Positions 1 through 64,000 of a DNA stretch of 64,000 nt are shown here, piece after piece. The DNA lies in the NCBI GenBank assembly GCA_958296135.2, contig CATQHZ020000001.1, positions 3,168,001-3,232,000 on the forward strand, in the 5' to 3' direction. The notes below the pieces were generated by a model that was not told the DNA's origin, ran no database searches, and saw nothing but the letters and a program-made list of their open reading frames with translations. How positions within the stretch are numbered: the stretch's first letter is position 1; each line of letters opens with the position of its first letter. The translations under genes were made by a program, and so were the position numbers. Source of the DNA: an uncultured Poribacteria bacterium. Its GTDB lineage: Bacteria; Poribacteria; WGA-4E; WGA-3G.

Positions 1-562
1 AGCCTTCGTTGAACGCGGTATTCGTTGGATCCGCGGCGAGATTCACAGCGACGGCTATTGGCGCGACCTTTGGCTATCCAAGCGGACTTACGGCACAGCG
101 TGTGCTATCATCGCGCTTGTCAAGGCAGGTGTGATGGAGGCACCGGAACTTGAGCAAGGTGCTTGCTGGCTAGAAAGCACGCAAAATGCAGATGGCGGTT
201 GGGGTGAAGATATGTTCGGGAATCCCACCGATAGCACGGTGGAGCAGACGGCGTGGAGCACTTACGCGCTTTTGTTGGCGGATGAGGCGCGCTTGGAACG
301 CGCGCCTCCCAGAGAATTCTCCGCGCACCGTAGCGCGAGGGAAACCTGTGCCTCGCAGAGCCGCACCCGGTTCCGGAATGCCGCACAAAAGGGAATTGAC
401 TTCCTCTGTCGGCATCAAACGGCGGAGGGCTCGTGGCAAGAGAGCTGCGTCGGTATCTATTGGGAGATTATCGGTGGATATGCCGACCCTATCTACGCCT
501 CCGTTTTTCCATTGTTGGCGCTGAATCAATACGTGCGGACATGTAACATCCTCAACCCGTAG
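1..562 (+). CDS. C-terminal part of a squalene-hopene/oxidosqualene cyclase-like (prenyltransferase repeat) protein, truncated by the window start
   Basis: Frame is open from position 2 (AFVERGIRWIRGEIHSDGYWRDLW...). QW-type motifs WLESTQNADGGWGE and GIDFLCRHQTAEGSW, plus STVEQTAW and a C-terminal Y...FPLLAL. Confidence 0.8.
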   Translation, partial: AFVERGIRWIRGEIHSDGYWRDLWLSKRTYGTACAIIALVKAGVMEAPELEQGACWLESTQNADGGWGEDMFGNPTDSTVEQTAWSTYALLLADEARLERAPPREFSAHRSARETCASQSRTRFRNAAQKGIDFLCRHQTAEGSWQESCVGIYWEIIGGYADPIYASVFPLLALNQYVRTCNILNP

Positions 563-620
563 GACGAGGGCCCGTTCCTCGCCATGCGTGGCACGCGGGG
601 GACAGGCCCCCGCGCTACGG
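558..620. repeat. GTAG-type REP doublet (REPIN-like inverted pair)
   Basis: cgtaggacgagggcccgttcctcgc...gcgggggacaggcccccgcgctacgg. Similar elements at 42290-42345 and 63849-63925. Confidence 0.7.
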
Positions 621-682
621 ACCGCGAACTATTCACCCAAAGAGTGAGGGGCTGTTCCTCGCAAGCATCCGACTCCAACAAC

Positions 683-1354
683 ATGATCTCCATTATCATC
701 CCAATTCTGAATGAGGAGAAAATTTTGGGCAAAACGCTCAATCGGCTTCAGCCAGAATTGGCAGACCACGAACTTATCATTGTTGATGGCGGCAGCACGG
801 ATGCCTCGGTCTGCATCGCGCGAAAATATGGAAAGGTAGTTCTCACCGAGCGCGGCCGCGCGAAACAGCTCAACGCGGGTGCCGCGGCGGCGAGCGGCGA
901 TATTCTCCTCTTCTTGCACGCGGATATTTGGCTTGAACCGGGCGCGCTGACCGCCGTAGAAGCCGCGCTTGCCAATGGATACGTCGGAGGGGCATTCCGC
1001 CAAAAGATTGACGGTAAACATTTTTTGTATCGTTTCATTGAGACAGTCGGCAACTTTCGTGCGAAACGCTTGAGAGTATTTTATGGGGATGGCGGTATTT
1101 TTCTGGCGCGCACCCGTTTTCAGCAGCTCGGCGGTTTTCCGGAAGTGCCGATTTTAGAAGAGATGCGATTCTCAAAGGGACTGCGCCGCCTCGGCAAAAC
1201 TACGCTTATTTCGCCGGGCATCCATATCTCATCGCGGCGATGGGAAGAAGGCGGCATCGTCCGGACAACGTTGAACAATTGGCTGATAACGCTGCTCTAT
1301 TTTCTGGGAGTTTCGCCGGCGCGGCTTGCGAAGTTGTATCGGCACATTCGGTAG
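683..1354 (+). CDS. GT2 glycosyltransferase, TIGR04283-like family
   Basis: MISIIIPILNEE, IIVDGGSTD, GRAKQLNAGA, LLFLHAD, YGDGGIF, SSRRWE motifs. Start moved to ATG 683. Confidence 0.85.
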   Translation: MISIIIPILNEEKILGKTLNRLQPELADHELIIVDGGSTDASVCIARKYGKVVLTERGRAKQLNAGAAAASGDILLFLHADIWLEPGALTAVEAALANGYVGGAFRQKIDGKHFLYRFIETVGNFRAKRLRVFYGDGGIFLARTRFQQLGGFPEVPILEEMRFSKGLRRLGKTTLISPGIHISSRRWEEGGIVRTTLNNWLITLLYFLGVSPARLAKLYRHIR

Positions 1355-1395
1355 GCACCCCCCATACACACCGCGTCAAGCCCGGGAGGGCTCTC

Positions 1396-2352
1396 CTACG
1401 GCTGCTTCATTTCACCCCAGACCGTGGTTAGCAACGACGCTTTCGGCGCAACAGGCAACGCCGCCGCATCAAACCAATCCGCATCGGTATTGTTTCCCTT
1501 GGTTGTGAGTCGTATCGGGTTCCCGCGTCCGGTCACAGCGACTTTGTAGAGCTGCGTCCGATGCCCCTCTTTTCTTTCATAAAGGATTTCATCGCCATGC
1601 GGCGACCAGGTTGGGTGGTTGACGATTCGTTCTTTCACTAAATGTCTCACGCTAGTCTCATCGCGGGGTGTGACATAGAGCGTCATTTTATCGTCAACTC
1701 GCAGCGGCCCGACGTGCCCTCTAGGCCACTCAAGCGCAACAAACGCAATCTTGTCGCCCGCCGGTGCCCAGGCGGGGTGTTTCATGATATATTTCTGTTT
1801 CCGAAGTAGCACGTCTACGGTGCCGGTGTAGACATTGATGAGGTAAATGTCCATACTCCGTCCCCAACCGTAGGCTATCTCGATTCCATCAGGAGACCAG
1901 GTTGGATAGGCATCTTTCCAATCTATCCGCGCTAATTGTTTGGCACCCACGCCGGTGCTCGTCGCAGTCTCTATCACGTTTTTGTCGGGCCGCACGTAAG
2001 CAATCTGGGTGCCATCAGGGGACCAGGTTGGTTCAGCGCGGTGTCTCAGGGTTTTAAAGACTGGGCGTACACCAGTTCCATCTGCACGCATCAGATACAA
2101 ATCTGGCACCCCATCGCGAGTTGAGACAAACAGGATATGCTTGCCATTGGGAGCCCAGGTCGGCTCGAAATCTTCAGCAGGGTGACGGGTTAAGTTCGTC
2201 TGCTTACTTCCATCAGGGTTCATGACGTAAATTTCCCTGTCGCCATCTCGGCTTGAGGTAAAAACAATCTTCCCCTCGGCCCGCGCAGCAATATGTTGGC
2301 ATAAGAGGGGGAGAGAAAGGAAGCAAAAAAGCGTTAGAGAGAGGCGTTTCAT
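1396..2352 (-). CDS. Secreted TolB-like PD40 beta-propeller protein with C-terminal TWG-like tail
   Basis: Signal peptide MKRLSLTLFCF, repeated P-x-W-S/A-P-D-G motifs, tail LPVAPKASLLTTVWGEMK. Confidence 0.85.
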   Translation of the reverse strand: MKRLSLTLFCFLSLPLLCQHIAARAEGKIVFTSSRDGDREIYVMNPDGSKQTNLTRHPAEDFEPTWAPNGKHILFVSTRDGVPDLYLMRADGTGVRPVFKTLRHRAEPTWSPDGTQIAYVRPDKNVIETATSTGVGAKQLARIDWKDAYPTWSPDGIEIAYGWGRSMDIYLINVYTGTVDVLLRKQKYIMKHPAWAPAGDKIAFVALEWPRGHVGPLRVDDKMTLYVTPRDETSVRHLVKERIVNHPTWSPHGDEILYERKEGHRTQLYKVAVTGRGNPIRLTTKGNNTDADWFDAAALPVAPKASLLTTVWGEMKQP

Positions 2353-2430
2353 GATAGTTTCCTCTGCACGATGAGTGGAAGATGAGTGCCGGGAGGGCAC
2401 GGGGCCCTCCCGACGCAAACGTGCGCGAAA

Positions 2431-3297
2431 TTAGCGAACCTGCTTGATCGAACCCCAGGTTGTCGCTAATTTGTTCTTGGCTTCGACATCAAACGTGCCG
2501 TTTTCTGCGAGCCAGTTGTTGATGAATTCGGCAACGCCGATACCGCGAATGTCGACTTTCTCCGCCCATTCCGGCGAGCCTCTCTGCCACATCGCGGCAA
2601 TCATGCCGGTTCCATCTTTACCCGGCGTTTTACTGACAGCAACCGCCGGATCTGCCGTGGTTTTATCGGCTTCGGCAAAGACGACGACATCCCAATCCGA
2701 GCCCTTGAATTGCTCGAGGTGCCACGGACGGGTAGACTTGAACGCCTTCATCGATGGGATAGCCTGCTTGCCGAGGTCTGTCGGTTCAAAGTTGGCCCCC
2801 CGGTCGCTAAAACTCAAGCCGGGGATATCAAAGACATTTGCGGCTCCCTGTTCGCCGTTATCGGGGCTCCGCACGCCGCCTTCGTAACTCATGTAGAAAA
2901 TCCAGTCGGCAACGTTAATGACGACATTGCCTTCTTCAATGAAGTTTTCCACGTTAGAGCCATCCGGCTTTTTGTTTGGGAACGGATACAACGCGCTCGG
3001 TGAGGTGCCGCACGCGAGGATGATAACGTCTTGCTGGCCGTTGCCGGTATGCTCCACGCACCACTTCGCGAGTGGGGAATCGTCGCCCTCTTCATCACCA
3101 TCACCGAAATCTTTGATGTCGTTGAAGAGAGCCTTGATACCGGGGTCTGCACTGATAGCCTTGACGTTTTTGGCAACTGCAGCGTCCGAAATCCAACCGG
3201 GATTCGTCGGGCCTGAGTAAAATGCCAGGTCATTGGCTTGGACTATAGCCATGCTGCTCACAAGAGCGAAGATGGCTAGACTTACATAGAATTTCAT
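2431..3297 (-). CDS. Secreted protein of unknown function with TWG tail, paralog of 3393-4268
   Basis: Signal peptide MKFYVSLAIF, RBS GGAGG, long identical blocks shared with the neighbour, tail VEAKNKLATTWGSIK. Confidence 0.85.
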   Translation of the reverse strand: MKFYVSLAIFALVSSMAIVQANDLAFYSGPTNPGWISDAAVAKNVKAISADPGIKALFNDIKDFGDGDEEGDDSPLAKWCVEHTGNGQQDVIILACGTSPSALYPFPNKKPDGSNVENFIEEGNVVINVADWIFYMSYEGGVRSPDNGEQGAANVFDIPGLSFSDRGANFEPTDLGKQAIPSMKAFKSTRPWHLEQFKGSDWDVVVFAEADKTTADPAVAVSKTPGKDGTGMIAAMWQRGSPEWAEKVDIRGIGVAEFINNWLAENGTFDVEAKNKLATTWGSIKQVR

Positions 3298-3392
3298 GAT
3301 ATGCAATTCCTCCAGATTGTTGGAGCGGTTCGTTAGAAACCGCTCCATCTCTATTGATGTCATCTCATAAACGCCGTTTACGAGATGGGTCT

Positions 3393-4268
3393 CTAGCGAC
3401 CGGATTTGAGTTTGCCCCAGGTTGTCGCTACTTTATCCTGAGGTTCTACCGGGGTTGTGGTGATTTCGCCGTTTTCGACGAGCCAATTGGCGATAAATTC
3501 AATAACGCCGGTGGCTCTCGGGTCATCGCCCTCCCAGGCGGGTTGTGCTTTCTGCCACATCGCGGCGACGATAGCGCCGTCTGTCAGGTTCACCGCGACG
3601 GCCGGGTCTGCAGAATCCGGGTCATCGTTTGAGACAGCGAACGCCGTGACTTCCCAGTCGGTGCCTTCAAACTGCTCAAGGTGCCACGGCCGGTCGGACT
3701 GAAACTCCACCAGCGATGGGATATATTTCTGGCCCATTTCGGTGGGGACTGCTGGGCCGCCTCGATTGCCAAAGCTGAGTCCCGGAATATCAAAGACGTT
3801 AGCGGCACCATCTGCGCCATTATCGGCACTTCGCGAACCGCCTTCATAACTCATATATAGAATCCAATCGGCGACGTTGATGAAGACGTTCCCATCCTCA
3901 AGGAAGTTTTCGATGTTGGAACCGTCGGGATCGGCGTTTGGGAATTGGTAAATCGCGCTCGGGGCGGTGCCGGAAGCGGCGATGAAGACATCTTGCTGGC
4001 CGTTGCCGGTGTGTTCCTGCATCCACAGGCCTAGCGGGGAGTCGTATCCGACTTCGTCGCCATCTCCGTAGATGTTAATAGTTTCAAAGATGGCTTTCAT
4101 ATCGGCATCGTTTGCGATTGTCTCACCGTTCGCGATGGCGGCTTCCTGCGAGATCCAGCCGGGGTTCGTTGGCCCCGAGTAGATTGCCAAATCTGCCGCG
4201 GACGCGCTGGACAGGCCAATGAGTGCAAGCGATAAGCTCAGTATCGCCGTGAGGAAAATTTGTCGCAT
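3393..4268 (-). CDS. Secreted protein of unknown function with TWG tail, paralog of 2431-3297
   Basis: Signal peptide ending ASA-ADL, RBS AAGGAG, tail PVEPQDKVATTWGKLK. Confidence 0.85.
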   Translation of the reverse strand: MRQIFLTAILSLSLALIGLSSASAADLAIYSGPTNPGWISQEAAIANGETIANDADMKAIFETINIYGDGDEVGYDSPLGLWMQEHTGNGQQDVFIAASGTAPSAIYQFPNADPDGSNIENFLEDGNVFINVADWILYMSYEGGSRSADNGADGAANVFDIPGLSFGNRGGPAVPTEMGQKYIPSLVEFQSDRPWHLEQFEGTDWEVTAFAVSNDDPDSADPAVAVNLTDGAIVAAMWQKAQPAWEGDDPRATGVIEFIANWLVENGEITTTPVEPQDKVATTWGKLKSGR

Positions 4269-4650
4269 GAATTATCTCCTTTTTGTTGTCCATTGGGATT
4301 GCGTAGGCCGGATGCATATTGCGCTTCCGCCCATGCAAGCAAATAGAATAGCCCGCGACAAAACTCCCTGTGTGAGACAGAGAGTGTGCGGGCACAAATG
4401 TAGTGACAGGACGGCAACAGCTGCCGACGCGTCGTTGTTACGATAAAAATGATAACGGGCGTTAAGTGAGGGGGGGGTGAAGCGTCGCGAGCGCGAGCGT
4501 CAAAGGCACAGCAAAGCGCGAAGAGGGGCCATCCCCACCACGAGTGGAGCCTCCCTTGCGCGTTCCCTATTTTCGCTGAAGTGTGGACATTGCGGTTTTT
4601 CACGCTCGTTCTTCCGTTTTTCAGAAAGTGGGACTTGTGCGAAACGAACC

Positions 4651-4714
4651 CCGTAGGCGCGGTTTTTCGCCGCGCGCCGGGCTATGTGCGCGCGTTGCAA
4701 GCGCGCCTACCGGC
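4651..4714. repeat. GTAG-type REP doublet, second family (gtaggcgcg...cgcgcctac)
   Basis: Inverted pair. Related copies near 35135, 53640, 54081-54111, 55025-55050 and 61160-61188. Confidence 0.7.
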
Positions 4715-4746
4715 AGTAGATTTTCGCGTAAGTCCTGTTACATTAA

Positions 4747-4776
4747 AGTATACCCTAAAAAGCGAATTCATGTCAA
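4747..4776 (-). promoter_or_regulatory. Putative sigma70 promoter
   Basis: TTGACA-N18-TATACT on the minus strand. Confidence 0.55.
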
Positions 4777-4789
4777 CGCTTTTGGTCGA

Positions 4790-5518
4790 CTATCGTTTGA
4801 GGTCCCCCCACGTCACGGCGAGTTTGCCATGCGGTTCAACCGCGAGGTTTACCCCGTTCGGGTTATCGTAAAGGTAAAGGTTGTCGATGTAATAGTGCTG
4901 GAGCTGGTTGGTATGAATCCCGAGGACCCCCTTCGGATGGAGATTTTTCGGGTCGCTCCATTCTATTACCTTTTCAAATACGAGCGCGCCCTGCTCCTTG
5001 ATGTAGAACTGGAAGTCTTTGCCATCGCCAAGCAACGCGAGCGTATACCATGACATCGTTTGCACCGGGAACGGGAATTCGGCCCGGTGTTCGCGATACT
5101 CGTTCCAGGTGCCCCGGTCGTTTCCTTCCCGTTTATACCAGCGAGCGGAATTCGGGCGGCCAAACCCATCAATCGGCGTGATAATCAATTGATAGAAGTG
5201 GTAGTCCTCGTTGGCGCGAAACAGGAGTTCCATCTTGCTTGGGGCCGGGTCATTTAGCAATTGGAAATCGAGTCGGAGCCCGAAGTCTTCAAACGCTATC
5301 AGGCCATAGCCAAAATCCATGGGGCCGTTGCCGTCCCCGCCTAACCGGAGGATTTCCAGTTTGCCGTTCTTAATGTCCCATGATTCGTCCTGGCCTTTCC
5401 AATATTTATTGTTGAGTTTCCCTTTAAATTCGTCTGCCACGAGGAGTTCTGCGCCACTCGTCTGACACAGAAGCATCACGGATGCGAGCAGGCAGGAAAG
5501 AATAACAATTTTTCGCAC
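4790..5518 (-). CDS. Secreted beta-sandwich (DUF1080/LamG-like) protein with TWG tail
   Basis: GTG start with RBS AGGGAGG, signal peptide, beta-rich core ending YIDNLYLY, tail LAVEPHGKLAVTWGDLKR. Confidence 0.75.
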   Translation of the reverse strand: MRKIVILSCLLASVMLLCQTSGAELLVADEFKGKLNNKYWKGQDESWDIKNGKLEILRLGGDGNGPMDFGYGLIAFEDFGLRLDFQLLNDPAPSKMELLFRANEDYHFYQLIITPIDGFGRPNSARWYKREGNDRGTWNEYREHRAEFPFPVQTMSWYTLALLGDGKDFQFYIKEQGALVFEKVIEWSDPKNLHPKGVLGIHTNQLQHYYIDNLYLYDNPNGVNLAVEPHGKLAVTWGDLKR

Positions 5519-5553
5519 AGCGATTTCCTCCCTTAAAATGAAAGTTACCGTTA

Positions 5554-5583
5554 ATTATAACCTATTGGAGCGGTATTTGTCAA
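5554..5583 (-). promoter_or_regulatory. Putative sigma70 promoter
   Basis: TTGACA-N18-TATAAT on the minus strand, upstream of 5518. Confidence 0.6.
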
Positions 5584-5664
5584 GTTTTTTTGCAAAATGC
5601 CGCGAAAAATGTTATTTTTTAATGAGACACGCGAAATCAAAAAAGGTTCGCGAAGGGGCAGAAG

Positions 5665-6552
5665 ATGAAATTGAAACGTAAAACCACTAACTGTTGGATG
5701 CAAATCGGGCTCGCTTTCGTGCTGCTCAGCCTTAGCGTTACATCCCTTGCAGCGTTGCCGCCTGTCATCGTCAATGAGAATGATGGCGGGGAGATGGTGC
5801 TGATTCCGGCGGGTTCTTATCTCATGGGCAGCACACCGGCACAGACCGCGGTGCTGGTGGCGAAGGACGCGCGGCTCTCCCCCGATTTTTTCCACGCCGA
5901 AATTCCGCAGCACTCGCTAGAGCTCTCGGCATTCTACATCGACCGGTATCCGGTGACGAACGCGCAGTATGCGGCTTTTATGGCGGCGACCGGGCATCCT
6001 GCGCCGAAATATTGGACGCACGCGCCGCAGATGGGAGCGGAGGAACCGTTTCCGGTCGGTTCGCTGCACGGCGGACATCCAGTTGTCGGTGTCTCTTACG
6101 CCGATGCCCTGGCATATTGCAAATGGGCAGGGAAACGGCTGCCGATGGAGGCGGAATGGGAGAAAGCGGCGCGCGGCGGACTCGTCAATCAGCAGTATCC
6201 GTGGGGCAATGAACCCTCCCGCGCCCACGCCAACACCGCCGGCATCTGGGGAAAAGATAGGTGGCATTGGACAGCGGTTGTCGGCAGCTTCCTTCCGAAC
6301 GCCTACGGCTTACACGATATGGCGGGCAACGTGTTTGAATGGTGCGCCGATTGGTATGCCGCCGATTACTATCAGCGGAGCCCGGCTCAGAATCCGCAGG
6401 GCCCCGAAACGGGCCAGACGCGCGTCTTGCGCGGCGGCTCATGGAGCAACAATATCCTCGGCATTTATCAGATGCGGTGTGCTTATCGGTTCCACGCGCG
6501 TCCTGATACTCGCAACCTGATTATCGGTTTTCGGTGTGCTGCCACGCCGTAA
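5665..6552 (+). CDS. Formylglycine-generating enzyme family (SUMF1/FGE-sulfatase) domain protein
   Basis: MVLIPAGSYLMGS, YPVTNAQY, RLPMEAEWEKAARG, GLHDMAGNVFEW, RVLRGGSW, IGFRCA. Confidence 0.92.
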   Translation: MKLKRKTTNCWMQIGLAFVLLSLSVTSLAALPPVIVNENDGGEMVLIPAGSYLMGSTPAQTAVLVAKDARLSPDFFHAEIPQHSLELSAFYIDRYPVTNAQYAAFMAATGHPAPKYWTHAPQMGAEEPFPVGSLHGGHPVVGVSYADALAYCKWAGKRLPMEAEWEKAARGGLVNQQYPWGNEPSRAHANTAGIWGKDRWHWTAVVGSFLPNAYGLHDMAGNVFEWCADWYAADYYQRSPAQNPQGPETGQTRVLRGGSWSNNILGIYQMRCAYRFHARPDTRNLIIGFRCAATP

Positions 6553-6640
6553 CCCGCAATGCACCTCTGTCGTTCGGGCTCGTCTAAGCCCGAACGAATC
6601 AAAATCAGATGAAGCGGGCGGAGATGCACGACATCCACGC

Positions 6641-8275
6641 TTACAGCCCCATTAATTCATCAACTCCCTCCACAACTTTCAAAAACCGATTCGCCTGCAC
6701 ATCCGCAAATCGCTGCACGGTGCCGCTCGGCCATCGAATCTCTAGTGCGACGTTGTCCCGTCTGCCGAGCCCGAAATGCACGCGCATGTCGTTTTGGGAC
6801 AGATAACTTGAGCCGCTCCGAACCTCTCGCACTTGGCGTTGCTCGCCAGCGGTGAGTAGGACGCGCGCGCCGATCGCGGCGCCACTCAGCGTGAGGGTTA
6901 ACCAATTCCCCGCGCGGTCCCCGCCTTCGTTCCGCAGCATATCCACACCTTCTCCAACGTTTGAGACGACGATATCCAGATCGCCGTCGTTATCCAGATC
7001 GCCCACTGCACTGCCGCGACTGGAACGAATCAACGCCAACCCAGAACCGCTCTCCTCGGCGACATCGATGAACGTGCCATCGCCTTTGTTCCAGAAGAGG
7101 TGGTTTCGCTGCGCATACGTCGTTGAGCTATCGATGAGCGTGACGTTGTCGTGGATATGTCCGTTCGCGACGAAGATATCCTGAAACCCATCCTGGTCAA
7201 AGTCAAAGAAATTCACACCCCATGCTAAATAGGGGCGGCTGACGGTTCCAGTGCGCGAGGCATCCGTTCTGTCTGTGAAGAACCCATCGCTGTCATTGTG
7301 ATAGAGCGTGTTGGTTTGGTGCTGGAAGTTGGTAACCCCGAGGTCCAGGCGCGTGTCGTTATCGTAATCACCGAAGGCGACACCCATGCCGTTTTCAACC
7401 AATCCATGCTCGCTGAGCGCGACCCCGGCGAGTTGGCTCTGCTCCTGAAACCTGCCGGTCCCGTCGTTGATATAGAGGAAATTCGCATCCGCGTCGTTGG
7501 CGACGTAAAGGTCTGCATCGCCATCGTCGTCGACATCGCCGAAGGTTACGCCGAGGCCGCGCGCCGCAAAAGTGCCGAACCCGGCCTCATGCGTCGCCTC
7601 GGTAAACGTGCCATCGCCGTTATTGCGGAAGAAAACGTCTTTCACGCCGTCATACGCACGCGGACTGCAGTAGACTAGAATGCCGTTAACCCGGCACGGC
7701 GTATGCGTCTCCACTGAAAATGTGACGTAGTTCGCGACGTAGAGCTCTAGGGTGCCGTCCGCGTCCACGTCTGCGAAGGCACAGCCCGCGCTCCACGCCG
7801 GTACATCAACGCCTGCCGCTGCTGTTGTGTCTGTGAAAGTGCCATCGCCATTATTCCGATAAAGCACGTTCGGCCCGAAGTTCGTCACGTAAATATCCAA
7901 CCATCCGTCGTTATCGTAATCGCCTGCGCAGACACCTACCCCGTAGCCGCGGTGTCCTACCCTGCTTGCTTTGGTAACATCAACAAATTGCCAGTTTCCA
8001 TCGTTGCGGTAGAGGCGATTCATCGCGCCGGTATTGGCAGCATCCAAGTCCGCGCCGTTGACGAGGTAGATATCGATATCGTTGTCGTTATCGTAATCAA
8101 ACAGCGCAACCCCGGAGCCAAGCGTTTCGACGAAATACTTTTTGTAGCCGCGTCCATCTTCGTGCCTGAAGTTAACGCCGCTTTGCGCGGTTGCGTCTGT
8201 GAATGTGACAGCCGGTTGCGCGTGCGCAGGGGAGATAATGAGAAAGATGGAGAAGAATAGGTGTGCGATTTTCAT
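6641..8275 (-). CDS. CRTAC1 / ASPIC-UnbV family FG-GAP repeat protein
   Basis: Signal peptide, repeated DYDNDG-x-x-DLYV motifs, C-terminal SYLSQND..VHFGLG and IRWPSG. Confidence 0.92.
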   Translation of the reverse strand: MKIAHLFFSIFLIISPAHAQPAVTFTDATAQSGVNFRHEDGRGYKKYFVETLGSGVALFDYDNDNDIDIYLVNGADLDAANTGAMNRLYRNDGNWQFVDVTKASRVGHRGYGVGVCAGDYDNDGWLDIYVTNFGPNVLYRNNGDGTFTDTTAAAGVDVPAWSAGCAFADVDADGTLELYVANYVTFSVETHTPCRVNGILVYCSPRAYDGVKDVFFRNNGDGTFTEATHEAGFGTFAARGLGVTFGDVDDDGDADLYVANDADANFLYINDGTGRFQEQSQLAGVALSEHGLVENGMGVAFGDYDNDTRLDLGVTNFQHQTNTLYHNDSDGFFTDRTDASRTGTVSRPYLAWGVNFFDFDQDGFQDIFVANGHIHDNVTLIDSSTTYAQRNHLFWNKGDGTFIDVAEESGSGLALIRSSRGSAVGDLDNDGDLDIVVSNVGEGVDMLRNEGGDRAGNWLTLTLSGAAIGARVLLTAGEQRQVREVRSGSSYLSQNDMRVHFGLGRRDNVALEIRWPSGTVQRFADVQANRFLKVVEGVDELMGL

Positions 8276-11200
8276 AGGAGCGTTTCTGGCAATCCTTCCA
8301 CAATCTTCACTGTCTCTAAACTCACGGTAATCACCGAGCCGATGAGTTCAACGATATACCGCGGCCGCGCTGCATCGCTCGGGTCGTTGACGATGCCGCT
8401 GCGATTTTTATCTACCTTCACCTGATACTGCTCGATCACCCACTCCAACGCCGAACGGTTCCCCAACCGATACGCAAACGCCGCCGCCGGAATGTCTGCC
8501 AACGTGAGAAACTCGTTGTATTTCAACTGCGTTTTGTCTTTGGATAACCGCATCCGTTCCACGCGTAAGTCAAGCTGCGCGTCGGGTTTGCTGATGAACT
8601 TGAGCGAATATTGCGGCTGTGTCTCGTAATTGACGTGCAGTTCGGCGAGTTGCGCGCCGGCGTTCGCGAATGCCCAGAAATCCTCCGCATAGGGAATATG
8701 CGGCAGATCGAGCCGCAGATCAGCGGCGTAACGTTCGCGGTATGCGGGATGATGCAGGAGCCCATAGGTATAGTTGAAAATATCCCACTTCGTGATAGTG
8801 TCGTCGCCGTACTGCGCACGGAAGTTTTGCAAAGCCCAGTCGGTGATGTTTTCTCGGCGGTTTGTGCCATCTTTGTCGTAGACATAGAAGGGGAAGCACT
8901 GGGAATCACCGGTAAGATGCACATCCGGGATAACGGAGGCCATCAACGTGTGAAAAGGTTTGTTCGCGCCTCTCGCACTGACGCAAATCACCCGATTTTC
9001 TGTTTCAGTGTCAGGTGTCGGAAAGATAACCGGGAACTGCCCAGGTCTGTCGGTAAGAAGCCTATCAAAAAAGAGTCCCGTTTTGGTGAAAGGACGATAG
9101 AGACACTGCCGGCGTTTGGATGCATCAAATTCCACCGTGCGCCCGCCCTCCAAGTGCCGTTTTAACGTTGAACTCCACTTAATTTTCTTCTCATCGTTAT
9201 TGACAAACCTATCAACGTCAACGCTAGATTTGTCCTCCTGTGCTTTCCACCGAATGACATGCTCGTTATAGACATCGCTCATGCGCCGCATATTTTCGGC
9301 GAGGGTGTCTCGGTTGAAGTTGCAAGCCCATGCATCGCGCCCGGTCATGACACCGGGGCTGTAGGTGTGAAAAATGGCACCTTTTGGCTCGCTTTTCATC
9401 TGCTTTGTTGCCTTGCTCCCTATTGGCGTGAATGTTGAAAATTCGCGGTTGAGGCCTTGAGTGAGCCACGTATGCCGCGCGTCGGGTTGGAGCGTTTCCC
9501 ACGAGACGTTGCCGATGTGTTCGGATTCGCGGAGGAATGTGAACTTCCGGTCTTTGTTCCATGTGTCATCGGTGCGGTAGTAGAAAAGGCGTGCAGGAAG
9601 AGTCGAGACCGGGAGGTCTCTCCTACGGGGAGGTGTCGGGACCGGGAGGTCTCTCCTACGGGGAGGTGTCGAGACCGGGAGGTCTCTCCTACGGGGGTTT
9701 TTGACGAAGATGTTGATGCTTACGCCGACGCGGATGCCGAAGACATTGGCATCGGATACGAGTGCGTCTTTGCGCGCGTTTCCGCCGAGGTCGAGGAGAT
9801 AGAGCGCGTCAAACTCTTCGGCGAGGTGCTGCCGCATGCCATCAAATGAGATACCGTGCAGGAAACTGCTGTTCGTGATAACGGCGACAACTCCCTCTTC
9901 GCCGATTCTATCCGATGCCCAGCGGAGTGCTTTGACATAAGGGTCATAAAGTGAACGCCGCAGGGTTGCTGTGGAATCCTTCACATACGTCCCCTCAATC
10001 CGGGCATCCATCGCGGGATATTTGCGATTCTTGTTGTTATCGTTCTCATTGACTTGCCCGGCATTGTAAGGCGGGTTGCCGATGACGACGAACATCGGCG
10101 CGGTTTTCTGTTTCTCAACCCGCGCCGTATTTTCTGCTGTTAAGAGCGACAACTGCCGGTCTTCCGCCAGATCGAACGTATCCACGAGGGAGATGCCTTC
10201 AAACGGGAGATAGGTGCCGGTGGCGGCGTAAAACTCGTGTTCAATGTTGAGACTTGCAATGTAGTAGGGTAGCAACAACACCTCGTTGCACCACAACTCT
10301 GAACGGTATTTCGCTTCCAGTTTGAACTTGTCAATTTCGCGAATCAGGCGGACAATGAAGTTGCCGGTGCCGACGAAGGGATCGATGATATGAACGCCTT
10401 CGTCGGAGAGGGAGCGACTGAACTCGGTTTGGAGCAGGTAGTCCACGCTTTTTACCATGAAATCCACAATCGGTTGCGGGGTGTAGACGATGCCGTGTGT
10501 ATCGGCAACGTCGGCGGAGGAGCCTTGGAAGAACTGCTCATAGACGGTATTGAGGAAGTGCTGCTTCTGCGAGAAATCGATGAGCGTTGCTGCTTGGCGT
10601 TCGATTTCGCGATAGAACCGGTCGAGGCTTTGGAGGAACTCCCCTCGGCTAAACGCCTGCGATGCGAGTGCATCGATGACGTTCTCGATTTCGCGTGCGA
10701 TGATATTGCGCCGCGTGAAATCGGGATTGTTAAAGACGGTGCGGAAGGTGCGTTCTGTCAAGAGGTGCTGGATGAGCATTTTCTCCACCGCCGCTTTGGA
10801 GAGGTTCGGGTTAATGGAGGTCTGGCAGAGTTGATGGAAGTCGGCGAACGCCTTGCAGAATTGCGGGTTAGTTTCGTGCTGCGTCTGGATGAGGTGTTCT
10901 ACCTCGCGTTCCAGTTCCGGCACGAGGGTTCTGAATTCGGCGACGGCGGCTTCCCATTCGGCGGCGTTTTCGCGTTCATAGCCGAAGAAGAGCTGTAAAA
11001 CAGCGACGAGTGTTGTCGGATCTGTGATGTCCGCGTCCAGCACTTGCTTTCCGTTCTGATAGAGAATGGCGCGTTCGGGTGTTTGGAAGAGGATGTTGTC
11101 CTGTGGGTAGCCGGCATCAAACTTGGTTTGGATTTCGGCGCGGAGGTTCCCGTGAACCCCTTTTGCCTCCCACGTGCCGCGCGGTAACCGGTGCCGGTCG

Positions 11201-11421
11201 AACAGCATGCCGTCTAAACGGATGGAATTTCTGCTGGGAATGCGGAGCGTCTGTTCACAGATGAGCGTCCAGTCTACCTGTCGTGCGCAGGTTTCCAGCA
11301 GTGTTTGGAAGGCGGCGCGGACGGCGGTTTCGTGCGTGGCGTGCTGGTGTTGGTATTCGTCCAGCGCGGTGTAGTAAGTGGTTATGGATTTGTGGGTTGG
11401 TTTGAGAGTGAGTCTTGGCAT
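8272..11421 (-). CDS. Single-polypeptide restriction-modification enzyme: PD-(D/E)xK nuclease, N6-adenine MTase and Type ISP-like C-terminal specificity domain, no helicase
   Basis: RLDG...WEAK, GIVYTPQPIVDFMV, DPFVGTGNF, VIGNPPY, YRPFTK, QCFPFY, YRLGNRSALEWVI. Confidence 0.88.
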   Translation of the reverse strand: MPRLTLKPTHKSITTYYTALDEYQHQHATHETAVRAAFQTLLETCARQVDWTLICEQTLRIPSRNSIRLDGMLFDRHRLPRGTWEAKGVHGNLRAEIQTKFDAGYPQDNILFQTPERAILYQNGKQVLDADITDPTTLVAVLQLFFGYERENAAEWEAAVAEFRTLVPELEREVEHLIQTQHETNPQFCKAFADFHQLCQTSINPNLSKAAVEKMLIQHLLTERTFRTVFNNPDFTRRNIIAREIENVIDALASQAFSRGEFLQSLDRFYREIERQAATLIDFSQKQHFLNTVYEQFFQGSSADVADTHGIVYTPQPIVDFMVKSVDYLLQTEFSRSLSDEGVHIIDPFVGTGNFIVRLIREIDKFKLEAKYRSELWCNEVLLLPYYIASLNIEHEFYAATGTYLPFEGISLVDTFDLAEDRQLSLLTAENTARVEKQKTAPMFVVIGNPPYNAGQVNENDNNKNRKYPAMDARIEGTYVKDSTATLRRSLYDPYVKALRWASDRIGEEGVVAVITNSSFLHGISFDGMRQHLAEEFDALYLLDLGGNARKDALVSDANVFGIRVGVSINIFVKNPRRRDLPVSTPPRRRDLPVPTPPRRRDLPVSTLPARLFYYRTDDTWNKDRKFTFLRESEHIGNVSWETLQPDARHTWLTQGLNREFSTFTPIGSKATKQMKSEPKGAIFHTYSPGVMTGRDAWACNFNRDTLAENMRRMSDVYNEHVIRWKAQEDKSSVDVDRFVNNDEKKIKWSSTLKRHLEGGRTVEFDASKRRQCLYRPFTKTGLFFDRLLTDRPGQFPVIFPTPDTETENRVICVSARGANKPFHTLMASVIPDVHLTGDSQCFPFYVYDKDGTNRRENITDWALQNFRAQYGDDTITKWDIFNYTYGLLHHPAYRERYAADLRLDLPHIPYAEDFWAFANAGAQLAELHVNYETQPQYSLKFISKPDAQLDLRVERMRLSKDKTQLKYNEFLTLADIPAAAFAYRLGNRSALEWVIEQYQVKVDKNRSGIVNDPSDAARPRYIVELIGSVITVSLETVKIVEGLPETLL
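9602..9696. repeat. Three tandem 33-bp REP-like units read in frame within the RM gene
   Basis: gtcgagaccgggaggtctctcctacggggaggt x3, encoding (P)PRRRDLPVST. The same motif is intergenic at 50200-50295 and 63037-63136. Confidence 0.9.
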
Positions 11422-12182
11422 TATTCCTCCTGTGCATCGTTGGGGAGTTGGAGCACGGTGCGGATTGCGGTGCGGACTTCATTGCAGACACGCACTGCAT
11501 GCTCAGCATCCGCTGCTGTCACGAAAATCTCATAGCGGACATCTACGGCATGCGGTTTGAATTTGGCGAAGTCAGTTTGCCATGCGCGCCACTCGGGATG
11601 CGTCGGTACAATCAAATTCAACAACGCGTTGAGATTGTGTGTTCGCGGCACACGCAGATTCGCCTCCTGCAGCCACGCCTTGAGGTATTTCTCGACACAC
11701 TGCTGCGCGTGGAAACAAATCTGATCATGTATATCTGGTGCCGAAATCTGCTGCCCTGCCTTCATCATCAAATGATCGGTTTCAGCTTTCCGGGCTCGCT
11801 CTAATGTCAACGGGTTGATAATTCCTGTCTTCTCCCAAATGGGCACCAAAGTATCCTCGGCGAGTGCCAGCGGCGGCAGTACCGCCGTATCGTAAAGCAC
11901 GTCACCTTTTTCGAGCACTTCGCGCAGAAACCAGTCGTTATGCGCCACGCGATAGGCGATGTTTTCCGGGCACCAGACATGTAAATCAAGGTGAAAGCGG
12001 CGCGGGATGCGTTCTTGTATTTCCCATGCTTGCTGCTGCGGCTCCATGACAACGAGCAGATCTACATCCGATGCTTCTGTCGGCTTGCCATACGCGTAGG
12101 AGCCGAAGAGGATTACCTGCAGGGGCGCGAATTCGCGGACGATGTCATCGCAGGTAGCTTGAATCTGTTTTGCGGAAATCAT
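11421..12182 (-). CDS. Fused minimal nucleotidyltransferase (MNT)-HEPN protein, copy 3
   Basis: VILFGSYAYG...SDVDLLVV (MNT) then CFHAQQCVEKYLKA, PRTHNL and AVDVRY (HEPN). Confidence 0.88.
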   Translation of the reverse strand: MISAKQIQATCDDIVREFAPLQVILFGSYAYGKPTEASDVDLLVVMEPQQQAWEIQERIPRRFHLDLHVWCPENIAYRVAHNDWFLREVLEKGDVLYDTAVLPPLALAEDTLVPIWEKTGIINPLTLERARKAETDHLMMKAGQQISAPDIHDQICFHAQQCVEKYLKAWLQEANLRVPRTHNLNALLNLIVPTHPEWRAWQTDFAKFKPHAVDVRYEIFVTAADAEHAVRVCNEVRTAIRTVLQLPNDAQEE

Positions 12183-12964
12183 GAGTTTATGCCTTCGTTG
12201 TTTGGGAGTTGCAGCGTGGCGCGGATTTCGGTGCGGACTTCGGTGCAGACGCGTACAGCATGCTCAACGTCCTCTGTCGTCGCGTAATAGGTTTCATAAC
12301 GGACATCCACGGCGTGTTTCTTGAATTGTGCGAAGTCAGTTTGCCATGCGCGCCACTCGGGATGCGTCGGCACAATCAAATCCAACAACTCACTCAAATC
12401 GTGCGTCTGTGGCACACGCAGGTTCGCCTCCTGCAGCCACGCCTTGAGGTATTTTTCGACACACTGCTGCGCGTGGAAACAGACTAAGTCATAAAGTTCG
12501 GGTGTCAATGCCTGCTGAAACACCTTGATTCCGGCCCAGTCGGTTTCGGCTGTCCGCACCTTTTCCAATGTCAAGGGATTGATAACCCCGTTATTGTCCC
12601 AAATGGGCACCAAAGTATCCTCGGCGAGTGCCAGCGGCGGCAAGGCTGCTTCTGTATCGTAAAGCACATCGCCTTTTTCGAGCACCTCGCGCAGGAACCA
12701 GTCGTTGTGCGAGACGCGATACGCAATGTCCTCCCGCGAGCGAACCTGCAAATCCAGGTCGAAGCGTTTGGGGATGCGTTGTTGCATCTCCCATTTTTGC
12801 TGCCACGTCTCCGATTTCAGAATATCCATGACAACGAGCAGATCTACATCGGAGTCTTCTGTCGGTGTGCCATAGGCGTAGGAGCCGAAGAGGATTACCT
12901 GCAGGGGCGCGAATTCACGGACGATGTCATCGCAGGTAGTTTGGATTTCTTTTGCGGAGATCAT
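12179..12964 (-). CDS. Fused MNT-HEPN protein, copy 2
   Basis: Same motifs, ATGA overlaps with both neighbours. Confidence 0.88.
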   Translation of the reverse strand: MISAKEIQTTCDDIVREFAPLQVILFGSYAYGTPTEDSDVDLLVVMDILKSETWQQKWEMQQRIPKRFDLDLQVRSREDIAYRVSHNDWFLREVLEKGDVLYDTEAALPPLALAEDTLVPIWDNNGVINPLTLEKVRTAETDWAGIKVFQQALTPELYDLVCFHAQQCVEKYLKAWLQEANLRVPQTHDLSELLDLIVPTHPEWRAWQTDFAQFKKHAVDVRYETYYATTEDVEHAVRVCTEVRTEIRATLQLPNNEGINS

Positions 12965-13746
12965 GAGTTTATGCCTTCGTTGTTCGGGAGTTGCAGCGTG
13001 GCGCGGATTTTGGTGCGGATTTCGGTGCAGACGCGTAAAGCATGTTCAACGTCCTCTGTCGTCGCGTAATAGTTCTCATAACGGACATCCACGGCGTGTT
13101 TCTCAAACTGCGCGAAGTCAGTTTGCCACGCGCGCCACTCCGGTTGCGATGGAACAATCTGGTTCAACAATCTGTTCAAATCGTGCGTCCGTGGCACACG
13201 CAGATTCGCCTCCTGCAGCCACGCCTTAAGGTATTTCTCGACACACTGCTGCGCGTGGAAACAAATCTGATCGCGGAGTGGCCTGGGTGCCTGATGCACC
13301 AGTGTCAGCATCGTATCCCAATCATCCTCAGCATTCTGCACCCTCTCTTGTGTCAATGGATTTATAGCACCTGTTTCCTCCCAGACCGGCACCAAAGCAT
13401 CCTCGGCGAGTGCCAGCGGCGGCAATGCGCCTTCCGTGTTATAAAGCACGTCGCCTTTTTCGAGCACCTCGCGCAGGAACCAGTCGTTGTGCGAGAAACG
13501 ATACGCAATGTCCGCCGGGGAGCGAACGTGCAAATCCAGGTCGAAGCGTTTGGGGATGCGTTGTTGCATCTCCCATTTTTGCTGCCACGTCTCCGATTTC
13601 AGAATATCCATCACGACAAGCAGATCGACATCGGAGTCTTCTGTCGGCGCGCCATAGGCGTAAGAGCCGAAAAGGATTACCTGCAGGGGCGCGAATTCGC
13701 GGACGATGTCATCGCAGATGGCTTGAATCTGTTTTGCGGAAATCAT
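12961..13746 (-). CDS. Fused MNT-HEPN protein, copy 1
   Basis: Same motifs. Start set at MISAK by homology with the other copies; ATG 13758 is an alternative. Confidence 0.88.
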   Translation of the reverse strand: MISAKQIQAICDDIVREFAPLQVILFGSYAYGAPTEDSDVDLLVVMDILKSETWQQKWEMQQRIPKRFDLDLHVRSPADIAYRFSHNDWFLREVLEKGDVLYNTEGALPPLALAEDALVPVWEETGAINPLTQERVQNAEDDWDTMLTLVHQAPRPLRDQICFHAQQCVEKYLKAWLQEANLRVPRTHDLNRLLNQIVPSQPEWRAWQTDFAQFEKHAVDVRYENYYATTEDVEHALRVCTEIRTKIRATLQLPNNEGINS

Positions 13747-13779
13747 GAGTTTGTGCATCCGTTTTTAGGTTTTGATTTT

Positions 13780-13809
13780 AGTATAGCATGCAAAGGTGGG
13801 AAATGTCAA
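13780..13809 (-). promoter_or_regulatory. Putative sigma70 promoter for the MNT-HEPN/RM operon
   Basis: TTGACA-N18-TATACT with an extended -10 TG. Confidence 0.6.
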
Positions 13810-13875
13810 GACGTTTTGCAATAAAACGATTTTCGTGGTAAACTGGCACAAAATCGCCTTTGGATAGGAAGAACG

Positions 13876-15696
13876 ATGCGCCAATCTCAACACCTTATCT
13901 GGATATGTCTGCTTCTCATCCTTCTCTGCACTTTCACTGTGCGCGGCGATGAGGTGATGTCCCTCTTTGCGCGGGGTATCCAAGAATTAAACGCAGGGCG
14001 GCTGGATGCCGCCCTAGAAACGTTCAAGCAGGTGACGACAACCGCACCGGATTTTGCGGATGGGCACTATCACCTAGGGCTAGTCTATTATGAGAAGGGA
14101 CAATTCGGAGCGGCGGCTGCGGCGTTTGAGCAGACTTTGAAATTCCTGCCTCGCGATGTGGAGGCACTGATTCATTTGGGGTTGGCCTGCTACAAGGCGG
14201 CTGGCGCGGGACAGTCCCTCGCCCTACGCGATGTTGGAATTGCGTCGGGGGCGCGGCAGGCGGTAAAGGCATATCGAACTGCGCTTGAAATTCAGCCGCA
14301 TAACGTGAAAGCACTCAATAACCTTGGGCTTGCTTACCAAGCACTAGGACAGTTTGACGAGGCGATTACCGCTTATCAGGAGGCGTTGCTGCTCAGTCCG
14401 CACTTGCGCGAGGTGGCGGCAAACCTCGCGACCGCGCGTGATTTGCAGCGTGGCACCTATTCGCTTGCTGCCTATAAGCACTATCGCACTGGGATGCAAT
14501 TGAAGCGCGCGGGCAACAGCGAGGCGGCTGTCGCCGCGTGGAAACAGGCGATTGGCGAGAGTCCGCGCTATCTACAAGCACACCTCCAATTGGCGGAATC
14601 TTATTTTGAGGGAGGTGCATACGAGCGGGCTATTTCGGCTTACCTATCGGCACTTGAGTTGCGTCCGGATGCGGCAGACATCTTCTACAATCTCGGCAAC
14701 AGTTATCTCTATACGGGGAAGTTGGAATCGGCGGTTGCGGCGTATCAGCGCGCCGTCGAGATACACCCGAAGATGGCATCCGCTTGGGCGAATATGGGGA
14801 CGGTGCTTCTGGAATTAGAACGTATTGATGCCGCCATTGCGGCGTGTGAAAAGGCTTTGGAAATTGTCCCTGCCGCGCGCCAGATTCAAGCCACGCTTAC
14901 CACCGCGCAAGGCATTAAATCGGGACAATGGACGACGCAGGCGTATCGCTTGTGGCAGCGCGGGATTGCGGCTGCAAACCGCGGCGATACGCAAACAGCA
15001 ATTGCATTGTGGAGACAGGCGGTTGCGCTGAGCCCGAACTACGCCCAAGCGCATGAGAGTTTGGGATGGACTTACTTCACTCTCCAGCGGTTTGACGATG
15101 CTGTCCAAGCATGTCAAGCGGCGCAGACCTCTTTCGCCGTGCAGCTCATCACCTTCGCGCGCGAACTGAAGGCAGGAAAGTATCCGTTCAGAGCCTATCA
15201 ACTCTGGGAACAAGGGAGGCGCGCTAGTGCCGCGGGCGAATTGGAACAGGCGGTTGCCTATCTTTCACAAGCGATTGCGGAAGGCCCGGCATTTGTTGAG
15301 GCACATAATACGCTAGCATGGCTCTACGCCGATAAGTTGGGGACGAACTTAGCAGCGGCGGAAAAACTGGCGCGCCGTGCGATTTTGTTATCTGGCGGGA
15401 CAGATATGCCCGGCCGCCCGCATCTGCATCACACACTTGGATGGGTTCTTTACAAGCAGGGACGCTACGCGGAAGCACTCAACGCCTTTGAGGAGGCCCT
15501 GCGCCATTCTCCGAACAACGCGGCATACCTGTATCACGCCAGTTTGGCGGCACTGAAAAACAGTCGCCCGCCGCAAGCGTTGGCCTACCTCGCGCAAGCG
15601 ATTGCAGAAGATGCGCGATGGGTAGAGACTGCGCGAACGCAACGGGAGTTTGATGCTATTCGTTGGATGCCGCGGTTTCGCGCGCTTATTCCATAA
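13876..15696 (+). CDS. Tetratricopeptide repeat protein, probably exported
   Basis: N-terminal hydrophobic segment and many TPR units (ALNNLGLAY, FYNLGNSY, AWANMGTVL). Confidence 0.9.
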   Translation: MRQSQHLIWICLLLILLCTFTVRGDEVMSLFARGIQELNAGRLDAALETFKQVTTTAPDFADGHYHLGLVYYEKGQFGAAAAAFEQTLKFLPRDVEALIHLGLACYKAAGAGQSLALRDVGIASGARQAVKAYRTALEIQPHNVKALNNLGLAYQALGQFDEAITAYQEALLLSPHLREVAANLATARDLQRGTYSLAAYKHYRTGMQLKRAGNSEAAVAAWKQAIGESPRYLQAHLQLAESYFEGGAYERAISAYLSALELRPDAADIFYNLGNSYLYTGKLESAVAAYQRAVEIHPKMASAWANMGTVLLELERIDAAIAACEKALEIVPAARQIQATLTTAQGIKSGQWTTQAYRLWQRGIAAANRGDTQTAIALWRQAVALSPNYAQAHESLGWTYFTLQRFDDAVQACQAAQTSFAVQLITFARELKAGKYPFRAYQLWEQGRRASAAGELEQAVAYLSQAIAEGPAFVEAHNTLAWLYADKLGTNLAAAEKLARRAILLSGGTDMPGRPHLHHTLGWVLYKQGRYAEALNAFEEALRHSPNNAAYLYHASLAALKNSRPPQALAYLAQAIAEDARWVETARTQREFDAIRWMPRFRALIP

Positions 15697-15798
15697 TGTT
15701 GCAGAGCCATTCACAGTGTGCGCACGTTTTCCGAACAGTGTCCGATTTCATCCTGAAACTTCAGGCGATTTGGTTCCCTACATTCTATGCGGCGGTTC

Positions 15799-18756
15799 CT
15801 ATTCATTTTCCTCTTTCGTGGCTGGGGGCTCGATTAAGCCCACGCCGTTGTTTTGCCAATTATCCGCCTTCTCTTTCAACTTCTCGAGGTCTTCCGGATT
15901 CTTGATGTCCACGATGTGCGGCGTGATGATGATGACAATCTCCGCGTCTTCAAGTTTCGTCTCGGTTTTCTTGAACAAGCGGCCGAGGAGCGGGATGTCA
16001 CCCAGGAACGGGAGTTTTGTTTCAACCTCTATCCGTTTATTTCGGATGATACCGCCGACAACAATTTGCTGTCCATCTTTAGCATCAATGTAGCTGCTAA
16101 TGGCATTGTCCTCGGTTATCGGTGCGTTGAAGTCCGTGAACTCCACGAAGTTGCTCGCGCTGATATTGGTAATATCCAGGCCAATCGTGCGGGTGCCATC
16201 GGTGCCGGCCTGCGATTTGGCGATATACGGCGTAAGATCGATGTTAATGCCGACCGGCGGATCGATGAAATCGTAGTTGAAAAGTGGTTGCGTGACACCC
16301 TCGCCTAAAATGCTGTTGGTATCAACGCTTTGCAGATAGGGGATGCGCCTGCCGCTGGACCAGGTGGCTTGTTGGCTATCGCGCGTTAACAGCGAGGGTG
16401 TGGAGAGCGTCCGCACCTTATTCTCGCGAATCAGCGCGTGTAGCAGAGCCATGTATTCCTCTGTCGCTAGGCCGATGTTGAATCCGGAAATCTCTTCTTG
16501 GAGTCCCAATTCCGGTGTGAGTTCTCCAACAAGGGGGTTGCCGGTGCGCGGTTCAATGCCGAAAATTCTGTTTTCCTCCACTGTCAACTCGATGCCGAGT
16601 TTCGTAGTATCGTCAAGTGTGACTTCAAGAATGCGAATGTCTATCCACACCTGCCCGCGGACGAAGTCTAATTTGGCGATGAGGGCTCTGACATCGGGGA
16701 TGTAGCGCTGGAGTGTGGTAATAATGAGCGAGTTCGTGTCGGTGTCGGCATAAACCGTGACTTTTCCGCGGAGGGAATTAATGTCTTTCTGCTCCATGCG
16801 GCCGCCGCTTGCGAAGAATCGGCTAAAACTGAAGCCACTGCCTTGACTATCCGCGTCTTCCCAGACCTGGCCAAGCACCTCGGCGAGTTGTTCGGCGTTC
16901 GCATATTCCAACCGAATCGTCTCAGTTATCTCTTTTTGCCCCGCCGGTGTGGGGGTATCCATCGACTTGATAAATTCCGTGATGAGGTTAAAGTTGCGCT
17001 GTGTGGAAGTTGAGACGATGACAGCGTTGAGGGTGTTGTAGGCTTCCGCGGTGACGTTGCCGGCCAATGAGCCCTGCGTCTGATTGCGTTGCCGTTCGGC
17101 TAGGAAAAAGAAAAAGTTGCCGCTGTTTTGCGAGCTGCCTTGGTAAACGCTATTAATGATATTTGCGACGTTTTCTGCGTCGGCGTATTGGAGTTTATAC
17201 ATCCGAGTGCCCCATTCCTGGTCTGGCATGGCGACATCGACTTGGCTAATGAGGTTCTCAATAATCTCGAAATTTTGCGATGCGGTGGAAACCATGAGCG
17301 CGTTGAGCCGTGCATCGGGGACAATGTGGACTTCGCCCTGGATGCCGAATCCGGTCTCCCCGCTAGGTTGGCGTTGCACTCTTGCCCACCACGGTCTCTC
17401 GCGGTCTGCCCCGGTGCTTCCGCCTTCAAAAAGGTCCTGGAGGCCTGGTGCCAGGTCTGTGGCGTTCGCAAACTGGAGGTAGTAGATTTTGATTTCTTCG
17501 CGCGTCTGCTCCTGGTCGAGCGAGTTGATAACCGTTTCGATGATAGGGAAGTTGCGCGGGTCTGAGGAGACGACGACAACGTTCAGTCTATCGTCGCGGG
17601 AGACTCTGACTTCCCCGATGATGCCTTGGTTTTCGATGCCCGTTTCCCGCTGAAACGCGCGCAGTTTCGCCCGGTCCCAGCGGTCGACTCTGCCGGTATT
17701 CCGCTCGCTCTCGCCTGTCAGTACTTCCTGCAAAACTGTGGCAATATCTTCGGCGGCGGCGTTCTTAAGCCGAAATACGCGAATCTTGGTTTGAATGCTC
17801 GGTGATATGTCTAACTGCCGAATGAGTTCGCGGAGGAGGACTAGGTTCGCCTCGGATGCCTTCACGACAAGCGAGTTGGAATTGCTATCGGCGTAGACTT
17901 TCACGGTGCCTTGGAACATTTCAAAGTCGCTTCCTTCTTGGACTGCCTGCCTTGCTTCGCTTGCGTCGCCGACTCTTCTGCCGCTGTTCGCTTTTTCCTC
18001 GTCTTCTTCATCGAGGAAGACTTGCGTGAGCGTTTGCGCGACTTCGGTTGCGTCTGCGTGCGTCAGTGGAATAATCGCGATGCGCAAGGGGAACCGTTCC
18101 CCTTCATCGGCGATTTGCAAGATAGAGACGATGCGTCGGATGTTGGATGCGACATCGGTGATGACGAGCGCGTTCGTGGTGGCTTCGGCGAAAATAACCG
18201 CCTGTTTATTGAGCAGGGGGCGCACAGCATCCACTTGGTCGGCAGCAACAGCGTTCTCCAGTTGCACGACGTAAGTCTGGATTTCATCTGTCTCTTCCAC
18301 TTGTGCCGGATCGGCGAAGATGTGGTTAAACGGCACTTTCATCACCATCGCCTTCTCAAAGGTGGTGATGAGGAGGGTGCTGTCGGTGCGAATGAGCGTC
18401 AGGTTATACTGCGCGAGGATGGTTTTGATTTTTTCTACCACCTGGTCCAACGTGACGTTTTTAAGATTAATCAGGGAGAACCTTTTATCCCGCATGTCCT
18501 CTTCGCTCGCGATGATGGTGAGGTCTGTTTCACGTGCCAGCCATTCCAAGAGCCCTTTGAGTTCTTGGCCGGTGAAGTTGAAGTCAAAACGGATGGCGCG
18601 TCCTTCGTCATCGGTTTCGGCTACGCGCATTGGCGGTTCTTGCTGGTTCTGAGCGGGGAGCTCCGTAAGCAGGCCTAGCAGCATCCCCATACAAACAAGT
18701 AAAATGAACGTTTTTGTATGTCGCAATGCGTTTGATAACATCTCTGGTCCAATCAT
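15799..18756 (-). CDS. gspD: Type II secretion secretin GspD-like, with extra N-domain repeats
   Basis: Repeated L..A.A..(V/I/L)A / N.LVV N-domains, QVWIDIRILEV, LPFLGDIPLLGRLFK, IIITPHIV. Confidence 0.85.
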   Translation of the reverse strand: MIGPEMLSNALRHTKTFILLVCMGMLLGLLTELPAQNQQEPPMRVAETDDEGRAIRFDFNFTGQELKGLLEWLARETDLTIIASEEDMRDKRFSLINLKNVTLDQVVEKIKTILAQYNLTLIRTDSTLLITTFEKAMVMKVPFNHIFADPAQVEETDEIQTYVVQLENAVAADQVDAVRPLLNKQAVIFAEATTNALVITDVASNIRRIVSILQIADEGERFPLRIAIIPLTHADATEVAQTLTQVFLDEEDEEKANSGRRVGDASEARQAVQEGSDFEMFQGTVKVYADSNSNSLVVKASEANLVLLRELIRQLDISPSIQTKIRVFRLKNAAAEDIATVLQEVLTGESERNTGRVDRWDRAKLRAFQRETGIENQGIIGEVRVSRDDRLNVVVVSSDPRNFPIIETVINSLDQEQTREEIKIYYLQFANATDLAPGLQDLFEGGSTGADRERPWWARVQRQPSGETGFGIQGEVHIVPDARLNALMVSTASQNFEIIENLISQVDVAMPDQEWGTRMYKLQYADAENVANIINSVYQGSSQNSGNFFFFLAERQRNQTQGSLAGNVTAEAYNTLNAVIVSTSTQRNFNLITEFIKSMDTPTPAGQKEITETIRLEYANAEQLAEVLGQVWEDADSQGSGFSFSRFFASGGRMEQKDINSLRGKVTVYADTDTNSLIITTLQRYIPDVRALIAKLDFVRGQVWIDIRILEVTLDDTTKLGIELTVEENRIFGIEPRTGNPLVGELTPELGLQEEISGFNIGLATEEYMALLHALIRENKVRTLSTPSLLTRDSQQATWSSGRRIPYLQSVDTNSILGEGVTQPLFNYDFIDPPVGINIDLTPYIAKSQAGTDGTRTIGLDITNISASNFVEFTDFNAPITEDNAISSYIDAKDGQQIVVGGIIRNKRIEVETKLPFLGDIPLLGRLFKKTETKLEDAEIVIIITPHIVDIKNPEDLEKLKEKADNWQNNGVGLIEPPATKEENE

Positions 18757-18884
18757 GTCTCTCTCCGTATATCTGTCATCGACGTTGTCAATGACTACGT
18801 TTTTGAATTAATTTACGTTTCGGCGTGGCGCGGGACAGTCCCTCGCCTTACGGGGGCGGGCGGCGTGACGGCCGCCCCGGGCCC

Positions 18885-20141
18885 TCAAAAAATGCGTGCG
18901 AGCATGAGCACGTTCACACTCAATGTGGCTTCGCGCTCGCGTTGCGTTTCAGGCGCGCCGCGCGGCCCGGGGCGCGCGCTCGTCTGCTTCTCCACAGCAA
19001 TCCTCAAATCTCTGACAGTCAACCATTTCGTGCTAGTGTCAATCAGCTGGTTTAACTTAACCAATTTTTCCATATCCGTCTTGAATTTCATTTCAACGAT
19101 GTAAGTCTCATACTGATACGTTGACGGTGCCAAGGCTAGCTGCTCTACCAACGTTCGCCGTTTTTCCTGAATGGCTTCGACATATTCTATCAACGCCACA
19201 ATGAGTTGTTCCTGGTCAAACGGTGCGCTTAGGATGCTGTCCATTATATCCTCTTCGCTGTTCTCCGCTGCTAGACGCTGTTGGCGTGCGGTGTAAGCCT
19301 GCTCGGACTTCAGCAGTACCTCCAACAGTGGGCTATCCTCCAGAAACTGAACTTCTACCGATGCCGAGGTGGCACCGATGCCGAAGATACCGGGGTTAGC
19401 AACCGTAGTCCGCTCGTGAATCTGTGATTCAAAGAAGCCGCGTTTCAAACCGGTCGCGCCCCGTAATTCCTGTTCAACCATCGCACGGATGAAAGTGGCA
19501 AGATGGACGCGGATAGCCACCGGCATCACCTCTGGAAGGGGGGCAAACGTCTGCGGATTTTTCGTCTGCGCGGCTGTCGCGGGTTCATCTTCGCCGAGCC
19601 ATGCCCAAATGAGGGTGCCGAACATGTTCTCTTCTGCCTCCAGCTCCTTCTCAAGTGCCACTTTTTCTGCTTCCAGGTGTTTCTGGTAGAGGTAAAGCAC
19701 GAGGTTTTGACGGGTTTGCAAGGAGAGCTGCGCTGTCTGTTTGCCGGGTGCAGGCTTCGTCTGTATCTGATAGTTCTGTTGCACGCCGGCGCGTTTGACG
19801 AGCGCGTCGATGCGCCGTCTTATCACTGTCTCCGGATGCTCCCGAGCAAAGATAGTGGTTACATTCGGCTGATTTTGAACGGCTAAGCCGGTATCCTTGT
19901 AGATTGCGGATTCGACCTTTTTAAGGATTTGCGCCGCAGCAATCAGATTTTCTGTCCGCTGCAGCTGTTCTTGCTTGGAGTCCGTGTTGTCCCTGGAAAA
20001 TATGCCCCAAAATGCCGGTGCGATTTGCATCGCGAGCGCGGCGAGAAGGACAACGCCTAAGACGACAAGCAAGACTCGGGTTAGCGGGGTTAATTGGAGA
20101 TTCAAGTCCATATTTTTGTTATTTTTTCTCCTGCGTGCCAT
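18885..20141 (-). CDS. GspM/PilO-like inner-membrane platform protein, enlarged
   Basis: Single N-terminal TM, coiled coil, C-terminal ferredoxin-like pattern (VEMKFKTDMEKLVKL...LTVRDLRI), position in the T2SS operon. Confidence 0.55.
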   Translation of the reverse strand: MARRRKNNKNMDLNLQLTPLTRVLLVVLGVVLLAALAMQIAPAFWGIFSRDNTDSKQEQLQRTENLIAAAQILKKVESAIYKDTGLAVQNQPNVTTIFAREHPETVIRRRIDALVKRAGVQQNYQIQTKPAPGKQTAQLSLQTRQNLVLYLYQKHLEAEKVALEKELEAEENMFGTLIWAWLGEDEPATAAQTKNPQTFAPLPEVMPVAIRVHLATFIRAMVEQELRGATGLKRGFFESQIHERTTVANPGIFGIGATSASVEVQFLEDSPLLEVLLKSEQAYTARQQRLAAENSEEDIMDSILSAPFDQEQLIVALIEYVEAIQEKRRTLVEQLALAPSTYQYETYIVEMKFKTDMEKLVKLNQLIDTSTKWLTVRDLRIAVEKQTSARPGPRGAPETQREREATLSVNVLMLARIF

Positions 20142-21939
20142 CTTTTTTCGTGGGCATGTTTTCTGTGGGTGGCGACGCGACTTCAACTTCCGCGTTTTTC
20201 TCATTGGGCGGCAGTGCGTCTTTCACGTCCGCGTCGGGTTTCTCTTCCTGCAGCGTGTCGGATGCAGGCGGTTCGATTTCCAGTGCCTCTTCAGGTTCTG
20301 CTTCTTCAAACGTTGGAAGTGTTGGCATCAGGTACCGCTTTTGCGCGAACGCTTTTACAGCCGATGCAGCTAGGTTACAGCGTACCTGCACTTGGAAAAC
20401 CGTTTTCCTATTTTCAGATGCTGTCGTAACCTCCCCCAATTGGACGTTTGTAAATACGGTAGACCGGTTGAGCGCGCTGAGCAGGGAGTTGATTACGTTA
20501 TGAGAGGCGGCTTCCAAATTGAAGGTAATCCGCGCCTGCGCCGGTTTGTTCAGGTTCGTCACGTTGAAGTTCGTCCATGCTATTTGCGTCCGATCGGCGA
20601 ACGTTTCGCTGAGTGCGTACAAAATATCAAGCGGCGAGGGGTGATGGGTGAGCATGTCCGTGAGTGCCAATTCGTGTGCGAGCTGCGTTTGGGCGGTGCC
20701 TATCGAGTGGGTGAAATCCGTGAGTCGTATCTCCATTGATTCAGCTCGATGCTGCTGCAACCGCTGTAAGGTGAGCCCACCGAAAAGGATGCCTGTGGCC
20801 AACGCGCCCCCGAAAGTGCCGGCGATAAGGAACTGCCGTTTGCGCGCCGTTTGCGTGAGCGTTTTCTCTGCCTCTTCGGGTAAAAGCGAGACGCGCGTAT
20901 CCTTATCCAGCGCGCTCAGCGCGACACCGAACGGGACTGCAAACATATCTCCGTGTTCATCAAGGCTTTCTGCAGAGGTGATATCCATCTCCGCGCGTAG
21001 CGCGTCGAACGGGTTCCACAGCCGCGTCGGCATATTCAGTGCTGTTTCACACACTTCGGCGAGTTCGGGGATGCGCGCGCCGCCGCCACACAGCCAAAGT
21101 TCCGGAGGCGCGTTCTGTCCAGCTCTCTCCTCCATCTCGCGTTGCGCAGCGACGATAGAACGTCGTAGTTCGCCGATAAAGCGCGTTGCCCATTCCTGCG
21201 TCGGCATCTCTTGTGCGGAGAGGTGCCGTTTTTCCTCCTCCGCAGTCTCAAAATCGATGTTCAGTGCCGCCATCACATTTTCGGACAGGAGGTTGCCGCC
21301 GATGCGGAAACTGCGTGAGAACCGCAAGGAATTGTCCTGCATGAAGCAGAAGTCTGTCTGTCCGGCCCCGATATCAACGATGATTCTGTTTTGCGAGCGA
21401 GTTTCTTCTCGTTTTGCAACTTTAGCGATTGCCACCATTGATGGAATCACCGCCGTGGGCGACGCGCCTGTCTGCCTGACTGGGGCCATGTACCGCTCGA
21501 CTGCCTCCCGCCGGGTTGATACTAATTCCACGGACGTTGATTCGCCTGTCTGCTGCACGTTATGATAGGTGAAGATTGCTTCCTCCACCCGGAACGGGAG
21601 TTCTGTTTCCGCGGCGAGTGCGACGACATTTGCGAGCTGCTCATCTGTCGCCGCGGGCAGGTTCGCGAGGTGTTTGGTGTTCACCAAATATCGTGGCAGT
21701 GCCACGCCGACTTCGGTTTTCTGTCTGCTGAAAATCGCCCGAACACCGGTGGGGGTGCGGTAGCCTAAGCGCGCCCAGAGCGCGTTTACCGATGCCGAGA
21801 CAGACTGTCTATCCTCTCTGTCAGCATGCGCGACAACGCTTGCATGGACGAGCCGCAGGCCGGCTGAGCTCTGCTCGAGTTGAACGATTTTGGCTGTGTT
21901 TGTGCCGATGTCTATCGCCACTACCTGATTTTTCGCCAT
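20119..21939 (-). CDS. pilM: PilM/GspL-like actin-fold protein fused to a PilN-like domain
   Basis: VAIDIGTNTAK, IVDIGAGQT, LCGGGARIP, then a TM segment and a periplasmic domain. Confidence 0.8.
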   Translation of the reverse strand: MAKNQVVAIDIGTNTAKIVQLEQSSAGLRLVHASVVAHADREDRQSVSASVNALWARLGYRTPTGVRAIFSRQKTEVGVALPRYLVNTKHLANLPAATDEQLANVVALAAETELPFRVEEAIFTYHNVQQTGESTSVELVSTRREAVERYMAPVRQTGASPTAVIPSMVAIAKVAKREETRSQNRIIVDIGAGQTDFCFMQDNSLRFSRSFRIGGNLLSENVMAALNIDFETAEEEKRHLSAQEMPTQEWATRFIGELRRSIVAAQREMEERAGQNAPPELWLCGGGARIPELAEVCETALNMPTRLWNPFDALRAEMDITSAESLDEHGDMFAVPFGVALSALDKDTRVSLLPEEAEKTLTQTARKRQFLIAGTFGGALATGILFGGLTLQRLQQHRAESMEIRLTDFTHSIGTAQTQLAHELALTDMLTHHPSPLDILYALSETFADRTQIAWTNFNVTNLNKPAQARITFNLEAASHNVINSLLSALNRSTVFTNVQLGEVTTASENRKTVFQVQVRCNLAASAVKAFAQKRYLMPTLPTFEEAEPEEALEIEPPASDTLQEEKPDADVKDALPPNEKNAEVEVASPPTENMPTKKDGTQEKK

Positions 21940-21947
21940 TTTTTCCC

Positions 21948-23504
21948 TTAATCCTGTCGCCAATATTGAACCGTCACCGAATCCCTGCTTCTGTCAATGA
22001 TACCGACGCATGTCGCCACGACTTTGTTGTTCAGATCCGTGCCGGATGCCTCAATGCGATAGGCGTGTGAACGATATGTCACCCAATCCACAACTTCCCG
22101 AAATGTCTCAAAATCGATTTCCTGCACTTCCATCAATTGTGAGATGGCGGTGAAAGGATTGCCTTCGATCCCTTGTTCCGCTAAGTCTTGCGCTTGCTGG
22201 CTGTCGGATGGGGTTTCTTCTCGGCGTGCCGTGATGGCCTGCGCCTTCTCGGCATCCATCCCCGGCAACAACGCCATCGTTTCCGGTGATGCGGTGTTGA
22301 CGTTGATTAACCCGCTGAGCGTCTCGTCGTCTTTTAAGGTAACCTTATCAACGATGTTGACAAACTCTTCCTGCGTCAGCAGTTTTACCTCTTTGATGGC
22401 ATCGACGTTTTGGAAGGTGCCTTGCGTGTCGCGATGATTGACGATGCGTTCGGCGATGCCTTCGTCAATGCCGTCCAACGATTGCAACTCCTCGACATCG
22501 GCAGTGTTGATATTAACCTGTTCGCTGCCCGGCTGTTCTTCCTTTTCTTCGGCGGCGTTCTCTTCCTCTTGATTGCCGCCTTCGCCGCCTTCTGTCGTGA
22601 TTCTATCGCGGATGTTATTGAAAAGTTCGTCAGAAACAGCTTGGACATCGACGAGTTCAGCAATTTGTTCAAATTCGCGCTGTTGGATGAGCGATTCCGC
22701 CTCGGCTTGCGAGAAAATCTGTTGCTCGTTTTTCATCCGAACTCCTGTTAACTGTCCGGCATCCGCTGTGTTCACATTGACGCGAGCTTCGCCATTTGCA
22801 TCGGTGTTAGCGTCAATTGAATAGACGGTTGCTAAATGAACGAGCCCTGTCGCAGGAGGCGCGGCTTGCGTCCCGAGAGTTGTTGTCTGCGCGAGAGGGG
22901 CCCCGCCACGTTGTTCTGTCGCGGCCGGGAGGGTGCCCCTACCAGACGGGAGAGAGGTGCCGTCGGCTGATTGCAGGTTTCCATACAGCAGTTCTTCTGT
23001 CATCCCCTCAATTCTGGCGAGCGCGCGCACGGTACGATAGGGTTGTCCTTCATGGATCTGGTTCGCCAATTCCTGGGTGAAGGTATCGTCCGGTTCTGCG
23101 CCGGCTAAAGCGAGCAAGTTGACGATAAGTTCCGGATCTGCCGTGTTGATGTTAATTTTTGCCGATTCGTCTGTGACTGCAACGCGATAGACGAGCAGAT
23201 TTCCCAGTTGGATGCCATCCTCCACCTGGCCTTCCCGCGGCGCTGCCCAGTCTTCCCCGAGTGAGTCAAAGGGAGTCAGATCGCCGCGTAGCACGGCGAG
23301 TGTCCATTCAAACCCGGCTTTGGCGGCGTAGTGATACTTTGCACGCTCCAAGAAGTTCCGTTGTGCCCGCTGCTCTAAGTGAATGGAATAGAGCAGTTGC
23401 GTTGCGAGGATAGAGAGGATTGTCACTATCCAAAGCGTTGAGATGAGGGAGAGTCCTTCCTCATTAAGGCACCAGTTCCTCCAGTTGCTTTCGCGCGTTG
23501 TCAT
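21948..23504 (-). CDS. gspK: Minor pseudopilin GspK-like with helix-hairpin-helix motifs
   Basis: G|LSLISTLWIV leader, DESAKININTA, several VNINTA/HhH repeats. Confidence 0.8.
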   Translation of the reverse strand: MTTRESNWRNWCLNEEGLSLISTLWIVTILSILATQLLYSIHLEQRAQRNFLERAKYHYAAKAGFEWTLAVLRGDLTPFDSLGEDWAAPREGQVEDGIQLGNLLVYRVAVTDESAKININTADPELIVNLLALAGAEPDDTFTQELANQIHEGQPYRTVRALARIEGMTEELLYGNLQSADGTSLPSGRGTLPAATEQRGGAPLAQTTTLGTQAAPPATGLVHLATVYSIDANTDANGEARVNVNTADAGQLTGVRMKNEQQIFSQAEAESLIQQREFEQIAELVDVQAVSDELFNNIRDRITTEGGEGGNQEEENAAEEKEEQPGSEQVNINTADVEELQSLDGIDEGIAERIVNHRDTQGTFQNVDAIKEVKLLTQEEFVNIVDKVTLKDDETLSGLINVNTASPETMALLPGMDAEKAQAITARREETPSDSQQAQDLAEQGIEGNPFTAISQLMEVQEIDFETFREVVDWVTYRSHAYRIEASGTDLNNKVVATCVGIIDRSRDSVTVQYWRQD

Positions 23505-24388
23505 TGCGGCGGTCCTCCCTGTTCCTCTGGCGCGGCAGGGGGTTGCGGCAAAGCAACCATCGTTGATTGGTTCATCACATTGGGCTGCGTTGCGGCCGGC
23601 TGAACTTGTGTTGCCTCAAGGCTGAGCGGAGGCTGTTCCTCGCCTCTCACTGTTATCAAGATACGAACCGCGACTGGGTTGCTGTCCTCCTGGTCCCATG
23701 AATCATACCATGTTTCCTGGTCATCGAGATACTTCAGGTCGAAATTGACGATTCCTGTGACGAGGGTTGCGATTTGAAAATAAATCGGTTCGCCGTTTTC
23801 GTCTGTTTGCGGTGCTGTTCCTGTCTCTATCAGAGAACCGATAGCGACTTCGGGGTTGAGAGCCGTGGTAGTCACCCGATAGAGTGCCAGTTCTTCTGTC
23901 TGTGCATCGGCGTTCGCGCTCGGGAGTGCGTTCCTACCGGTTTCTCCCGGCGGCATATCGGCACGGACGAAATAGGCGACGCGCTGGACATCGCTTACCA
24001 ACGGCGGTAACCTCGCCAAATTTTGTTGCGAACCACCCCTGCCGGCATTGAGTTGCGCCAGAAACGGGTCCGGATCTGTCCGCACCAATGTAACGAAACT
24101 GAGCATGTCACGTTCTCCCGATTCTGAAGGCACATCTTGCGTATAGAGCACGAAATCCGGCTCTTCTGGCGAAGCTTGGAAGTGCTTCAAATCGGTTACG
24201 AGTCTGTCTAACGCGACCCGAGTTCGCTGTGCAGCAAGTATCCTCGCCTCGGTCTGATGGTAAGCATCTATCGAGGTTTTGAAGACAGCGTAAGCGGCAC
24301 CGGCGATGATGGCGAGGATGCTGACAGAGACGAGCATCTCAACGAGGGTGAAGCCGCTTTCGTGAGGTTCTGGGTAACTCTTGTGCAT
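23501..24388 (-). CDS. gspJ: Minor pseudopilin GspJ-like
   Basis: G|FTLVEMLV prepilin motif, WYDSWD...PVAVRI. Confidence 0.8.
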   Translation of the reverse strand: MHKSYPEPHESGFTLVEMLVSVSILAIIAGAAYAVFKTSIDAYHQTEARILAAQRTRVALDRLVTDLKHFQASPEEPDFVLYTQDVPSESGERDMLSFVTLVRTDPDPFLAQLNAGRGGSQQNLARLPPLVSDVQRVAYFVRADMPPGETGRNALPSANADAQTEELALYRVTTTALNPEVAIGSLIETGTAPQTDENGEPIYFQIATLVTGIVNFDLKYLDDQETWYDSWDQEDSNPVAVRILITVRGEEQPPLSLEATQVQPAATQPNVMNQSTMVALPQPPAAPEEQGGPPQ

Positions 24389-24463
24389 CCTGTATTCCCT
24401 TTTCGGTAGGCAGTGTTTGCAACTGCGAGTTCGTGCGCGCTTCCAAAGCCTACCGGATGTGTT

Positions 24464-24856
24464 TTATTGTTCTTGCTGCTTCTGCTTGTCCGCTACAAAG
24501 GTATACATGGACATCGAACGTTCTCTGCCGAGGTGCTGCCATGAAACCGCGACTTGAATCCGCCGCACGCCTTGCACCTCTTCAGATTGGATATCCTCAA
24601 CGATAGAATGCCACTGATAACGTGAGTTATCCCCAAATTCTCCGGTTTCTTCACCTATTTCCGGATAGCCGTCCAGTTCAATCTCTGCCATCCGGAATTT
24701 GATGAGGTAGAGTGCCGTTGTCTGGTTATCGGAAAGTGCCTGATTTCGGGTTGCAGATGAGAAAACCTGCAACAGCGCGGGTAGCACGGCGGCCAGAATC
24801 GTCAGCGTTACCAGAATTTCAACAAGCGTAAATCCGTGTTCGTTAGAAGGATGCAT
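24464..24856 (-). CDS. gspI: Minor pseudopilin GspI-like
   Basis: G|FTLVEILV, short pilin with YQW and RRIQVAVSW. Start uncertain (24856 or 24880). Confidence 0.75.
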   Translation of the reverse strand: MHPSNEHGFTLVEILVTLTILAAVLPALLQVFSSATRNQALSDNQTTALYLIKFRMAEIELDGYPEIGEETGEFGDNSRYQWHSIVEDIQSEEVQGVRRIQVAVSWQHLGRERSMSMYTFVADKQKQQEQ

Positions 24857-24985
24857 GATGTTTGTTTCATTTTTAGACACGGCGAGGGTTAGCTGAGGCG
24901 GGGCGGCACACGCCCGTTTTCTGTCGGCGTGCCCGTGACGGCCCTCGCCCTCCGGTGAAATGGATGGACAGGTCCCTCTCTCGGT

Positions 24986-25732
24986 TTACTGAGAACGTGC
25001 ATTTTCTTCAAAACCTAGTTCCGCAATCTCTTCATTTGTGAGGTGTCGCACGCGAACGCGTCCACTTGCTGCCTCAACGGTGACAGACATTACCTTATTT
25101 TGCTGGTTCTGAAGGTAGATCTGCGTATCTTCAGAAGCCGCGGTCGGCGAGAAGTAGACATACTCAACGCCGGAATTGACGTGCGCGGTCTGCCCGTTGT
25201 GGTTTGTTACCACAGCTGCTAGCGTTATCTGCTGTTCCAACGCCTGCGGCACGCCGAGGATGCTGCCTGTGCGCGATACTCCCTGTTGCGCGGTTTCCGC
25301 GGTGGAGCCAAGATTAGGTGCTCGTGCATTTCCCGCGGTGATGACTGAAGTCAGCGGGTTTCTCGGGTCGAACGTTTCGCTGGAGGCGAGCCAGCACTGC
25401 TCCCTGTCCAGATCGAGCACGACGAGGTGTCCTGTTCGTTCCGTGATGGCCATATCTCGTGCGAAGACAAGCAGGTTGCGGACGGTCTGCGCGGATGCCT
25501 TCAGGCGGCGCGTTGAAGCGAATCCCCTCAGGGCGGGCATGGAAATCGCGGAGAGCACGGCAATGATTGTCATGACGAGCAGGAGTTCCATCATCGTGAA
25601 ACCGCGCTCGGATTGCCGGGGTGAATTTCTATGTCGGCCCGGCGCGGGACGTGTTGCGCGATCGAAGTAAGGTGAGGGACAGGTCTCCCTCGCCCTCCAT
25701 TTGATAGGGGAGTCTTTGTATCCGGCTATCAC
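24986..25732 (-). CDS. gspH: Minor pseudopilin GspH/FimT-like
   Basis: G|FTMMELLLV, ARDMAI, VTVEAASGRVRV. The only in-frame start between the gspG stop and the cleavage site is GTG 25732. Confidence 0.72.
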   Translation of the reverse strand: MIAGYKDSPIKWRARETCPSPYFDRATRPAPGRHRNSPRQSERGFTMMELLLVMTIIAVLSAISMPALRGFASTRRLKASAQTVRNLLVFARDMAITERTGHLVVLDLDREQCWLASSETFDPRNPLTSVITAGNARAPNLGSTAETAQQGVSRTGSILGVPQALEQQITLAAVVTNHNGQTAHVNSGVEYVYFSPTAASEDTQIYLQNQQNKVMSVTVEAASGRVRVRHLTNEEIAELGFEENARSQ

Positions 25733-25742
25733 GTTCGCCGTT

Positions 25743-26228
25743 TCAGTTGTTCGCCTGCCCTGTCTGCCAATTGGTGATGTCCGCGTCAAAACTCTCACCC
25801 CCTACTTTGCCATCTTTGCCGCGGGAGTAGATGTCATAGTCGTAGCCAGGGTGCGTTCCTGGGTAGCGATAGACGTAAGGGTTATTCCAAGGGTCCAGAA
25901 AACTCTCGGTTTTGATATAGGGCCCGGACCAGTTTTGCGGTGTGGGGCTCGGTGCCTGCCACAACGCCTCCAGGCCTTGCTCAGTCGTTGGGTAATCCCC
26001 GACTTGCACGGCGTAGAGGTCCAAGGCGGTTCTGAGGTTTCCGATTTCAAGCCGTGCTTTTGAGACGCGCGCTCGCTGCGGTGCATCCATGATGCGCGGC
26101 GCGATGAACGTCGCCAAAATGCCTAAGATCACGATAACAATGGTGAGTTCAATCAGGGTTAACCCTGATTCATCCGCAAGGAGGGAATTCCGCTTGCGGG
26201 ATTCGTTCGTTCTGTGTTGCGTTTGCAT
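25743..26228 (-). CDS. gspG: Major pseudopilin GspG
   Basis: G|LTLIEL, ALDLY...GDYPTTEQGLEAL, WSGPY, DPWNNPYVYRYPG, YDIYSRGKDG, DITNW. Confidence 0.95.
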   Translation of the reverse strand: MQTQHRTNESRKRNSLLADESGLTLIELTIVIVILGILATFIAPRIMDAPQRARVSKARLEIGNLRTALDLYAVQVGDYPTTEQGLEALWQAPSPTPQNWSGPYIKTESFLDPWNNPYVYRYPGTHPGYDYDIYSRGKDGKVGGESFDADITNWQTGQANN

Positions 26229-26340
26229 GTCAATTAATCTCCTATACGGTATGTTGTTACGTCTCGGCAGCAATGCTTGTAGACTGCTGTTGGACTTTAG
26301 ACCGGTTTCAAGGTGGAAGGTTCTTTTTTTCTATCCTTCT

Positions 26341-27564
26341 TCACCCGCTGAGCAATTGCTGCGCCTCGAAAATCGGTAGAATCATTGCTACAGCGATGAA
26401 TCCGATAATTAGCCCCATTAGCAAAATTACCAATGGGCCAATAGAACCGGTCAACCGTTCGAGACTCTTCTTGATTTCCAGATCGTAGTATTCCGACAGT
26501 TTTGTGAGCATGTGCGCTGGCTCACCGGACTCCTCGCCGACGGCTACCATGTGGGTGACAAACGGGGGGAAATCGCTGTTCCTGCCGAGTTCGCGTGAGA
26601 GGGTAGAGCCCTGTTCAACCTCTTTTTCTGCTGCGGCGACAGCGTTACTGTAAACTTTATTCCCGATTGTATCCTTGGCGACTTGAAGTGCTGGTAGCAT
26701 GCGCACGCCGTTTTCTAAGAGCGTAGCCATTGTCCGCGTAAAGCGGACAATCGCGAAGGTGCTGAAAATTGAACCGACAAGGGGCAGTTTAATCTTCAGT
26801 TTATCAAACCACACTTGTCCTGCTTCCACCTGCAGGGCGCGCCTCGTTGCGACAACGCCGACAATCACGGTAAGGAGTCCCACCCACCAATATTTCCGGA
26901 ACGTGCCGGTAGTGCTAATCAGCACTTGGGTGGGCAGCGGCAGTGCAACGCCCAGGTCGGTATACATTTCGGCGAACTGCGGTACGACGACAACCATCAG
27001 GACTGCGACAGCGGTGATGCTCAGCGTCAACAGAATCGCGGGGTAGAAGAGCGCGGAGATAACGTCGTTTTTGAGGATGCGCTGCCGTTCGGCAAATTCT
27101 GCCAAACGTTCAAGGACTAACCCGAGCACACCGCCGCTCTCGCCGGCTTTTACCATGTTGACGTAAAGGTTCGAGAACACCTTCGGGTGCTGGTAGAGTG
27201 CATCGTTAAACGTTGCGCCGTGTTCTACATCGTGTTTCACTTGCGATACGATGCGGTGCAGCGCGGGACTATGAATCTGTCCCAGTGTCACCTCCAACGC
27301 CCGCGGCAGCGCGATGTACGAACTCACCAACGTGGCGAGTTGGTAGGTGAAGAACTCTACGTCAGCCGATTTGACTCTGCCTTGGCCGATTCGCAGCCAC
27401 CGCGTCACATCGGTTTTCTCTTCGCCACCTTCCTCCTCGATGAGCGTGGGCCAATAGCCCATCTGCCTTAATCGAGAGATGAGTTCCGCTTTGGAGTCTG
27501 CCTCTAGCGTATTTTTAATGGTGCTGCCCCCATGCGTGAGGGCCTCGTATCGGAATCGTGGCAC
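26341..27564 (-). CDS. gspF: Type II secretion inner-membrane protein GspF/PilC
   Basis: LYVNMVKAGESGGVL, ALFYPAIL, MVAVGEESG, AMILPIF. Confidence 0.93.
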   Translation of the reverse strand: MPRFRYEALTHGGSTIKNTLEADSKAELISRLRQMGYWPTLIEEEGGEEKTDVTRWLRIGQGRVKSADVEFFTYQLATLVSSYIALPRALEVTLGQIHSPALHRIVSQVKHDVEHGATFNDALYQHPKVFSNLYVNMVKAGESGGVLGLVLERLAEFAERQRILKNDVISALFYPAILLTLSITAVAVLMVVVVPQFAEMYTDLGVALPLPTQVLISTTGTFRKYWWVGLLTVIVGVVATRRALQVEAGQVWFDKLKIKLPLVGSIFSTFAIVRFTRTMATLLENGVRMLPALQVAKDTIGNKVYSNAVAAAEKEVEQGSTLSRELGRNSDFPPFVTHMVAVGEESGEPAHMLTKLSEYYDLEIKKSLERLTGSIGPLVILLMGLIIGFIAVAMILPIFEAQQLLSG

Positions 27565-27651
27565 GTTACAACCTCTACGTGAGAATATGCGCGGACATTT
27601 ACCGAATATTTTTCAAATTAACGATTTCGTGACGGCCCCCCTGGCTTGGGA

Positions 27652-29409
27652 CTACTCAACGCTCCCGAAATCGATTTCCTCTTCTTGTGTTAACCGAACG
27701 ACTTCATCCACGGTTGTCGCGCCAGCGGCAACTTTGCGCCAGCCATCTTCGCGGAGGCTCTTCATACCCATTTGGATTGCCAGTCGGCGAATCTCACTCG
27801 TTGAGGCTTGTTTGAGTGCCAATGTCCGAATTTCTTCGTTCATGAATAGCACCTCAAAAATGCCGATTCTGCCTCTGTAACCTCTGCCGCGGCACTCCTG
27901 GCATCCTACCGCGCGCGGAATCATCAGGTCTGCTGCCACAGGCGTTCCGTTATGGCCATTGAAGATGCTCGTGATTTCGTGCATGTCGGGTTGATACATT
28001 TCACAACACGCCTTGCAGACGCGCCGCGCCAGCCGCTGCGCGATGATGCCCTCTACCGTTGACGCGACGAGATACGGTTCAACCTTCATATCGACGAGCC
28101 GCGTGATGGCCCCCGGGGCATCGTTCGTGTGAAGCGTGCTAAAAACGAGGTGCCCAGTGAGTGAGGTGTGAATCGCCATTTCCGCTGTCTCATAATCGCG
28201 AATTTCGCCGACTAGCACCTTATCCGGGTCTTGACGTAAGATATGCCGCAAGCCATCGGCGAAGGTGAAGTCAATATCCGGATTGACTTGGATCTGATTA
28301 ATCCCCTCAAGTTCGTATTCCACCGGGTCTTCCAGCGTGATAATTTTGACATCTGGGGAGTTTATCTCTTTCAAACAGGCGTAAAGTGAGGTGGTTTTCC
28401 CACTGCCGGTCGGCCCCGTGGCAAGGACGATACCGTGCGGTTTGCGAATCATTCTGTGAAAGAGCGCGAGGTTATCCTCGGTTAAACCGAGTTCGGCGAG
28501 TCCAAAATCGATGGACTGCCGGTCGAGGATACGGAGGACGACGCTCTCGCCGTGAAGCGTTGCAACAGTCGGGACTGTGGAAACACGCAGGTCGATCTGG
28601 CGGTTGCCGACGCTGCCGATCTGCCGGCTAATTTTCCCATCCTGTGGCCGCCGGCGTTCAGCGACATCCATCCCCGCCATAATCTTAACACGCGATGTAA
28701 TGGCGGATTGCAGATAGGCTGGCGGCTGCGGCTGGTCTTCCAATACCCCGTCCACGCGAAACCGAATTTTCAGTTGCGTCGGATAAGGCTCAATGTGGAT
28801 GTCGCTTGCGCCCATCCGGACAGCATCGATGATCATCTGATCTACGGCGTTAATCACCGTCGGGTCTTGACTGAGGTCCTTCTCGTCAATGCCGAAGTCC
28901 TCAATAGTCTCACGTTCAAAGATGTCGGTTGCGCCGACGGGCCCTTTGATGCCGGCACTCAGCAGGCTTTCCGCTGTTCTGCCGTAAAGTCGTACGATTG
29001 CTTCGTCAATTTCGGCTTCATCGGCGAGGAGCGGCGTGATTTGGCAATCTGTGACGAGTTGGATTTCGTCAATCAGCACGACGTTCAGGACATCTGCCAT
29101 TGCGATAGTAAGGATGTCGCCGTCCAATTGTATTGGCACGATTTTATTTCGGTAGGCGAATCCGGGGGAGACCTTTTCAAGAGCCTCCGGTTCTGGTGCT
29201 ACGTCTTCCAATTGGATGCACGGTGTGCCGTATTCAACACTTTTTTTGGCGAGTGCGAGTGCGTTGGGCGGCACGCGTTTCGAGAGCACTGCTGTTTCCG
29301 ATGCGCCGGTTTGCTGAATTTCCGCCAAGATTTCTTCGGATGCTTGCTCAGAAATCAGTGCCGCCTGCCGCATCACATCGACTATGGAGTGATTTAAATT
29401 ATGTTGCAT
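27652..29409 (-). CDS. gspE: Type II secretion ATPase GspE/PilB
   Basis: ASDIHIEP, RRPQDG, Walker A GPTGSGKT, LRQDPDKVLVGEIRD, TGHLVFSTLHTN, Cys metal-binding motif. Confidence 0.95.
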   Translation of the reverse strand: MQHNLNHSIVDVMRQAALISEQASEEILAEIQQTGASETAVLSKRVPPNALALAKKSVEYGTPCIQLEDVAPEPEALEKVSPGFAYRNKIVPIQLDGDILTIAMADVLNVVLIDEIQLVTDCQITPLLADEAEIDEAIVRLYGRTAESLLSAGIKGPVGATDIFERETIEDFGIDEKDLSQDPTVINAVDQMIIDAVRMGASDIHIEPYPTQLKIRFRVDGVLEDQPQPPAYLQSAITSRVKIMAGMDVAERRRPQDGKISRQIGSVGNRQIDLRVSTVPTVATLHGESVVLRILDRQSIDFGLAELGLTEDNLALFHRMIRKPHGIVLATGPTGSGKTTSLYACLKEINSPDVKIITLEDPVEYELEGINQIQVNPDIDFTFADGLRHILRQDPDKVLVGEIRDYETAEMAIHTSLTGHLVFSTLHTNDAPGAITRLVDMKVEPYLVASTVEGIIAQRLARRVCKACCEMYQPDMHEITSIFNGHNGTPVAADLMIPRAVGCQECRGRGYRGRIGIFEVLFMNEEIRTLALKQASTSEIRRLAIQMGMKSLREDGWRKVAAGATTVDEVVRLTQEEEIDFGSVE

Positions 29410-29610
29410 TTTATTGATTCCTGTTAGCAATCAGTTAACGTTTGGCTGCGGGCTGATACTTAACGACATCCGTCCTTACAAACACAAGGCGTGCGCCGAA
29501 AATTATTCGAGCGGAACGGGCAGATATAGACATCCGCCCTTCCACGCACTCTGACACTTCATTAGTATATGACGTAAATAGCGGCGAATAGGTTTAAAAA
29601 AATGCCGTTA

Positions 29611-30453
29611 TTACTGTCTCGTCTTCTCAAGCCGTCGGATTGCTTCTTGCGCGGCGCGGCGTACCGATTTGGAAGAATCGGTGAGCGCGCGCCTCAATGC
29701 GGCGAGCGTTTCATCGGAATTCTCGTGCATATCAGACAACTCCTCTATCGCATTGGTTCGGACTTTCGTGGAATTGTCTGTGAGGCTTGCGATGAGCGCG
29801 TCGCGGATAGTCTCGGTAGGTTGCCCGTTTTCAGCCAATGTCTCGCCGATGCGTCCGAGTACATCAAGCACATCGGAACGTTCGCGTGAGGAGCCCTTGG
29901 TTCGCTTCGCGATGAGCGCGGGGACGACAACTGCGACAGATTCCGGCGATGCCGGGCGTACATCTTCAAGTTCTTCAAGTGCCTCGCGACGGACCCTTTC
30001 GGCGGTGTCGTTGAGTGCCGCTGCTAAGCCGATGACGATGGCATCCGTATTCTGTCCCGATTTTCGCTGGCTTTCTCCGATGTGGCCTAGTGCTTCGACA
30101 GCTTTCTCGCGTACCTTTTCAGACGAGTCGCTGAGCATCTCAATGAGGGCGGGGGTAGCAGGCGCGCCGAGTTCTTCAAGGAAATCGACGAATTGCCGTT
30201 TCACCGCGCTGGATCCATCTGCCAGCGTTGGCACGATTTGCGCGAGCAGCTCGGACTGCCATGTTGCCTTGAGCGTTTCATGCTTGGCTTTAAGAGCGTT
30301 GAATTCTTCGGTGACTTGCGCGAATTCTTCGCCGCGTGCTTCCGCTGTCTCGGTGTAGACCTGGGGCACTTGGCTCATTCCAATACCGATGAACAGGCCG
30401 AGGAGTATCGCTATGCCCCAGACTGAAAGTTTGTTAAATAGTTTGCGCGTCAT
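29611..30453 (-). CDS. HEAT-repeat protein with N-terminal membrane/signal segment
   Basis: Repeated L.D....VR..A...L units. Confidence 0.85.
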   Translation of the reverse strand: MTRKLFNKLSVWGIAILLGLFIGIGMSQVPQVYTETAEARGEEFAQVTEEFNALKAKHETLKATWQSELLAQIVPTLADGSSAVKRQFVDFLEELGAPATPALIEMLSDSSEKVREKAVEALGHIGESQRKSGQNTDAIVIGLAAALNDTAERVRREALEELEDVRPASPESVAVVVPALIAKRTKGSSRERSDVLDVLGRIGETLAENGQPTETIRDALIASLTDNSTKVRTNAIEELSDMHENSDETLAALRRALTDSSKSVRRAAQEAIRRLEKTRQ

Positions 30454-30758
30454 TGGTTGTTTTCCTCCTATAGACATTCAGGGTTGAGCTCTAGGTGCCT
30501 CCTTCGGCAGAGCCTCAATCCTAACTTCGCCATTTGTTACAACATCTACGATTTCCTTACAACAGATAATTTTAGCATGCATGCTGTATTTTTGCCACAT
30601 TAACTTCGTAAATCCCAGGACTATTTAGTTTTCCAATTAGTGTTGGTTTTCCCGCCCGCTGTCGTTCGGGCTCGCAACCCGCCGCTGTTAGTGGCATCGG
30701 AAACCTCGGACACGTTCAAGGGCTCAAGAACTGGCGAACAGCGGCGCACATCTGAAAA

Positions 30759-31988
30759 CTAAATGCCTCTGCGCAAATCAAAGACGGTTTTAACCGAGGC
30801 AGCCCTTCCCGTGTTCAGCGCAGTCTGAATAGCCTGCTTGTAATCCTGCAGCGAGAAGAGGGGACCAACTAACGGACGCAATGTCTCCCCTATCTGCTGT
30901 AAAAGCCGCATGCCGAGGGCAAAAGTGTGAATCAATTCGCCGCGATGCGTTTCGATGCCATACGTATAGGCCCCCTTAACCTTCAACTGCTTATACCAGA
31001 TCGAGTTCCAATCAACATTTTTCGGGATGCCCGGCATTCCGAGCAGGATTACCTCGCCGCCTGCGCGGGTGAAACGGAGCGCGTCGTCTATAGTCGTGCT
31101 GGAACCGATGCAATCAAACGTGACATCCACGCCGCCGAGCAAGACCTGTTGTCCTAACTCCGGCTGATACGCTGTCGCGCCTGTCAATCGGCAAAATTCT
31201 GCATACCGCTCGGAATTTGGGGATAGCATTTCATCGGCACCGAGTTCGCGCGCGAGTTTCTGTTGGTGCGGATGTTTGGCGAAGATGAGGATACGGTTCT
31301 GATGCCCGAGCCCGCGAAGTGCGGCGACAGTCAGCAACCCGATGCTACCGCCGCCGAGCACGACGATGTCATCGGTTTCCTTGAGTTCTGCCTTTAACAC
31401 ACCGTGCAGCGCGCAGGCGAACGGCTCAAGTAGCACCGCAACCTCATCTGAAATATCATCGGGGACGACGTGCAGTTGTCCTCGGTGTGCCACGAGGTAT
31501 TCACTCCAACCCCCGCCGGTATCGCGACAATACCCGGTCTGCACCCCGGCCGAAATGCATCCTTTTGTGATATTTTCACAATTGGAGAAGGATGCGTTTT
31601 GGCATTGGTGGCACGGCGGCGTAATCCCTCGCACCTCACACGCTAGTGCTGGTTCTATCACTACCCGTGTGCCGATAGGCATGTCGTTCACTGCTGAACC
31701 TACCGCTGCGACATCCCCGACGATTTCGTGTCCAAGTACAAACGGAAACGAAGTAAACGGCGAAAAGTAGGGGCTACCCTTCGCAGTAATCGTGGCCAGA
31801 TCTGAGCCGCAGATGCCGCTGACCCGGGTCTGGATTTTCACCCATTCCGGTGTTGGCAATTGCGGTGCGTCTATCTCCACGCGCTGCACGCTAGAAATGG
31901 GGGACGTATAGAGGCTGTGCCACCGTTTCCCAAGGAAGCGCGCGGCTAAGTAGCGGGGGATGCTTTTGGTGTATTGGATGGCTTGCAC
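30759..31988 (-). CDS. Zinc-binding alcohol dehydrogenase (MDR family)
   Basis: GICGSD, GHEIVG, structural Zn cysteines, GGGSIG. Confidence 0.9.
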   Translation of the reverse strand: MQAIQYTKSIPRYLAARFLGKRWHSLYTSPISSVQRVEIDAPQLPTPEWVKIQTRVSGICGSDLATITAKGSPYFSPFTSFPFVLGHEIVGDVAAVGSAVNDMPIGTRVVIEPALACEVRGITPPCHQCQNASFSNCENITKGCISAGVQTGYCRDTGGGWSEYLVAHRGQLHVVPDDISDEVAVLLEPFACALHGVLKAELKETDDIVVLGGGSIGLLTVAALRGLGHQNRILIFAKHPHQQKLARELGADEMLSPNSERYAEFCRLTGATAYQPELGQQVLLGGVDVTFDCIGSSTTIDDALRFTRAGGEVILLGMPGIPKNVDWNSIWYKQLKVKGAYTYGIETHRGELIHTFALGMRLLQQIGETLRPLVGPLFSLQDYKQAIQTALNTGRAASVKTVFDLRRGI

Positions 31989-32005
31989 TGTGCTCTCCTC
32001 ACCTC

Positions 32006-33799
32006 TTAAGTCGATGCATCCGAGTCATCGTCCTCATCGCGGATTACCGGCTTGCCCATCACTTTTTCGATTGCCTTGAGCAGTGCTTCCTTACGCGCGT
32101 TAAAGAAACCCCAGAAATCGTTGCTACGGAGAGCGTCACCCCGGATAAGGTGGGAGGCGAGGACTTCATCCATGTCTAGACCTTCATCCATATTTGGACG
32201 TGGACCTGAAAGATATTTTTGTGACTCTTTCTGTATCTCTTTCAAATACACCGAAGGAGCCTTGTCGCCTATCACTCGCCGATTCGTCCCTTTTGAAATT
32301 GGGGTTTTGTTGATGATGCTATTGTAGTCATCCGCTTTGAACTCCCTTTTTTTGCACCAGGCTTTGGGGAAGATGTGGTGGATATCAATAGAATCGTCGA
32401 AGAATATTTGCTCGTCAATAGATCGACCGGTACGGAAATCAAGACAGCCATTACGCATGATCAACGCGTGAACACCCTTGTATGCAGCACTCGCTTTCGT
32501 CCGGAGCGTTTCCAAACGATGTGTTTGAAATGTTGCTTCCTGAATCATCGTAGGTTCAACAGCTTTGCCGTTTACCCAGTTTGTCACCTCCGAAAGATCG
32601 TTAGCAAATCGAAGATCTGCGGAAGTGCCGTAAAGTTCACCCAATACGCCACACCAGTACCAGCGTGTAAGAAATTTCTCACGAACCTTTCTGAGCTGGG
32701 CTACGCACCCAAGGTTCACCAGAATCGCTGTGAGCGGAACTAATTGAGCAGGATATGGCAGGCTGGCAGCGTCAAAAATTTTCTGCTCTTGCAGAAAGCG
32801 GGCTGCTTCCTTAAACCCTTCTTCAACCCTGTCGGCCCAGTCTTTGTAGTCGGCCACCCCGAGTCCCAATATATCGCTATTTTTGCAACTAATGGCCATC
32901 CTCGCCTTTGAATTGGTAACTAGGAGTGCAATGACCTTTAGAAAATTGACGTTCTTAAGGTCTGCGAGAACCGGATACTCACCCAAACGCTCTGCCCTAG
33001 TTTCCCAGTCCTCGCGGAGTAGAAAATCATCAGCCGCGAAGGTGGCGGTGAGTAACTCAAAAACGGTGAGTGGCTCTCCGCCTGTGTTGACTCTCTCAAA
33101 GACGTTGCAGACTGCTTCCTTCGGAGTTTGTTTATCAAGAATGATAACCGGGACATTGTAATCCTTGAAAACGTCAATGACTTTAATCTCGAAATTGTCC
33201 CACAACTCCATTTTGGCGGAATCACGGTCCCAATAATTGTTGTATCCTCTTCTCCACCTCGTATAGTCAAAGACTTTGTGGAGAGGAAACATTCCGCGCT
33301 TGTATTCTTTCTCGCGCGAAGATAAATCCATAGCTTGATCTCCGCGAAACTTCCTTACAATTTTGGTATCAGCTGGAACTGAAATGATGGATTCATCAAC
33401 CTTATCATCCACACACTTCTCCATGTCCATATAATACCAACGTTCAACGCGATTACCTCTCACATTTGTCGTCTGCACTGGTTTCTGAGCCACCAGAGAC
33501 TGAAACAGCGAGGTCAAGCGTTGTTGGCCGTCAAGAATTAGGGTTTCAGGTGCCCCCTGCGCTGATTGAGGATCAACCCCTTCAATAGGACGCACCTTGA
33601 ATCGGATATCCTCTCCGCCATTCTTCAGTGTCATTATCGCCCCTATTGGAAAGGCCTGCGATACACTAGCAATCAGACTTTGGATACGCTCGTGATCCCA
33701 TCTCCAGTCGCGCTGGAAGTCCGGAAGTTGGATTTTGCCTTCTCTGATTTCCCCAAGTAAATCCTTGAGGGATTTCTTGGTACTATCAAAGGTGCTCAT
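32006..33799 (-). CDS. GmrSD-family (DUF262 + DUF1524) modification-dependent restriction endonuclease
   Basis: LPDFQRDWRW, ILDGQQRLTSL, FERVNTGG, DIHHIFP...N...N. Visibly AT-richer than its neighbours. Confidence 0.88.
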   Translation of the reverse strand: MSTFDSTKKSLKDLLGEIREGKIQLPDFQRDWRWDHERIQSLIASVSQAFPIGAIMTLKNGGEDIRFKVRPIEGVDPQSAQGAPETLILDGQQRLTSLFQSLVAQKPVQTTNVRGNRVERWYYMDMEKCVDDKVDESIISVPADTKIVRKFRGDQAMDLSSREKEYKRGMFPLHKVFDYTRWRRGYNNYWDRDSAKMELWDNFEIKVIDVFKDYNVPVIILDKQTPKEAVCNVFERVNTGGEPLTVFELLTATFAADDFLLREDWETRAERLGEYPVLADLKNVNFLKVIALLVTNSKARMAISCKNSDILGLGVADYKDWADRVEEGFKEAARFLQEQKIFDAASLPYPAQLVPLTAILVNLGCVAQLRKVREKFLTRWYWCGVLGELYGTSADLRFANDLSEVTNWVNGKAVEPTMIQEATFQTHRLETLRTKASAAYKGVHALIMRNGCLDFRTGRSIDEQIFFDDSIDIHHIFPKAWCKKREFKADDYNSIINKTPISKGTNRRVIGDKAPSVYLKEIQKESQKYLSGPRPNMDEGLDMDEVLASHLIRGDALRSNDFWGFFNARKEALLKAIEKVMGKPVIRDEDDDSDAST

Positions 33800-33900
33800 A
33801 TTTGGATCTCCTATCAATAACAATTTATGCAAATTGAGAAAGCATCGCGATACCGTAGGCGGGACTCAGCAGAAATCCCGCCTTCAGATAAATCGCTATG

Positions 33901-35094
33901 CTAACTCACCTCACGCTGATAATACGCCATCAGAATCTCGGCCACTTCGGGCCGGGCGATTTCGGGGGGCAACGGGTCCCCCGCGGCGAGAATCTCACGC
34001 TGTTTTGTGCCAGAGATCGAGAAGTAATCATCGCCGCCATGCGGGCAGTCGCGCATCATCACAATCTCTTCGCACTTGCGGCACCACACCGTGAAATCGC
34101 CGCGGAAAATCTCGATTTCCAATGCATCCGCGGGTATCTCATCGAAGATGGCTTGCGCGTCAAACGGGCCGTAATAGTCACCTGCACCGGCGTGGTCCCG
34201 GCCGACGATGAAATGGGTGCAGCCGCAATTCTGACGGAAAACGGCGTGGAGCAGTGCCTCCCGCGGTCCGGCGTAGAGCATGTCGAACCCGTAACCCGTG
34301 ATGGACACCGTGTTTTCAGGGAAGTAGTGTTTCACCATGGCACGGATGGAAGCATCGCGAACGGCGGCGGGGATATCGCCCGGCTGGAGTTTGCCGAGCA
34401 GCATGTGGATGAGAATTCCATCTGCGTTAACCTCGCGCTGCGCGATTTTACAGAGTTCTTCGTGCGCGCGGTGCATGGGGTTGCGCGTCTGAAAAGCGAC
34501 GATTTTGTGCCAGCCGCGTGCCGCGATATCCTCGCGAATTTCCACCGCGGTGCGGAACGTTTCTGGGAAATCTGTCCGGAAATAGGAGTAGTTCAGCACT
34601 TGAATCGGGCCGGAGAGAAGATTATATCCGACATTCTCGAACGCTGGGACACCGGGATGCTCCATGTCATCTGTCCCGAACGTTTTCTCAATGATAAAAT
34701 TCTTCTGCTTCCACCTGAATGTCTCGATTGCCGAAACCTCCATCACCGCGATGGGCGGATGTCCCTTGACGTTCGGGTCGCGCAGTGCAACGCGGTCTGC
34801 GCTTTTCACTGCATCCGTGAGTTGCTCGTCTGGGACGAGGTTCATCACCGGTACTGGCCAGAAGAGCCCGTTCGGCAGCTTCATCTCGGCGGCGACGCTT
34901 GTCGCTTCGGCGATGTTCATGTAGCCCGTGAGCGGCGTAAAGTAACCTGACCCGAGCATAACGGCCGATGCGGCAGCACCGGAGGAAACGAGAACGGATG
35001 GCAGGGTTTCCGCCTCTTTCGTCAGTTCCGCGCGTTGCGCGTCGTCTGCAACGTAGAGCGGTGTTAAGGTTTCGGCTCCATGTGGTTTAATCAT
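33901..35094 (-). CDS. sat: Sulfate adenylyltransferase
   Basis: MIKPHG, AFQTRNPMHRAHE, MLYAGPREALLHA, HFIVGRDHAG, ISGT. Confidence 0.95.
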   Translation of the reverse strand: MIKPHGAETLTPLYVADDAQRAELTKEAETLPSVLVSSGAAASAVMLGSGYFTPLTGYMNIAEATSVAAEMKLPNGLFWPVPVMNLVPDEQLTDAVKSADRVALRDPNVKGHPPIAVMEVSAIETFRWKQKNFIIEKTFGTDDMEHPGVPAFENVGYNLLSGPIQVLNYSYFRTDFPETFRTAVEIREDIAARGWHKIVAFQTRNPMHRAHEELCKIAQREVNADGILIHMLLGKLQPGDIPAAVRDASIRAMVKHYFPENTVSITGYGFDMLYAGPREALLHAVFRQNCGCTHFIVGRDHAGAGDYYGPFDAQAIFDEIPADALEIEIFRGDFTVWCRKCEEIVMMRDCPHGGDDYFSISGTKQREILAAGDPLPPEIARPEVAEILMAYYQREVS

Positions 35095-35268
35095 TCATTT
35101 CTCCTTTTCAGGATTTATCAAAGGTTCCATTTTCGGTAGGCGTGCGTTGTAAGCGCGCCCCTGAAGAGTCAAGAGATAATGGGTTCATTTTGGCGGACAG
35201 GCGGAAACCATAGAAATCCGCCGTTACAAAAACTTCATCAAACCGCGCCTACTGGGTTCGGTAAAACG

Positions 35269-37419
35269 TCATTCCGAGGTGACTTGGGAGACTGTGCAGG
35301 TGTTCCAAATCCAGAAATGATTTTTGGTTGCCCAGTCATCATCAAGACGCACCCGTTTTTGGGGTGTGGAAATCACCTGGGTGAGGTACCCATCAGTTAC
35401 CGTCACCCGATAGGAATGCTGAATAGCGTCGTCATTTCCGGACACAGTGAGTTTTTTCAGGACTCGCGTTCCGTTCGCCCATAGGCTGAGGGTATGCGTT
35501 GCACCTTCTGATGCACAGAAGGTGTTGGTGACGCTATAGGTTCCGTTGGGAAGATCGATTTTGAAGGCCGCTTCCTCGCTGCTCCAAACAGCATCTTGGA
35601 CAGACTTCTCTCCCTCTGGCGAAGTGGGCAGTGCCTCACCGCTCCCTCCTTCTTTAGTGAACAAAGGATATTCACGGACAGCATAATTGCTTTTCCTCAG
35701 ACGATGTGCTTCGTGCGGGGCGCGCGTATCCCATCCGAATTTGCCACTGACGTAGGCTGTATTCGGGCCGATAGCGTGATAACCCCCCGCGGTTTCGGCA
35801 CCCTTCGGTTGCATATCAAAGCGGATGATGAGGTTACCTCCCTCCATCTTATCCCATAAATCAAGCTGTGGCTTATCGGCACGCTTCTTTCGGAAAAGTT
35901 GGAGGTATTTCGTCTCATGGATAATCTCATAATCTTTCGCTGTCAGTTCTGCTTCTGCCCCCGGGTCGTACCAGGCGACAACGTAATCTACCTGCACATC
36001 TTCCCTCGCGGTGTTGCGATTGACCGGAAAGTAATAGTAAGCGGATTCGTAGTTTGCGAGATGGACTACGTCATCAACATATACGCCATAAAACGCAGTA
36101 GAATGCACAAACGGCGTGACGTATTCGATCCGGCCCAATGCATCCGATTTGTGCCAGCCATCCTCGCCGGCCCGGATCTCAAACACTGTGTGCGGTTCTA
36201 TGAGATGCGTGCCGGATACTAATTCTTCAATCTCTGGTGCGATGCGTCCGTGGTCGTACGCAGTTCTGCCGCAGTGGAGCAAACAGAAGGCGATGAGACA
36301 CGTCGTGATGGCGTATCTCAGGATTTTGTTGACGTTTGTGATCAACCACGGTGCGAGCATCAGCAGGATGTAAATATGAATCCGGTCATTGATCCAACCG
36401 CCGGGGCCGTAACTCCACGGTGCCCTGATGAACATCGCGGTGAACAGCAGAGCGATTAGCAGGAACGCATCGTTCTGTTTTACCCATTCCTTGCGGCGGA
36501 TGCGGTAAACGATAGAGATAACAGTGGCCGCTCCTAACACGATGAGCAGCCCTTGGTTGACAGGGACGTGCCAATCAGTGAAATAGACGATGGACTTGAT
36601 GCCCAAAAAGTAGTCCCAAATCCACTCCATGCCGCGATGGTTTCCTGTCGGATGCTCCTTGAGGCTGAATAGGTAGTAGTCGATTAGCACAAAATACATC
36701 GGCACCATGTAGAGCCCGAAGCGGACGAGGGGTTTGAGGCTATGCCAGAGTTGTCGTATCCATTCGGCGTTTCGTTCGCGCCAAGTCGTCGCTAACGCGT
36801 TGCCGCCCCACAGACAGCCAGCGGCGATGGACATCGCCAGCACGACGAGCCCATAGGAGGCGATGTGCGACAGATATGTCAACAGCAATAGGACATAAAG
36901 TCCGGCCAGGTGCTGCACCTGCATATCGTCTTTATGCTTCCACCAGAGCCCGAAACTGAAGAAGAAAAACGCGATGCTCAGCGTGAAGTTGTAAAACCCC
37001 ATGTAGAGGAGGTAGTTGTAGGCGAATGGGAAACCGAGCCAGCCGAACATGTGCCAATTCCCGCCTTCTTCCTTCGGTTTTCCATGAACAGCGTGCAGGA
37101 AATAGAAGAACGCAATCGGTATCATCCCAATCGCTATCGTCAGGAAGACCTTTTCCGCGATGACCGGCGGACACACGTAGAGCAACCCCAGCAGCAAAAT
37201 ATGCGACAGCCAGTTCGGAAAGATGGTGATGTTGAGTTTCCACGCGTCGCGCATCTTATAGTTTTCGGGTTTCGCATATTCCTTCAGGACCAGGCCGTTG
37301 TAGACGTGGCTCGCTCCGTCTTGCGAGGGAAAATAGGCGAAAATCCAGATGGGGATGAGGTGTAATACCAGCAACGCCACAAAGAGATGTTTCCATGTCC
37401 AGTTTTTCCAATTCAACAC
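35269..37419 (-). CDS. Multi-pass membrane protein, GT-C-like N-terminal region plus C-terminal carbohydrate-binding-like domain
   Basis: GTG at 37419 after AAGGAGG, about 12 TM segments, PSQDGASH motif, FKIDLPNGTYSVT. The ORF-track extension to 37590 is explained by the RuvC fragment. Confidence 0.75.
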   Translation of the reverse strand: MLNWKNWTWKHLFVALLVLHLIPIWIFAYFPSQDGASHVYNGLVLKEYAKPENYKMRDAWKLNITIFPNWLSHILLLGLLYVCPPVIAEKVFLTIAIGMIPIAFFYFLHAVHGKPKEEGGNWHMFGWLGFPFAYNYLLYMGFYNFTLSIAFFFFSFGLWWKHKDDMQVQHLAGLYVLLLLTYLSHIASYGLVVLAMSIAAGCLWGGNALATTWRERNAEWIRQLWHSLKPLVRFGLYMVPMYFVLIDYYLFSLKEHPTGNHRGMEWIWDYFLGIKSIVYFTDWHVPVNQGLLIVLGAATVISIVYRIRRKEWVKQNDAFLLIALLFTAMFIRAPWSYGPGGWINDRIHIYILLMLAPWLITNVNKILRYAITTCLIAFCLLHCGRTAYDHGRIAPEIEELVSGTHLIEPHTVFEIRAGEDGWHKSDALGRIEYVTPFVHSTAFYGVYVDDVVHLANYESAYYYFPVNRNTAREDVQVDYVVAWYDPGAEAELTAKDYEIIHETKYLQLFRKKRADKPQLDLWDKMEGGNLIIRFDMQPKGAETAGGYHAIGPNTAYVSGKFGWDTRAPHEAHRLRKSNYAVREYPLFTKEGGSGEALPTSPEGEKSVQDAVWSSEEAAFKIDLPNGTYSVTNTFCASEGATHTLSLWANGTRVLKKLTVSGNDDAIQHSYRVTVTDGYLTQVISTPQKRVRLDDDWATKNHFWIWNTCTVSQVTSE

Positions 37420-37443
37420 GTTTTCCCTCCTTGTAAAGCAGTC

Positions 37444-37557
37444 GTAGATGTTCACCCCGTAATCCAGCCTAGGCTGGTAGACTGTCATCAAGACTACTCC
37501 ACAATTCTTAATACCCGAATCGACACTCAGAATTGTCACGTCTTTCTGAATTGTCAT
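37444..37557 (-). pseudogene. 5' half (38 codons) of the split RuvC-like nuclease gene
   Basis: RBS AGGAG then MTIQKDVTILSVDSGIKNCGVVL, resembling the RuvC/RNase H strand 1-2 motif ILGIDPG...G. Confidence 0.62.
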
Positions 37558-37685
37558 CTCTCCTGCGTTAGTAGTGGGAACACTTCCCACTTGTTAGTTA
37601 GGTTGGGCGGGACATCCGCCTCCTACCCCCAAAGCCCTCCCACACATCCGCGTGTAGGAGGGCTAATTGGGAGTATTCGGTTAGG

Positions 37686-38384
37686 TTACGGCTTGTCATT
37701 TGCCAAGCGTCGCTGAATCATCACCTTCAACATCCAATTGTCGGTTACCCAATATGTCTGAGGGTAATGCAATTTGTCGATAATATTACGCAACATCTCA
37801 AGCCATTGGTTTGTTCCGTAACGCTCAGGATCCTTCACAGGTATTCCACGATAGAGTTCCTTAAGTGCAATTAGGGCAAGTTCGGATTCAGTCATTGCAA
37901 TAATCGATAGACTGAAGTTATCGACAAGCACCACACCTATGTCTTGATCTTCGATAACACGCTTGATGTAAAGTTCCAGACCGCCCTTCATTTCATCTAA
38001 TAATGCCTTTTCACTGATACGACGATTGCCGAGAATTTTGTTGCGTTGTTCTCGTGTTATGGACTTGATGCTTTGTATGTAAGCATCAACCCAAAATTCA
38101 CGTTCGTCTTCAAAAACCATCTCAGTTTTCTTCAAAAGCAAGTGTTTTTTATCAGCGAGTCTATCGATAGATTCTTTAAATGGTCTAACACTCTCGGCAT
38201 AGTTAAAAACCAGAGGATCTCTGTAGATTGTCTCAATTCGATGTTTGACTAATTCTTGCACTGCATCAACCATCGCGGCTTTCGCTTCCGCCTTGATGCT
38301 TTCGACATCCTCTTCCGCTGCCAACACGTCCCCGACCAGTAGTGAAACTGCGACGAGTAAGATGGCAAATAAAACCCTTTTCAT
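37686..38384 (-). CDS. Secreted helical hypothetical protein (cargo of the element)
   Basis: RBS AAGGAG, signal peptide MKRVLFAILLVAVSLLVGDVLA, AT-rich, 232 aa. Confidence 0.8.
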   Translation of the reverse strand: MKRVLFAILLVAVSLLVGDVLAAEEDVESIKAEAKAAMVDAVQELVKHRIETIYRDPLVFNYAESVRPFKESIDRLADKKHLLLKKTEMVFEDEREFWVDAYIQSIKSITREQRNKILGNRRISEKALLDEMKGGLELYIKRVIEDQDIGVVLVDNFSLSIIAMTESELALIALKELYRGIPVKDPERYGTNQWLEMLRNIIDKLHYPQTYWVTDNWMLKVMIQRRLANDKP

Positions 38385-38462
38385 TTCAAAGAACTCCTTG
38401 TGGGAACTTTTCCGACTAGTTTGTAGGGCGGGACACGTATGCCCCGCCGTGCGACTACCCCG

Positions 38463-39026
38463 TTACTCATCGAAGAGTTCGGGGGAGCTATCGGACTTCA
38501 ACCAATCTAGTTGCGTCCCTTGTTTATGCCAAGTCGTCTGTCGACGTAGGGTTAGAACCTCGAAGACAAACCTTGACTTTTGACTAATCACGGGGTGCAA
38601 GCGTTCAAGCGGTATGTGCCGCTTGTGTTGCAGAACCTCCGAAGCGTAAAATCCGACATAGGCAGTCGCCGCCGCGTCCGTGATATGGTGAGTGTTATCC
38701 GTAAACTGAGTCAACGCATATACGGCGATGGCGACTTCAACCTTACTTGCATTTGGGTTTGATGTCAGCAACCGCTTTGTAAGTTTAGCTGGCACAAAGA
38801 GTGCAGAGATTTTCAAATCCTCTGCCATCTCTGCCAAACCTAGTGACAGATGTCCCATCGAATCGTTGGGGAGGACGTTGCCTTTGACAGGCAGACGACC
38901 CTCGATGCACATTCCTCCGATGTTGAGATCACGATATACCTCCAACTCACCTTTGTAGTTGGTGATGCGCCGGATCCTGACTTGTGTGGCATCGGGCGAT
39001 TCCGAACGACGAAGGTGAATGTAGTC
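38463..39026 (-). pseudogene. 3' half (187 codons) of the split RuvC-like nuclease gene, with no start codon at its 5' end
   Basis: Frame open from 39026. GMCIEG, VPAKLTKRLLTSNPNASKVEV and HHITDAAATA parallel the RuvC motifs VAIE, P..VK..VTG.G.A.K.QV and DAADALAIA. Confidence 0.65.
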
Positions 39027-39698
39027 TTATCCGATGCCTGTCTCCTCGGCGAAATAGAGGCAATGCGCTGTCAGCGGGCATTTTTCGCACAACGGCTTCC
39101 GCGCGTTGCAAATCTGCCTGCCGAAGTAGATAAGGTTCATGTGAAACGGGTACGCCTTTCCTTCCGGTACGATGGGTGGCAGCACTTGATGCGCTTTCTC
39201 CGCGCTACAATTCTGCGGGATGAAGCCGAGACGTTTGGAAATCCGCAGAATGTGCGTATCCACGGGGAAAACTTCTCTGCCGCACGCGAAGGAGAGCACC
39301 ACCGAGGCGGTTTTGATGCCGATGCCTTTGTGTTGACACAGCAATGCTAACGCCGCTTCGGTTTCCATGTCGTGGATAAACGCCAGGGATAAATCGCCGT
39401 GTTCTTCCTTCAGCCACGCGAGGAAGTTTTTAATGGTGCGGCTTTTCTGTTTCGAGAGCCCCGCGATGCGGATTGCATCGATGATGTCCGATTCATCGGC
39501 ATGCAACACAGCCTCCCACGTTGGAAAATGTTCACGGAGGCGCGCGTAGCCTTTGTCGCGGCTGACATCTGTCGTGTTTTGCGACAACACCGTTAAGATG
39601 AGGCTATCGAGGACGTTTTCAGGGCCGCCCCGTGTCGGCACGCCGAGCAACGCCTCTAGCGCATCGGATATGATTGCGGCTTTTTGCTTCAATTCCAA
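39027..39698 (-). CDS. nth: Endonuclease III family HhH-GPD DNA glycosylase
   Basis: VLSQNTTD, KGIGIKTA, FPVDTHILRISKRLG, CNARKPLCEKCPLTAHC 4Fe-4S motif. Confidence 0.88.
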   Translation of the reverse strand: MELKQKAAIISDALEALLGVPTRGGPENVLDSLILTVLSQNTTDVSRDKGYARLREHFPTWEAVLHADESDIIDAIRIAGLSKQKSRTIKNFLAWLKEEHGDLSLAFIHDMETEAALALLCQHKGIGIKTASVVLSFACGREVFPVDTHILRISKRLGFIPQNCSAEKAHQVLPPIVPEGKAYPFHMNLIYFGRQICNARKPLCEKCPLTAHCLYFAEETGIG

Positions 39699-39877
39699 TT
39701 TGTTTTCTTCCCGTAATATGATTTAGAAATAGTATAGCATGAATTAGGAAAATTGTGCAAAAAAAACGTTATGAAGATTCAGAAAAGAAACGGGTTATTT
39801 TTAGGGATGGGCGGAAACTATAGAAATCTGCGCGTGCACATTTTTCAAAGATTGTCCGATTTCATTATGTTGGCACG

Positions 39878-41338
39878 TCAAAAACTAAGCGGCAACGTGC
39901 GCAGGAGCGGCTTCCCCGTATAGGGGTTAATCATATCCGGTAGCCGCGGTATCTTCTCCTGAAATCGGCTCTCAACCGAATAGAGTTGGACGCGCGGGAA
40001 CACGTGGTTGCCTATCTGCACCGTGCCGAGTTTCGCCGTTTCGTTCTGCGCTGCCGGTGAAGTGACATCCTCCAGCGTCACATAGATACCCATCACGGCG
40101 TTTTCACGTTGCACGACATGCAGGAAATCGCGCAGCTGACTCAGCGAGAATTTCCCACTCTTTACCTGAGCGAGGACGACCTTGGTATAGTCCCCATCCG
40201 GTGTTTCCAGCGTATTCCCGATGCCATCGATGCCGCCATCTGCGCCGCCGCGCTCGTTCGGCGCGAGGCCGGGGATGAGGTTAATCGCCCATATCTCAAA
40301 GTGTCGGCGGTTCTCACGAGCAAGCCGCGTCGCGCTGGCCAGATCAGCTGGCACGCCGTAGGTTGGGATGTTCCGGCCGGGAAATCGCTGAGTTTTGATG
40401 ACATCCAGCGCGGACGGATTGATGTCAATACCAATCCATTTGCGGTTGAGGGTATCGGCGGCGACGACAGTAGTCCCGCAGCCACAGAACGGGTCCAGCA
40501 CAATATCGCCTTCGTTTGACGATGCTCTGATAATACGCTCAAGAAGCGCGAGCGGTTTCTGTGTGCCATAACCGAGCCGCTCCTTAGACTGCGTCTGACC
40601 GAGGGAGTGAATATCGTTCCACCAACTCGGAATTGCGCGCCCTGGGGATTCATCAAGGTAACTTCTGCCGCCGGGATATTCTTTGTAGGCTCTCCCCGCT
40701 TCATCTACCTTGTTGAACTTTTTCACCGCCGCTGCTGTCAACGCGGTGTAGGGCCGGTGAAACACCGCTTCTTTTTCGGACATGCCGTAGAACAAGATGA
40801 TGTCATGCTTGCGATGGAAGCCGAACTTGGGCCCCTGTCCGCCGGGGGGATAACACCACACAATTTCATTCCTGAAATTCTTTGTCCCGAATATTCCATC
40901 CATCAGCAGCTTGAGATAGTGGCTTGCTGTCGCATCGCAGTGGAGATAGATGCTGCCAGTGGGTTTGAGAACGCGATGGATTTCCAGCAACCGGAGTGCC
41001 ATGTAACTGACATAAGCCATCATCCCACAGTCGCCGAGAATCTGGTGCAACCCACCGATGACTTTGTGAATTGGCGAGGCAACCATGCCGGTGAGTTCAT
41101 CGACACGCGCCTGCGCATCGGGGCTCCAGTGCCACGTATCGTCAAACGCTTTGAGTGAGGCGGCCCGGGTGCCCTTGTTGGGTCCCTCTTCAATCGCGTA
41201 AAGTTGGTTATATTTCTGCTTGGAATTGAACGGCGGATCGCCGTAGACGATGTCCACCCAATTGTCGGGCCATTGGCGGAGAATGTGTAGGTTATCTCCG
41301 TAGTGGAGGCTGTTCAGTTCCGGAATTGTTAAGTGCAT
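39878..41338 (-). CDS. Beta-class N4/N6 DNA methyltransferase fused to an Mrr-like restriction endonuclease domain
   Basis: YGDPPF, YGTQKPLALLERII, DPFCGCGTT, then DGGIDG...AQVKSG. Confidence 0.9.
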   Translation of the reverse strand: MHLTIPELNSLHYGDNLHILRQWPDNWVDIVYGDPPFNSKQKYNQLYAIEEGPNKGTRAASLKAFDDTWHWSPDAQARVDELTGMVASPIHKVIGGLHQILGDCGMMAYVSYMALRLLEIHRVLKPTGSIYLHCDATASHYLKLLMDGIFGTKNFRNEIVWCYPPGGQGPKFGFHRKHDIILFYGMSEKEAVFHRPYTALTAAAVKKFNKVDEAGRAYKEYPGGRSYLDESPGRAIPSWWNDIHSLGQTQSKERLGYGTQKPLALLERIIRASSNEGDIVLDPFCGCGTTVVAADTLNRKWIGIDINPSALDVIKTQRFPGRNIPTYGVPADLASATRLARENRRHFEIWAINLIPGLAPNERGGADGGIDGIGNTLETPDGDYTKVVLAQVKSGKFSLSQLRDFLHVVQRENAVMGIYVTLEDVTSPAAQNETAKLGTVQIGNHVFPRVQLYSVESRFQEKIPRLPDMINPYTGKPLLRTLPLSF

Positions 41339-41433
41339 TTCGTTAAACCAGAGATTGGACGTTGATATCGCTTTTCCCCTGATGATGAAGGGGCGCGAGG
41401 ACTGCAGAGTCGTTCCCCGGCATCGGGCCGGAG

Positions 41434-41870
41434 TCAGGTTGTCATGCGGGCGGCGAGGATGTTTCGGAAGCCGTTCGCGACGATGTGGCCGTATGCCTCC
41501 GGCACATCAATGCCGAACACCGTGCCAATCTCCATGCGGAAATCGCCATCGTCGACATTCAGCACGAGCAAGCCGTTTTCGACTACGGTGCAGCGTGATG
41601 ACACAGCCGCGTCTTTATAGCCGTTGAAGTTTGCTAGTTCGTCCGCGTCGACATCGAGTGCTGTGCTGATTAACCCGGTGATGTCGCTTGCGATGACTTC
41701 TAGTGCTTCATCGATGTCGGCGATAGTTTCGCTGGTGCCGAAGTAGTTCTGCAGGCCGCGGTTGAGCCAGCTCTCCTTTTCTCCTGAGACCGGCGTGCAA
41801 CGAAAATAGCCCGCGACGCGAAGAACGCGTGCGGGGGTGAGAGCAGTATACCGACATTTGTCGGCACTGC
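41434..41870 (-). pseudogene. Protein-like ORF with no clear start codon (hypothetical or remnant)
   Basis: The 3' 110 or so codons look globular (SWLNRGLQNYFG...), but there is no convincing in-frame ATG/GTG with an RBS. Confidence 0.35.
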
Positions 41871-42137
41871 CATGTTTTGTAATACTTAACAGTTTATAGG
41901 GGGGGGGTAAATCCGGACTTGTTGTCAAGACAGTTGGGAACGTGTGATGGAGCGACGAGGGGGCCAGGCGCGCACCAAGCGTGCCGCGTGCTGCGGACGG
42001 TGACTTTTTTTGCAATGAGATTGAGATTTCGCTGGTTCACTGTTCGCTGTCCCTATGCTATCAGTTTTGCGGATTGCGGTCCGTCGTGATTGTCTTCTCA
42101 AGCGCGCTACATCGCCCCTACCACTGCCTTTGCGACA

Positions 42138-42167
42138 ATTATACCCGAAAAATGCAATGAATGTCAA
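42138..42167 (-). promoter_or_regulatory. Putative sigma70 promoter
   Basis: TTGACA-N18-TATAAT on the minus strand. Confidence 0.55.
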
Positions 42168-42424
42168 ACATTTTTCAGTCTGTAGTTCGGGTTCGGGCGG
42201 GCCCGAACAGTGTGCATCTCTGCAGGTTATGGCTGTAGGGAAGACATCGTTGACTGAACGGTGCCCCAAAACGGTTATCACAGGGCTCTCCGTAGGGCGA
42301 GGGGCACCCTCGGCGATTCGCGCTCGCCGGGCCCTCGCCCTACGCACCGGGGGCTCGGTGCAGTGGCGATAACTCTATGAGATACTAGGATAACCTGCCC
42401 TAATCTAGCAGTGTGCATTTTGAC

Positions 42425-42453
42425 TTGCATTCCGCTTGATTTTGTGGTATAAT
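42425..42453 (+). promoter_or_regulatory. Putative sigma70 promoter for tnpB
   Basis: TTGCAT-N17-TATAAT with an extended -10 TG. Confidence 0.6.
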
Positions 42454-42554
42454 ATAGTTACCGTTGGGGGCGAGACTGCTAGGCGCGGCTTCCCGCCGTG
42501 TCTCTCGCCCCACCTATCTAGCAGAAGGTGACAACCAACTGGAACGGTGACTCT

Positions 42555-43778
42555 ATGGCACTACGAGCCCAGAAGATAGCACTCAATCCAACTGAGGAAC
42601 AGGTCGAGGCATTTAACCGGCATGTGCAATTCGCACGCGCCGCCTATAATGCCGCGCATTCGGATTGGAACGCCGACCGCCGTAACTCTCTCTACGATTT
42701 GAAGAAAATCTTCAACTCACGGAAGCGCGAGGTGTTCCCCGAATTCGCCGCGTGTTCTCAAAACGTAGGCAAGAATGCTATCCACGCTTTCGGTGATGCT
42801 ATCGCCAGATACAAATCGGGACAGAATGGTGCGCCCAAACGGAAGACGCATAAGTCTGCCCCTGCGTTCCAGATTGATAATGGTGTCAATACTGTCAAAA
42901 TGACGGCGGACGGTAAACACGTCGTCCTCCCGATAATTGGACAGGTTAGGTTGCATGAAACCCCTCGATGGACAGGTGAAGTTCGCCGTGCTTTCGTCAA
43001 GCGAATCGCACATCGCTGGTATCTCAGCATCCTTGTCGAAGTTGATGTCCCTGAACTGCCTGACACGTCAGCACTGCCCCCTGCAGGTTGTGATGTCGGC
43101 ATCTCTGCCCTCGCCACGATGGACGATGGCACTGTCTACGAAAATCCGCGTGCCTTGCGCGTCAATGAACGCAAACTACGTCGCGCAAATAAGGCACTCG
43201 CCCGCAAGACGTTCCTGAGCCGCAACTGGTGGAAGGCGAAGGAACGCCTCGCCCGCCTGCATGCCCGTATCGCAAATGTGCGAACCGATGCGCATCATCA
43301 GGCAACACATCGCATTCTGAAAGGCATTTCAGCACTTGGGATTGAAAGCCTCACCGTCAAAGGTTTGATGAAAAATCGCAAGCTTAGCAAGGCACTCGCT
43401 GACGCAAGCCTCGGTGGTTTTCTCGTCAAACTTAAATACAAAGCGGTGCGCCGGGGTATCCGTATTGTGTCAGCAGATAAGTTCTGGCCGTCAACACAAC
43501 GATGCAGTTCCTGTGGCTACGTCAAACGTGGCGAATTCAAACTGACGCTCAAGGACAGAGAATACCACTGCGGTATCTGCGGATTGGTAGAGGACAGAGA
43601 CGTTAACGCCGCTATAAACCTTCGACAACTCGCCTCAAGCACTGAGGAGAGCCAAAACGCCTGTGGAGATGCTGTAACACCTACCCTGGTAGGCTGGCAT
43701 CAGAACCCGCTTGTGCGCGGAAGAAGCAGGAAACCGCTGACCGAACAGAGACTCGTAGACTTTGCACATGGCAGATAA
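42555..43778 (+). CDS. tnpB: RNA-guided endonuclease TnpB
   Basis: N-terminal K..LNPTEEQ, RuvC-I GCDVGI, RuvC-II GIESL, zinc finger CSSCG...CGICG, RuvC-III DRDVNAAINL. Confidence 0.95.
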   Translation: MALRAQKIALNPTEEQVEAFNRHVQFARAAYNAAHSDWNADRRNSLYDLKKIFNSRKREVFPEFAACSQNVGKNAIHAFGDAIARYKSGQNGAPKRKTHKSAPAFQIDNGVNTVKMTADGKHVVLPIIGQVRLHETPRWTGEVRRAFVKRIAHRWYLSILVEVDVPELPDTSALPPAGCDVGISALATMDDGTVYENPRALRVNERKLRRANKALARKTFLSRNWWKAKERLARLHARIANVRTDAHHQATHRILKGISALGIESLTVKGLMKNRKLSKALADASLGGFLVKLKYKAVRRGIRIVSADKFWPSTQRCSSCGYVKRGEFKLTLKDREYHCGICGLVEDRDVNAAINLRQLASSTEESQNACGDAVTPTLVGWHQNPLVRGRSRKPLTEQRLVDFAHGR

Positions 43779-43815
43779 GTCTACATTTGACGAGATGCTC
43801 ATAGGTTATGTAGTG
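43630..43815 (+). ncRNA. Probable TnpB omega/reRNA overlapping the 3' end of tnpB; limits approximate
   Basis: Position expected for the family, gcctgtggag and gaagcaggaa motifs, terminal hairpin gtagactt...aagtctac. Confidence 0.5.
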
Positions 43816-43818
43816 CGG

Positions 43819-45708
43819 CTAAAATAGGAATCGATACATCGGCTTGTCAAGCACGACAGCCAAGAGACTCCAGAATGACCCGATTGCAAATTCACCGAGT
43901 ACAATGCCGAGGAAGAACGGAATCGCCTTCCGATGCAGACGGATGCCGCCGTATTTTAGCACTAACCATTTGAGCAGCCATCCGACAAAAATCGAGCCTA
44001 CCATCGGGTTAATTGCCCAACTGCCGGAGATGGCGTAGCCGACTGGGTGCAAATTCCACCACAAAAAGCGCATCCGCATGGCGGCGAGGAGGAGCGTCAA
44101 TCCGAAGCCGAACGTTGCGAAGCCTATCGCGGGCACATCCGGTGGTGCGGCATAAGTTAACCACGTCTCCAACCGATTAAAAGATTCTCTGCCGAACCCG
44201 GAGAAACCTCCCTCCGCGTAATACATAGAGAGATATGCCCAGAACGAACCCAGCGCGCCTAGCGCGGATGCGAGCATCATGAGTATCGCGAACCGTCGAA
44301 TTGGAATGTTCGCGCCCTCTGCCAATTTGAAACCCTCTAATTGATGCGGCATCGCGTGCGAACGGTGCGCGCGATTGAGGCCGTAAAGATAGGCGAATCC
44401 GGTCAGGTTTACAGCACCGAGCCTACGGATGCCGAACAGCCGCGGCAACATCTCATCAGGCCCGATGAAGTGCAAATCATGCACGGGTGAACCGAGTTCC
44501 GCGCGGAGGCGTGTAATCGCCATCGCAATCGCAAACCAAACGGCGAAATAGAGCACGATAACCCAAAACGTCATCCCCATCTTCAGGCAGAATCCGACGA
44601 TGAACGTTGCCGCGCCGAGCAGTGCTATCAACGTGGCTCGGTGCGAAACCGGTTCGTCTGGACGCGGCGATACGATTTGGCGCGCCACCTGCTTCAGGTA
44701 ACGCCGACTCATCCAGATAGCTAAGACACAAAGTCCCAGATATGCGCCGTGCGACTGCTCCGCTTCATAAGGGAATCTCGGTAGCCCGCGCCAGCCGGCG
44801 ATGACTCCCAGGAGCCGTTCTGCGCGCCAGATGAGCCAAAATGCCCAGCACGAGAAGGAGAGATCGAGTGGGATAAAGAATGAAAGCCCGACACCGAATG
44901 GGAAAACGCCAAGCGGGCTCCACCCGATACCGCTCCAGGGACGCTCCGTGAAAATCTGCCGCAGATCATACAGTTTTCCGCCGAGGCTCGGCACAACTGG
45001 GAAGAGAAAGTTGAGCCCGTTGATAATGTCTATCGTGATGCCGATAGTCAGGCCTACCCACATCCACGGCGAACGGAAGAATCTGCCGCCGGGCGCGGTC
45101 ATCTCAAACGGCAGTTGGATGATGGGGTAGCTGAGCCGTTCTGATTCAACCCACTGCTTCCGAAAAATCAGGCTGAGGCAGAGCATCACGAGGTGGACAG
45201 CGACGATGAAGAGCGTCCACCAAAAGATGGGGGCTAGCCATGCGGTGAAGTGCGGCTGTTCATAAATGCTTGAGAACCCGCGGTAGTATCCCTCGAGTGC
45301 GTGTCTATCGCTGACAACCAGCCATTGCGGGATGTGCAGATGAAATAGGTTGAGCCAGTCGTTTTCCGGTGTGGCGAACCAGTGTGCATGCCCGATGATA
45401 GGCATTAGCACCAGAAATCTGTCCACGCCTGCGAGCCCGGCACCTACTGAAATGCAGGTATAGATTACCAGCAATTCTGCGCGGTTGAGCATGAACGCGT
45501 GGTGGAGTTTGCGGAGCAGCAACCCGATTCCCAGTAAAATCAAAATTGTGATAACGGCGTTGTAAAAGAGGGATACCTGCGTTGGGCTCCCGCCGCCACG
45601 AATGATAGACGCGGACACCCACCAGCAGTTTAGCGGCACGAGCACACAGATAAGAAAAATCGCAAAGGGCCGAATTCGGAGGCTTTCTCTTTGAACCTTA
45701 TTCACCAT
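43819..45708 (-). CDS. Polytopic membrane protein, DUF6785/DUF6784-like putative transporter
   Basis: About 17 TM segments, RKQWVESERLSYPIIQLP, RLRAELG, WWNLHPVGY, PFFLGIVLGE. Confidence 0.8.
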   Translation of the reverse strand: MVNKVQRESLRIRPFAIFLICVLVPLNCWWVSASIIRGGGSPTQVSLFYNAVITILILLGIGLLLRKLHHAFMLNRAELLVIYTCISVGAGLAGVDRFLVLMPIIGHAHWFATPENDWLNLFHLHIPQWLVVSDRHALEGYYRGFSSIYEQPHFTAWLAPIFWWTLFIVAVHLVMLCLSLIFRKQWVESERLSYPIIQLPFEMTAPGGRFFRSPWMWVGLTIGITIDIINGLNFLFPVVPSLGGKLYDLRQIFTERPWSGIGWSPLGVFPFGVGLSFFIPLDLSFSCWAFWLIWRAERLLGVIAGWRGLPRFPYEAEQSHGAYLGLCVLAIWMSRRYLKQVARQIVSPRPDEPVSHRATLIALLGAATFIVGFCLKMGMTFWVIVLYFAVWFAIAMAITRLRAELGSPVHDLHFIGPDEMLPRLFGIRRLGAVNLTGFAYLYGLNRAHRSHAMPHQLEGFKLAEGANIPIRRFAILMMLASALGALGSFWAYLSMYYAEGGFSGFGRESFNRLETWLTYAAPPDVPAIGFATFGFGLTLLLAAMRMRFLWWNLHPVGYAISGSWAINPMVGSIFVGWLLKWLVLKYGGIRLHRKAIPFFLGIVLGEFAIGSFWSLLAVVLDKPMYRFLF

Positions 45709-45857
45709 CTTTCCTCACAAAAGTAGTGTTATTATTCTATCACATTTCCAATTTTTGCGGCAAGGATTTTTTCTTGGCAAACGAGGTGAGGATTTGGTAT
45801 ACTATTTATAGGTAACGCAAATTCTACATTTTTACGCATTGCGGAGGTGCGCAAACA

Positions 45858-46427
45858 ATGAATCTACTAGAATTGAACCAATTCGCGCAAGAAGGGATCC
45901 TCCCCGAAAACGTCACGATGACGTTGGAGGAATTCCTCGCAAACGACGTAGAAGGATACGAATACGTTAATGGAGAATTAATACCCAGGCCCGGGACATC
46001 ACTAGAACACGGTTCGATCGGGGCGAATGTTTTTCGGTACTTAGACCGGTATGTCTACGAGAAGCAGCTTGGCAAAGTGTATTTCTCGGAAACGGGCTTC
46101 CAAGTCAACGAGCGTGTGCTCAAACCGGATATCGCTTTTCTTTCCACCGAGCGAATTCCCGAAGACCAGCGCAAGGCATCCCCTGTTCCACCAGACCTGG
46201 CGATTGAGGTAGTGTCCCCGTCAGACGCGTGGGATCGCGTTGAAGAAAAGGCGTTTGCCTATCTGGCAGCTGGCACACGAATGGTATGGGTTTTCAAACC
46301 TATCTCACAGACTGTGACGGTGTATCGCTCCAGAACCGACATCAAGTTGCTGACTTGCAATGATACCCTTACCGGTGAGGATGCCGTTGAAGGGTTTTCC
46401 TGTCAGGTGGCACTGCTGTTTGAATAG
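45858..46427 (+). CDS. Uma2 family endonuclease-like protein
   Basis: YEYVNGEL, KPDIAF, PPDLAIEVVSPS, YLAAGTRMVWV. Confidence 0.92.
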   Translation: MNLLELNQFAQEGILPENVTMTLEEFLANDVEGYEYVNGELIPRPGTSLEHGSIGANVFRYLDRYVYEKQLGKVYFSETGFQVNERVLKPDIAFLSTERIPEDQRKASPVPPDLAIEVVSPSDAWDRVEEKAFAYLAAGTRMVWVFKPISQTVTVYRSRTDIKLLTCNDTLTGEDAVEGFSCQVALLFE

Positions 46428-46490
46428 CAGGGGCCTTGTGTTCCCCTATCCAAGTCCCCGGCCCTTGAACTTGAGGAGCATTTCTAGGAA

Positions 46491-47354
46491 ATGGACAACA
46501 CGAAAGAACGGAAGGTTGCGAATCGGAAGGAAAAAGCGGCGCAGCGCGGTAAACACTATTACACCGATAATCACACCTTTCAGCGGAAAAATACGCCGTG
46601 CCCCGCGGAATTCACCGATAAAATCATCTGCGGCGATTCGCTCCAGGTGCTGAAAGCACTACCGGATAATTGCATCGATCTCGTCTTTACTTCGCCGCCC
46701 TACAACTTCGGCTTGGATTACAAGCAGACCGGGGATGCCTTTGCGTGGGAAGTCTACTTTGAGGAACTGTTCCGCATCTTTGATGAGTGCATCCGAACGC
46801 TGAAGTTTGGCGGCCGCATCGTCGTGAACGTGCAACCGCTGTTCTCGGATTATATTCCGACGCACCATATCGTTTCGCAGTTCTTTATGGACAGAAAACT
46901 CATCTGGAAAGGCGAAATTTTGTGGGAGAAAAACCACTACAATTGCAAGTATACCGCTTGGGGCAGCTGGAAAAGTCCGTCCAGTCCCTATCTCAAATAT
47001 ACGTGGGAGTTTTTGGAAATATTTTGCAAGGGGAGTCTGAAAAAGGCGGGCAGCCCTGCCGATGCAGACATTGACGCTGAGTCATTTAAAAAATGGGTAT
47101 CGGCGAAATGGACCATCGCGCCGGAGCGGCAGATGCACAAATTCGAGCATCCGGCGATGTTTCCGGAGGAATTAGCGTATCGGGTGCTGAAGTTGTTCAG
47201 TTTCAAAGGCGATGTAATTCTTGATCCCTTCGCTGGCGTGGGGACGACGTGTGTTGCGGCGCGTAAGACAGAGCGGCACTTCTTGGGGATAGACATTTCG
47301 CCGGATTATTGCCGAACCGCCGAGGCGCGATTGCATCAAATCTTACCTATGTAG
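46491..47354 (+). CDS. Beta-class N4/N6 DNA methyltransferase, apparently orphan
   Basis: FTSPPYN, HPAMFPEEL, DPFAGVGTT. Confidence 0.92.
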   Translation: MDNTKERKVANRKEKAAQRGKHYYTDNHTFQRKNTPCPAEFTDKIICGDSLQVLKALPDNCIDLVFTSPPYNFGLDYKQTGDAFAWEVYFEELFRIFDECIRTLKFGGRIVVNVQPLFSDYIPTHHIVSQFFMDRKLIWKGEILWEKNHYNCKYTAWGSWKSPSSPYLKYTWEFLEIFCKGSLKKAGSPADADIDAESFKKWVSAKWTIAPERQMHKFEHPAMFPEELAYRVLKLFSFKGDVILDPFAGVGTTCVAARKTERHFLGIDISPDYCRTAEARLHQILPM

Positions 47355-47639
47355 AGTTCCTTCGTAGGTAAAGATCGCCTGATCTTGCCCCCGTTGAGAG
47401 TGTCTAATCCCAATGAAATCCGACAGATCGGGATTAGGCGAGCCCCACCTACAGGCGGGGGGAGGCGGTGTGGATTTTCACTTTGAGCTCACCTTGCAAC
47501 GACATCTGGACATGCTTTTCAACTTGTTTCAATGAGAAAGGCGCGAGCCCCACGCGAGGCGGGGCTGTTGTGACGCAATAGAGACAAGTGCTATTGAAGG
47601 AGATAGTTCGCCGAACGTTCCTGACGAAGTTTCGGCAGT

Positions 47640-48029
47640 TTATCGACGTTCTTCCTCGTTCTGCTGCGCCATCTGGTTTTCCAGTTCGGTGTTGCGCGCT
47701 TCCAACTCCGCGTTGCGCTGTTCCAGGATACGGACTCTTGCAGCCTGGTTTTCCAGTTCGGTGTTGCGCGCTTCCAACTCCGCGTTGCGATTTCTTAACC
47801 GCTCACGCTCTTCGATTCTGAACAACATTTTTTGAACTCCCCACATAGTTAACGCGACGAGTAAAACGACTGCAACAGAGACAACTTGTGCTGCGCTGCC
47901 ATGTGCCTGCAGTGTTTTCACGACGACGGCATTCGGATAAAAATGTGCGTAGACGAGATAAACAATGAAGGCGAGCAAAGCAATGAGTGCCAGTCTGGGA
48001 CCTCCATTGTTTTCTAGGTGTCGCACCAT
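47640..48029 (-). CDS. Small two-TM protein with repeated coiled-coil tail; start uncertain
   Basis: Two hydrophobic segments then RNAELEARNTELENQ twice. Confidence 0.6.
   Translation of the reverse strand: MVRHLENNGGPRLALIALLAFIVYLVYAHFYPNAVVVKTLQAHGSAAQVVSVAVVLLVALTMWGVQKMLFRIEERERLRNRNAELEARNTELENQAARVRILEQRNAELEARNTELENQMAQQNEEERR
47673..47789. repeat. Two identical 45-bp direct repeats at a 72-bp period
   Basis: 47673-47717 equals 47745-47789. Confidence 0.9.
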
Positions 48030-48359
48030 ACTTCTCAAACTTTCTACTTTTCTGCGGATTTGCCACGAACGGCTCCTTTTTGGATTCGTGGTTGGATACC
48101 GACTCACGAGAGCAGTGACGCACCGCGCAAGGACATGCGCAATGAAACTCTTATCCAACAAGTTAACAAGTATGATACCATATTTGTGGGATTTTGTCAC
48201 GTCCAATTTATTGCTGCATTTCTGTGCTGATGACAAAGCGGACAAAATGAATAATTTTAACTTGATTTTTTCATCGGTATGTGGTAAATTTAACGTGTCG
48301 GAATTAACGCGAGTCGCACGGTATGTTTACGCATGCAAACCCTTTAGGAGATAACTCAC

Positions 48360-48578
48360 ATGAAACTGAAACCTGATAAAAAGCGGCTTGAAGAAATTCA
48401 GGACGTTTATCGCACGTTAGGACTGGATTCTGAAGAGTTCCGGAAGTACCTCGTTTCTCTAGCAGCTCCATCTCTAGAGCCGCCTCGCTCCGTGGTTTAC
48501 ATAGAGTGTGGAGGCACATCTGAACTTCAAGGAGAATTTAAGAATGCCGGACTGGAATCAAATCCTCGACGAGATTAA
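48360..48578 (+). CDS. Small hypothetical protein
   Basis: RBS AGGAG, 72 aa, amphipathic N-terminal helices. Confidence 0.6.
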   Translation: MKLKPDKKRLEEIQDVYRTLGLDSEEFRKYLVSLAAPSLEPPRSVVYIECGGTSELQGEFKNAGLESNPRRD

Positions 48579-48586
48579 CAAAAATC

Positions 48587-50134
48587 ATGCGAATTCCCAG
48601 AAAAAAGCTCATTACTATCACCCTCATCGCGCTCATCGGAGTTGTCATCTTGCTAGCCGTCATCTATCAACACACCGCGCTGTGGAAACCGGAACAAAGC
48701 CTTATCACGCTCCTCCCAGAAGCACCAATCTGTTATCTTACCTTGAAAGACCTGGGTTCCTTCGTCAAGACGTTCACCCGTAGCGAGTTTGGAAAACAGA
48801 CAGCAGCAATGCCGCTCCTCGCCGATATTCAGGCGCAACGCTGGTGGAAAGAGCTCGTCTATCAGAAAGCACTCTGGGAACACGAGATGGGCGGCAAACT
48901 TGATTTGGCAGCCGTCAAGGCTTATTTCGGCGAGGAGACTCTCCTCGCGCTTTACGAACGGGACGATGAGCTCTCGTTCCTGCTCATCAGCGTCGTCGGT
49001 GGCGCAGAGAAATTAAGCCTTGAGGCACTTACCGCTACCGATGCAATTAATCCGCAATATGAACGCATCCAGACGGAGCATAACGGCCTTACAATTAACA
49101 CGATTACCGGTTACCCGCGCGATTTCAGTTATACGTTCATCGGCAAAGTCGGGGTGCTGAGTCTCAGCTATCCGTTGTTAACGGAGACGCTTGACATATA
49201 CGCGGGGAGAAAGGCTGGTTTTCTCGCGCGCCCTCCGATGCAGGCTAACTACGAAAGCGACAAAAGCACGGGATATGTAGATGTGCCGCGACTTGCAACT
49301 ACGCTGAAAGATACGGTGCCGCAGTTGCGCGGTGTTGTTGAACTGATTTCGTCGCTGCTTGGGAATGCTGCATCCTGGTCCTTCGGCAATCGGTATGAAG
49401 ATAGTGTGGTTATTTCGCGGCATTTGATGCGGCATCGCACCCGGGCGGGCGCGCCTACCGAAGAGAATCGCGACCGGGGGGGCGCGCCTACCGGGTTGCC
49501 GGAACGAACGGCGTTTGCCGCTGTTTTGTCTATGCCGCGCCAGATGAAAGAGCTCTTGCCCAACAGCGGGCTGTCTCGGCATCTCACGGTGGGGTTCGTC
49601 GCGCCACAGCCGGAGGAGGTGTCCGTAGTGCCATCGATAGTTTTGCTGATGAAGGGCAGCGAATTGGAAACCGATTTGGAACGCCTCAAGGCGCGAGAGA
49701 TTTCCATTGCCGGCAAACCGCTTGAATTCCTCGCGCCGCAGGATTATCACGGCAGTGTCATCCATCCTTTCCAGTTGCGCTTCAATTTTCTGCTGGCACT
49801 CACCGGCGGGTATGCGGTTGTCAACGATTCGCTTGTCTTCAGCACGACGCTGCCCGGTTTAAAATCGGTAATTGATACCGTATCCGAGAATGCACCGGCG
49901 TTGGATGTCGGTGAGGTGCAGACGTTCATCCAACCATCGCTGCTCGTGCCAGAGATAAAACGATTTTTGCCGTTGGTAACGCTGCTCACTTCAGGACAGC
50001 TTGTGGATGCGGCGTTGATAGAGCAGGTTAAGGAGAATCTGTTTCCGCTTGCATCGCTCGGCCCCGTTTCTGTGAAAATTGAGGCACAGGCGGAAGGAAC
50101 GGAGGCGGAGATTCGGGTGGTTTTGGAGAAGTGA
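48587..50134 (+). CDS. Membrane-anchored hypothetical protein (possibly DUF3352-like)
   Basis: 515-aa ORF with an N-terminal TM and LLP.AP.CY motif. Confidence 0.75.
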   Translation: MRIPRKKLITITLIALIGVVILLAVIYQHTALWKPEQSLITLLPEAPICYLTLKDLGSFVKTFTRSEFGKQTAAMPLLADIQAQRWWKELVYQKALWEHEMGGKLDLAAVKAYFGEETLLALYERDDELSFLLISVVGGAEKLSLEALTATDAINPQYERIQTEHNGLTINTITGYPRDFSYTFIGKVGVLSLSYPLLTETLDIYAGRKAGFLARPPMQANYESDKSTGYVDVPRLATTLKDTVPQLRGVVELISSLLGNAASWSFGNRYEDSVVISRHLMRHRTRAGAPTEENRDRGGAPTGLPERTAFAAVLSMPRQMKELLPNSGLSRHLTVGFVAPQPEEVSVVPSIVLLMKGSELETDLERLKAREISIAGKPLEFLAPQDYHGSVIHPFQLRFNFLLALTGGYAVVNDSLVFSTTLPGLKSVIDTVSENAPALDVGEVQTFIQPSLLVPEIKRFLPLVTLLTSGQLVDAALIEQVKENLFPLASLGPVSVKIEAQAEGTEAEIRVVLEK

Positions 50135-50199
50135 TAACCACGTTGAGGCACAGGGGTTGGAGCGGTGTCGCGACCGGGTTTGCAACACGTTTGACAACT

Positions 50200-50295
50200 G
50201 AGACTGGGAGGGCTCTCCTACAAGGAGGAAAGAATTGAGACCGGGAGGGCTCTCCTACATCAAGAGGGCATCGAGACCGGGAGGGCTCTCCTACG
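50200..50295. repeat. Three tandem REP-like units (gagaccgggagggctctcctac)
   Basis: Direct copies, each ending in CTAC (GTAG on the minus strand). Confidence 0.85.
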
Positions 50296-50417
50296 GGCGG
50301 CGGATGCGCAGCGATGGCTCGCGCAGGCGCAACGGTTGGACCGCGCAAACCTCGCTTATCAACGCTGCATTGCTGTGTTGGAGCAGCTCCGCGCCGTACA
50401 TCGGGCCTTTTTCGTTT

Positions 50418-50671
50418 GGGTCTAGGGTTCGCGGGGGAAACCCTCGGCAGTTAGTGACTGCCGGGCCCCCGCGCTACGGTAGGGTGGCGTGTTTTCGTCG
50501 GGTGTTTTTCGTTTCGGCTGAGAGTTTGCGGGGGAAACCCTCGGCAGTTAGTGACTGCCGGGCCCCCGCGCTACGGTAGGGTGGCGTGTTTTCGTCGGGT
50601 GTTTTCGTTTGGGTCTAGGGTTCGCGGGGGAAACCCTCGGCAGTTAGTGACTGCCGGGCCCCCGCGCTACG
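50418..50671. repeat. Three approx. 96-bp tandem units, each with a long GTAG-initiated hairpin
   Basis: Core gcgggggaaaccctcggcagttagtgactgccgggcccccgcgctacg x3 with near-identical linkers. Confidence 0.88.
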
Positions 50672-50806
50672 TTCAATGGGCGCGATTGGGCCAAGGGTGG
50701 TTTCGTTTGGGTGCTCGGTAATTGTCCAATGCACGAATTGGCTTGGCAAAATCCAAAAAATATGCTATCATGCAAGCAAATTCAGGATTGGGAAGATTGG
50801 ATAAGG

Positions 50807-51865
50807 ATGCTTATGAAAACAGCGATTGGAATCGGTATTATCAGTTTCGCGCATGGGCACGCCAACGCCTATTGCAACCGGCTGCAGACGTTTGACGATG
50901 TCAACCTCGTTGCGTGTTGGGACGATAATGCCGAACGCGGCGAAGCCGCCGCTACGCAATTCGGGCTGAACTATTCGCCGCATCTTGAAGACGTGATTCA
51001 CCATCCGCAGATCGATGCCGTTATCGTGACGTGCGAGACGAATCGGCACGCGGAGATGGTAGAAGCGGCCGCGGCGGCAGGCAAGCATCTCCTCTGCCAA
51101 AAACCGATGGCACTCACGTTGGGGGATTGCGATAGGATTGCAGCGGCGGTGCAGAAATCTGGCGTGCAATTCATGATGGGCTATCAGATGCGGCGCGACC
51201 CGGCGAATATTGAGATGAAGCGGCTCATTGATAGCGGTGTGCTCGGAAAAATCGGAGTGCTACGCCGGCGGCACTGTATCAACGCGCTTTTCAGTGAGGC
51301 GTTCGTCACGGGCCCGAGTCGGTGGCACATTGAACCGGAGAAGAACATGGGTATGTTCATGGACGATGCCTCGCACGCCACCGATTTTATCCACTGGATG
51401 CTCGGTAAACCTACCAGCGTCATCGCCGAGATTGATAACATCTTAACTGACGTAGCACCCGACGATACCGGGTTAGCTGTCTACCGATTTCCGTGCGGCG
51501 CAATGGCGATTCTCCTGAACACTTCTGTCACGCTCGCTGGCGAAAATACCACCGAGATTTACGGCGACGAAGGCGTGGTTATCCAAAACTACGGCGATGG
51601 TCCTTCGTGTAACATGCCGCGTCCGGCGGACGCAGTTGCGCTGAAACTCTACACGCGTGATAAACCGGCATGGAAAGACTTGGGTATCCCGATTCCAAAC
51701 GGCCACGGTGAACGCATTGCGGCGGTGCCGCGTCCGTTTATTGACTGCCTCAAGAACGACACGGAGCCTGATGTGACGGTGGAAGATGGGCGCGTTTCGG
51801 TAGAGATGGTGTTGGGCGCGTATCAGTCAGCGCGCGAAGGAAAACGCGTTACGTTTCCGCTCTAA
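50807..51865 (+). CDS. Gfo/Idh/MocA family oxidoreductase
   Basis: IGIISFAHGH, GKHLLCQKPMA, DDASHATD, AYQSAREG. Confidence 0.9.
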   Translation: MLMKTAIGIGIISFAHGHANAYCNRLQTFDDVNLVACWDDNAERGEAAATQFGLNYSPHLEDVIHHPQIDAVIVTCETNRHAEMVEAAAAAGKHLLCQKPMALTLGDCDRIAAAVQKSGVQFMMGYQMRRDPANIEMKRLIDSGVLGKIGVLRRRHCINALFSEAFVTGPSRWHIEPEKNMGMFMDDASHATDFIHWMLGKPTSVIAEIDNILTDVAPDDTGLAVYRFPCGAMAILLNTSVTLAGENTTEIYGDEGVVIQNYGDGPSCNMPRPADAVALKLYTRDKPAWKDLGIPIPNGHGERIAAVPRPFIDCLKNDTEPDVTVEDGRVSVEMVLGAYQSAREGKRVTFPL

Positions 51866-51890
51866 ACATTGCATTTGAGCGTGACTCTCA

Positions 51891-52625
51891 TCACGGGCTA
51901 TTCCGGCGCATGATGCTGAGAATCTGTCCTGTCATCCCGCTATCAGTCGGTTGTGTTGCCAGGAAAAGTGCGGACGCAACAACCTGCTCGGGCTCCTTCC
52001 ACGGGTCGCTCTGAGCCCGGAACGTAGTCTGGCTTTGCCATGCCGATTTCGATAATTCCGTCTTGACGGGCCCGGGGATAAGCACATTGGCGATGATGCC
52101 GTCTTGCCACATTTCCTCGGCGATGGCTTGCGTTAGCCCGTGCAGAGCCGCCTTGGAGGCACAATAGATGCTGAGGTTGGCGTGTCCAACTTGTCCCATC
52201 CCGGAACCGATGTTGATGATATTCCCGGTTCCCTGTTGCTGCATGATTGGCAACACCGCGCGGCAGCAGTGGACAACGCCCATGACGTTTGTCTGCCATG
52301 TCTGTTCCCACTGCTCATCCGTGGTGTCTAAAAAGGGGCCCCTCGGATTAATGCCGGCGTTGTTCACGAGGATATCTATCTTTCCAAACCGCTCTACCGT
52401 TTTCTGAACGAGGGTTTTGATGTCGGCGCGGACTTGCAAATCGGTTGGCACTGCGAGGACTTCGCCGTCTTGTGCCGTGATTTCATCGGCCACCTCGTTC
52501 AGCTGCGCGTTACTTCGCGCGGCGATGACGACACTCGCGCCGTCGGCGGCGTAAGCAATCGCAATGGCTCTGCCGATGCCGCGTCCTCCTCCTGTGATGA
52601 TGGCGACTTTGTCTTGGAGTTGCAT
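51891..52625 (-). CDS. Short-chain dehydrogenase/reductase
   Basis: TGGGRGIG, LVNNAG, YCASK. Confidence 0.93.
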   Translation of the reverse strand: MQLQDKVAIITGGGRGIGRAIAIAYAADGASVVIAARSNAQLNEVADEITAQDGEVLAVPTDLQVRADIKTLVQKTVERFGKIDILVNNAGINPRGPFLDTTDEQWEQTWQTNVMGVVHCCRAVLPIMQQQGTGNIINIGSGMGQVGHANLSIYCASKAALHGLTQAIAEEMWQDGIIANVLIPGPVKTELSKSAWQSQTTFRAQSDPWKEPEQVVASALFLATQPTDSGMTGQILSIMRRNSP

Positions 52626-52636
52626 GGTTGATTCCT

Positions 52637-53464
52637 TTATGAAGTTATTGCGCGGTGCCATATCTCCATTAACCGCGCCAACTGCCCCCGGCGCGCCGTG
52701 AGTTTCCGTTCTAAGTCTTTAGCGAGCGCGGTGAGCAAATCGGTGCCGCAGTCCCTCGCGTTTGCTACCTGTTGCTTAAGTTGATAGGTTCGTCCCGCTT
52801 TGAGGCGGTTCATCTCTAAGCGCAATTCGCCGGTTGCCCGGTTGAGGTGCCGCAGTTCGGCCTGCAGTCTGGCGTGCTTGTCGGCATTCGTTTCCTCGCG
52901 ATGCACCGCCGTGTCAGTATCGCCGATGCTCAATCGTTCTAGCGTTTGAATATCCTGTTCCTGATAGGCGCGATTGATGAGCGGCATGAGTTGTTCCCGC
53001 CGTTGCTGCTCGGCGGCATCGACAGTCTTGTCAGGGTGATACTGCTTCGCGAGTTTCCGATAGAGCATCTGGAGGTGCTTCGCCTTTTCCGCTGGTAATT
53101 CGTCGTCCGCTTTGGATGCGGGCGGCGATTCTTCCGCCTCCGCTGCTGCCTTGATGCGCGCGCGGTTTTCCTGAAAACAGGAAGTGACGCGCGCCTCTAT
53201 CTCTTTCTCGCTCACCTTTTCTCGATGCAGTTGCAAGCGGAGCCGATACGCCTTCGTCTCAAGTTCGACTTTATCCAACTCAAGGTAATAGCGGCCGACA
53301 TGCGCGTGATACTGATTCTGAAACGAGTCAACATCTGCCTTGAGATGTTCAACCTCCAAGGTGAGTTCGGCTACCTGCCGCCGTTTTGCTTCAATAGCCT
53401 GAAGTAGTTGGGAGGCTTCCTTCTCATCGGCACTGTTGACGTGAACTAAGGTGGCAGGCTTCAT
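52637..53464 (-). CDS. Coiled-coil protein with an internal J-domain
   Basis: LYRKLAKQYHPDK...INRAY flanked by heptad repeats. Confidence 0.85.
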   Translation of the reverse strand: MKPATLVHVNSADEKEASQLLQAIEAKRRQVAELTLEVEHLKADVDSFQNQYHAHVGRYYLELDKVELETKAYRLRLQLHREKVSEKEIEARVTSCFQENRARIKAAAEAEESPPASKADDELPAEKAKHLQMLYRKLAKQYHPDKTVDAAEQQRREQLMPLINRAYQEQDIQTLERLSIGDTDTAVHREETNADKHARLQAELRHLNRATGELRLEMNRLKAGRTYQLKQQVANARDCGTDLLTALAKDLERKLTARRGQLARLMEIWHRAITS

Positions 53465-53667
53465 ATTTTTAAGGGAGCGGTGCGCGCTTATACCAAATGA
53501 ATCAAAGTCGTTCGGGCTCGCCTAATCCCGGTGCTGATCTGGGAATAAATCCGCTCCATTCCCTGTATGACATGCAGGGCAGGATTAGACGAATCCTCCA
53601 CCTACAGGGGCAAGACGAGCCAACCTCATTTGGTATTATGCGCGCTTGGAACGCGCGCCTACGGGCC

Positions 53668-54045
53668 CTACTTTTTCCGATAGGTGATACGTCCCCGTGT
53701 CAGATCGTAGGGGGACAACTCCACGGTTACCTTATCGCCCGGCAGAATTTTGATGAAAAACTTCCGCATTCTGCCAGAGATGTGCGCGAGGATCTGGTGC
53801 TTGTTGTCCAATTCCACGCGGAACATCGCGTTCGGGAGCGGTTCAACGACGACACCTTCCACCTCAATCTTATTGTTCTGAGCAGGGGCGCGTTCCGTTT
53901 CTTGTGATTGCGCGTCCTGTTCAGAACTGGGCTTTGTGTTGGGGTTGTTGCGCCGCTTTTTGGATTGCGGCTTCCGCTTTGAACGGCTCGGATTCACGTA
54001 GCGCGTCTGCGGCTTCCGCTTGTTTCCAGCTGGTCTTCGGTTCAC
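53668..54045 (-). CDS. infA: Translation initiation factor IF-1 with N-terminal extension
   Basis: [20 protein letters not shown]...LAHISGRMR...[24 protein letters not shown] 54045 follows RBS AAGGAG. Confidence 0.92.
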
Positions 54046-54137
54046 AATAAATCTCCTTGTCTTATGGACAGCACCGCCACCCGTAGGCGCGTTTTGCAAC
54101 CGCGCCTACGGGGTTCGTGTTGCGTCTGTCCTATTTT

Positions 54138-54932
54138 TTACGATTCCTCTTCAAGACTGAAGAGGTTTCCGGTTTCGGCAACGAGTTCGTGGAAATAATC
54201 TATCGCGCGCTGAAGTTGCGCGTCGGCATCCGCGCCATCGGTGCTCGTTGAAACCAGATCTACCGGCATCGTGTCTCCGTCCGCTTTTCGGAGGGAGACA
54301 TACGCCTTTAAATAGACGTTCGGGTGGCGTTCCATCACTTTTTGCATTAGTGGGGAGACCGCCGCCTCAAACATAGTCACATAAACCCGCGCAGTGGCAA
54401 CCTCTGCGCTGTATCGTTCGGCAATTAAGGGTGCGACGTGCGCCTCAAAGATTGCCTTCATTTCACGCGGTGGGCCGGGCATCAGCACGAAGGTAGACTG
54501 CTGTTGAGCAACCCGGATGCACGGTGCCCATCCCGCTGGATTCTGAAAGACATCCGCCGTTTCTGGCATCGTTGCCATCTTCAGCAATGCTTCGTTGAGT
54601 GCTTCGTTTTCCTGCATGTTTCGGCGTTCCCGAAAATGCGCGACGGTTTCTTCGCTCACCACAACTTCTTTGCCGATGAGCGCGGTGACAACCGCCACCG
54701 TCATATCGTCCGGAGTCGGGCCAAGTCCCCCGGTCATCAGTATGAGCGAGGTTTCTCTATCGACAGCGGAACGCAACGCTTCGTGCATCTCCGCGAAATC
54801 GTCTCGAAGCATGGTAACCCGCCGTAACTCGCCGCCGAGTTGCAGAATCTGCTGCGCGAGCCAATGCGCGTTCGTATCCTGAATCTGTCCAATGACTAAT
54901 TCTGTGCCTATCGAAAAGAGTTCAATTGCCAC
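54138..54932 (-). CDS. CinA-like molybdopterin-binding domain protein lacking the C-terminal deamidase domain
   Basis: SIGTELVIGQIQDTNAHWLA, TGGLGPTPDD, NPAGWAP, MPGPPREM. Confidence 0.88.
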   Translation of the reverse strand: MAIELFSIGTELVIGQIQDTNAHWLAQQILQLGGELRRVTMLRDDFAEMHEALRSAVDRETSLILMTGGLGPTPDDMTVAVVTALIGKEVVVSEETVAHFRERRNMQENEALNEALLKMATMPETADVFQNPAGWAPCIRVAQQQSTFVLMPGPPREMKAIFEAHVAPLIAERYSAEVATARVYVTMFEAAVSPLMQKVMERHPNVYLKAYVSLRKADGDTMPVDLVSTSTDGADADAQLQRAIDYFHELVAETGNLFSLEEES

Positions 54933-55058
54933 ATTATGCTCCTCTAGGACTTACACCCAATGGTGTTAATTCGTCTTGTGAAGTTGCTTGGCGTTGGTAT
55001 TGGTATAACCGCCTGCTTCTGGGTTGCGCGCGTGGCACGCGCGCCTACCGGGGACGAC

Positions 55059-56093
55059 TTATAACACCCCGCGAAGGAACTGAAACGCGCCGATTCCGTG
55101 GAAGCTGTGCCCTGCCTCAAACGCCTCAAACCCTAATTTGTCGGCGGCTCCGAAGATCCTGAAGCACTCCTTTGCGCGATTCACGGCGAGACGGGTGGCT
55201 TCAATCGGGAAAATGGTATCTTCAGTGCCGGCTTCAACAAACATCGCCCGCGGCGCGATTAGCCCGGCAATATCAAACATCTCTGCGTATTTTAGCACAG
55301 ATGGGATATAATTGTCTATACAATGGCTCAGACTGAAGATACTATCCCGGAACGTGTTGAAATATCCGCTCACGACAGCCGCTTTGAAGCGCGTGTCTAG
55401 GGCAGAAGCGAAGAAGGTGGTTGTCCCCCCGCCGGAGATGCCCATGATACCGACGCGATTGCTGTCTATCTCCGGTAGCGTTTCCAAGTAGTCAAGTGCG
55501 CGTATAGCATCGTAGACGCGCCACCCTACCATGGTTTGTCCGAGGAGGAAGGCTGCGCCTGCACTAGGTTGGCACGATGAGTTTCCTGCACCTCTCTGCC
55601 GCGCGGCCCTATCGCGCCGATGGCCAAATCCGAATTGCTCAATTGCAAGGACAGCGTATCCGTGTGCAACGCATTGAAGTGCGAAATCGTTCTGATAGCC
55701 GCCGTATTCTGTCCGCATGCGGCCATTTTCTTCTATGCCGACGATGTCATCTACGCCGCGGCCGTGCCCTGCGAGACAGAGTATTGCGGGGCCCGGCGGC
55801 GCGAAGTCTTTCGGCAACAGCAAATAACCGAAGACTGTCATGTTTGGGCGGCTCTGAAACTGAACCGTTTCACGGTTATAACTCGCGAATTCGCGCGATT
55901 CCAACACTTGTGGTTGGAGGTTGCAGGGCTGCGGCGGGAAGCCGCCCACTAGTTCGGTGAGTTTGCGCCGCAGCGCGTTCTGCCATCTCTCCGCTTCTTC
56001 CCGCGTCGTCGCTTGAAACGCGAATTGGCGCGGTGTCTCCTCGTAGAGCACGTGAGAAAATGCTAACGTGTCCAGATGTTGTTCGTGAGCCAT
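55059..56093 (-). CDS. Alpha/beta hydrolase (acetyl xylan esterase/dienelactone hydrolase-like)
   Basis: GISGGG nucleophile elbow, IAPRAM, DTIFP, GHSF. Confidence 0.88.
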   Translation of the reverse strand: MAHEQHLDTLAFSHVLYEETPRQFAFQATTREEAERWQNALRRKLTELVGGFPPQPCNLQPQVLESREFASYNRETVQFQSRPNMTVFGYLLLPKDFAPPGPAILCLAGHGRGVDDIVGIEENGRMRTEYGGYQNDFALQCVAHGYAVLAIEQFGFGHRRDRAARQRGAGNSSCQPSAGAAFLLGQTMVGWRVYDAIRALDYLETLPEIDSNRVGIMGISGGGTTTFFASALDTRFKAAVVSGYFNTFRDSIFSLSHCIDNYIPSVLKYAEMFDIAGLIAPRAMFVEAGTEDTIFPIEATRLAVNRAKECFRIFGAADKLGFEAFEAGHSFHGIGAFQFLRGVL

Positions 56094-56097
56094 TGCC

Positions 56098-57339
56098 TCA
56101 ATTCCTCAATAAATTTAAGACGAACCCTGTCGCCATTTTTGGGTAAAAATAGGTGGACTTCTGTGGCATCGTCTTTCCCGCCATCGCCACGTCCAAGACT
56201 TCCGAGACAGGTGTCGGATTCATTAACAGCGCGACGCGGCCGGTGCCGTTTTTGACGTATGCGACAGCCTCCGTTGCGTCCGCTGTGTAACTGAGATGTT
56301 CCGGCGTTGTCTCAATGCGGAACAGCCCATCGATGATGAGGTGCTGAAGTAGCGTCACATCCAGCTCTGTGGTTGCTGCATCCACCCTTGGAAGTAACAA
56401 ACGATAGGAATCGTCCGGTGTATACAGTCCAAAGGCGTTTTTTTTCCCTCGCCGTGCGGTAAGGTGTTCCATGAGCGATGCGAGACTATCTGTTTTGTGA
56501 ACATCAAACGCTTCGGGGAGTTTCGCGACGATGTGCGCGATTTTGTTTGGGTTAAGCCCTTGGATGAGACGATGAATGGCGAGCACTGCTAAGCCGGGTG
56601 ACTCCATTCGCACCAAATTCATCATCATGTAGTTGTAGCCTGCGCGGGCGTGCATCTCGTCGCGGAAAGCGAGGGCCGTCTCGTAGCGGTGATGTCCATC
56701 CGCGATGAGGAGCGGTTTGTCGGTGAAAAGTTCTTGGATTTCGCGCGTTTGGCTATCCATGCGCCACAATTGGTGGGTGCTACCGAACGCTGCGCCTACG
56801 CTGACAAGTGGTTCGGTAACCTTGGTGAAAGTGTCAGTTATTTCCTCAATATCCCCCGCTGTATCGGAGTAGAGCACGAAGATGGGGCTGAGATTCGCGT
56901 GGCATGCGCGCATCAGATTGAGCCGGTCTGCCTTCGGGCCCGCGTGCGTTTTTTCGTGCGGGAAAATGACGCGGTTCTCAAAAGGTTCTAGTTTCACCTT
57001 TGCGATAAGGGCGCGGCGCGTGTAGGTGATGCCATCCGGTGCCGTGAACGTCTGAGCATAGATGTAGTAACTCGGTGTTCTGTCGCGCACGAATGTCCCA
57101 TCGGATATCCACGTATCCATCAGTGCAGCGGCGCGCGTATACTGATTTTCGCTATCGGTATCGGTATCGCGCGGTTGGCTCAAAATTAAGCGGATGATGT
57201 TCGCCGGGTGGCGTGCTTCCAGTGCGACGCGTTCATCCGGTTTGATGACATCATACGGTGGTGCGATGACATCGGCAATGTCGCCTATCTTGTTGGGGTT
57301 GTAACGCAGTCCGCGAAACGGAGTAACTGTCGTCTCCAT
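56098..57339 (-). CDS. DUF1015 family protein
   Basis: PFRGLRY, APPYDVI, PHEKT, IADGHHRYETA, MPQKSTYFYPK. Confidence 0.92.
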   Translation of the reverse strand: METTVTPFRGLRYNPNKIGDIADVIAPPYDVIKPDERVALEARHPANIIRLILSQPRDTDTDSENQYTRAAALMDTWISDGTFVRDRTPSYYIYAQTFTAPDGITYTRRALIAKVKLEPFENRVIFPHEKTHAGPKADRLNLMRACHANLSPIFVLYSDTAGDIEEITDTFTKVTEPLVSVGAAFGSTHQLWRMDSQTREIQELFTDKPLLIADGHHRYETALAFRDEMHARAGYNYMMMNLVRMESPGLAVLAIHRLIQGLNPNKIAHIVAKLPEAFDVHKTDSLASLMEHLTARRGKKNAFGLYTPDDSYRLLLPRVDAATTELDVTLLQHLIIDGLFRIETTPEHLSYTADATEAVAYVKNGTGRVALLMNPTPVSEVLDVAMAGKTMPQKSTYFYPKMATGFVLNLLRN

Positions 57340-57438
57340 ATTTTTCGTAATCCTGTAAGGGAGAATTTCCATATCCTCCCGGTTTCTCTTGCGGCGGGCG
57401 GATATAGAAATCTGCCCTGACGACGTGTTCTGTATGGT

Positions 57439-58356
57439 TTAATCCCACAATCTCGTGCTAAAATAGCGTTCGCCCAGGTCATTGAAGACGGTGACGATAA
57501 CGCCTTCCTGAATCTGTTGCGCGACTTTGTATGCGCCGTAGAGGTAGCCGCCGGATGATTGTCCAACGAACCAGCCTCTTCGCGCGAGTCGGCTGCACAT
57601 CTCGTGTGCGTGCTCAATCGTTGCATGAATGCGGCAATCGATGATGCTCTCATCCAGAATTTCTGGCACAATGTCTTCTGAGTGCCCGAGCGGTTTTAAC
57701 CCCTCGATGCCGGGGAACGCCTCCGGCGAAATGGAGCATACCTGAATGTCAGGGTTATAGGTTTTGAGCCGTCTGCCGACACCGGTAATCGTGCCGCCCG
57801 TGCCGACACCGGCGACGAAATGGGTGACGTTTCCACCTGTCTGTTCCCAGATTTCCACACCGGTGGTTTCATAATGCGCGCGCCAGTTGTTCTCGTTTTC
57901 GTATTGCGATTTAAAAAAATACCTATCCGGTGCCGCTTCATAACGCCGCTCCACCTCGCGCAGGGCTTCGTCGTATCCGAGGATGGCATCGGTGTAGATA
58001 ACCCGCGCGCCGTGAGCGTGGATGCGCTTTTTGCGTTCGTCACTAGCGTTCTCTGGAATGACGAGCTCCACTTGGTAGCCGAGTGCCGCGCCAATCATTG
58101 CGTAAGCGATACCGGCGTTGCCGGAACTGGAATCCAAAATCACTTTGTCGCGCGTGAGTTCCCCCGATGCGATTGCCGCGGTGAGCATACGCGAGACTGG
58201 CCGGTCTTTGATAGAACCGCCGGGGTTATAGGTTTCTACCTTTGCGTAGATGTCAACGTTCGGCAGCTCGTCCTCAAATAGGGCTATCTTGGCGAGCGGT
58301 GTCTGTCCAATCAGTTGAAGCAGTGGAGAGTCTGCTGGGATAGTTCGGTTGCTCAT
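57439..58356 (-). CDS. PLP-dependent cysteine synthase family protein
   Basis: IGQTPL, NPGGSIKDR, SSGNAG, GVGTGGT, ERYFST. Confidence 0.92.
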   Translation of the reverse strand: MSNRTIPADSPLLQLIGQTPLAKIALFEDELPNVDIYAKVETYNPGGSIKDRPVSRMLTAAIASGELTRDKVILDSSSGNAGIAYAMIGAALGYQVELVIPENASDERKKRIHAHGARVIYTDAILGYDEALREVERRYEAAPDRYFFKSQYENENNWRAHYETTGVEIWEQTGGNVTHFVAGVGTGGTITGVGRRLKTYNPDIQVCSISPEAFPGIEGLKPLGHSEDIVPEILDESIIDCRIHATIEHAHEMCSRLARRGWFVGQSSGGYLYGAYKVAQQIQEGVIVTVFNDLGERYFSTRLWD

Positions 58357-58443
58357 ATCGTGTTATTTGTCCTATGATTTCTGTAAAGCGGTTTCCGTTA
58401 GGGGCGAACGCGGCCGCCCCTGCGGGCGAAATTTGCGCTCATA

Positions 58444-58641
58444 TCACCCGATTTGATCTTCCACGCCGGGAACTTTTAATAAGTTCCTTGATTTTCGCCA
58501 ATTCTCGCTCAACGCCATCAAGTTTTTGAATTTTCGCATGAAATAAACAGTCAGCGTGACAATTAGTCCTGCTAGTCCTGCGGTTGCGATAACACAGAAG
58601 ACCAGGGTGCCGATTGCATTTGCGAGTTCCAAACTTGTCAT
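58444..58641 (-). CDS. Small membrane protein, hypothetical
   Basis: RBS AAGGAG and one hydrophobic helix; the 3' part may be frameshifted. Confidence 0.5.
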   Translation of the reverse strand: MTSLELANAIGTLVFCVIATAGLAGLIVTLTVYFMRKFKNLMALSENWRKSRNLLKVPGVEDQIG

Positions 58642-58656
58642 TATTGTTCTCCTTTT

Positions 58657-59289
58657 TCAATGAAGCGTTGTGGAACTGAGGACACACGCTGGCCTATTAC
58701 GAAGGAGCCGCTCCATGTAAGCCTGCGCTGCGTCGCCCGTTAATTCGCCGCTCAGAATAGGTGTTACCTCGAATTCTGCCAACCGCACTGTTGGCTTGAG
58801 TCCGTGCATCGGCGGAAGCCAGTCCCGGAACGTATCAAAAAAAGCCCGCTGCGCCGCGCGCCCGTTTTGATAAGGAAAATCCGCTGTTGCGCGTCGGAAC
58901 CGCGCTGGCCCTTTTGCCAATGCCGCCGTGTGATACTGTCGGCAAAACTGCCGGTATGCCTCCGGTTCATACGCCAGTGGCACATCCGCTGGATAAAACT
59001 GCAATGTCCGTTCCCGATAGCGCGTGAAGTGTTGCACCTCGTCGAACTCAAAGATGAAGTGGTAAGGCTCTGGAAAATAGGCATCGGGAGTCAGGTACCC
59101 GTCAGCTTTCGTCGTTGTGCCTTCCCAATCTCCTTGCAGTTCGGCGTAAAGTGCCATGATGTCGGTGTAGGTGTCGCCAAAGTGTTCGGGGTGCGGTTTG
59201 TTGCGGAGCCATTCAAACTGGGCGCGTTTCTCAGCAGGTACTCCCAGGACTTCTTCTAGGATTGCGATGATACCGATTTCTAGGCGCAT
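58657..59289 (-). CDS. Hypothetical protein, possible PD-(D/E)xK/Vsr-like nuclease fold
   Basis: LTPDAYF...IFEFDEVQHF...QRAFFDTFRD. Confidence 0.65.
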   Translation of the reverse strand: MRLEIGIIAILEEVLGVPAEKRAQFEWLRNKPHPEHFGDTYTDIMALYAELQGDWEGTTTKADGYLTPDAYFPEPYHFIFEFDEVQHFTRYRERTLQFYPADVPLAYEPEAYRQFCRQYHTAALAKGPARFRRATADFPYQNGRAAQRAFFDTFRDWLPPMHGLKPTVRLAEFEVTPILSGELTGDAAQAYMERLLRNRPACVLSSTTLH

Positions 59290-59368
59290 TTTTTTATTTC
59301 TGGAGATGCCCGCGCGGATGAAGACGAAAAATACCCACGTTAATTAAAGCGGGCCTCCCCGATACGCG

Positions 59369-60175
59369 CTACACAGGCGCGATGTCCAGATTTTTCAGCG
59401 AATCCTCCGCGGTTGAACCGATTAAACTGGCGAGGTAATCCCGGTCGCGTTGCAACGCCTCCAATTTGTCGTTGCCGTGGACGAATTCTACCTCGAGGTA
59501 GCCGTCATATCCGGCACTGCTGAGGATTTCAACGATGCGCGCGTAATCAACGATTCCCTCCGCGATGGGGCACGCTTTTCCCTGTTCGTCAAAATTTTGC
59601 GCGTGCACGTTGACAATATGCGCTGCGAGTTGTTGTGCGGCTGAGTGTGGTTCGTCGGCATCTGTCCGTGCAAGCGGCTGATAGTAGGTTTGGAGGGATG
59701 GCACGCTCACTCCTTCGACTACCTCCAAGATAGTCGCGATGCTATCGGTGAGGTTGTTGTTGTGCATCTCCAGCCCGAGTGTCATATTGCGGAAATTCGC
59801 CCACTGCGCCATGCTCACGAGTCGGAAGAGAATCAACCGTTTATCGGAAGGCGCGATGGATTTGGAGGGCCCACCGCCAGACCAGATTCTCACCAGGTCT
59901 GTGCCGAGTTCCTGCGCGATTTTGAACGCTTCTTCAAAATGTTTCTGGTAGAGCGGCATCATCGGGTTGACGTATGAGCCGAACGCGGAGATGGCCAGGC
60001 CTCTGCGGTGCGCTGTGTCTCTTATGTTTCTGATGTAAGCGACATCGACGTCCGCGGGGATGTGCGGCGGCTTACCCCAGATCTCGAGGCCGTGAAATCC
60101 GTAATCCGCGGCTATGTCTATTACCTCTTCCAGCGGTTTTTCTTGAAAAGCGATGGTGCATAAACCTAATTTCAT
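59369..60175 (-). CDS. Sugar phosphate isomerase/epimerase family TIM-barrel protein
   Basis: GFHGLEIW, LGLEMH, VNVHAQN, GYDGYLEVE. Confidence 0.88.
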   Translation of the reverse strand: MKLGLCTIAFQEKPLEEVIDIAADYGFHGLEIWGKPPHIPADVDVAYIRNIRDTAHRRGLAISAFGSYVNPMMPLYQKHFEEAFKIAQELGTDLVRIWSGGGPSKSIAPSDKRLILFRLVSMAQWANFRNMTLGLEMHNNNLTDSIATILEVVEGVSVPSLQTYYQPLARTDADEPHSAAQQLAAHIVNVHAQNFDEQGKACPIAEGIVDYARIVEILSSAGYDGYLEVEFVHGNDKLEALQRDRDYLASLIGSTAEDSLKNLDIAPV

Positions 60176-60266
60176 CCGATTCCCCCCACTTTTGTCTATT
60201 TATATCAATTAAGGATACCACAAAAACAAAAAAATTGCAAGGAAAGTTTTTATTTTTTGTTGATAC

Positions 60267-60295
60267 TTGACATTAATGCGCCGGTCTGCTATAAT
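60267..60295 (+). promoter_or_regulatory. Consensus sigma70 promoter upstream of modABC
   Basis: TTGACA-N17-TATAAT. Confidence 0.7.
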
Positions 60296-60331
60296 TTTCG
60301 TCAGATTAGCGTTTGCTTTCAGGAGAAAATC

Positions 60332-61096
60332 GTGTGCCAAAGCGTTACATTTGCAATCTTCGTCCTCTTGATGTTCATCGGGTTTTTCGGTTGCTCACAA
60401 CAGGCCGAGCTCACCGTTTTCGGTGCGATGAGTTTAACCGATGCGCTCACCGAAATCGGGGAGCAGTTTACCGAGGCGCATGATGTTAAAGTTTACTTCA
60501 GTTTCGCCGCGTCGTCAACGCTACAACGGCAACTTGAAAAAGGCGCGTCGGCGGATGTGTTTATCGCGGCGAGCCCGAAGCAAGTGGACGCGCTAGCGGC
60601 ACTGGATTTGGTAGTCACAGAGAGTCGCCGCGATGTGCTGGGCAATCGGTTGGTGCTCGTCGCGCATACCTCTACTCCGCTACAAGATGGACAAATATGG
60701 AAATCTGTCCTTACGAGTGAGGGTATCTCGCGAATTGCGATTGGCCAACCGGAAATCGTGCCTGCTGGCACCTACGCTAGAGCGGCGTTGACTACCTTAG
60801 GCGTGTGGGACGTGCTCCAACCCAAACTCATCTACGGTGTAGATGTCCGAGCGACTCTCGCCTATGTCACAGCGGGCAATGTCGATGTCGCGATTGTCTA
60901 TCAAACCGATGCAACGCTGGGCCGGGATGTCAAGGTGCTTTACCGATTCCCTACTGAAATGCATGCGCCGATTGTCTATCCTGCAGTCATCATGAAGGGG
61001 AGCCGGCAAAAGCAACACGCACAACAATTTATTGACTTTCTGAACTCCGCCCGCGCCAGCGAAATTTTTGAGAGGCACGGGTTTATGTGTCTGTAA
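60332..61096 (+). CDS. modA: Molybdate ABC transporter substrate-binding lipoprotein
   Basis: Lipobox FFGC, AMSLTDAL, FAASSTLQRQ, VPAGTYA, VYQTDA, PIVYP. Confidence 0.93.
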   Translation: MCQSVTFAIFVLLMFIGFFGCSQQAELTVFGAMSLTDALTEIGEQFTEAHDVKVYFSFAASSTLQRQLEKGASADVFIAASPKQVDALAALDLVVTESRRDVLGNRLVLVAHTSTPLQDGQIWKSVLTSEGISRIAIGQPEIVPAGTYARAALTTLGVWDVLQPKLIYGVDVRATLAYVTAGNVDVAIVYQTDATLGRDVKVLYRFPTEMHAPIVYPAVIMKGSRQKQHAQQFIDFLNSARASEIFERHGFMCL

Positions 61097-61196
61097 GCGT
61101 CAGGCGGATATGGACATCCGCCCTTACAATCTAAACCGGGTTTGCGCAAAACAGACCCGGGTGGCGCGCTTTGTAAGCGTGCCTACGGAATATTTG

Positions 61197-61865
61197 ATGA
61201 GGATAACCCCCGCAGAAATTACGGCCCTCACCTTGTCCATAAAAGTCGCGTTGCTGAGCCTCATTGTTATGTTTCCACCGGGGCTCTTAGTCGGATGGCT
61301 CCTTGCCAAGCGGACGTTCCCCGGCAGAGCACTCCTCAACACCTTCGTCATGTTACCGCTCGTGCTGCCGCCTGTGGTGAGCGGGTATGTGCTCTTAATA
61401 TTGCTAAGCAAACACGGGCCTATTGGGGGATTCCTCTTCCAAGTTTTTGGGATAGAGCTTGTTTTCTCGGAGTTCGCCGTTGTTGTCGCGCTGTCGGTTA
61501 TCTCCTTTCCGCTTCTCGTGCGCGGCATCATGACAGGCATATCAGCCGTGCCGCTTGAACTCGAAAACGTCGCCCGGACGCTTGGCGCATCGCCGATGAG
61601 AGTCTTTTTCACCGTGACGTTACCTCTAGCGGCGCGCGGCATTATCGGCGGTGTCATCCTCGGTTTCTCCAAAAGTCTCGGCGAGTTCGGCGCGACTATC
61701 ATGGTGGCGGGCAACATCCCTGGCAAAACCCAGACGATGGCATTGGCGATTTTCAACGCGGTGCAACTCGGACAGGATGCTTCTGTCTATCGGCTTGTAT
61801 TTATTTCGACTGTCGTTGCTTTTGTCGCGCTACGGTTATCGGAACGCTCACTCGCCAGGCTGTAA
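61197..61865 (+). CDS. modB: Molybdate ABC transporter permease
   Basis: LPLVLPPVVSG, ARTLGAS, SLGEFGATIMVAGNIPGKT. Confidence 0.95.
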   Translation: MRITPAEITALTLSIKVALLSLIVMFPPGLLVGWLLAKRTFPGRALLNTFVMLPLVLPPVVSGYVLLILLSKHGPIGGFLFQVFGIELVFSEFAVVVALSVISFPLLVRGIMTGISAVPLELENVARTLGASPMRVFFTVTLPLAARGIIGGVILGFSKSLGEFGATIMVAGNIPGKTQTMALAIFNAVQLGQDASVYRLVFISTVVAFVALRLSERSLARL

Positions 61866-61904
61866 CGGCGGATTTCTATTGCCGCCCATTCCAAAAGAGA
61901 AAAA

Positions 61905-63023
61905 ATGATCTGGCTCAATTTCCGCAAACGCCTCGGTAACTTCACGTTAAACCTTGACTGCACGCTAACCAAAAAGGTTACGGCGTTTCTAGGCGAATCC
62001 GGCAGCGGCAAAAGCACCCTTCTCAATTGCATCAGTGGTACCCTCTCCCCAGACGAAGGGGCAATTGCCTTCGGCGATGAAGTGTTGGACGATGCCAAAA
62101 CGCGCACCCACCTGCCGCCAGAGAAACGCGGATTCGGATGTGTGTTTCAAGAGGGATATCTGTTTCCACATCTGACTGTTGCGCAGAATATCCGTTATGG
62201 GCAGGGAGGCGCGCTTTGGAAGCGCACGGCGCGTTTGAAAACCGCGCCTACGGAGCTCAGTAAGGTAATTGACACGCTTGAAATTGGGACGTTGCTGAAA
62301 CGATACCCGAACCAACTCTCCGGGGGGCAACGTCAACGCGTCGCAATCGCACGTGCGCTCGCAATGGAACCGCGGTTGCTGCTCATGGATGAACCCCTTG
62401 CATCGCTGGACTACGGGTTAAAAAACCGCATTCTCCCCTACCTCCATCATGTGAAAGAGGCGTTTGACATGCCGATTCTCTACGTCACGCATGCTATCTC
62501 AGAGGCGATGGCGATTGCAGATGAGGCTTTTCTTCTTTCCGAGGGACAGATTACCGCGAGCGGCGAACCGCATCAACTGCTCACCGCGCCTTCCGCGCTC
62601 CCCATCGCACAATTGACAGGGGTAGAAAATATTTTATCTTTACCTGTCGCCTTTTCAGACAAAGTGAGTGGGATAACGGCGTTGCAAATCGGGAATCAGC
62701 GGATAATCATTCCATATGCCGAGGAAACGCGCCTCCAAAGCGCGCCTACGAAAATGAGTCAAGACATGCCAATTGCCATTCGCGCTGAAGACATTATCAT
62801 CTCGCTTGAGCCAAATCTCCCTATTAGCGCGCGCAACATTTTAAAGGGCACGATTCACGAGATAAACCGTGTTGGCGACAAAACCCTGTTGTCCATTCAC
62901 GTTGAGGGGCACCCGTTGTCGGTTAAAATTACGCACGATGCACGCGAACAACTTCAATTGCGCGAGGAAATGCACTGCTATTGCGTTATCAAGGCAAATG
63001 CGATTAATCTGCTCTGGCGTTGA
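61905..63023 (+). CDS. modC: Molybdate ABC transporter ATP-binding protein with TOBE domains
   Basis: GESGSGKST, LFPHLTV, LSGGQRQRVAIARAL, LLMDEP, ISARNIL. Confidence 0.95.
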   Translation: MIWLNFRKRLGNFTLNLDCTLTKKVTAFLGESGSGKSTLLNCISGTLSPDEGAIAFGDEVLDDAKTRTHLPPEKRGFGCVFQEGYLFPHLTVAQNIRYGQGGALWKRTARLKTAPTELSKVIDTLEIGTLLKRYPNQLSGGQRQRVAIARALAMEPRLLLMDEPLASLDYGLKNRILPYLHHVKEAFDMPILYVTHAISEAMAIADEAFLLSEGQITASGEPHQLLTAPSALPIAQLTGVENILSLPVAFSDKVSGITALQIGNQRIIIPYAEETRLQSAPTKMSQDMPIAIRAEDIIISLEPNLPISARNILKGTIHEINRVGDKTLLSIHVEGHPLSVKITHDAREQLQLREEMHCYCVIKANAINLLWR

Positions 63024-63036
63024 GCATCAAGACGCA

Positions 63037-63136
63037 TCGAGACCAGGAGGGCTCTCCTACAAGGGGAAATCGAGACCGGGAGGCCTCTCCTACCGGGTGG
63101 TATTAAGACGCATCGAGACCGGGAGGGCTCTCCTAC
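63037..63136. repeat. Three tandem REP-like units between convergent modC and coaE
   Basis: tcgagacc(a/g)ggagg(g/c)ctctcctac x3. Confidence 0.85.
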
Positions 63137-63771
63137 TGCGAGAGCTCTTCCCACAATTTATCTATCTGCGTGCGAAGTTCCGCTAGCGTTCCATCATTTT
63201 CTATGACGATGTCCGCGTAATTCACCTTCTCTGCCAGCGGCATTTGTGCATCAATTCGCGATTGCACTTCGCTTTCGGTGAGCAGCCTGCCTTGCGCGTG
63301 ACTGCGTTCCAGCGTTCGTCGCAACTGCGTTTCTGGCGAGGCTGTCACAACGACAATCAGATCGACTGTGTCATAGGCACCGGCTTCAATAAGAAGTGGC
63401 GCGTCAAGCAAGGCGATGGTACTCGGGTTTTCCGTGACAATTTGCCGCGCGCGGGCACGGGAACTTCTAATGATTAGCGGATGCAGAATGGCATTTAGCT
63501 GCTCGCGCGCGGCTTTATCGGAGAAGACAACCGCGCCCAGTTTTTCTCGGCTGACATCCCCGGATGCTTCAAGGATAGCCGCCCCGAACGCTTTGACGAG
63601 TTCGTCAATAACGGGACTGTCTGCTTTGAGCAGTTGATGCCCGATCTCGTCGGCATTAATCGGAATCGCGCCTTTTTCTGCGAGGATTTCAGAGACGGTA
63701 GTCTTCCCGCATGCGATGCCGCCTGTAATCCCGATGATGATGCCGCGGTTGGGGGGTGTTTGGGTGTTCAT
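63133..63771 (-). CDS. coaE: Dephospho-CoA kinase
   Basis: IGITGGIACGKTTV, LNAILHPLI, DAPLLIE, RIDAQM, ADIVIENDG. Confidence 0.95.
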   Translation of the reverse strand: MNTQTPPNRGIIIGITGGIACGKTTVSEILAEKGAIPINADEIGHQLLKADSPVIDELVKAFGAAILEASGDVSREKLGAVVFSDKAAREQLNAILHPLIIRSSRARARQIVTENPSTIALLDAPLLIEAGAYDTVDLIVVVTASPETQLRRTLERSHAQGRLLTESEVQSRIDAQMPLAEKVNYADIVIENDGTLAELRTQIDKLWEELSQ

Positions 63772-63848
63772 GCTGTTGAGTGTATCTGATAATTGGAAAG
63801 ATGTCAAGGGTTTTTCACGGGGGCTGTCCGCAAGTCCTGCCCCGGGTG

Positions 63849-63925
63849 CCGTAGGGCGAGGGCCTGTCCCTCGCGAGTGCTTGATGAACCGTGGCATGGC
63901 GGGGGACAGGCCCTCGCCCTACGGG
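63849..63925. repeat. GTAG-type REP doublet
   Basis: ccgtagggcgagggcctgtccctcgc...gcgggggacaggccctcgccctacgg, with long inverted arms. Confidence 0.85.
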
Positions 63926-64000
63926 CCCGAGGAAGGAAATTTCATCAGTTCATCATAATCTGCATTCACCAACTCAATTCCGTAAAACGCCAACCGCTCC

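Follow-up and report, generated by a model that had tools for sequence, protein, structure and literature searches.

The closest analogue of the arrangement described here would be that of the archaeal SSV-type 'suicidal' integrases (SSV1, SSV2, pTN3 and pT26-2). The recombination site of these enzymes lies within their own gene, so that the full-length protein is no longer produced from an integrated copy, and a review of archaeal tyrosine recombinases states that SSV-type recombinases occur exclusively in archaea (PMC8371274). The literature on 'suicidal' integrases was mostly archaeal, as judged from titles and abstract openings. Among excerpts of the literature on RuvC-like recombinases with circular intermediates, the IS110/IS1111 family was the only one to appear, and nothing relevant was found in a literature search linking RuvC to small circular extrachromosomal elements in metagenomes. 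IS110 genes remain intact when integrated. In copy-out/paste-in insertion sequences, one copy of the target duplication is kept in the circle junction. Circles can also enter a chromosome by illegitimate integration at a microhomology, where one crossover at a few shared bases inserts a full turn of the circle flanked by those bases, and the gene that holds the break becomes permuted.

The window (the whole stretch of 64,000 nt that was analysed, from an uncultured Poribacteria bacterium) contains an insert of 1,583 nt, or 1,587 nt with both copies of a flanking GACT, whose features are collected in Table 1. On the minus strand the stop codon of nth is followed by GACT, a start-less C-terminal piece of a RuvC-like gene, an ORFan, the N-terminal piece of the same gene, a second GACT and a host membrane protein gene. 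The coordinates, gene order and peptide strings of the first-pass annotation all agreed with the minus-strand sequence and the ORF list. That annotation also held that no element like this had been described, and thereby overlooked the SSV-type integrases, whose genes are likewise split into N and C pieces at opposite ends of the insert (PMC8371274). The same review places the SSV-type enzymes among tyrosine recombinases with a Phage_integr_3 domain and treats them as proven integrases, whereas the window gene is RuvC-like and a candidate recombinase at most (PMC8371274). SSV-type elements are many kb long and their hosts are archaeal; in contrast, the window element is 1.58 kb long with an identical core of 4 bp, and its host has bacterial-type genes, among them a canonical ruvC and a type II/IV secretion ATPase. 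The ATPase is encoded in the window, and the host's own bacterial-type ruvC scored 163.6 bits. RuvC marks bacteria.

With the IS110/IS1111 family, as excerpts of that literature portray it, the element would share a RuvC-like catalytic domain within a mobile element and, on the reading proposed here, a circular form and a very short core. IS110/IS1111 enzymes, however, combine the DEDD domain with a C-terminal Tnp domain that carries a second catalytic residue, whereas the window family has an extension of about 50 aa and matched only PF02075; the former are guided by a bridge or seek RNA, whereas no guide RNA was found in the window element; and, unlike IS110 genes, the window RuvC-like gene is split on integration. 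An ordinary small-plasmid capture differs from the window circle in another way, in that the latter has no recognisable replication gene and has symmetric sequence around the break. Xer-exploiting integrative elements (IMEX) target the conserved chromosomal dif site, whereas the target here, judged by its position and variability, is a variable spacer between nth and the next gene.

Table 1. Features of the insert, its control modules and its host flanks, in minus-strand order.
Feature	Coordinates	Strand	Evidence
nth (endonuclease III family, HhH-GPD), host flank, intact, ends TAA	39698..39027	minus	Pfam E 3.7e-16
GACT direct repeat, left copy (junction attL), immediately 3' of nth TAA	39023..39026	minus	sequence reading
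RuvC-like C-terminal piece: 187 start-less codons (D + 186 aa) + stop	38463..39026	minus	
Stop codon of C piece	38465-38463	minus	
Spacer A, 78 nt	38385..38462	minus	
9-bp GC-rich hairpin in spacer A	38448-38427		
Motif TGTCCCGCCCTAC in spacer A	38435-38423		
Near-palindrome GTCGGAA-N3-TTCCCAC in spacer A, then ORFan RBS	38416-38400		
ORFan 'cargo', 232 aa, signal-peptide-like N-terminus	37686..38384	minus	ORF listing
Spacer B, 128 nt	37558..37685	minus	
13-bp hairpin in spacer B	37664-37633		
Motif TGTCCCGCCCAAC in spacer B	37614-37602		
Perfect palindrome GTGGGAA-N3-TTCCCAC in spacer B, then N-piece RBS	37590-37574		
RuvC-like N-terminal piece: 38 codons from ATG (37557), preceded by GGAG RBS, ending ...NIY	37444..37557	minus	
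GACT direct repeat, right copy (junction attR)	37440..37443	minus	sequence reading
Host membrane protein gene, 716 aa, own RBS, GTG start 37419	35269..37419	minus	

The two pieces of the RuvC-like gene are halves of one gene. When they were joined by coordinates through one GACT, an open frame of 225 codons resulted, as the first-pass annotation had proposed; closure of the frame needs exactly one GACT, that is, a circle of 1,583 nt, and a circle of 1,579 nt would shift the frame. The C piece used as a query retrieved an intact homologue of 226 aa (P0002) at 55% identity, to which the C piece aligned over residues 70-222 (E 3e-55) and the N piece over residues 11-45 (E 6e-9). A MAFFT alignment of the joined 225-aa protein with five intact homologues was free of gaps at the joint. 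An HMM built from the five intact homologues alone, with the window copy excluded, recognised the joined protein as a single domain (residues 1-216 on model positions 16-230, 212.5 bits), and the two pieces scored separately against the same HMM gave 187.7 and 18.9 bits. The alignment is therefore continuous across the junction, the point on which the earlier annotation had staked its reading. Given that both pieces align to P0002 and that the joined protein forms one ungapped HMM domain, the arrangement is beyond chance, and the RuvC-like gene is circularly permuted in the chromosome.

Neither piece is degraded. The N piece carries the first catalytic Asp (SVDSG), fold strands 1 and 2 and part of strand 3, and the C piece carries the catalytic E (CIEG), the H and D of the H..D motif (HHITDAAATA) and the C-terminal extension of about 50 aa. 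The joint lies within fold strand 3, and its residues are the least family-like of the protein: only 2-3 of 18 are identical to the family, compared with about 50% elsewhere, and the conserved S and C of the family motif 'VRASxCY' are replaced in the window copy. Such local divergence would be compatible with a recombination site inside the ORF.

The assignment to RuvC rests on several comparisons. The Pfam RuvC model (PF02075) gave 13.1-18.0 bits in four intact homologues, below the 22.2 cut-off, and did not match the window C piece alone; at E up to 5, RuvC was the only Pfam family in the intact homologues, with no IS110 DEDD model and no second catalytic domain. In a profile search of PDB sequences the top six matches were RuvC (E 0.027-0.72), and in the hmmsearch alignment the GID..G and H..D motifs aligned to RuvC, including that of T. 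thermophilus. The AF2 model of P0002 has the RuvC fold order beta-beta-beta-alpha-beta-alpha-beta-alpha at a low mean pLDDT of 53.9, and its ten best Foldseek matches were all bacterial RuvC (E 5.5e-8 to 3.9e-6, TM to target 0.55-0.58). PHROG 159, annotated 'RuvC-like Holliday junction resolvase', matched the family at E 1e-8 to 6e-6, and the nearest ESM Atlas clusters consisted of proteins with a RuvC domain (199-234 aa), most of them from tailed phages. An hhalign comparison of the family with the canonical RuvC of the host gave a probability of 95% (E 3.9e-8, 148 columns) and placed D, E, H and D at all four RuvC catalytic positions, of which the window copy retains the D in its N piece and the E, H and D in its C piece. 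These alignments bear out the RuvC-like assignment, with catalytic D, E and H..D, made in the first-pass annotation.

In fold order and in the positions of D/E/H/D, the family resembles both the phage RuvC-like resolvases (PHROG 159) and cellular RuvC (PF02075), and its size of about 200-230 aa is that of viral RuvC clusters. Unlike PF02075 members, it stays below the Pfam threshold, has an extra conserved C-terminal region of about 50 aa beyond the RuvC core, ending in QLDWL, and is extremely rare. When 1.84 billion representatives were scanned exhaustively with HMMER, only three proteins reached an E value of 0.001 or better, the truncated ORF of the window among them, and a word-indexed search with the family profile found five clusters among about 15 billion proteins. 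The five clusters of intact homologues, all from metagenomes, range from 226 to 287 aa; besides P0002, the searches yielded P0005 (229 aa), P0006 (287 aa), P0007 (231 aa) and P0008 and P0009 (233 aa each). None of the five is split, and all lie intact on contigs of 2,445 to 39,679 nt. Split homologues at other loci, which the first-pass annotation had suggested looking for, did not turn up, and the window copy is the sole split one found; since intact members occur on contigs as long as 39.7 kb, the family is not restricted to circles of 1.6 kb. Taken together, profile and model comparisons indicate that the family is a distant, phage-type RuvC core with a conserved C-terminal region, and cleavage of junctions is its predicted activity.

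The insert is foreign to the genome and precisely bounded. It is present as a single copy in the 5.19-Mb genome, and its GC3 (0.55 for the C piece, 0.59 for the N piece and 0.44 for the ORFan) is lower than that of three host genes (0.64-0.68). A DNA search of 40 relatives found the insert in none of them save for one weak match, which consists of 70 nt of the C-piece start in G002 (E 6.4e-4). In a six-frame search of 176 genomes of the phylum, the genome of the window was the only one with the family, apart from one match at E 0.001 that is probably due to chance. Of 24 same-family genomes, 22 have nth next to the membrane gene on a single contig, where the matched stretches are 19-286 nt apart; the flanks are on different contigs in one of the other two, and only the membrane gene was matched in the last. 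Among relatives, the spacer between the two genes varies in length, from about 20 to 290 nt, as well as in sequence. In the window, the 20 bases between the right GACT and the GTG of the membrane gene include AAGGAGG, and removal of the insert would leave nth 24 nt from the next start, as first noted from the sequence; a natural spacer of 22 nt is found in G009. Deletion within a tandem duplication, another origin considered, was discarded on the grounds that no relative carries any copy. In scans with a few peptide or DNA patterns, no DNA context of a relative of the element was found in IMG/VR, JGI metagenomes or GTDB representatives; tblastn with a few peptide patterns found no relative in phage or plasmid records, and a pattern scan for the combined module motif (see below) had no match in IMG/VR.

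The junctions were compared with contigs of a second assembler. Four runs of one sample contain the stretch, and three of these (X1, X3 and X4) were used. In each of the three, one Logan contig of 3,706-3,708 nt spans positions 36900-39600 unbroken through both junctions at even depth, and the contigs do not differ from the window except for a single 1-nt insertion in one run. No joint or loose end was present at either border in the contigs of X1, X3 and X4. A tandem multimer in the chromosome was also considered and rejected, because the contigs pass both borders unbroken at even depth. The sample may be the assembly's own source, so that the comparison checks mis-assembly and not an independent population. 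Neither the circle junction nor the empty site occurs in the contigs of these three runs, which drop rare variants, and the assembly holds no second, intact copy of the RuvC-like gene; had a circle or empty site been abundant, the contigs would have ended at the borders. From a different study, run X5 contained just two 151-nt contigs, both identical to nth and short of the junctions, and no RNA run containing the stretch was listed.

Each gene of the insert is preceded by a similar module, composed of a GC-rich hairpin, the motif TGTCCCGCCC(A/T)AC, a palindrome GT(G/C)GGAA-N3-TTCCCAC, an RBS and ATG. Each module motif has exactly two occurrences genome-wide, one upstream of each element gene, and reversed patterns used as a control had zero matches in the genome. 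From their sequence, the modules appear to be element-specific, putative promoter/operator-like units, and the insert reads as two similar head-to-tail transcription units around a circle. This two-unit layout with a shared module makes a small self-contained circle more likely than a random fragment. A scan for consensus promoters and terminators gave no signal above the shuffle level. The 232-aa product of the other gene is an ORFan in every collection consulted: a protein search found no homologue, the ESM Atlas no match, and Pfam, PHROG, NCBIfam and PADLOC no family below chance level. Its single-sequence structure model had a pLDDT of 41.

We consider the following origin of the locus the most likely. 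The insert would be a complete turn of a small DNA circle, or of its head-to-tail multimer, taken up into the chromosome through a single crossover or end-joining at the GACT tetranucleotide; a precursor of 1,583 nt that is circular or repeated head to tail is implied by the geometry itself, in which the back half of the gene comes first and the front half last. In the circle, GACT would fall on codons 39-40 of the RuvC-like gene that the element carries. There would be two transcription units in the circle, one for a RuvC-like nuclease of phage type (225 aa in the closed form) and one for a secreted ORFan, each preceded by a promoter/operator-like module and ended by a GC-rich hairpin, and integration would place a C piece without a start codon at the left end and the 38-codon N piece at the right end. 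Since integration splits the nuclease gene, the gene would be inactivated. A host enzyme, or some other enzyme, would have made this a one-off capture, and the disruption of the gene would be incidental.

We rank such an incidental capture of a small episome at a 4-bp microhomology first among the explanations, and give it about an even chance of being correct. The identity between the circle site and the target is confined to the 4-bp core (7 of 9 positions with flanks). The RuvC-like gene takes up 678 of the 1,583 nt of the closed circle, and random opening would thus hit it about 43% of the time. Several observations count against the capture reading: the joint of the protein has diverged, both gene pieces are undegraded, the circle has no recognisable replication gene that would maintain a 1.58-kb episome, neither a circle nor an empty site was seen in the contigs of the three runs, and GACT in the closed circle junction is flanked by a perfect 6-bp inverted repeat (GGTGAA-N14-TTCACC). 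A comparable inverted repeat occurs at only 75 of the 1,583 circle positions (4.7%), and its presence at the junction hints at a recombinase core site.

The same repeat is the first argument for programmed, 'suicidal' integration, in which the RuvC-like protein would act as a minimal recombinase on a GACT site inside its own ORF, with the gene silenced in the chromosome and whole again on excision. This was in essence the mechanism put forward in the first-pass annotation. In its favour, too, the protein diverges precisely where the pieces meet, all catalytic residues are retained and the insert holds no other recombinase, and the IS110 family, as the excerpted literature describes it, is a precedent for RuvC-like DEDD enzymes that act as recombinases with circular intermediates. 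As had been claimed, the insert contains no conventional integrase: Pfam scans of the pieces and of four intact homologues, at E up to 1-5, revealed no integrase-like gene. However, the split copy is a single one, compared with five intact clusters on contigs as long as 39.7 kb, and the family is closest to phage Holliday-junction resolvases and has no IS110-type second catalytic domain among its Pfam matches at E up to 5. No RNA family and no significant guide-like complementarity were found; the best match in an Rfam scan was an unrelated snoRNA model at E 3. Moreover, the circle and the empty site are absent from contigs that run unbroken through both junctions, the split gene alone cannot promote excision, the target is a variable intergenic spacer, and the host possesses its own canonical ruvC. 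The gene also occupies 43% of the circle, and the identical core is only 4 bp. Programmed, self-catalysed integration is thus unsupported by the present data, and we consider it unlikely. Quite doubtful, too, is the fuller version in which the locus represents a bacterial 'suicidal' minicircle, autonomous at 1.58 kb, with a 225-aa RuvC-fold recombinase as its sole enzyme, a GACT core and 6-bp inverted repeats. The arrangement itself is real and unusual; the far-reaching mechanism is still a proposal.

A further reading is integration by a trans-acting enzyme. The recombinase of a helper phage or plasmid, or a transposase with a 4-bp target duplication, would be expected to act on an insert that encodes no integrase, and would be consistent with the 4-bp direct repeat at both borders, with a frame that requires the retention of exactly one GACT copy to close, and with the subterminal TTCACC/GGTGAA inverted repeats. 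These repeats, however, lie 3 and 7 nt inside the borders and not at the tips, the element is single-copy, no candidate helper was found, and the few-pattern scans of phage, plasmid, viral and GTDB collections revealed no relatives. We therefore regard action in trans as improbable.

About equally improbable, in our judgement, is that the insert is the remnant of a larger integrated element, such as a phage of about 40 kb, which recombined via its RuvC-like gene and then lost nearly all of its interior, possibly by recombination between the repeated promoter modules. The phage type of the RuvC and the intact homologue on a 39.7-kb contig are in agreement with such an origin, and the two repeated modules could have served as substrates for the deletion. 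Yet what is left is a compact and tidy unit of two genes, each with a module, an RBS and a hairpin, and the spacers of 78 and 128 nt contain no gene fragments. The ORFan has no homologue and so cannot be tied to a phage, and no phage record matches. Finally, an assembly artefact or chimera, which a metagenome-type assembly (4 contigs, completeness 94.7%, contamination 3.6%) might lead one to suspect, is highly improbable, given that the second assembler's contigs cover 36900-39600 in one piece at even depth in 3 of 3 runs of the one sample, and that the borders are exact with intact host genes on both sides.

Incidental capture of a small circle, the explanation that we prefer, would still document a very rare phage-type RuvC family, a two-gene circular unit of 1.58 kb that has control modules of its own and lacks a replication gene, and a clean natural capture of a circle at 4 bp. 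If the split were programmed, gene-splitting integration would extend to bacteria from a range that the review gives as archaea only (PMC8371274), and to a RuvC-fold enzyme of minimal size, which would be relevant to the evolution of mobile elements and to compact recombinases. Were the minicircle reading true, no smaller self-integrating element would be known, and this would be the first case of gene-splitting integration outside both archaea and tyrosine recombinases.

A minor observation concerns the spacers as a possible source of guide-like sequence. Complementarity of 6-mers between the spacers and the two sites was not significant overall (44 of 500 shuffles reached the observed count), and, taken per spacer and site, the number of 6-mer matches was reached by 42 to 500 of 500 shuffles. 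The hexamer TAGTCG, which is complementary to the GACT core, occurs twice in spacer A.

In the integrated state, the 38-codon N piece of the RuvC-like gene shares its reading frame with the downstream host gene, which encodes the 716-aa membrane protein, and a 773-aa ORF beginning at a GTG (37590) runs through the N piece into that gene. At the other border of the insert, the start-less C piece is in frame with the TAA of nth. Module B, the promoter/operator-like module upstream of the N piece, is oriented after integration towards the downstream host gene, the expression of which could be driven by this module.

Spacer A carries two copies of TAGTCG, which flank a hairpin on both sides and are complementary to CGACTA, the core of the closed junction inferred for the circular form; the 6-mer match test as a whole was not significant.

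In G002, a relative of the same genus, the spacer between nth and the next gene is approximately 286 nt long and is taken up by a repeat of about 55 nt in four copies, each with a hairpin rich in GC (GCGCGGGGGCC..CCCCCGCG). The spot occupied by the insert in the window genome thus seems, in G002, to carry an array of REP-like repeats. G002 also contains a weak 70-nt match (75% identity, E 6.4e-4) to the opening 70 nt of the C piece; this match is possibly due to chance.

Two 151-nt contigs (depth 2) from sequencing run X5, which belongs to a different study, were identical to the nth sequence; therefore, the organism itself, or one very close to it, was present in a second sample. Both contigs lie within nth, outside the insert junctions.

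A TnpB / IS605 OrfB-type gene is located 3.5 kb away from the insert and is unrelated to the RuvC-like family of the insert. Many defence genes were also observed around the insert.

Coordinates of the features described (window positions unless a G002 locus or contig is named)
Feature	Position	Strand	Remark
Shared frame, N piece and downstream host gene	37590..35269	-	
C piece in frame with nth TAA	39029..39024	-	
TAGTCG, spacer A	38456-38450	-	
TAGTCG, spacer A	38416-38411	-	
G002 nth-to-next-gene spacer, repeat array	L003 2290-2520		nth locus of G002
G002 match to C piece	G002:C1:948800-948869		
X5 contig	39076-39226		
X5 contig	39447-39597		
TnpB / IS605 OrfB-type gene	42528..43778	+	OrfB_IS605 E 9.4e-24; Cas12f1-like TNB domain
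GmrSD	32006..33832	-	defence
DNA methylase-Mrr-like nuclease domain fusion	39878..41338	-	defence
Uma2-family nuclease adjoining second methylase	45858..47354	+	defence
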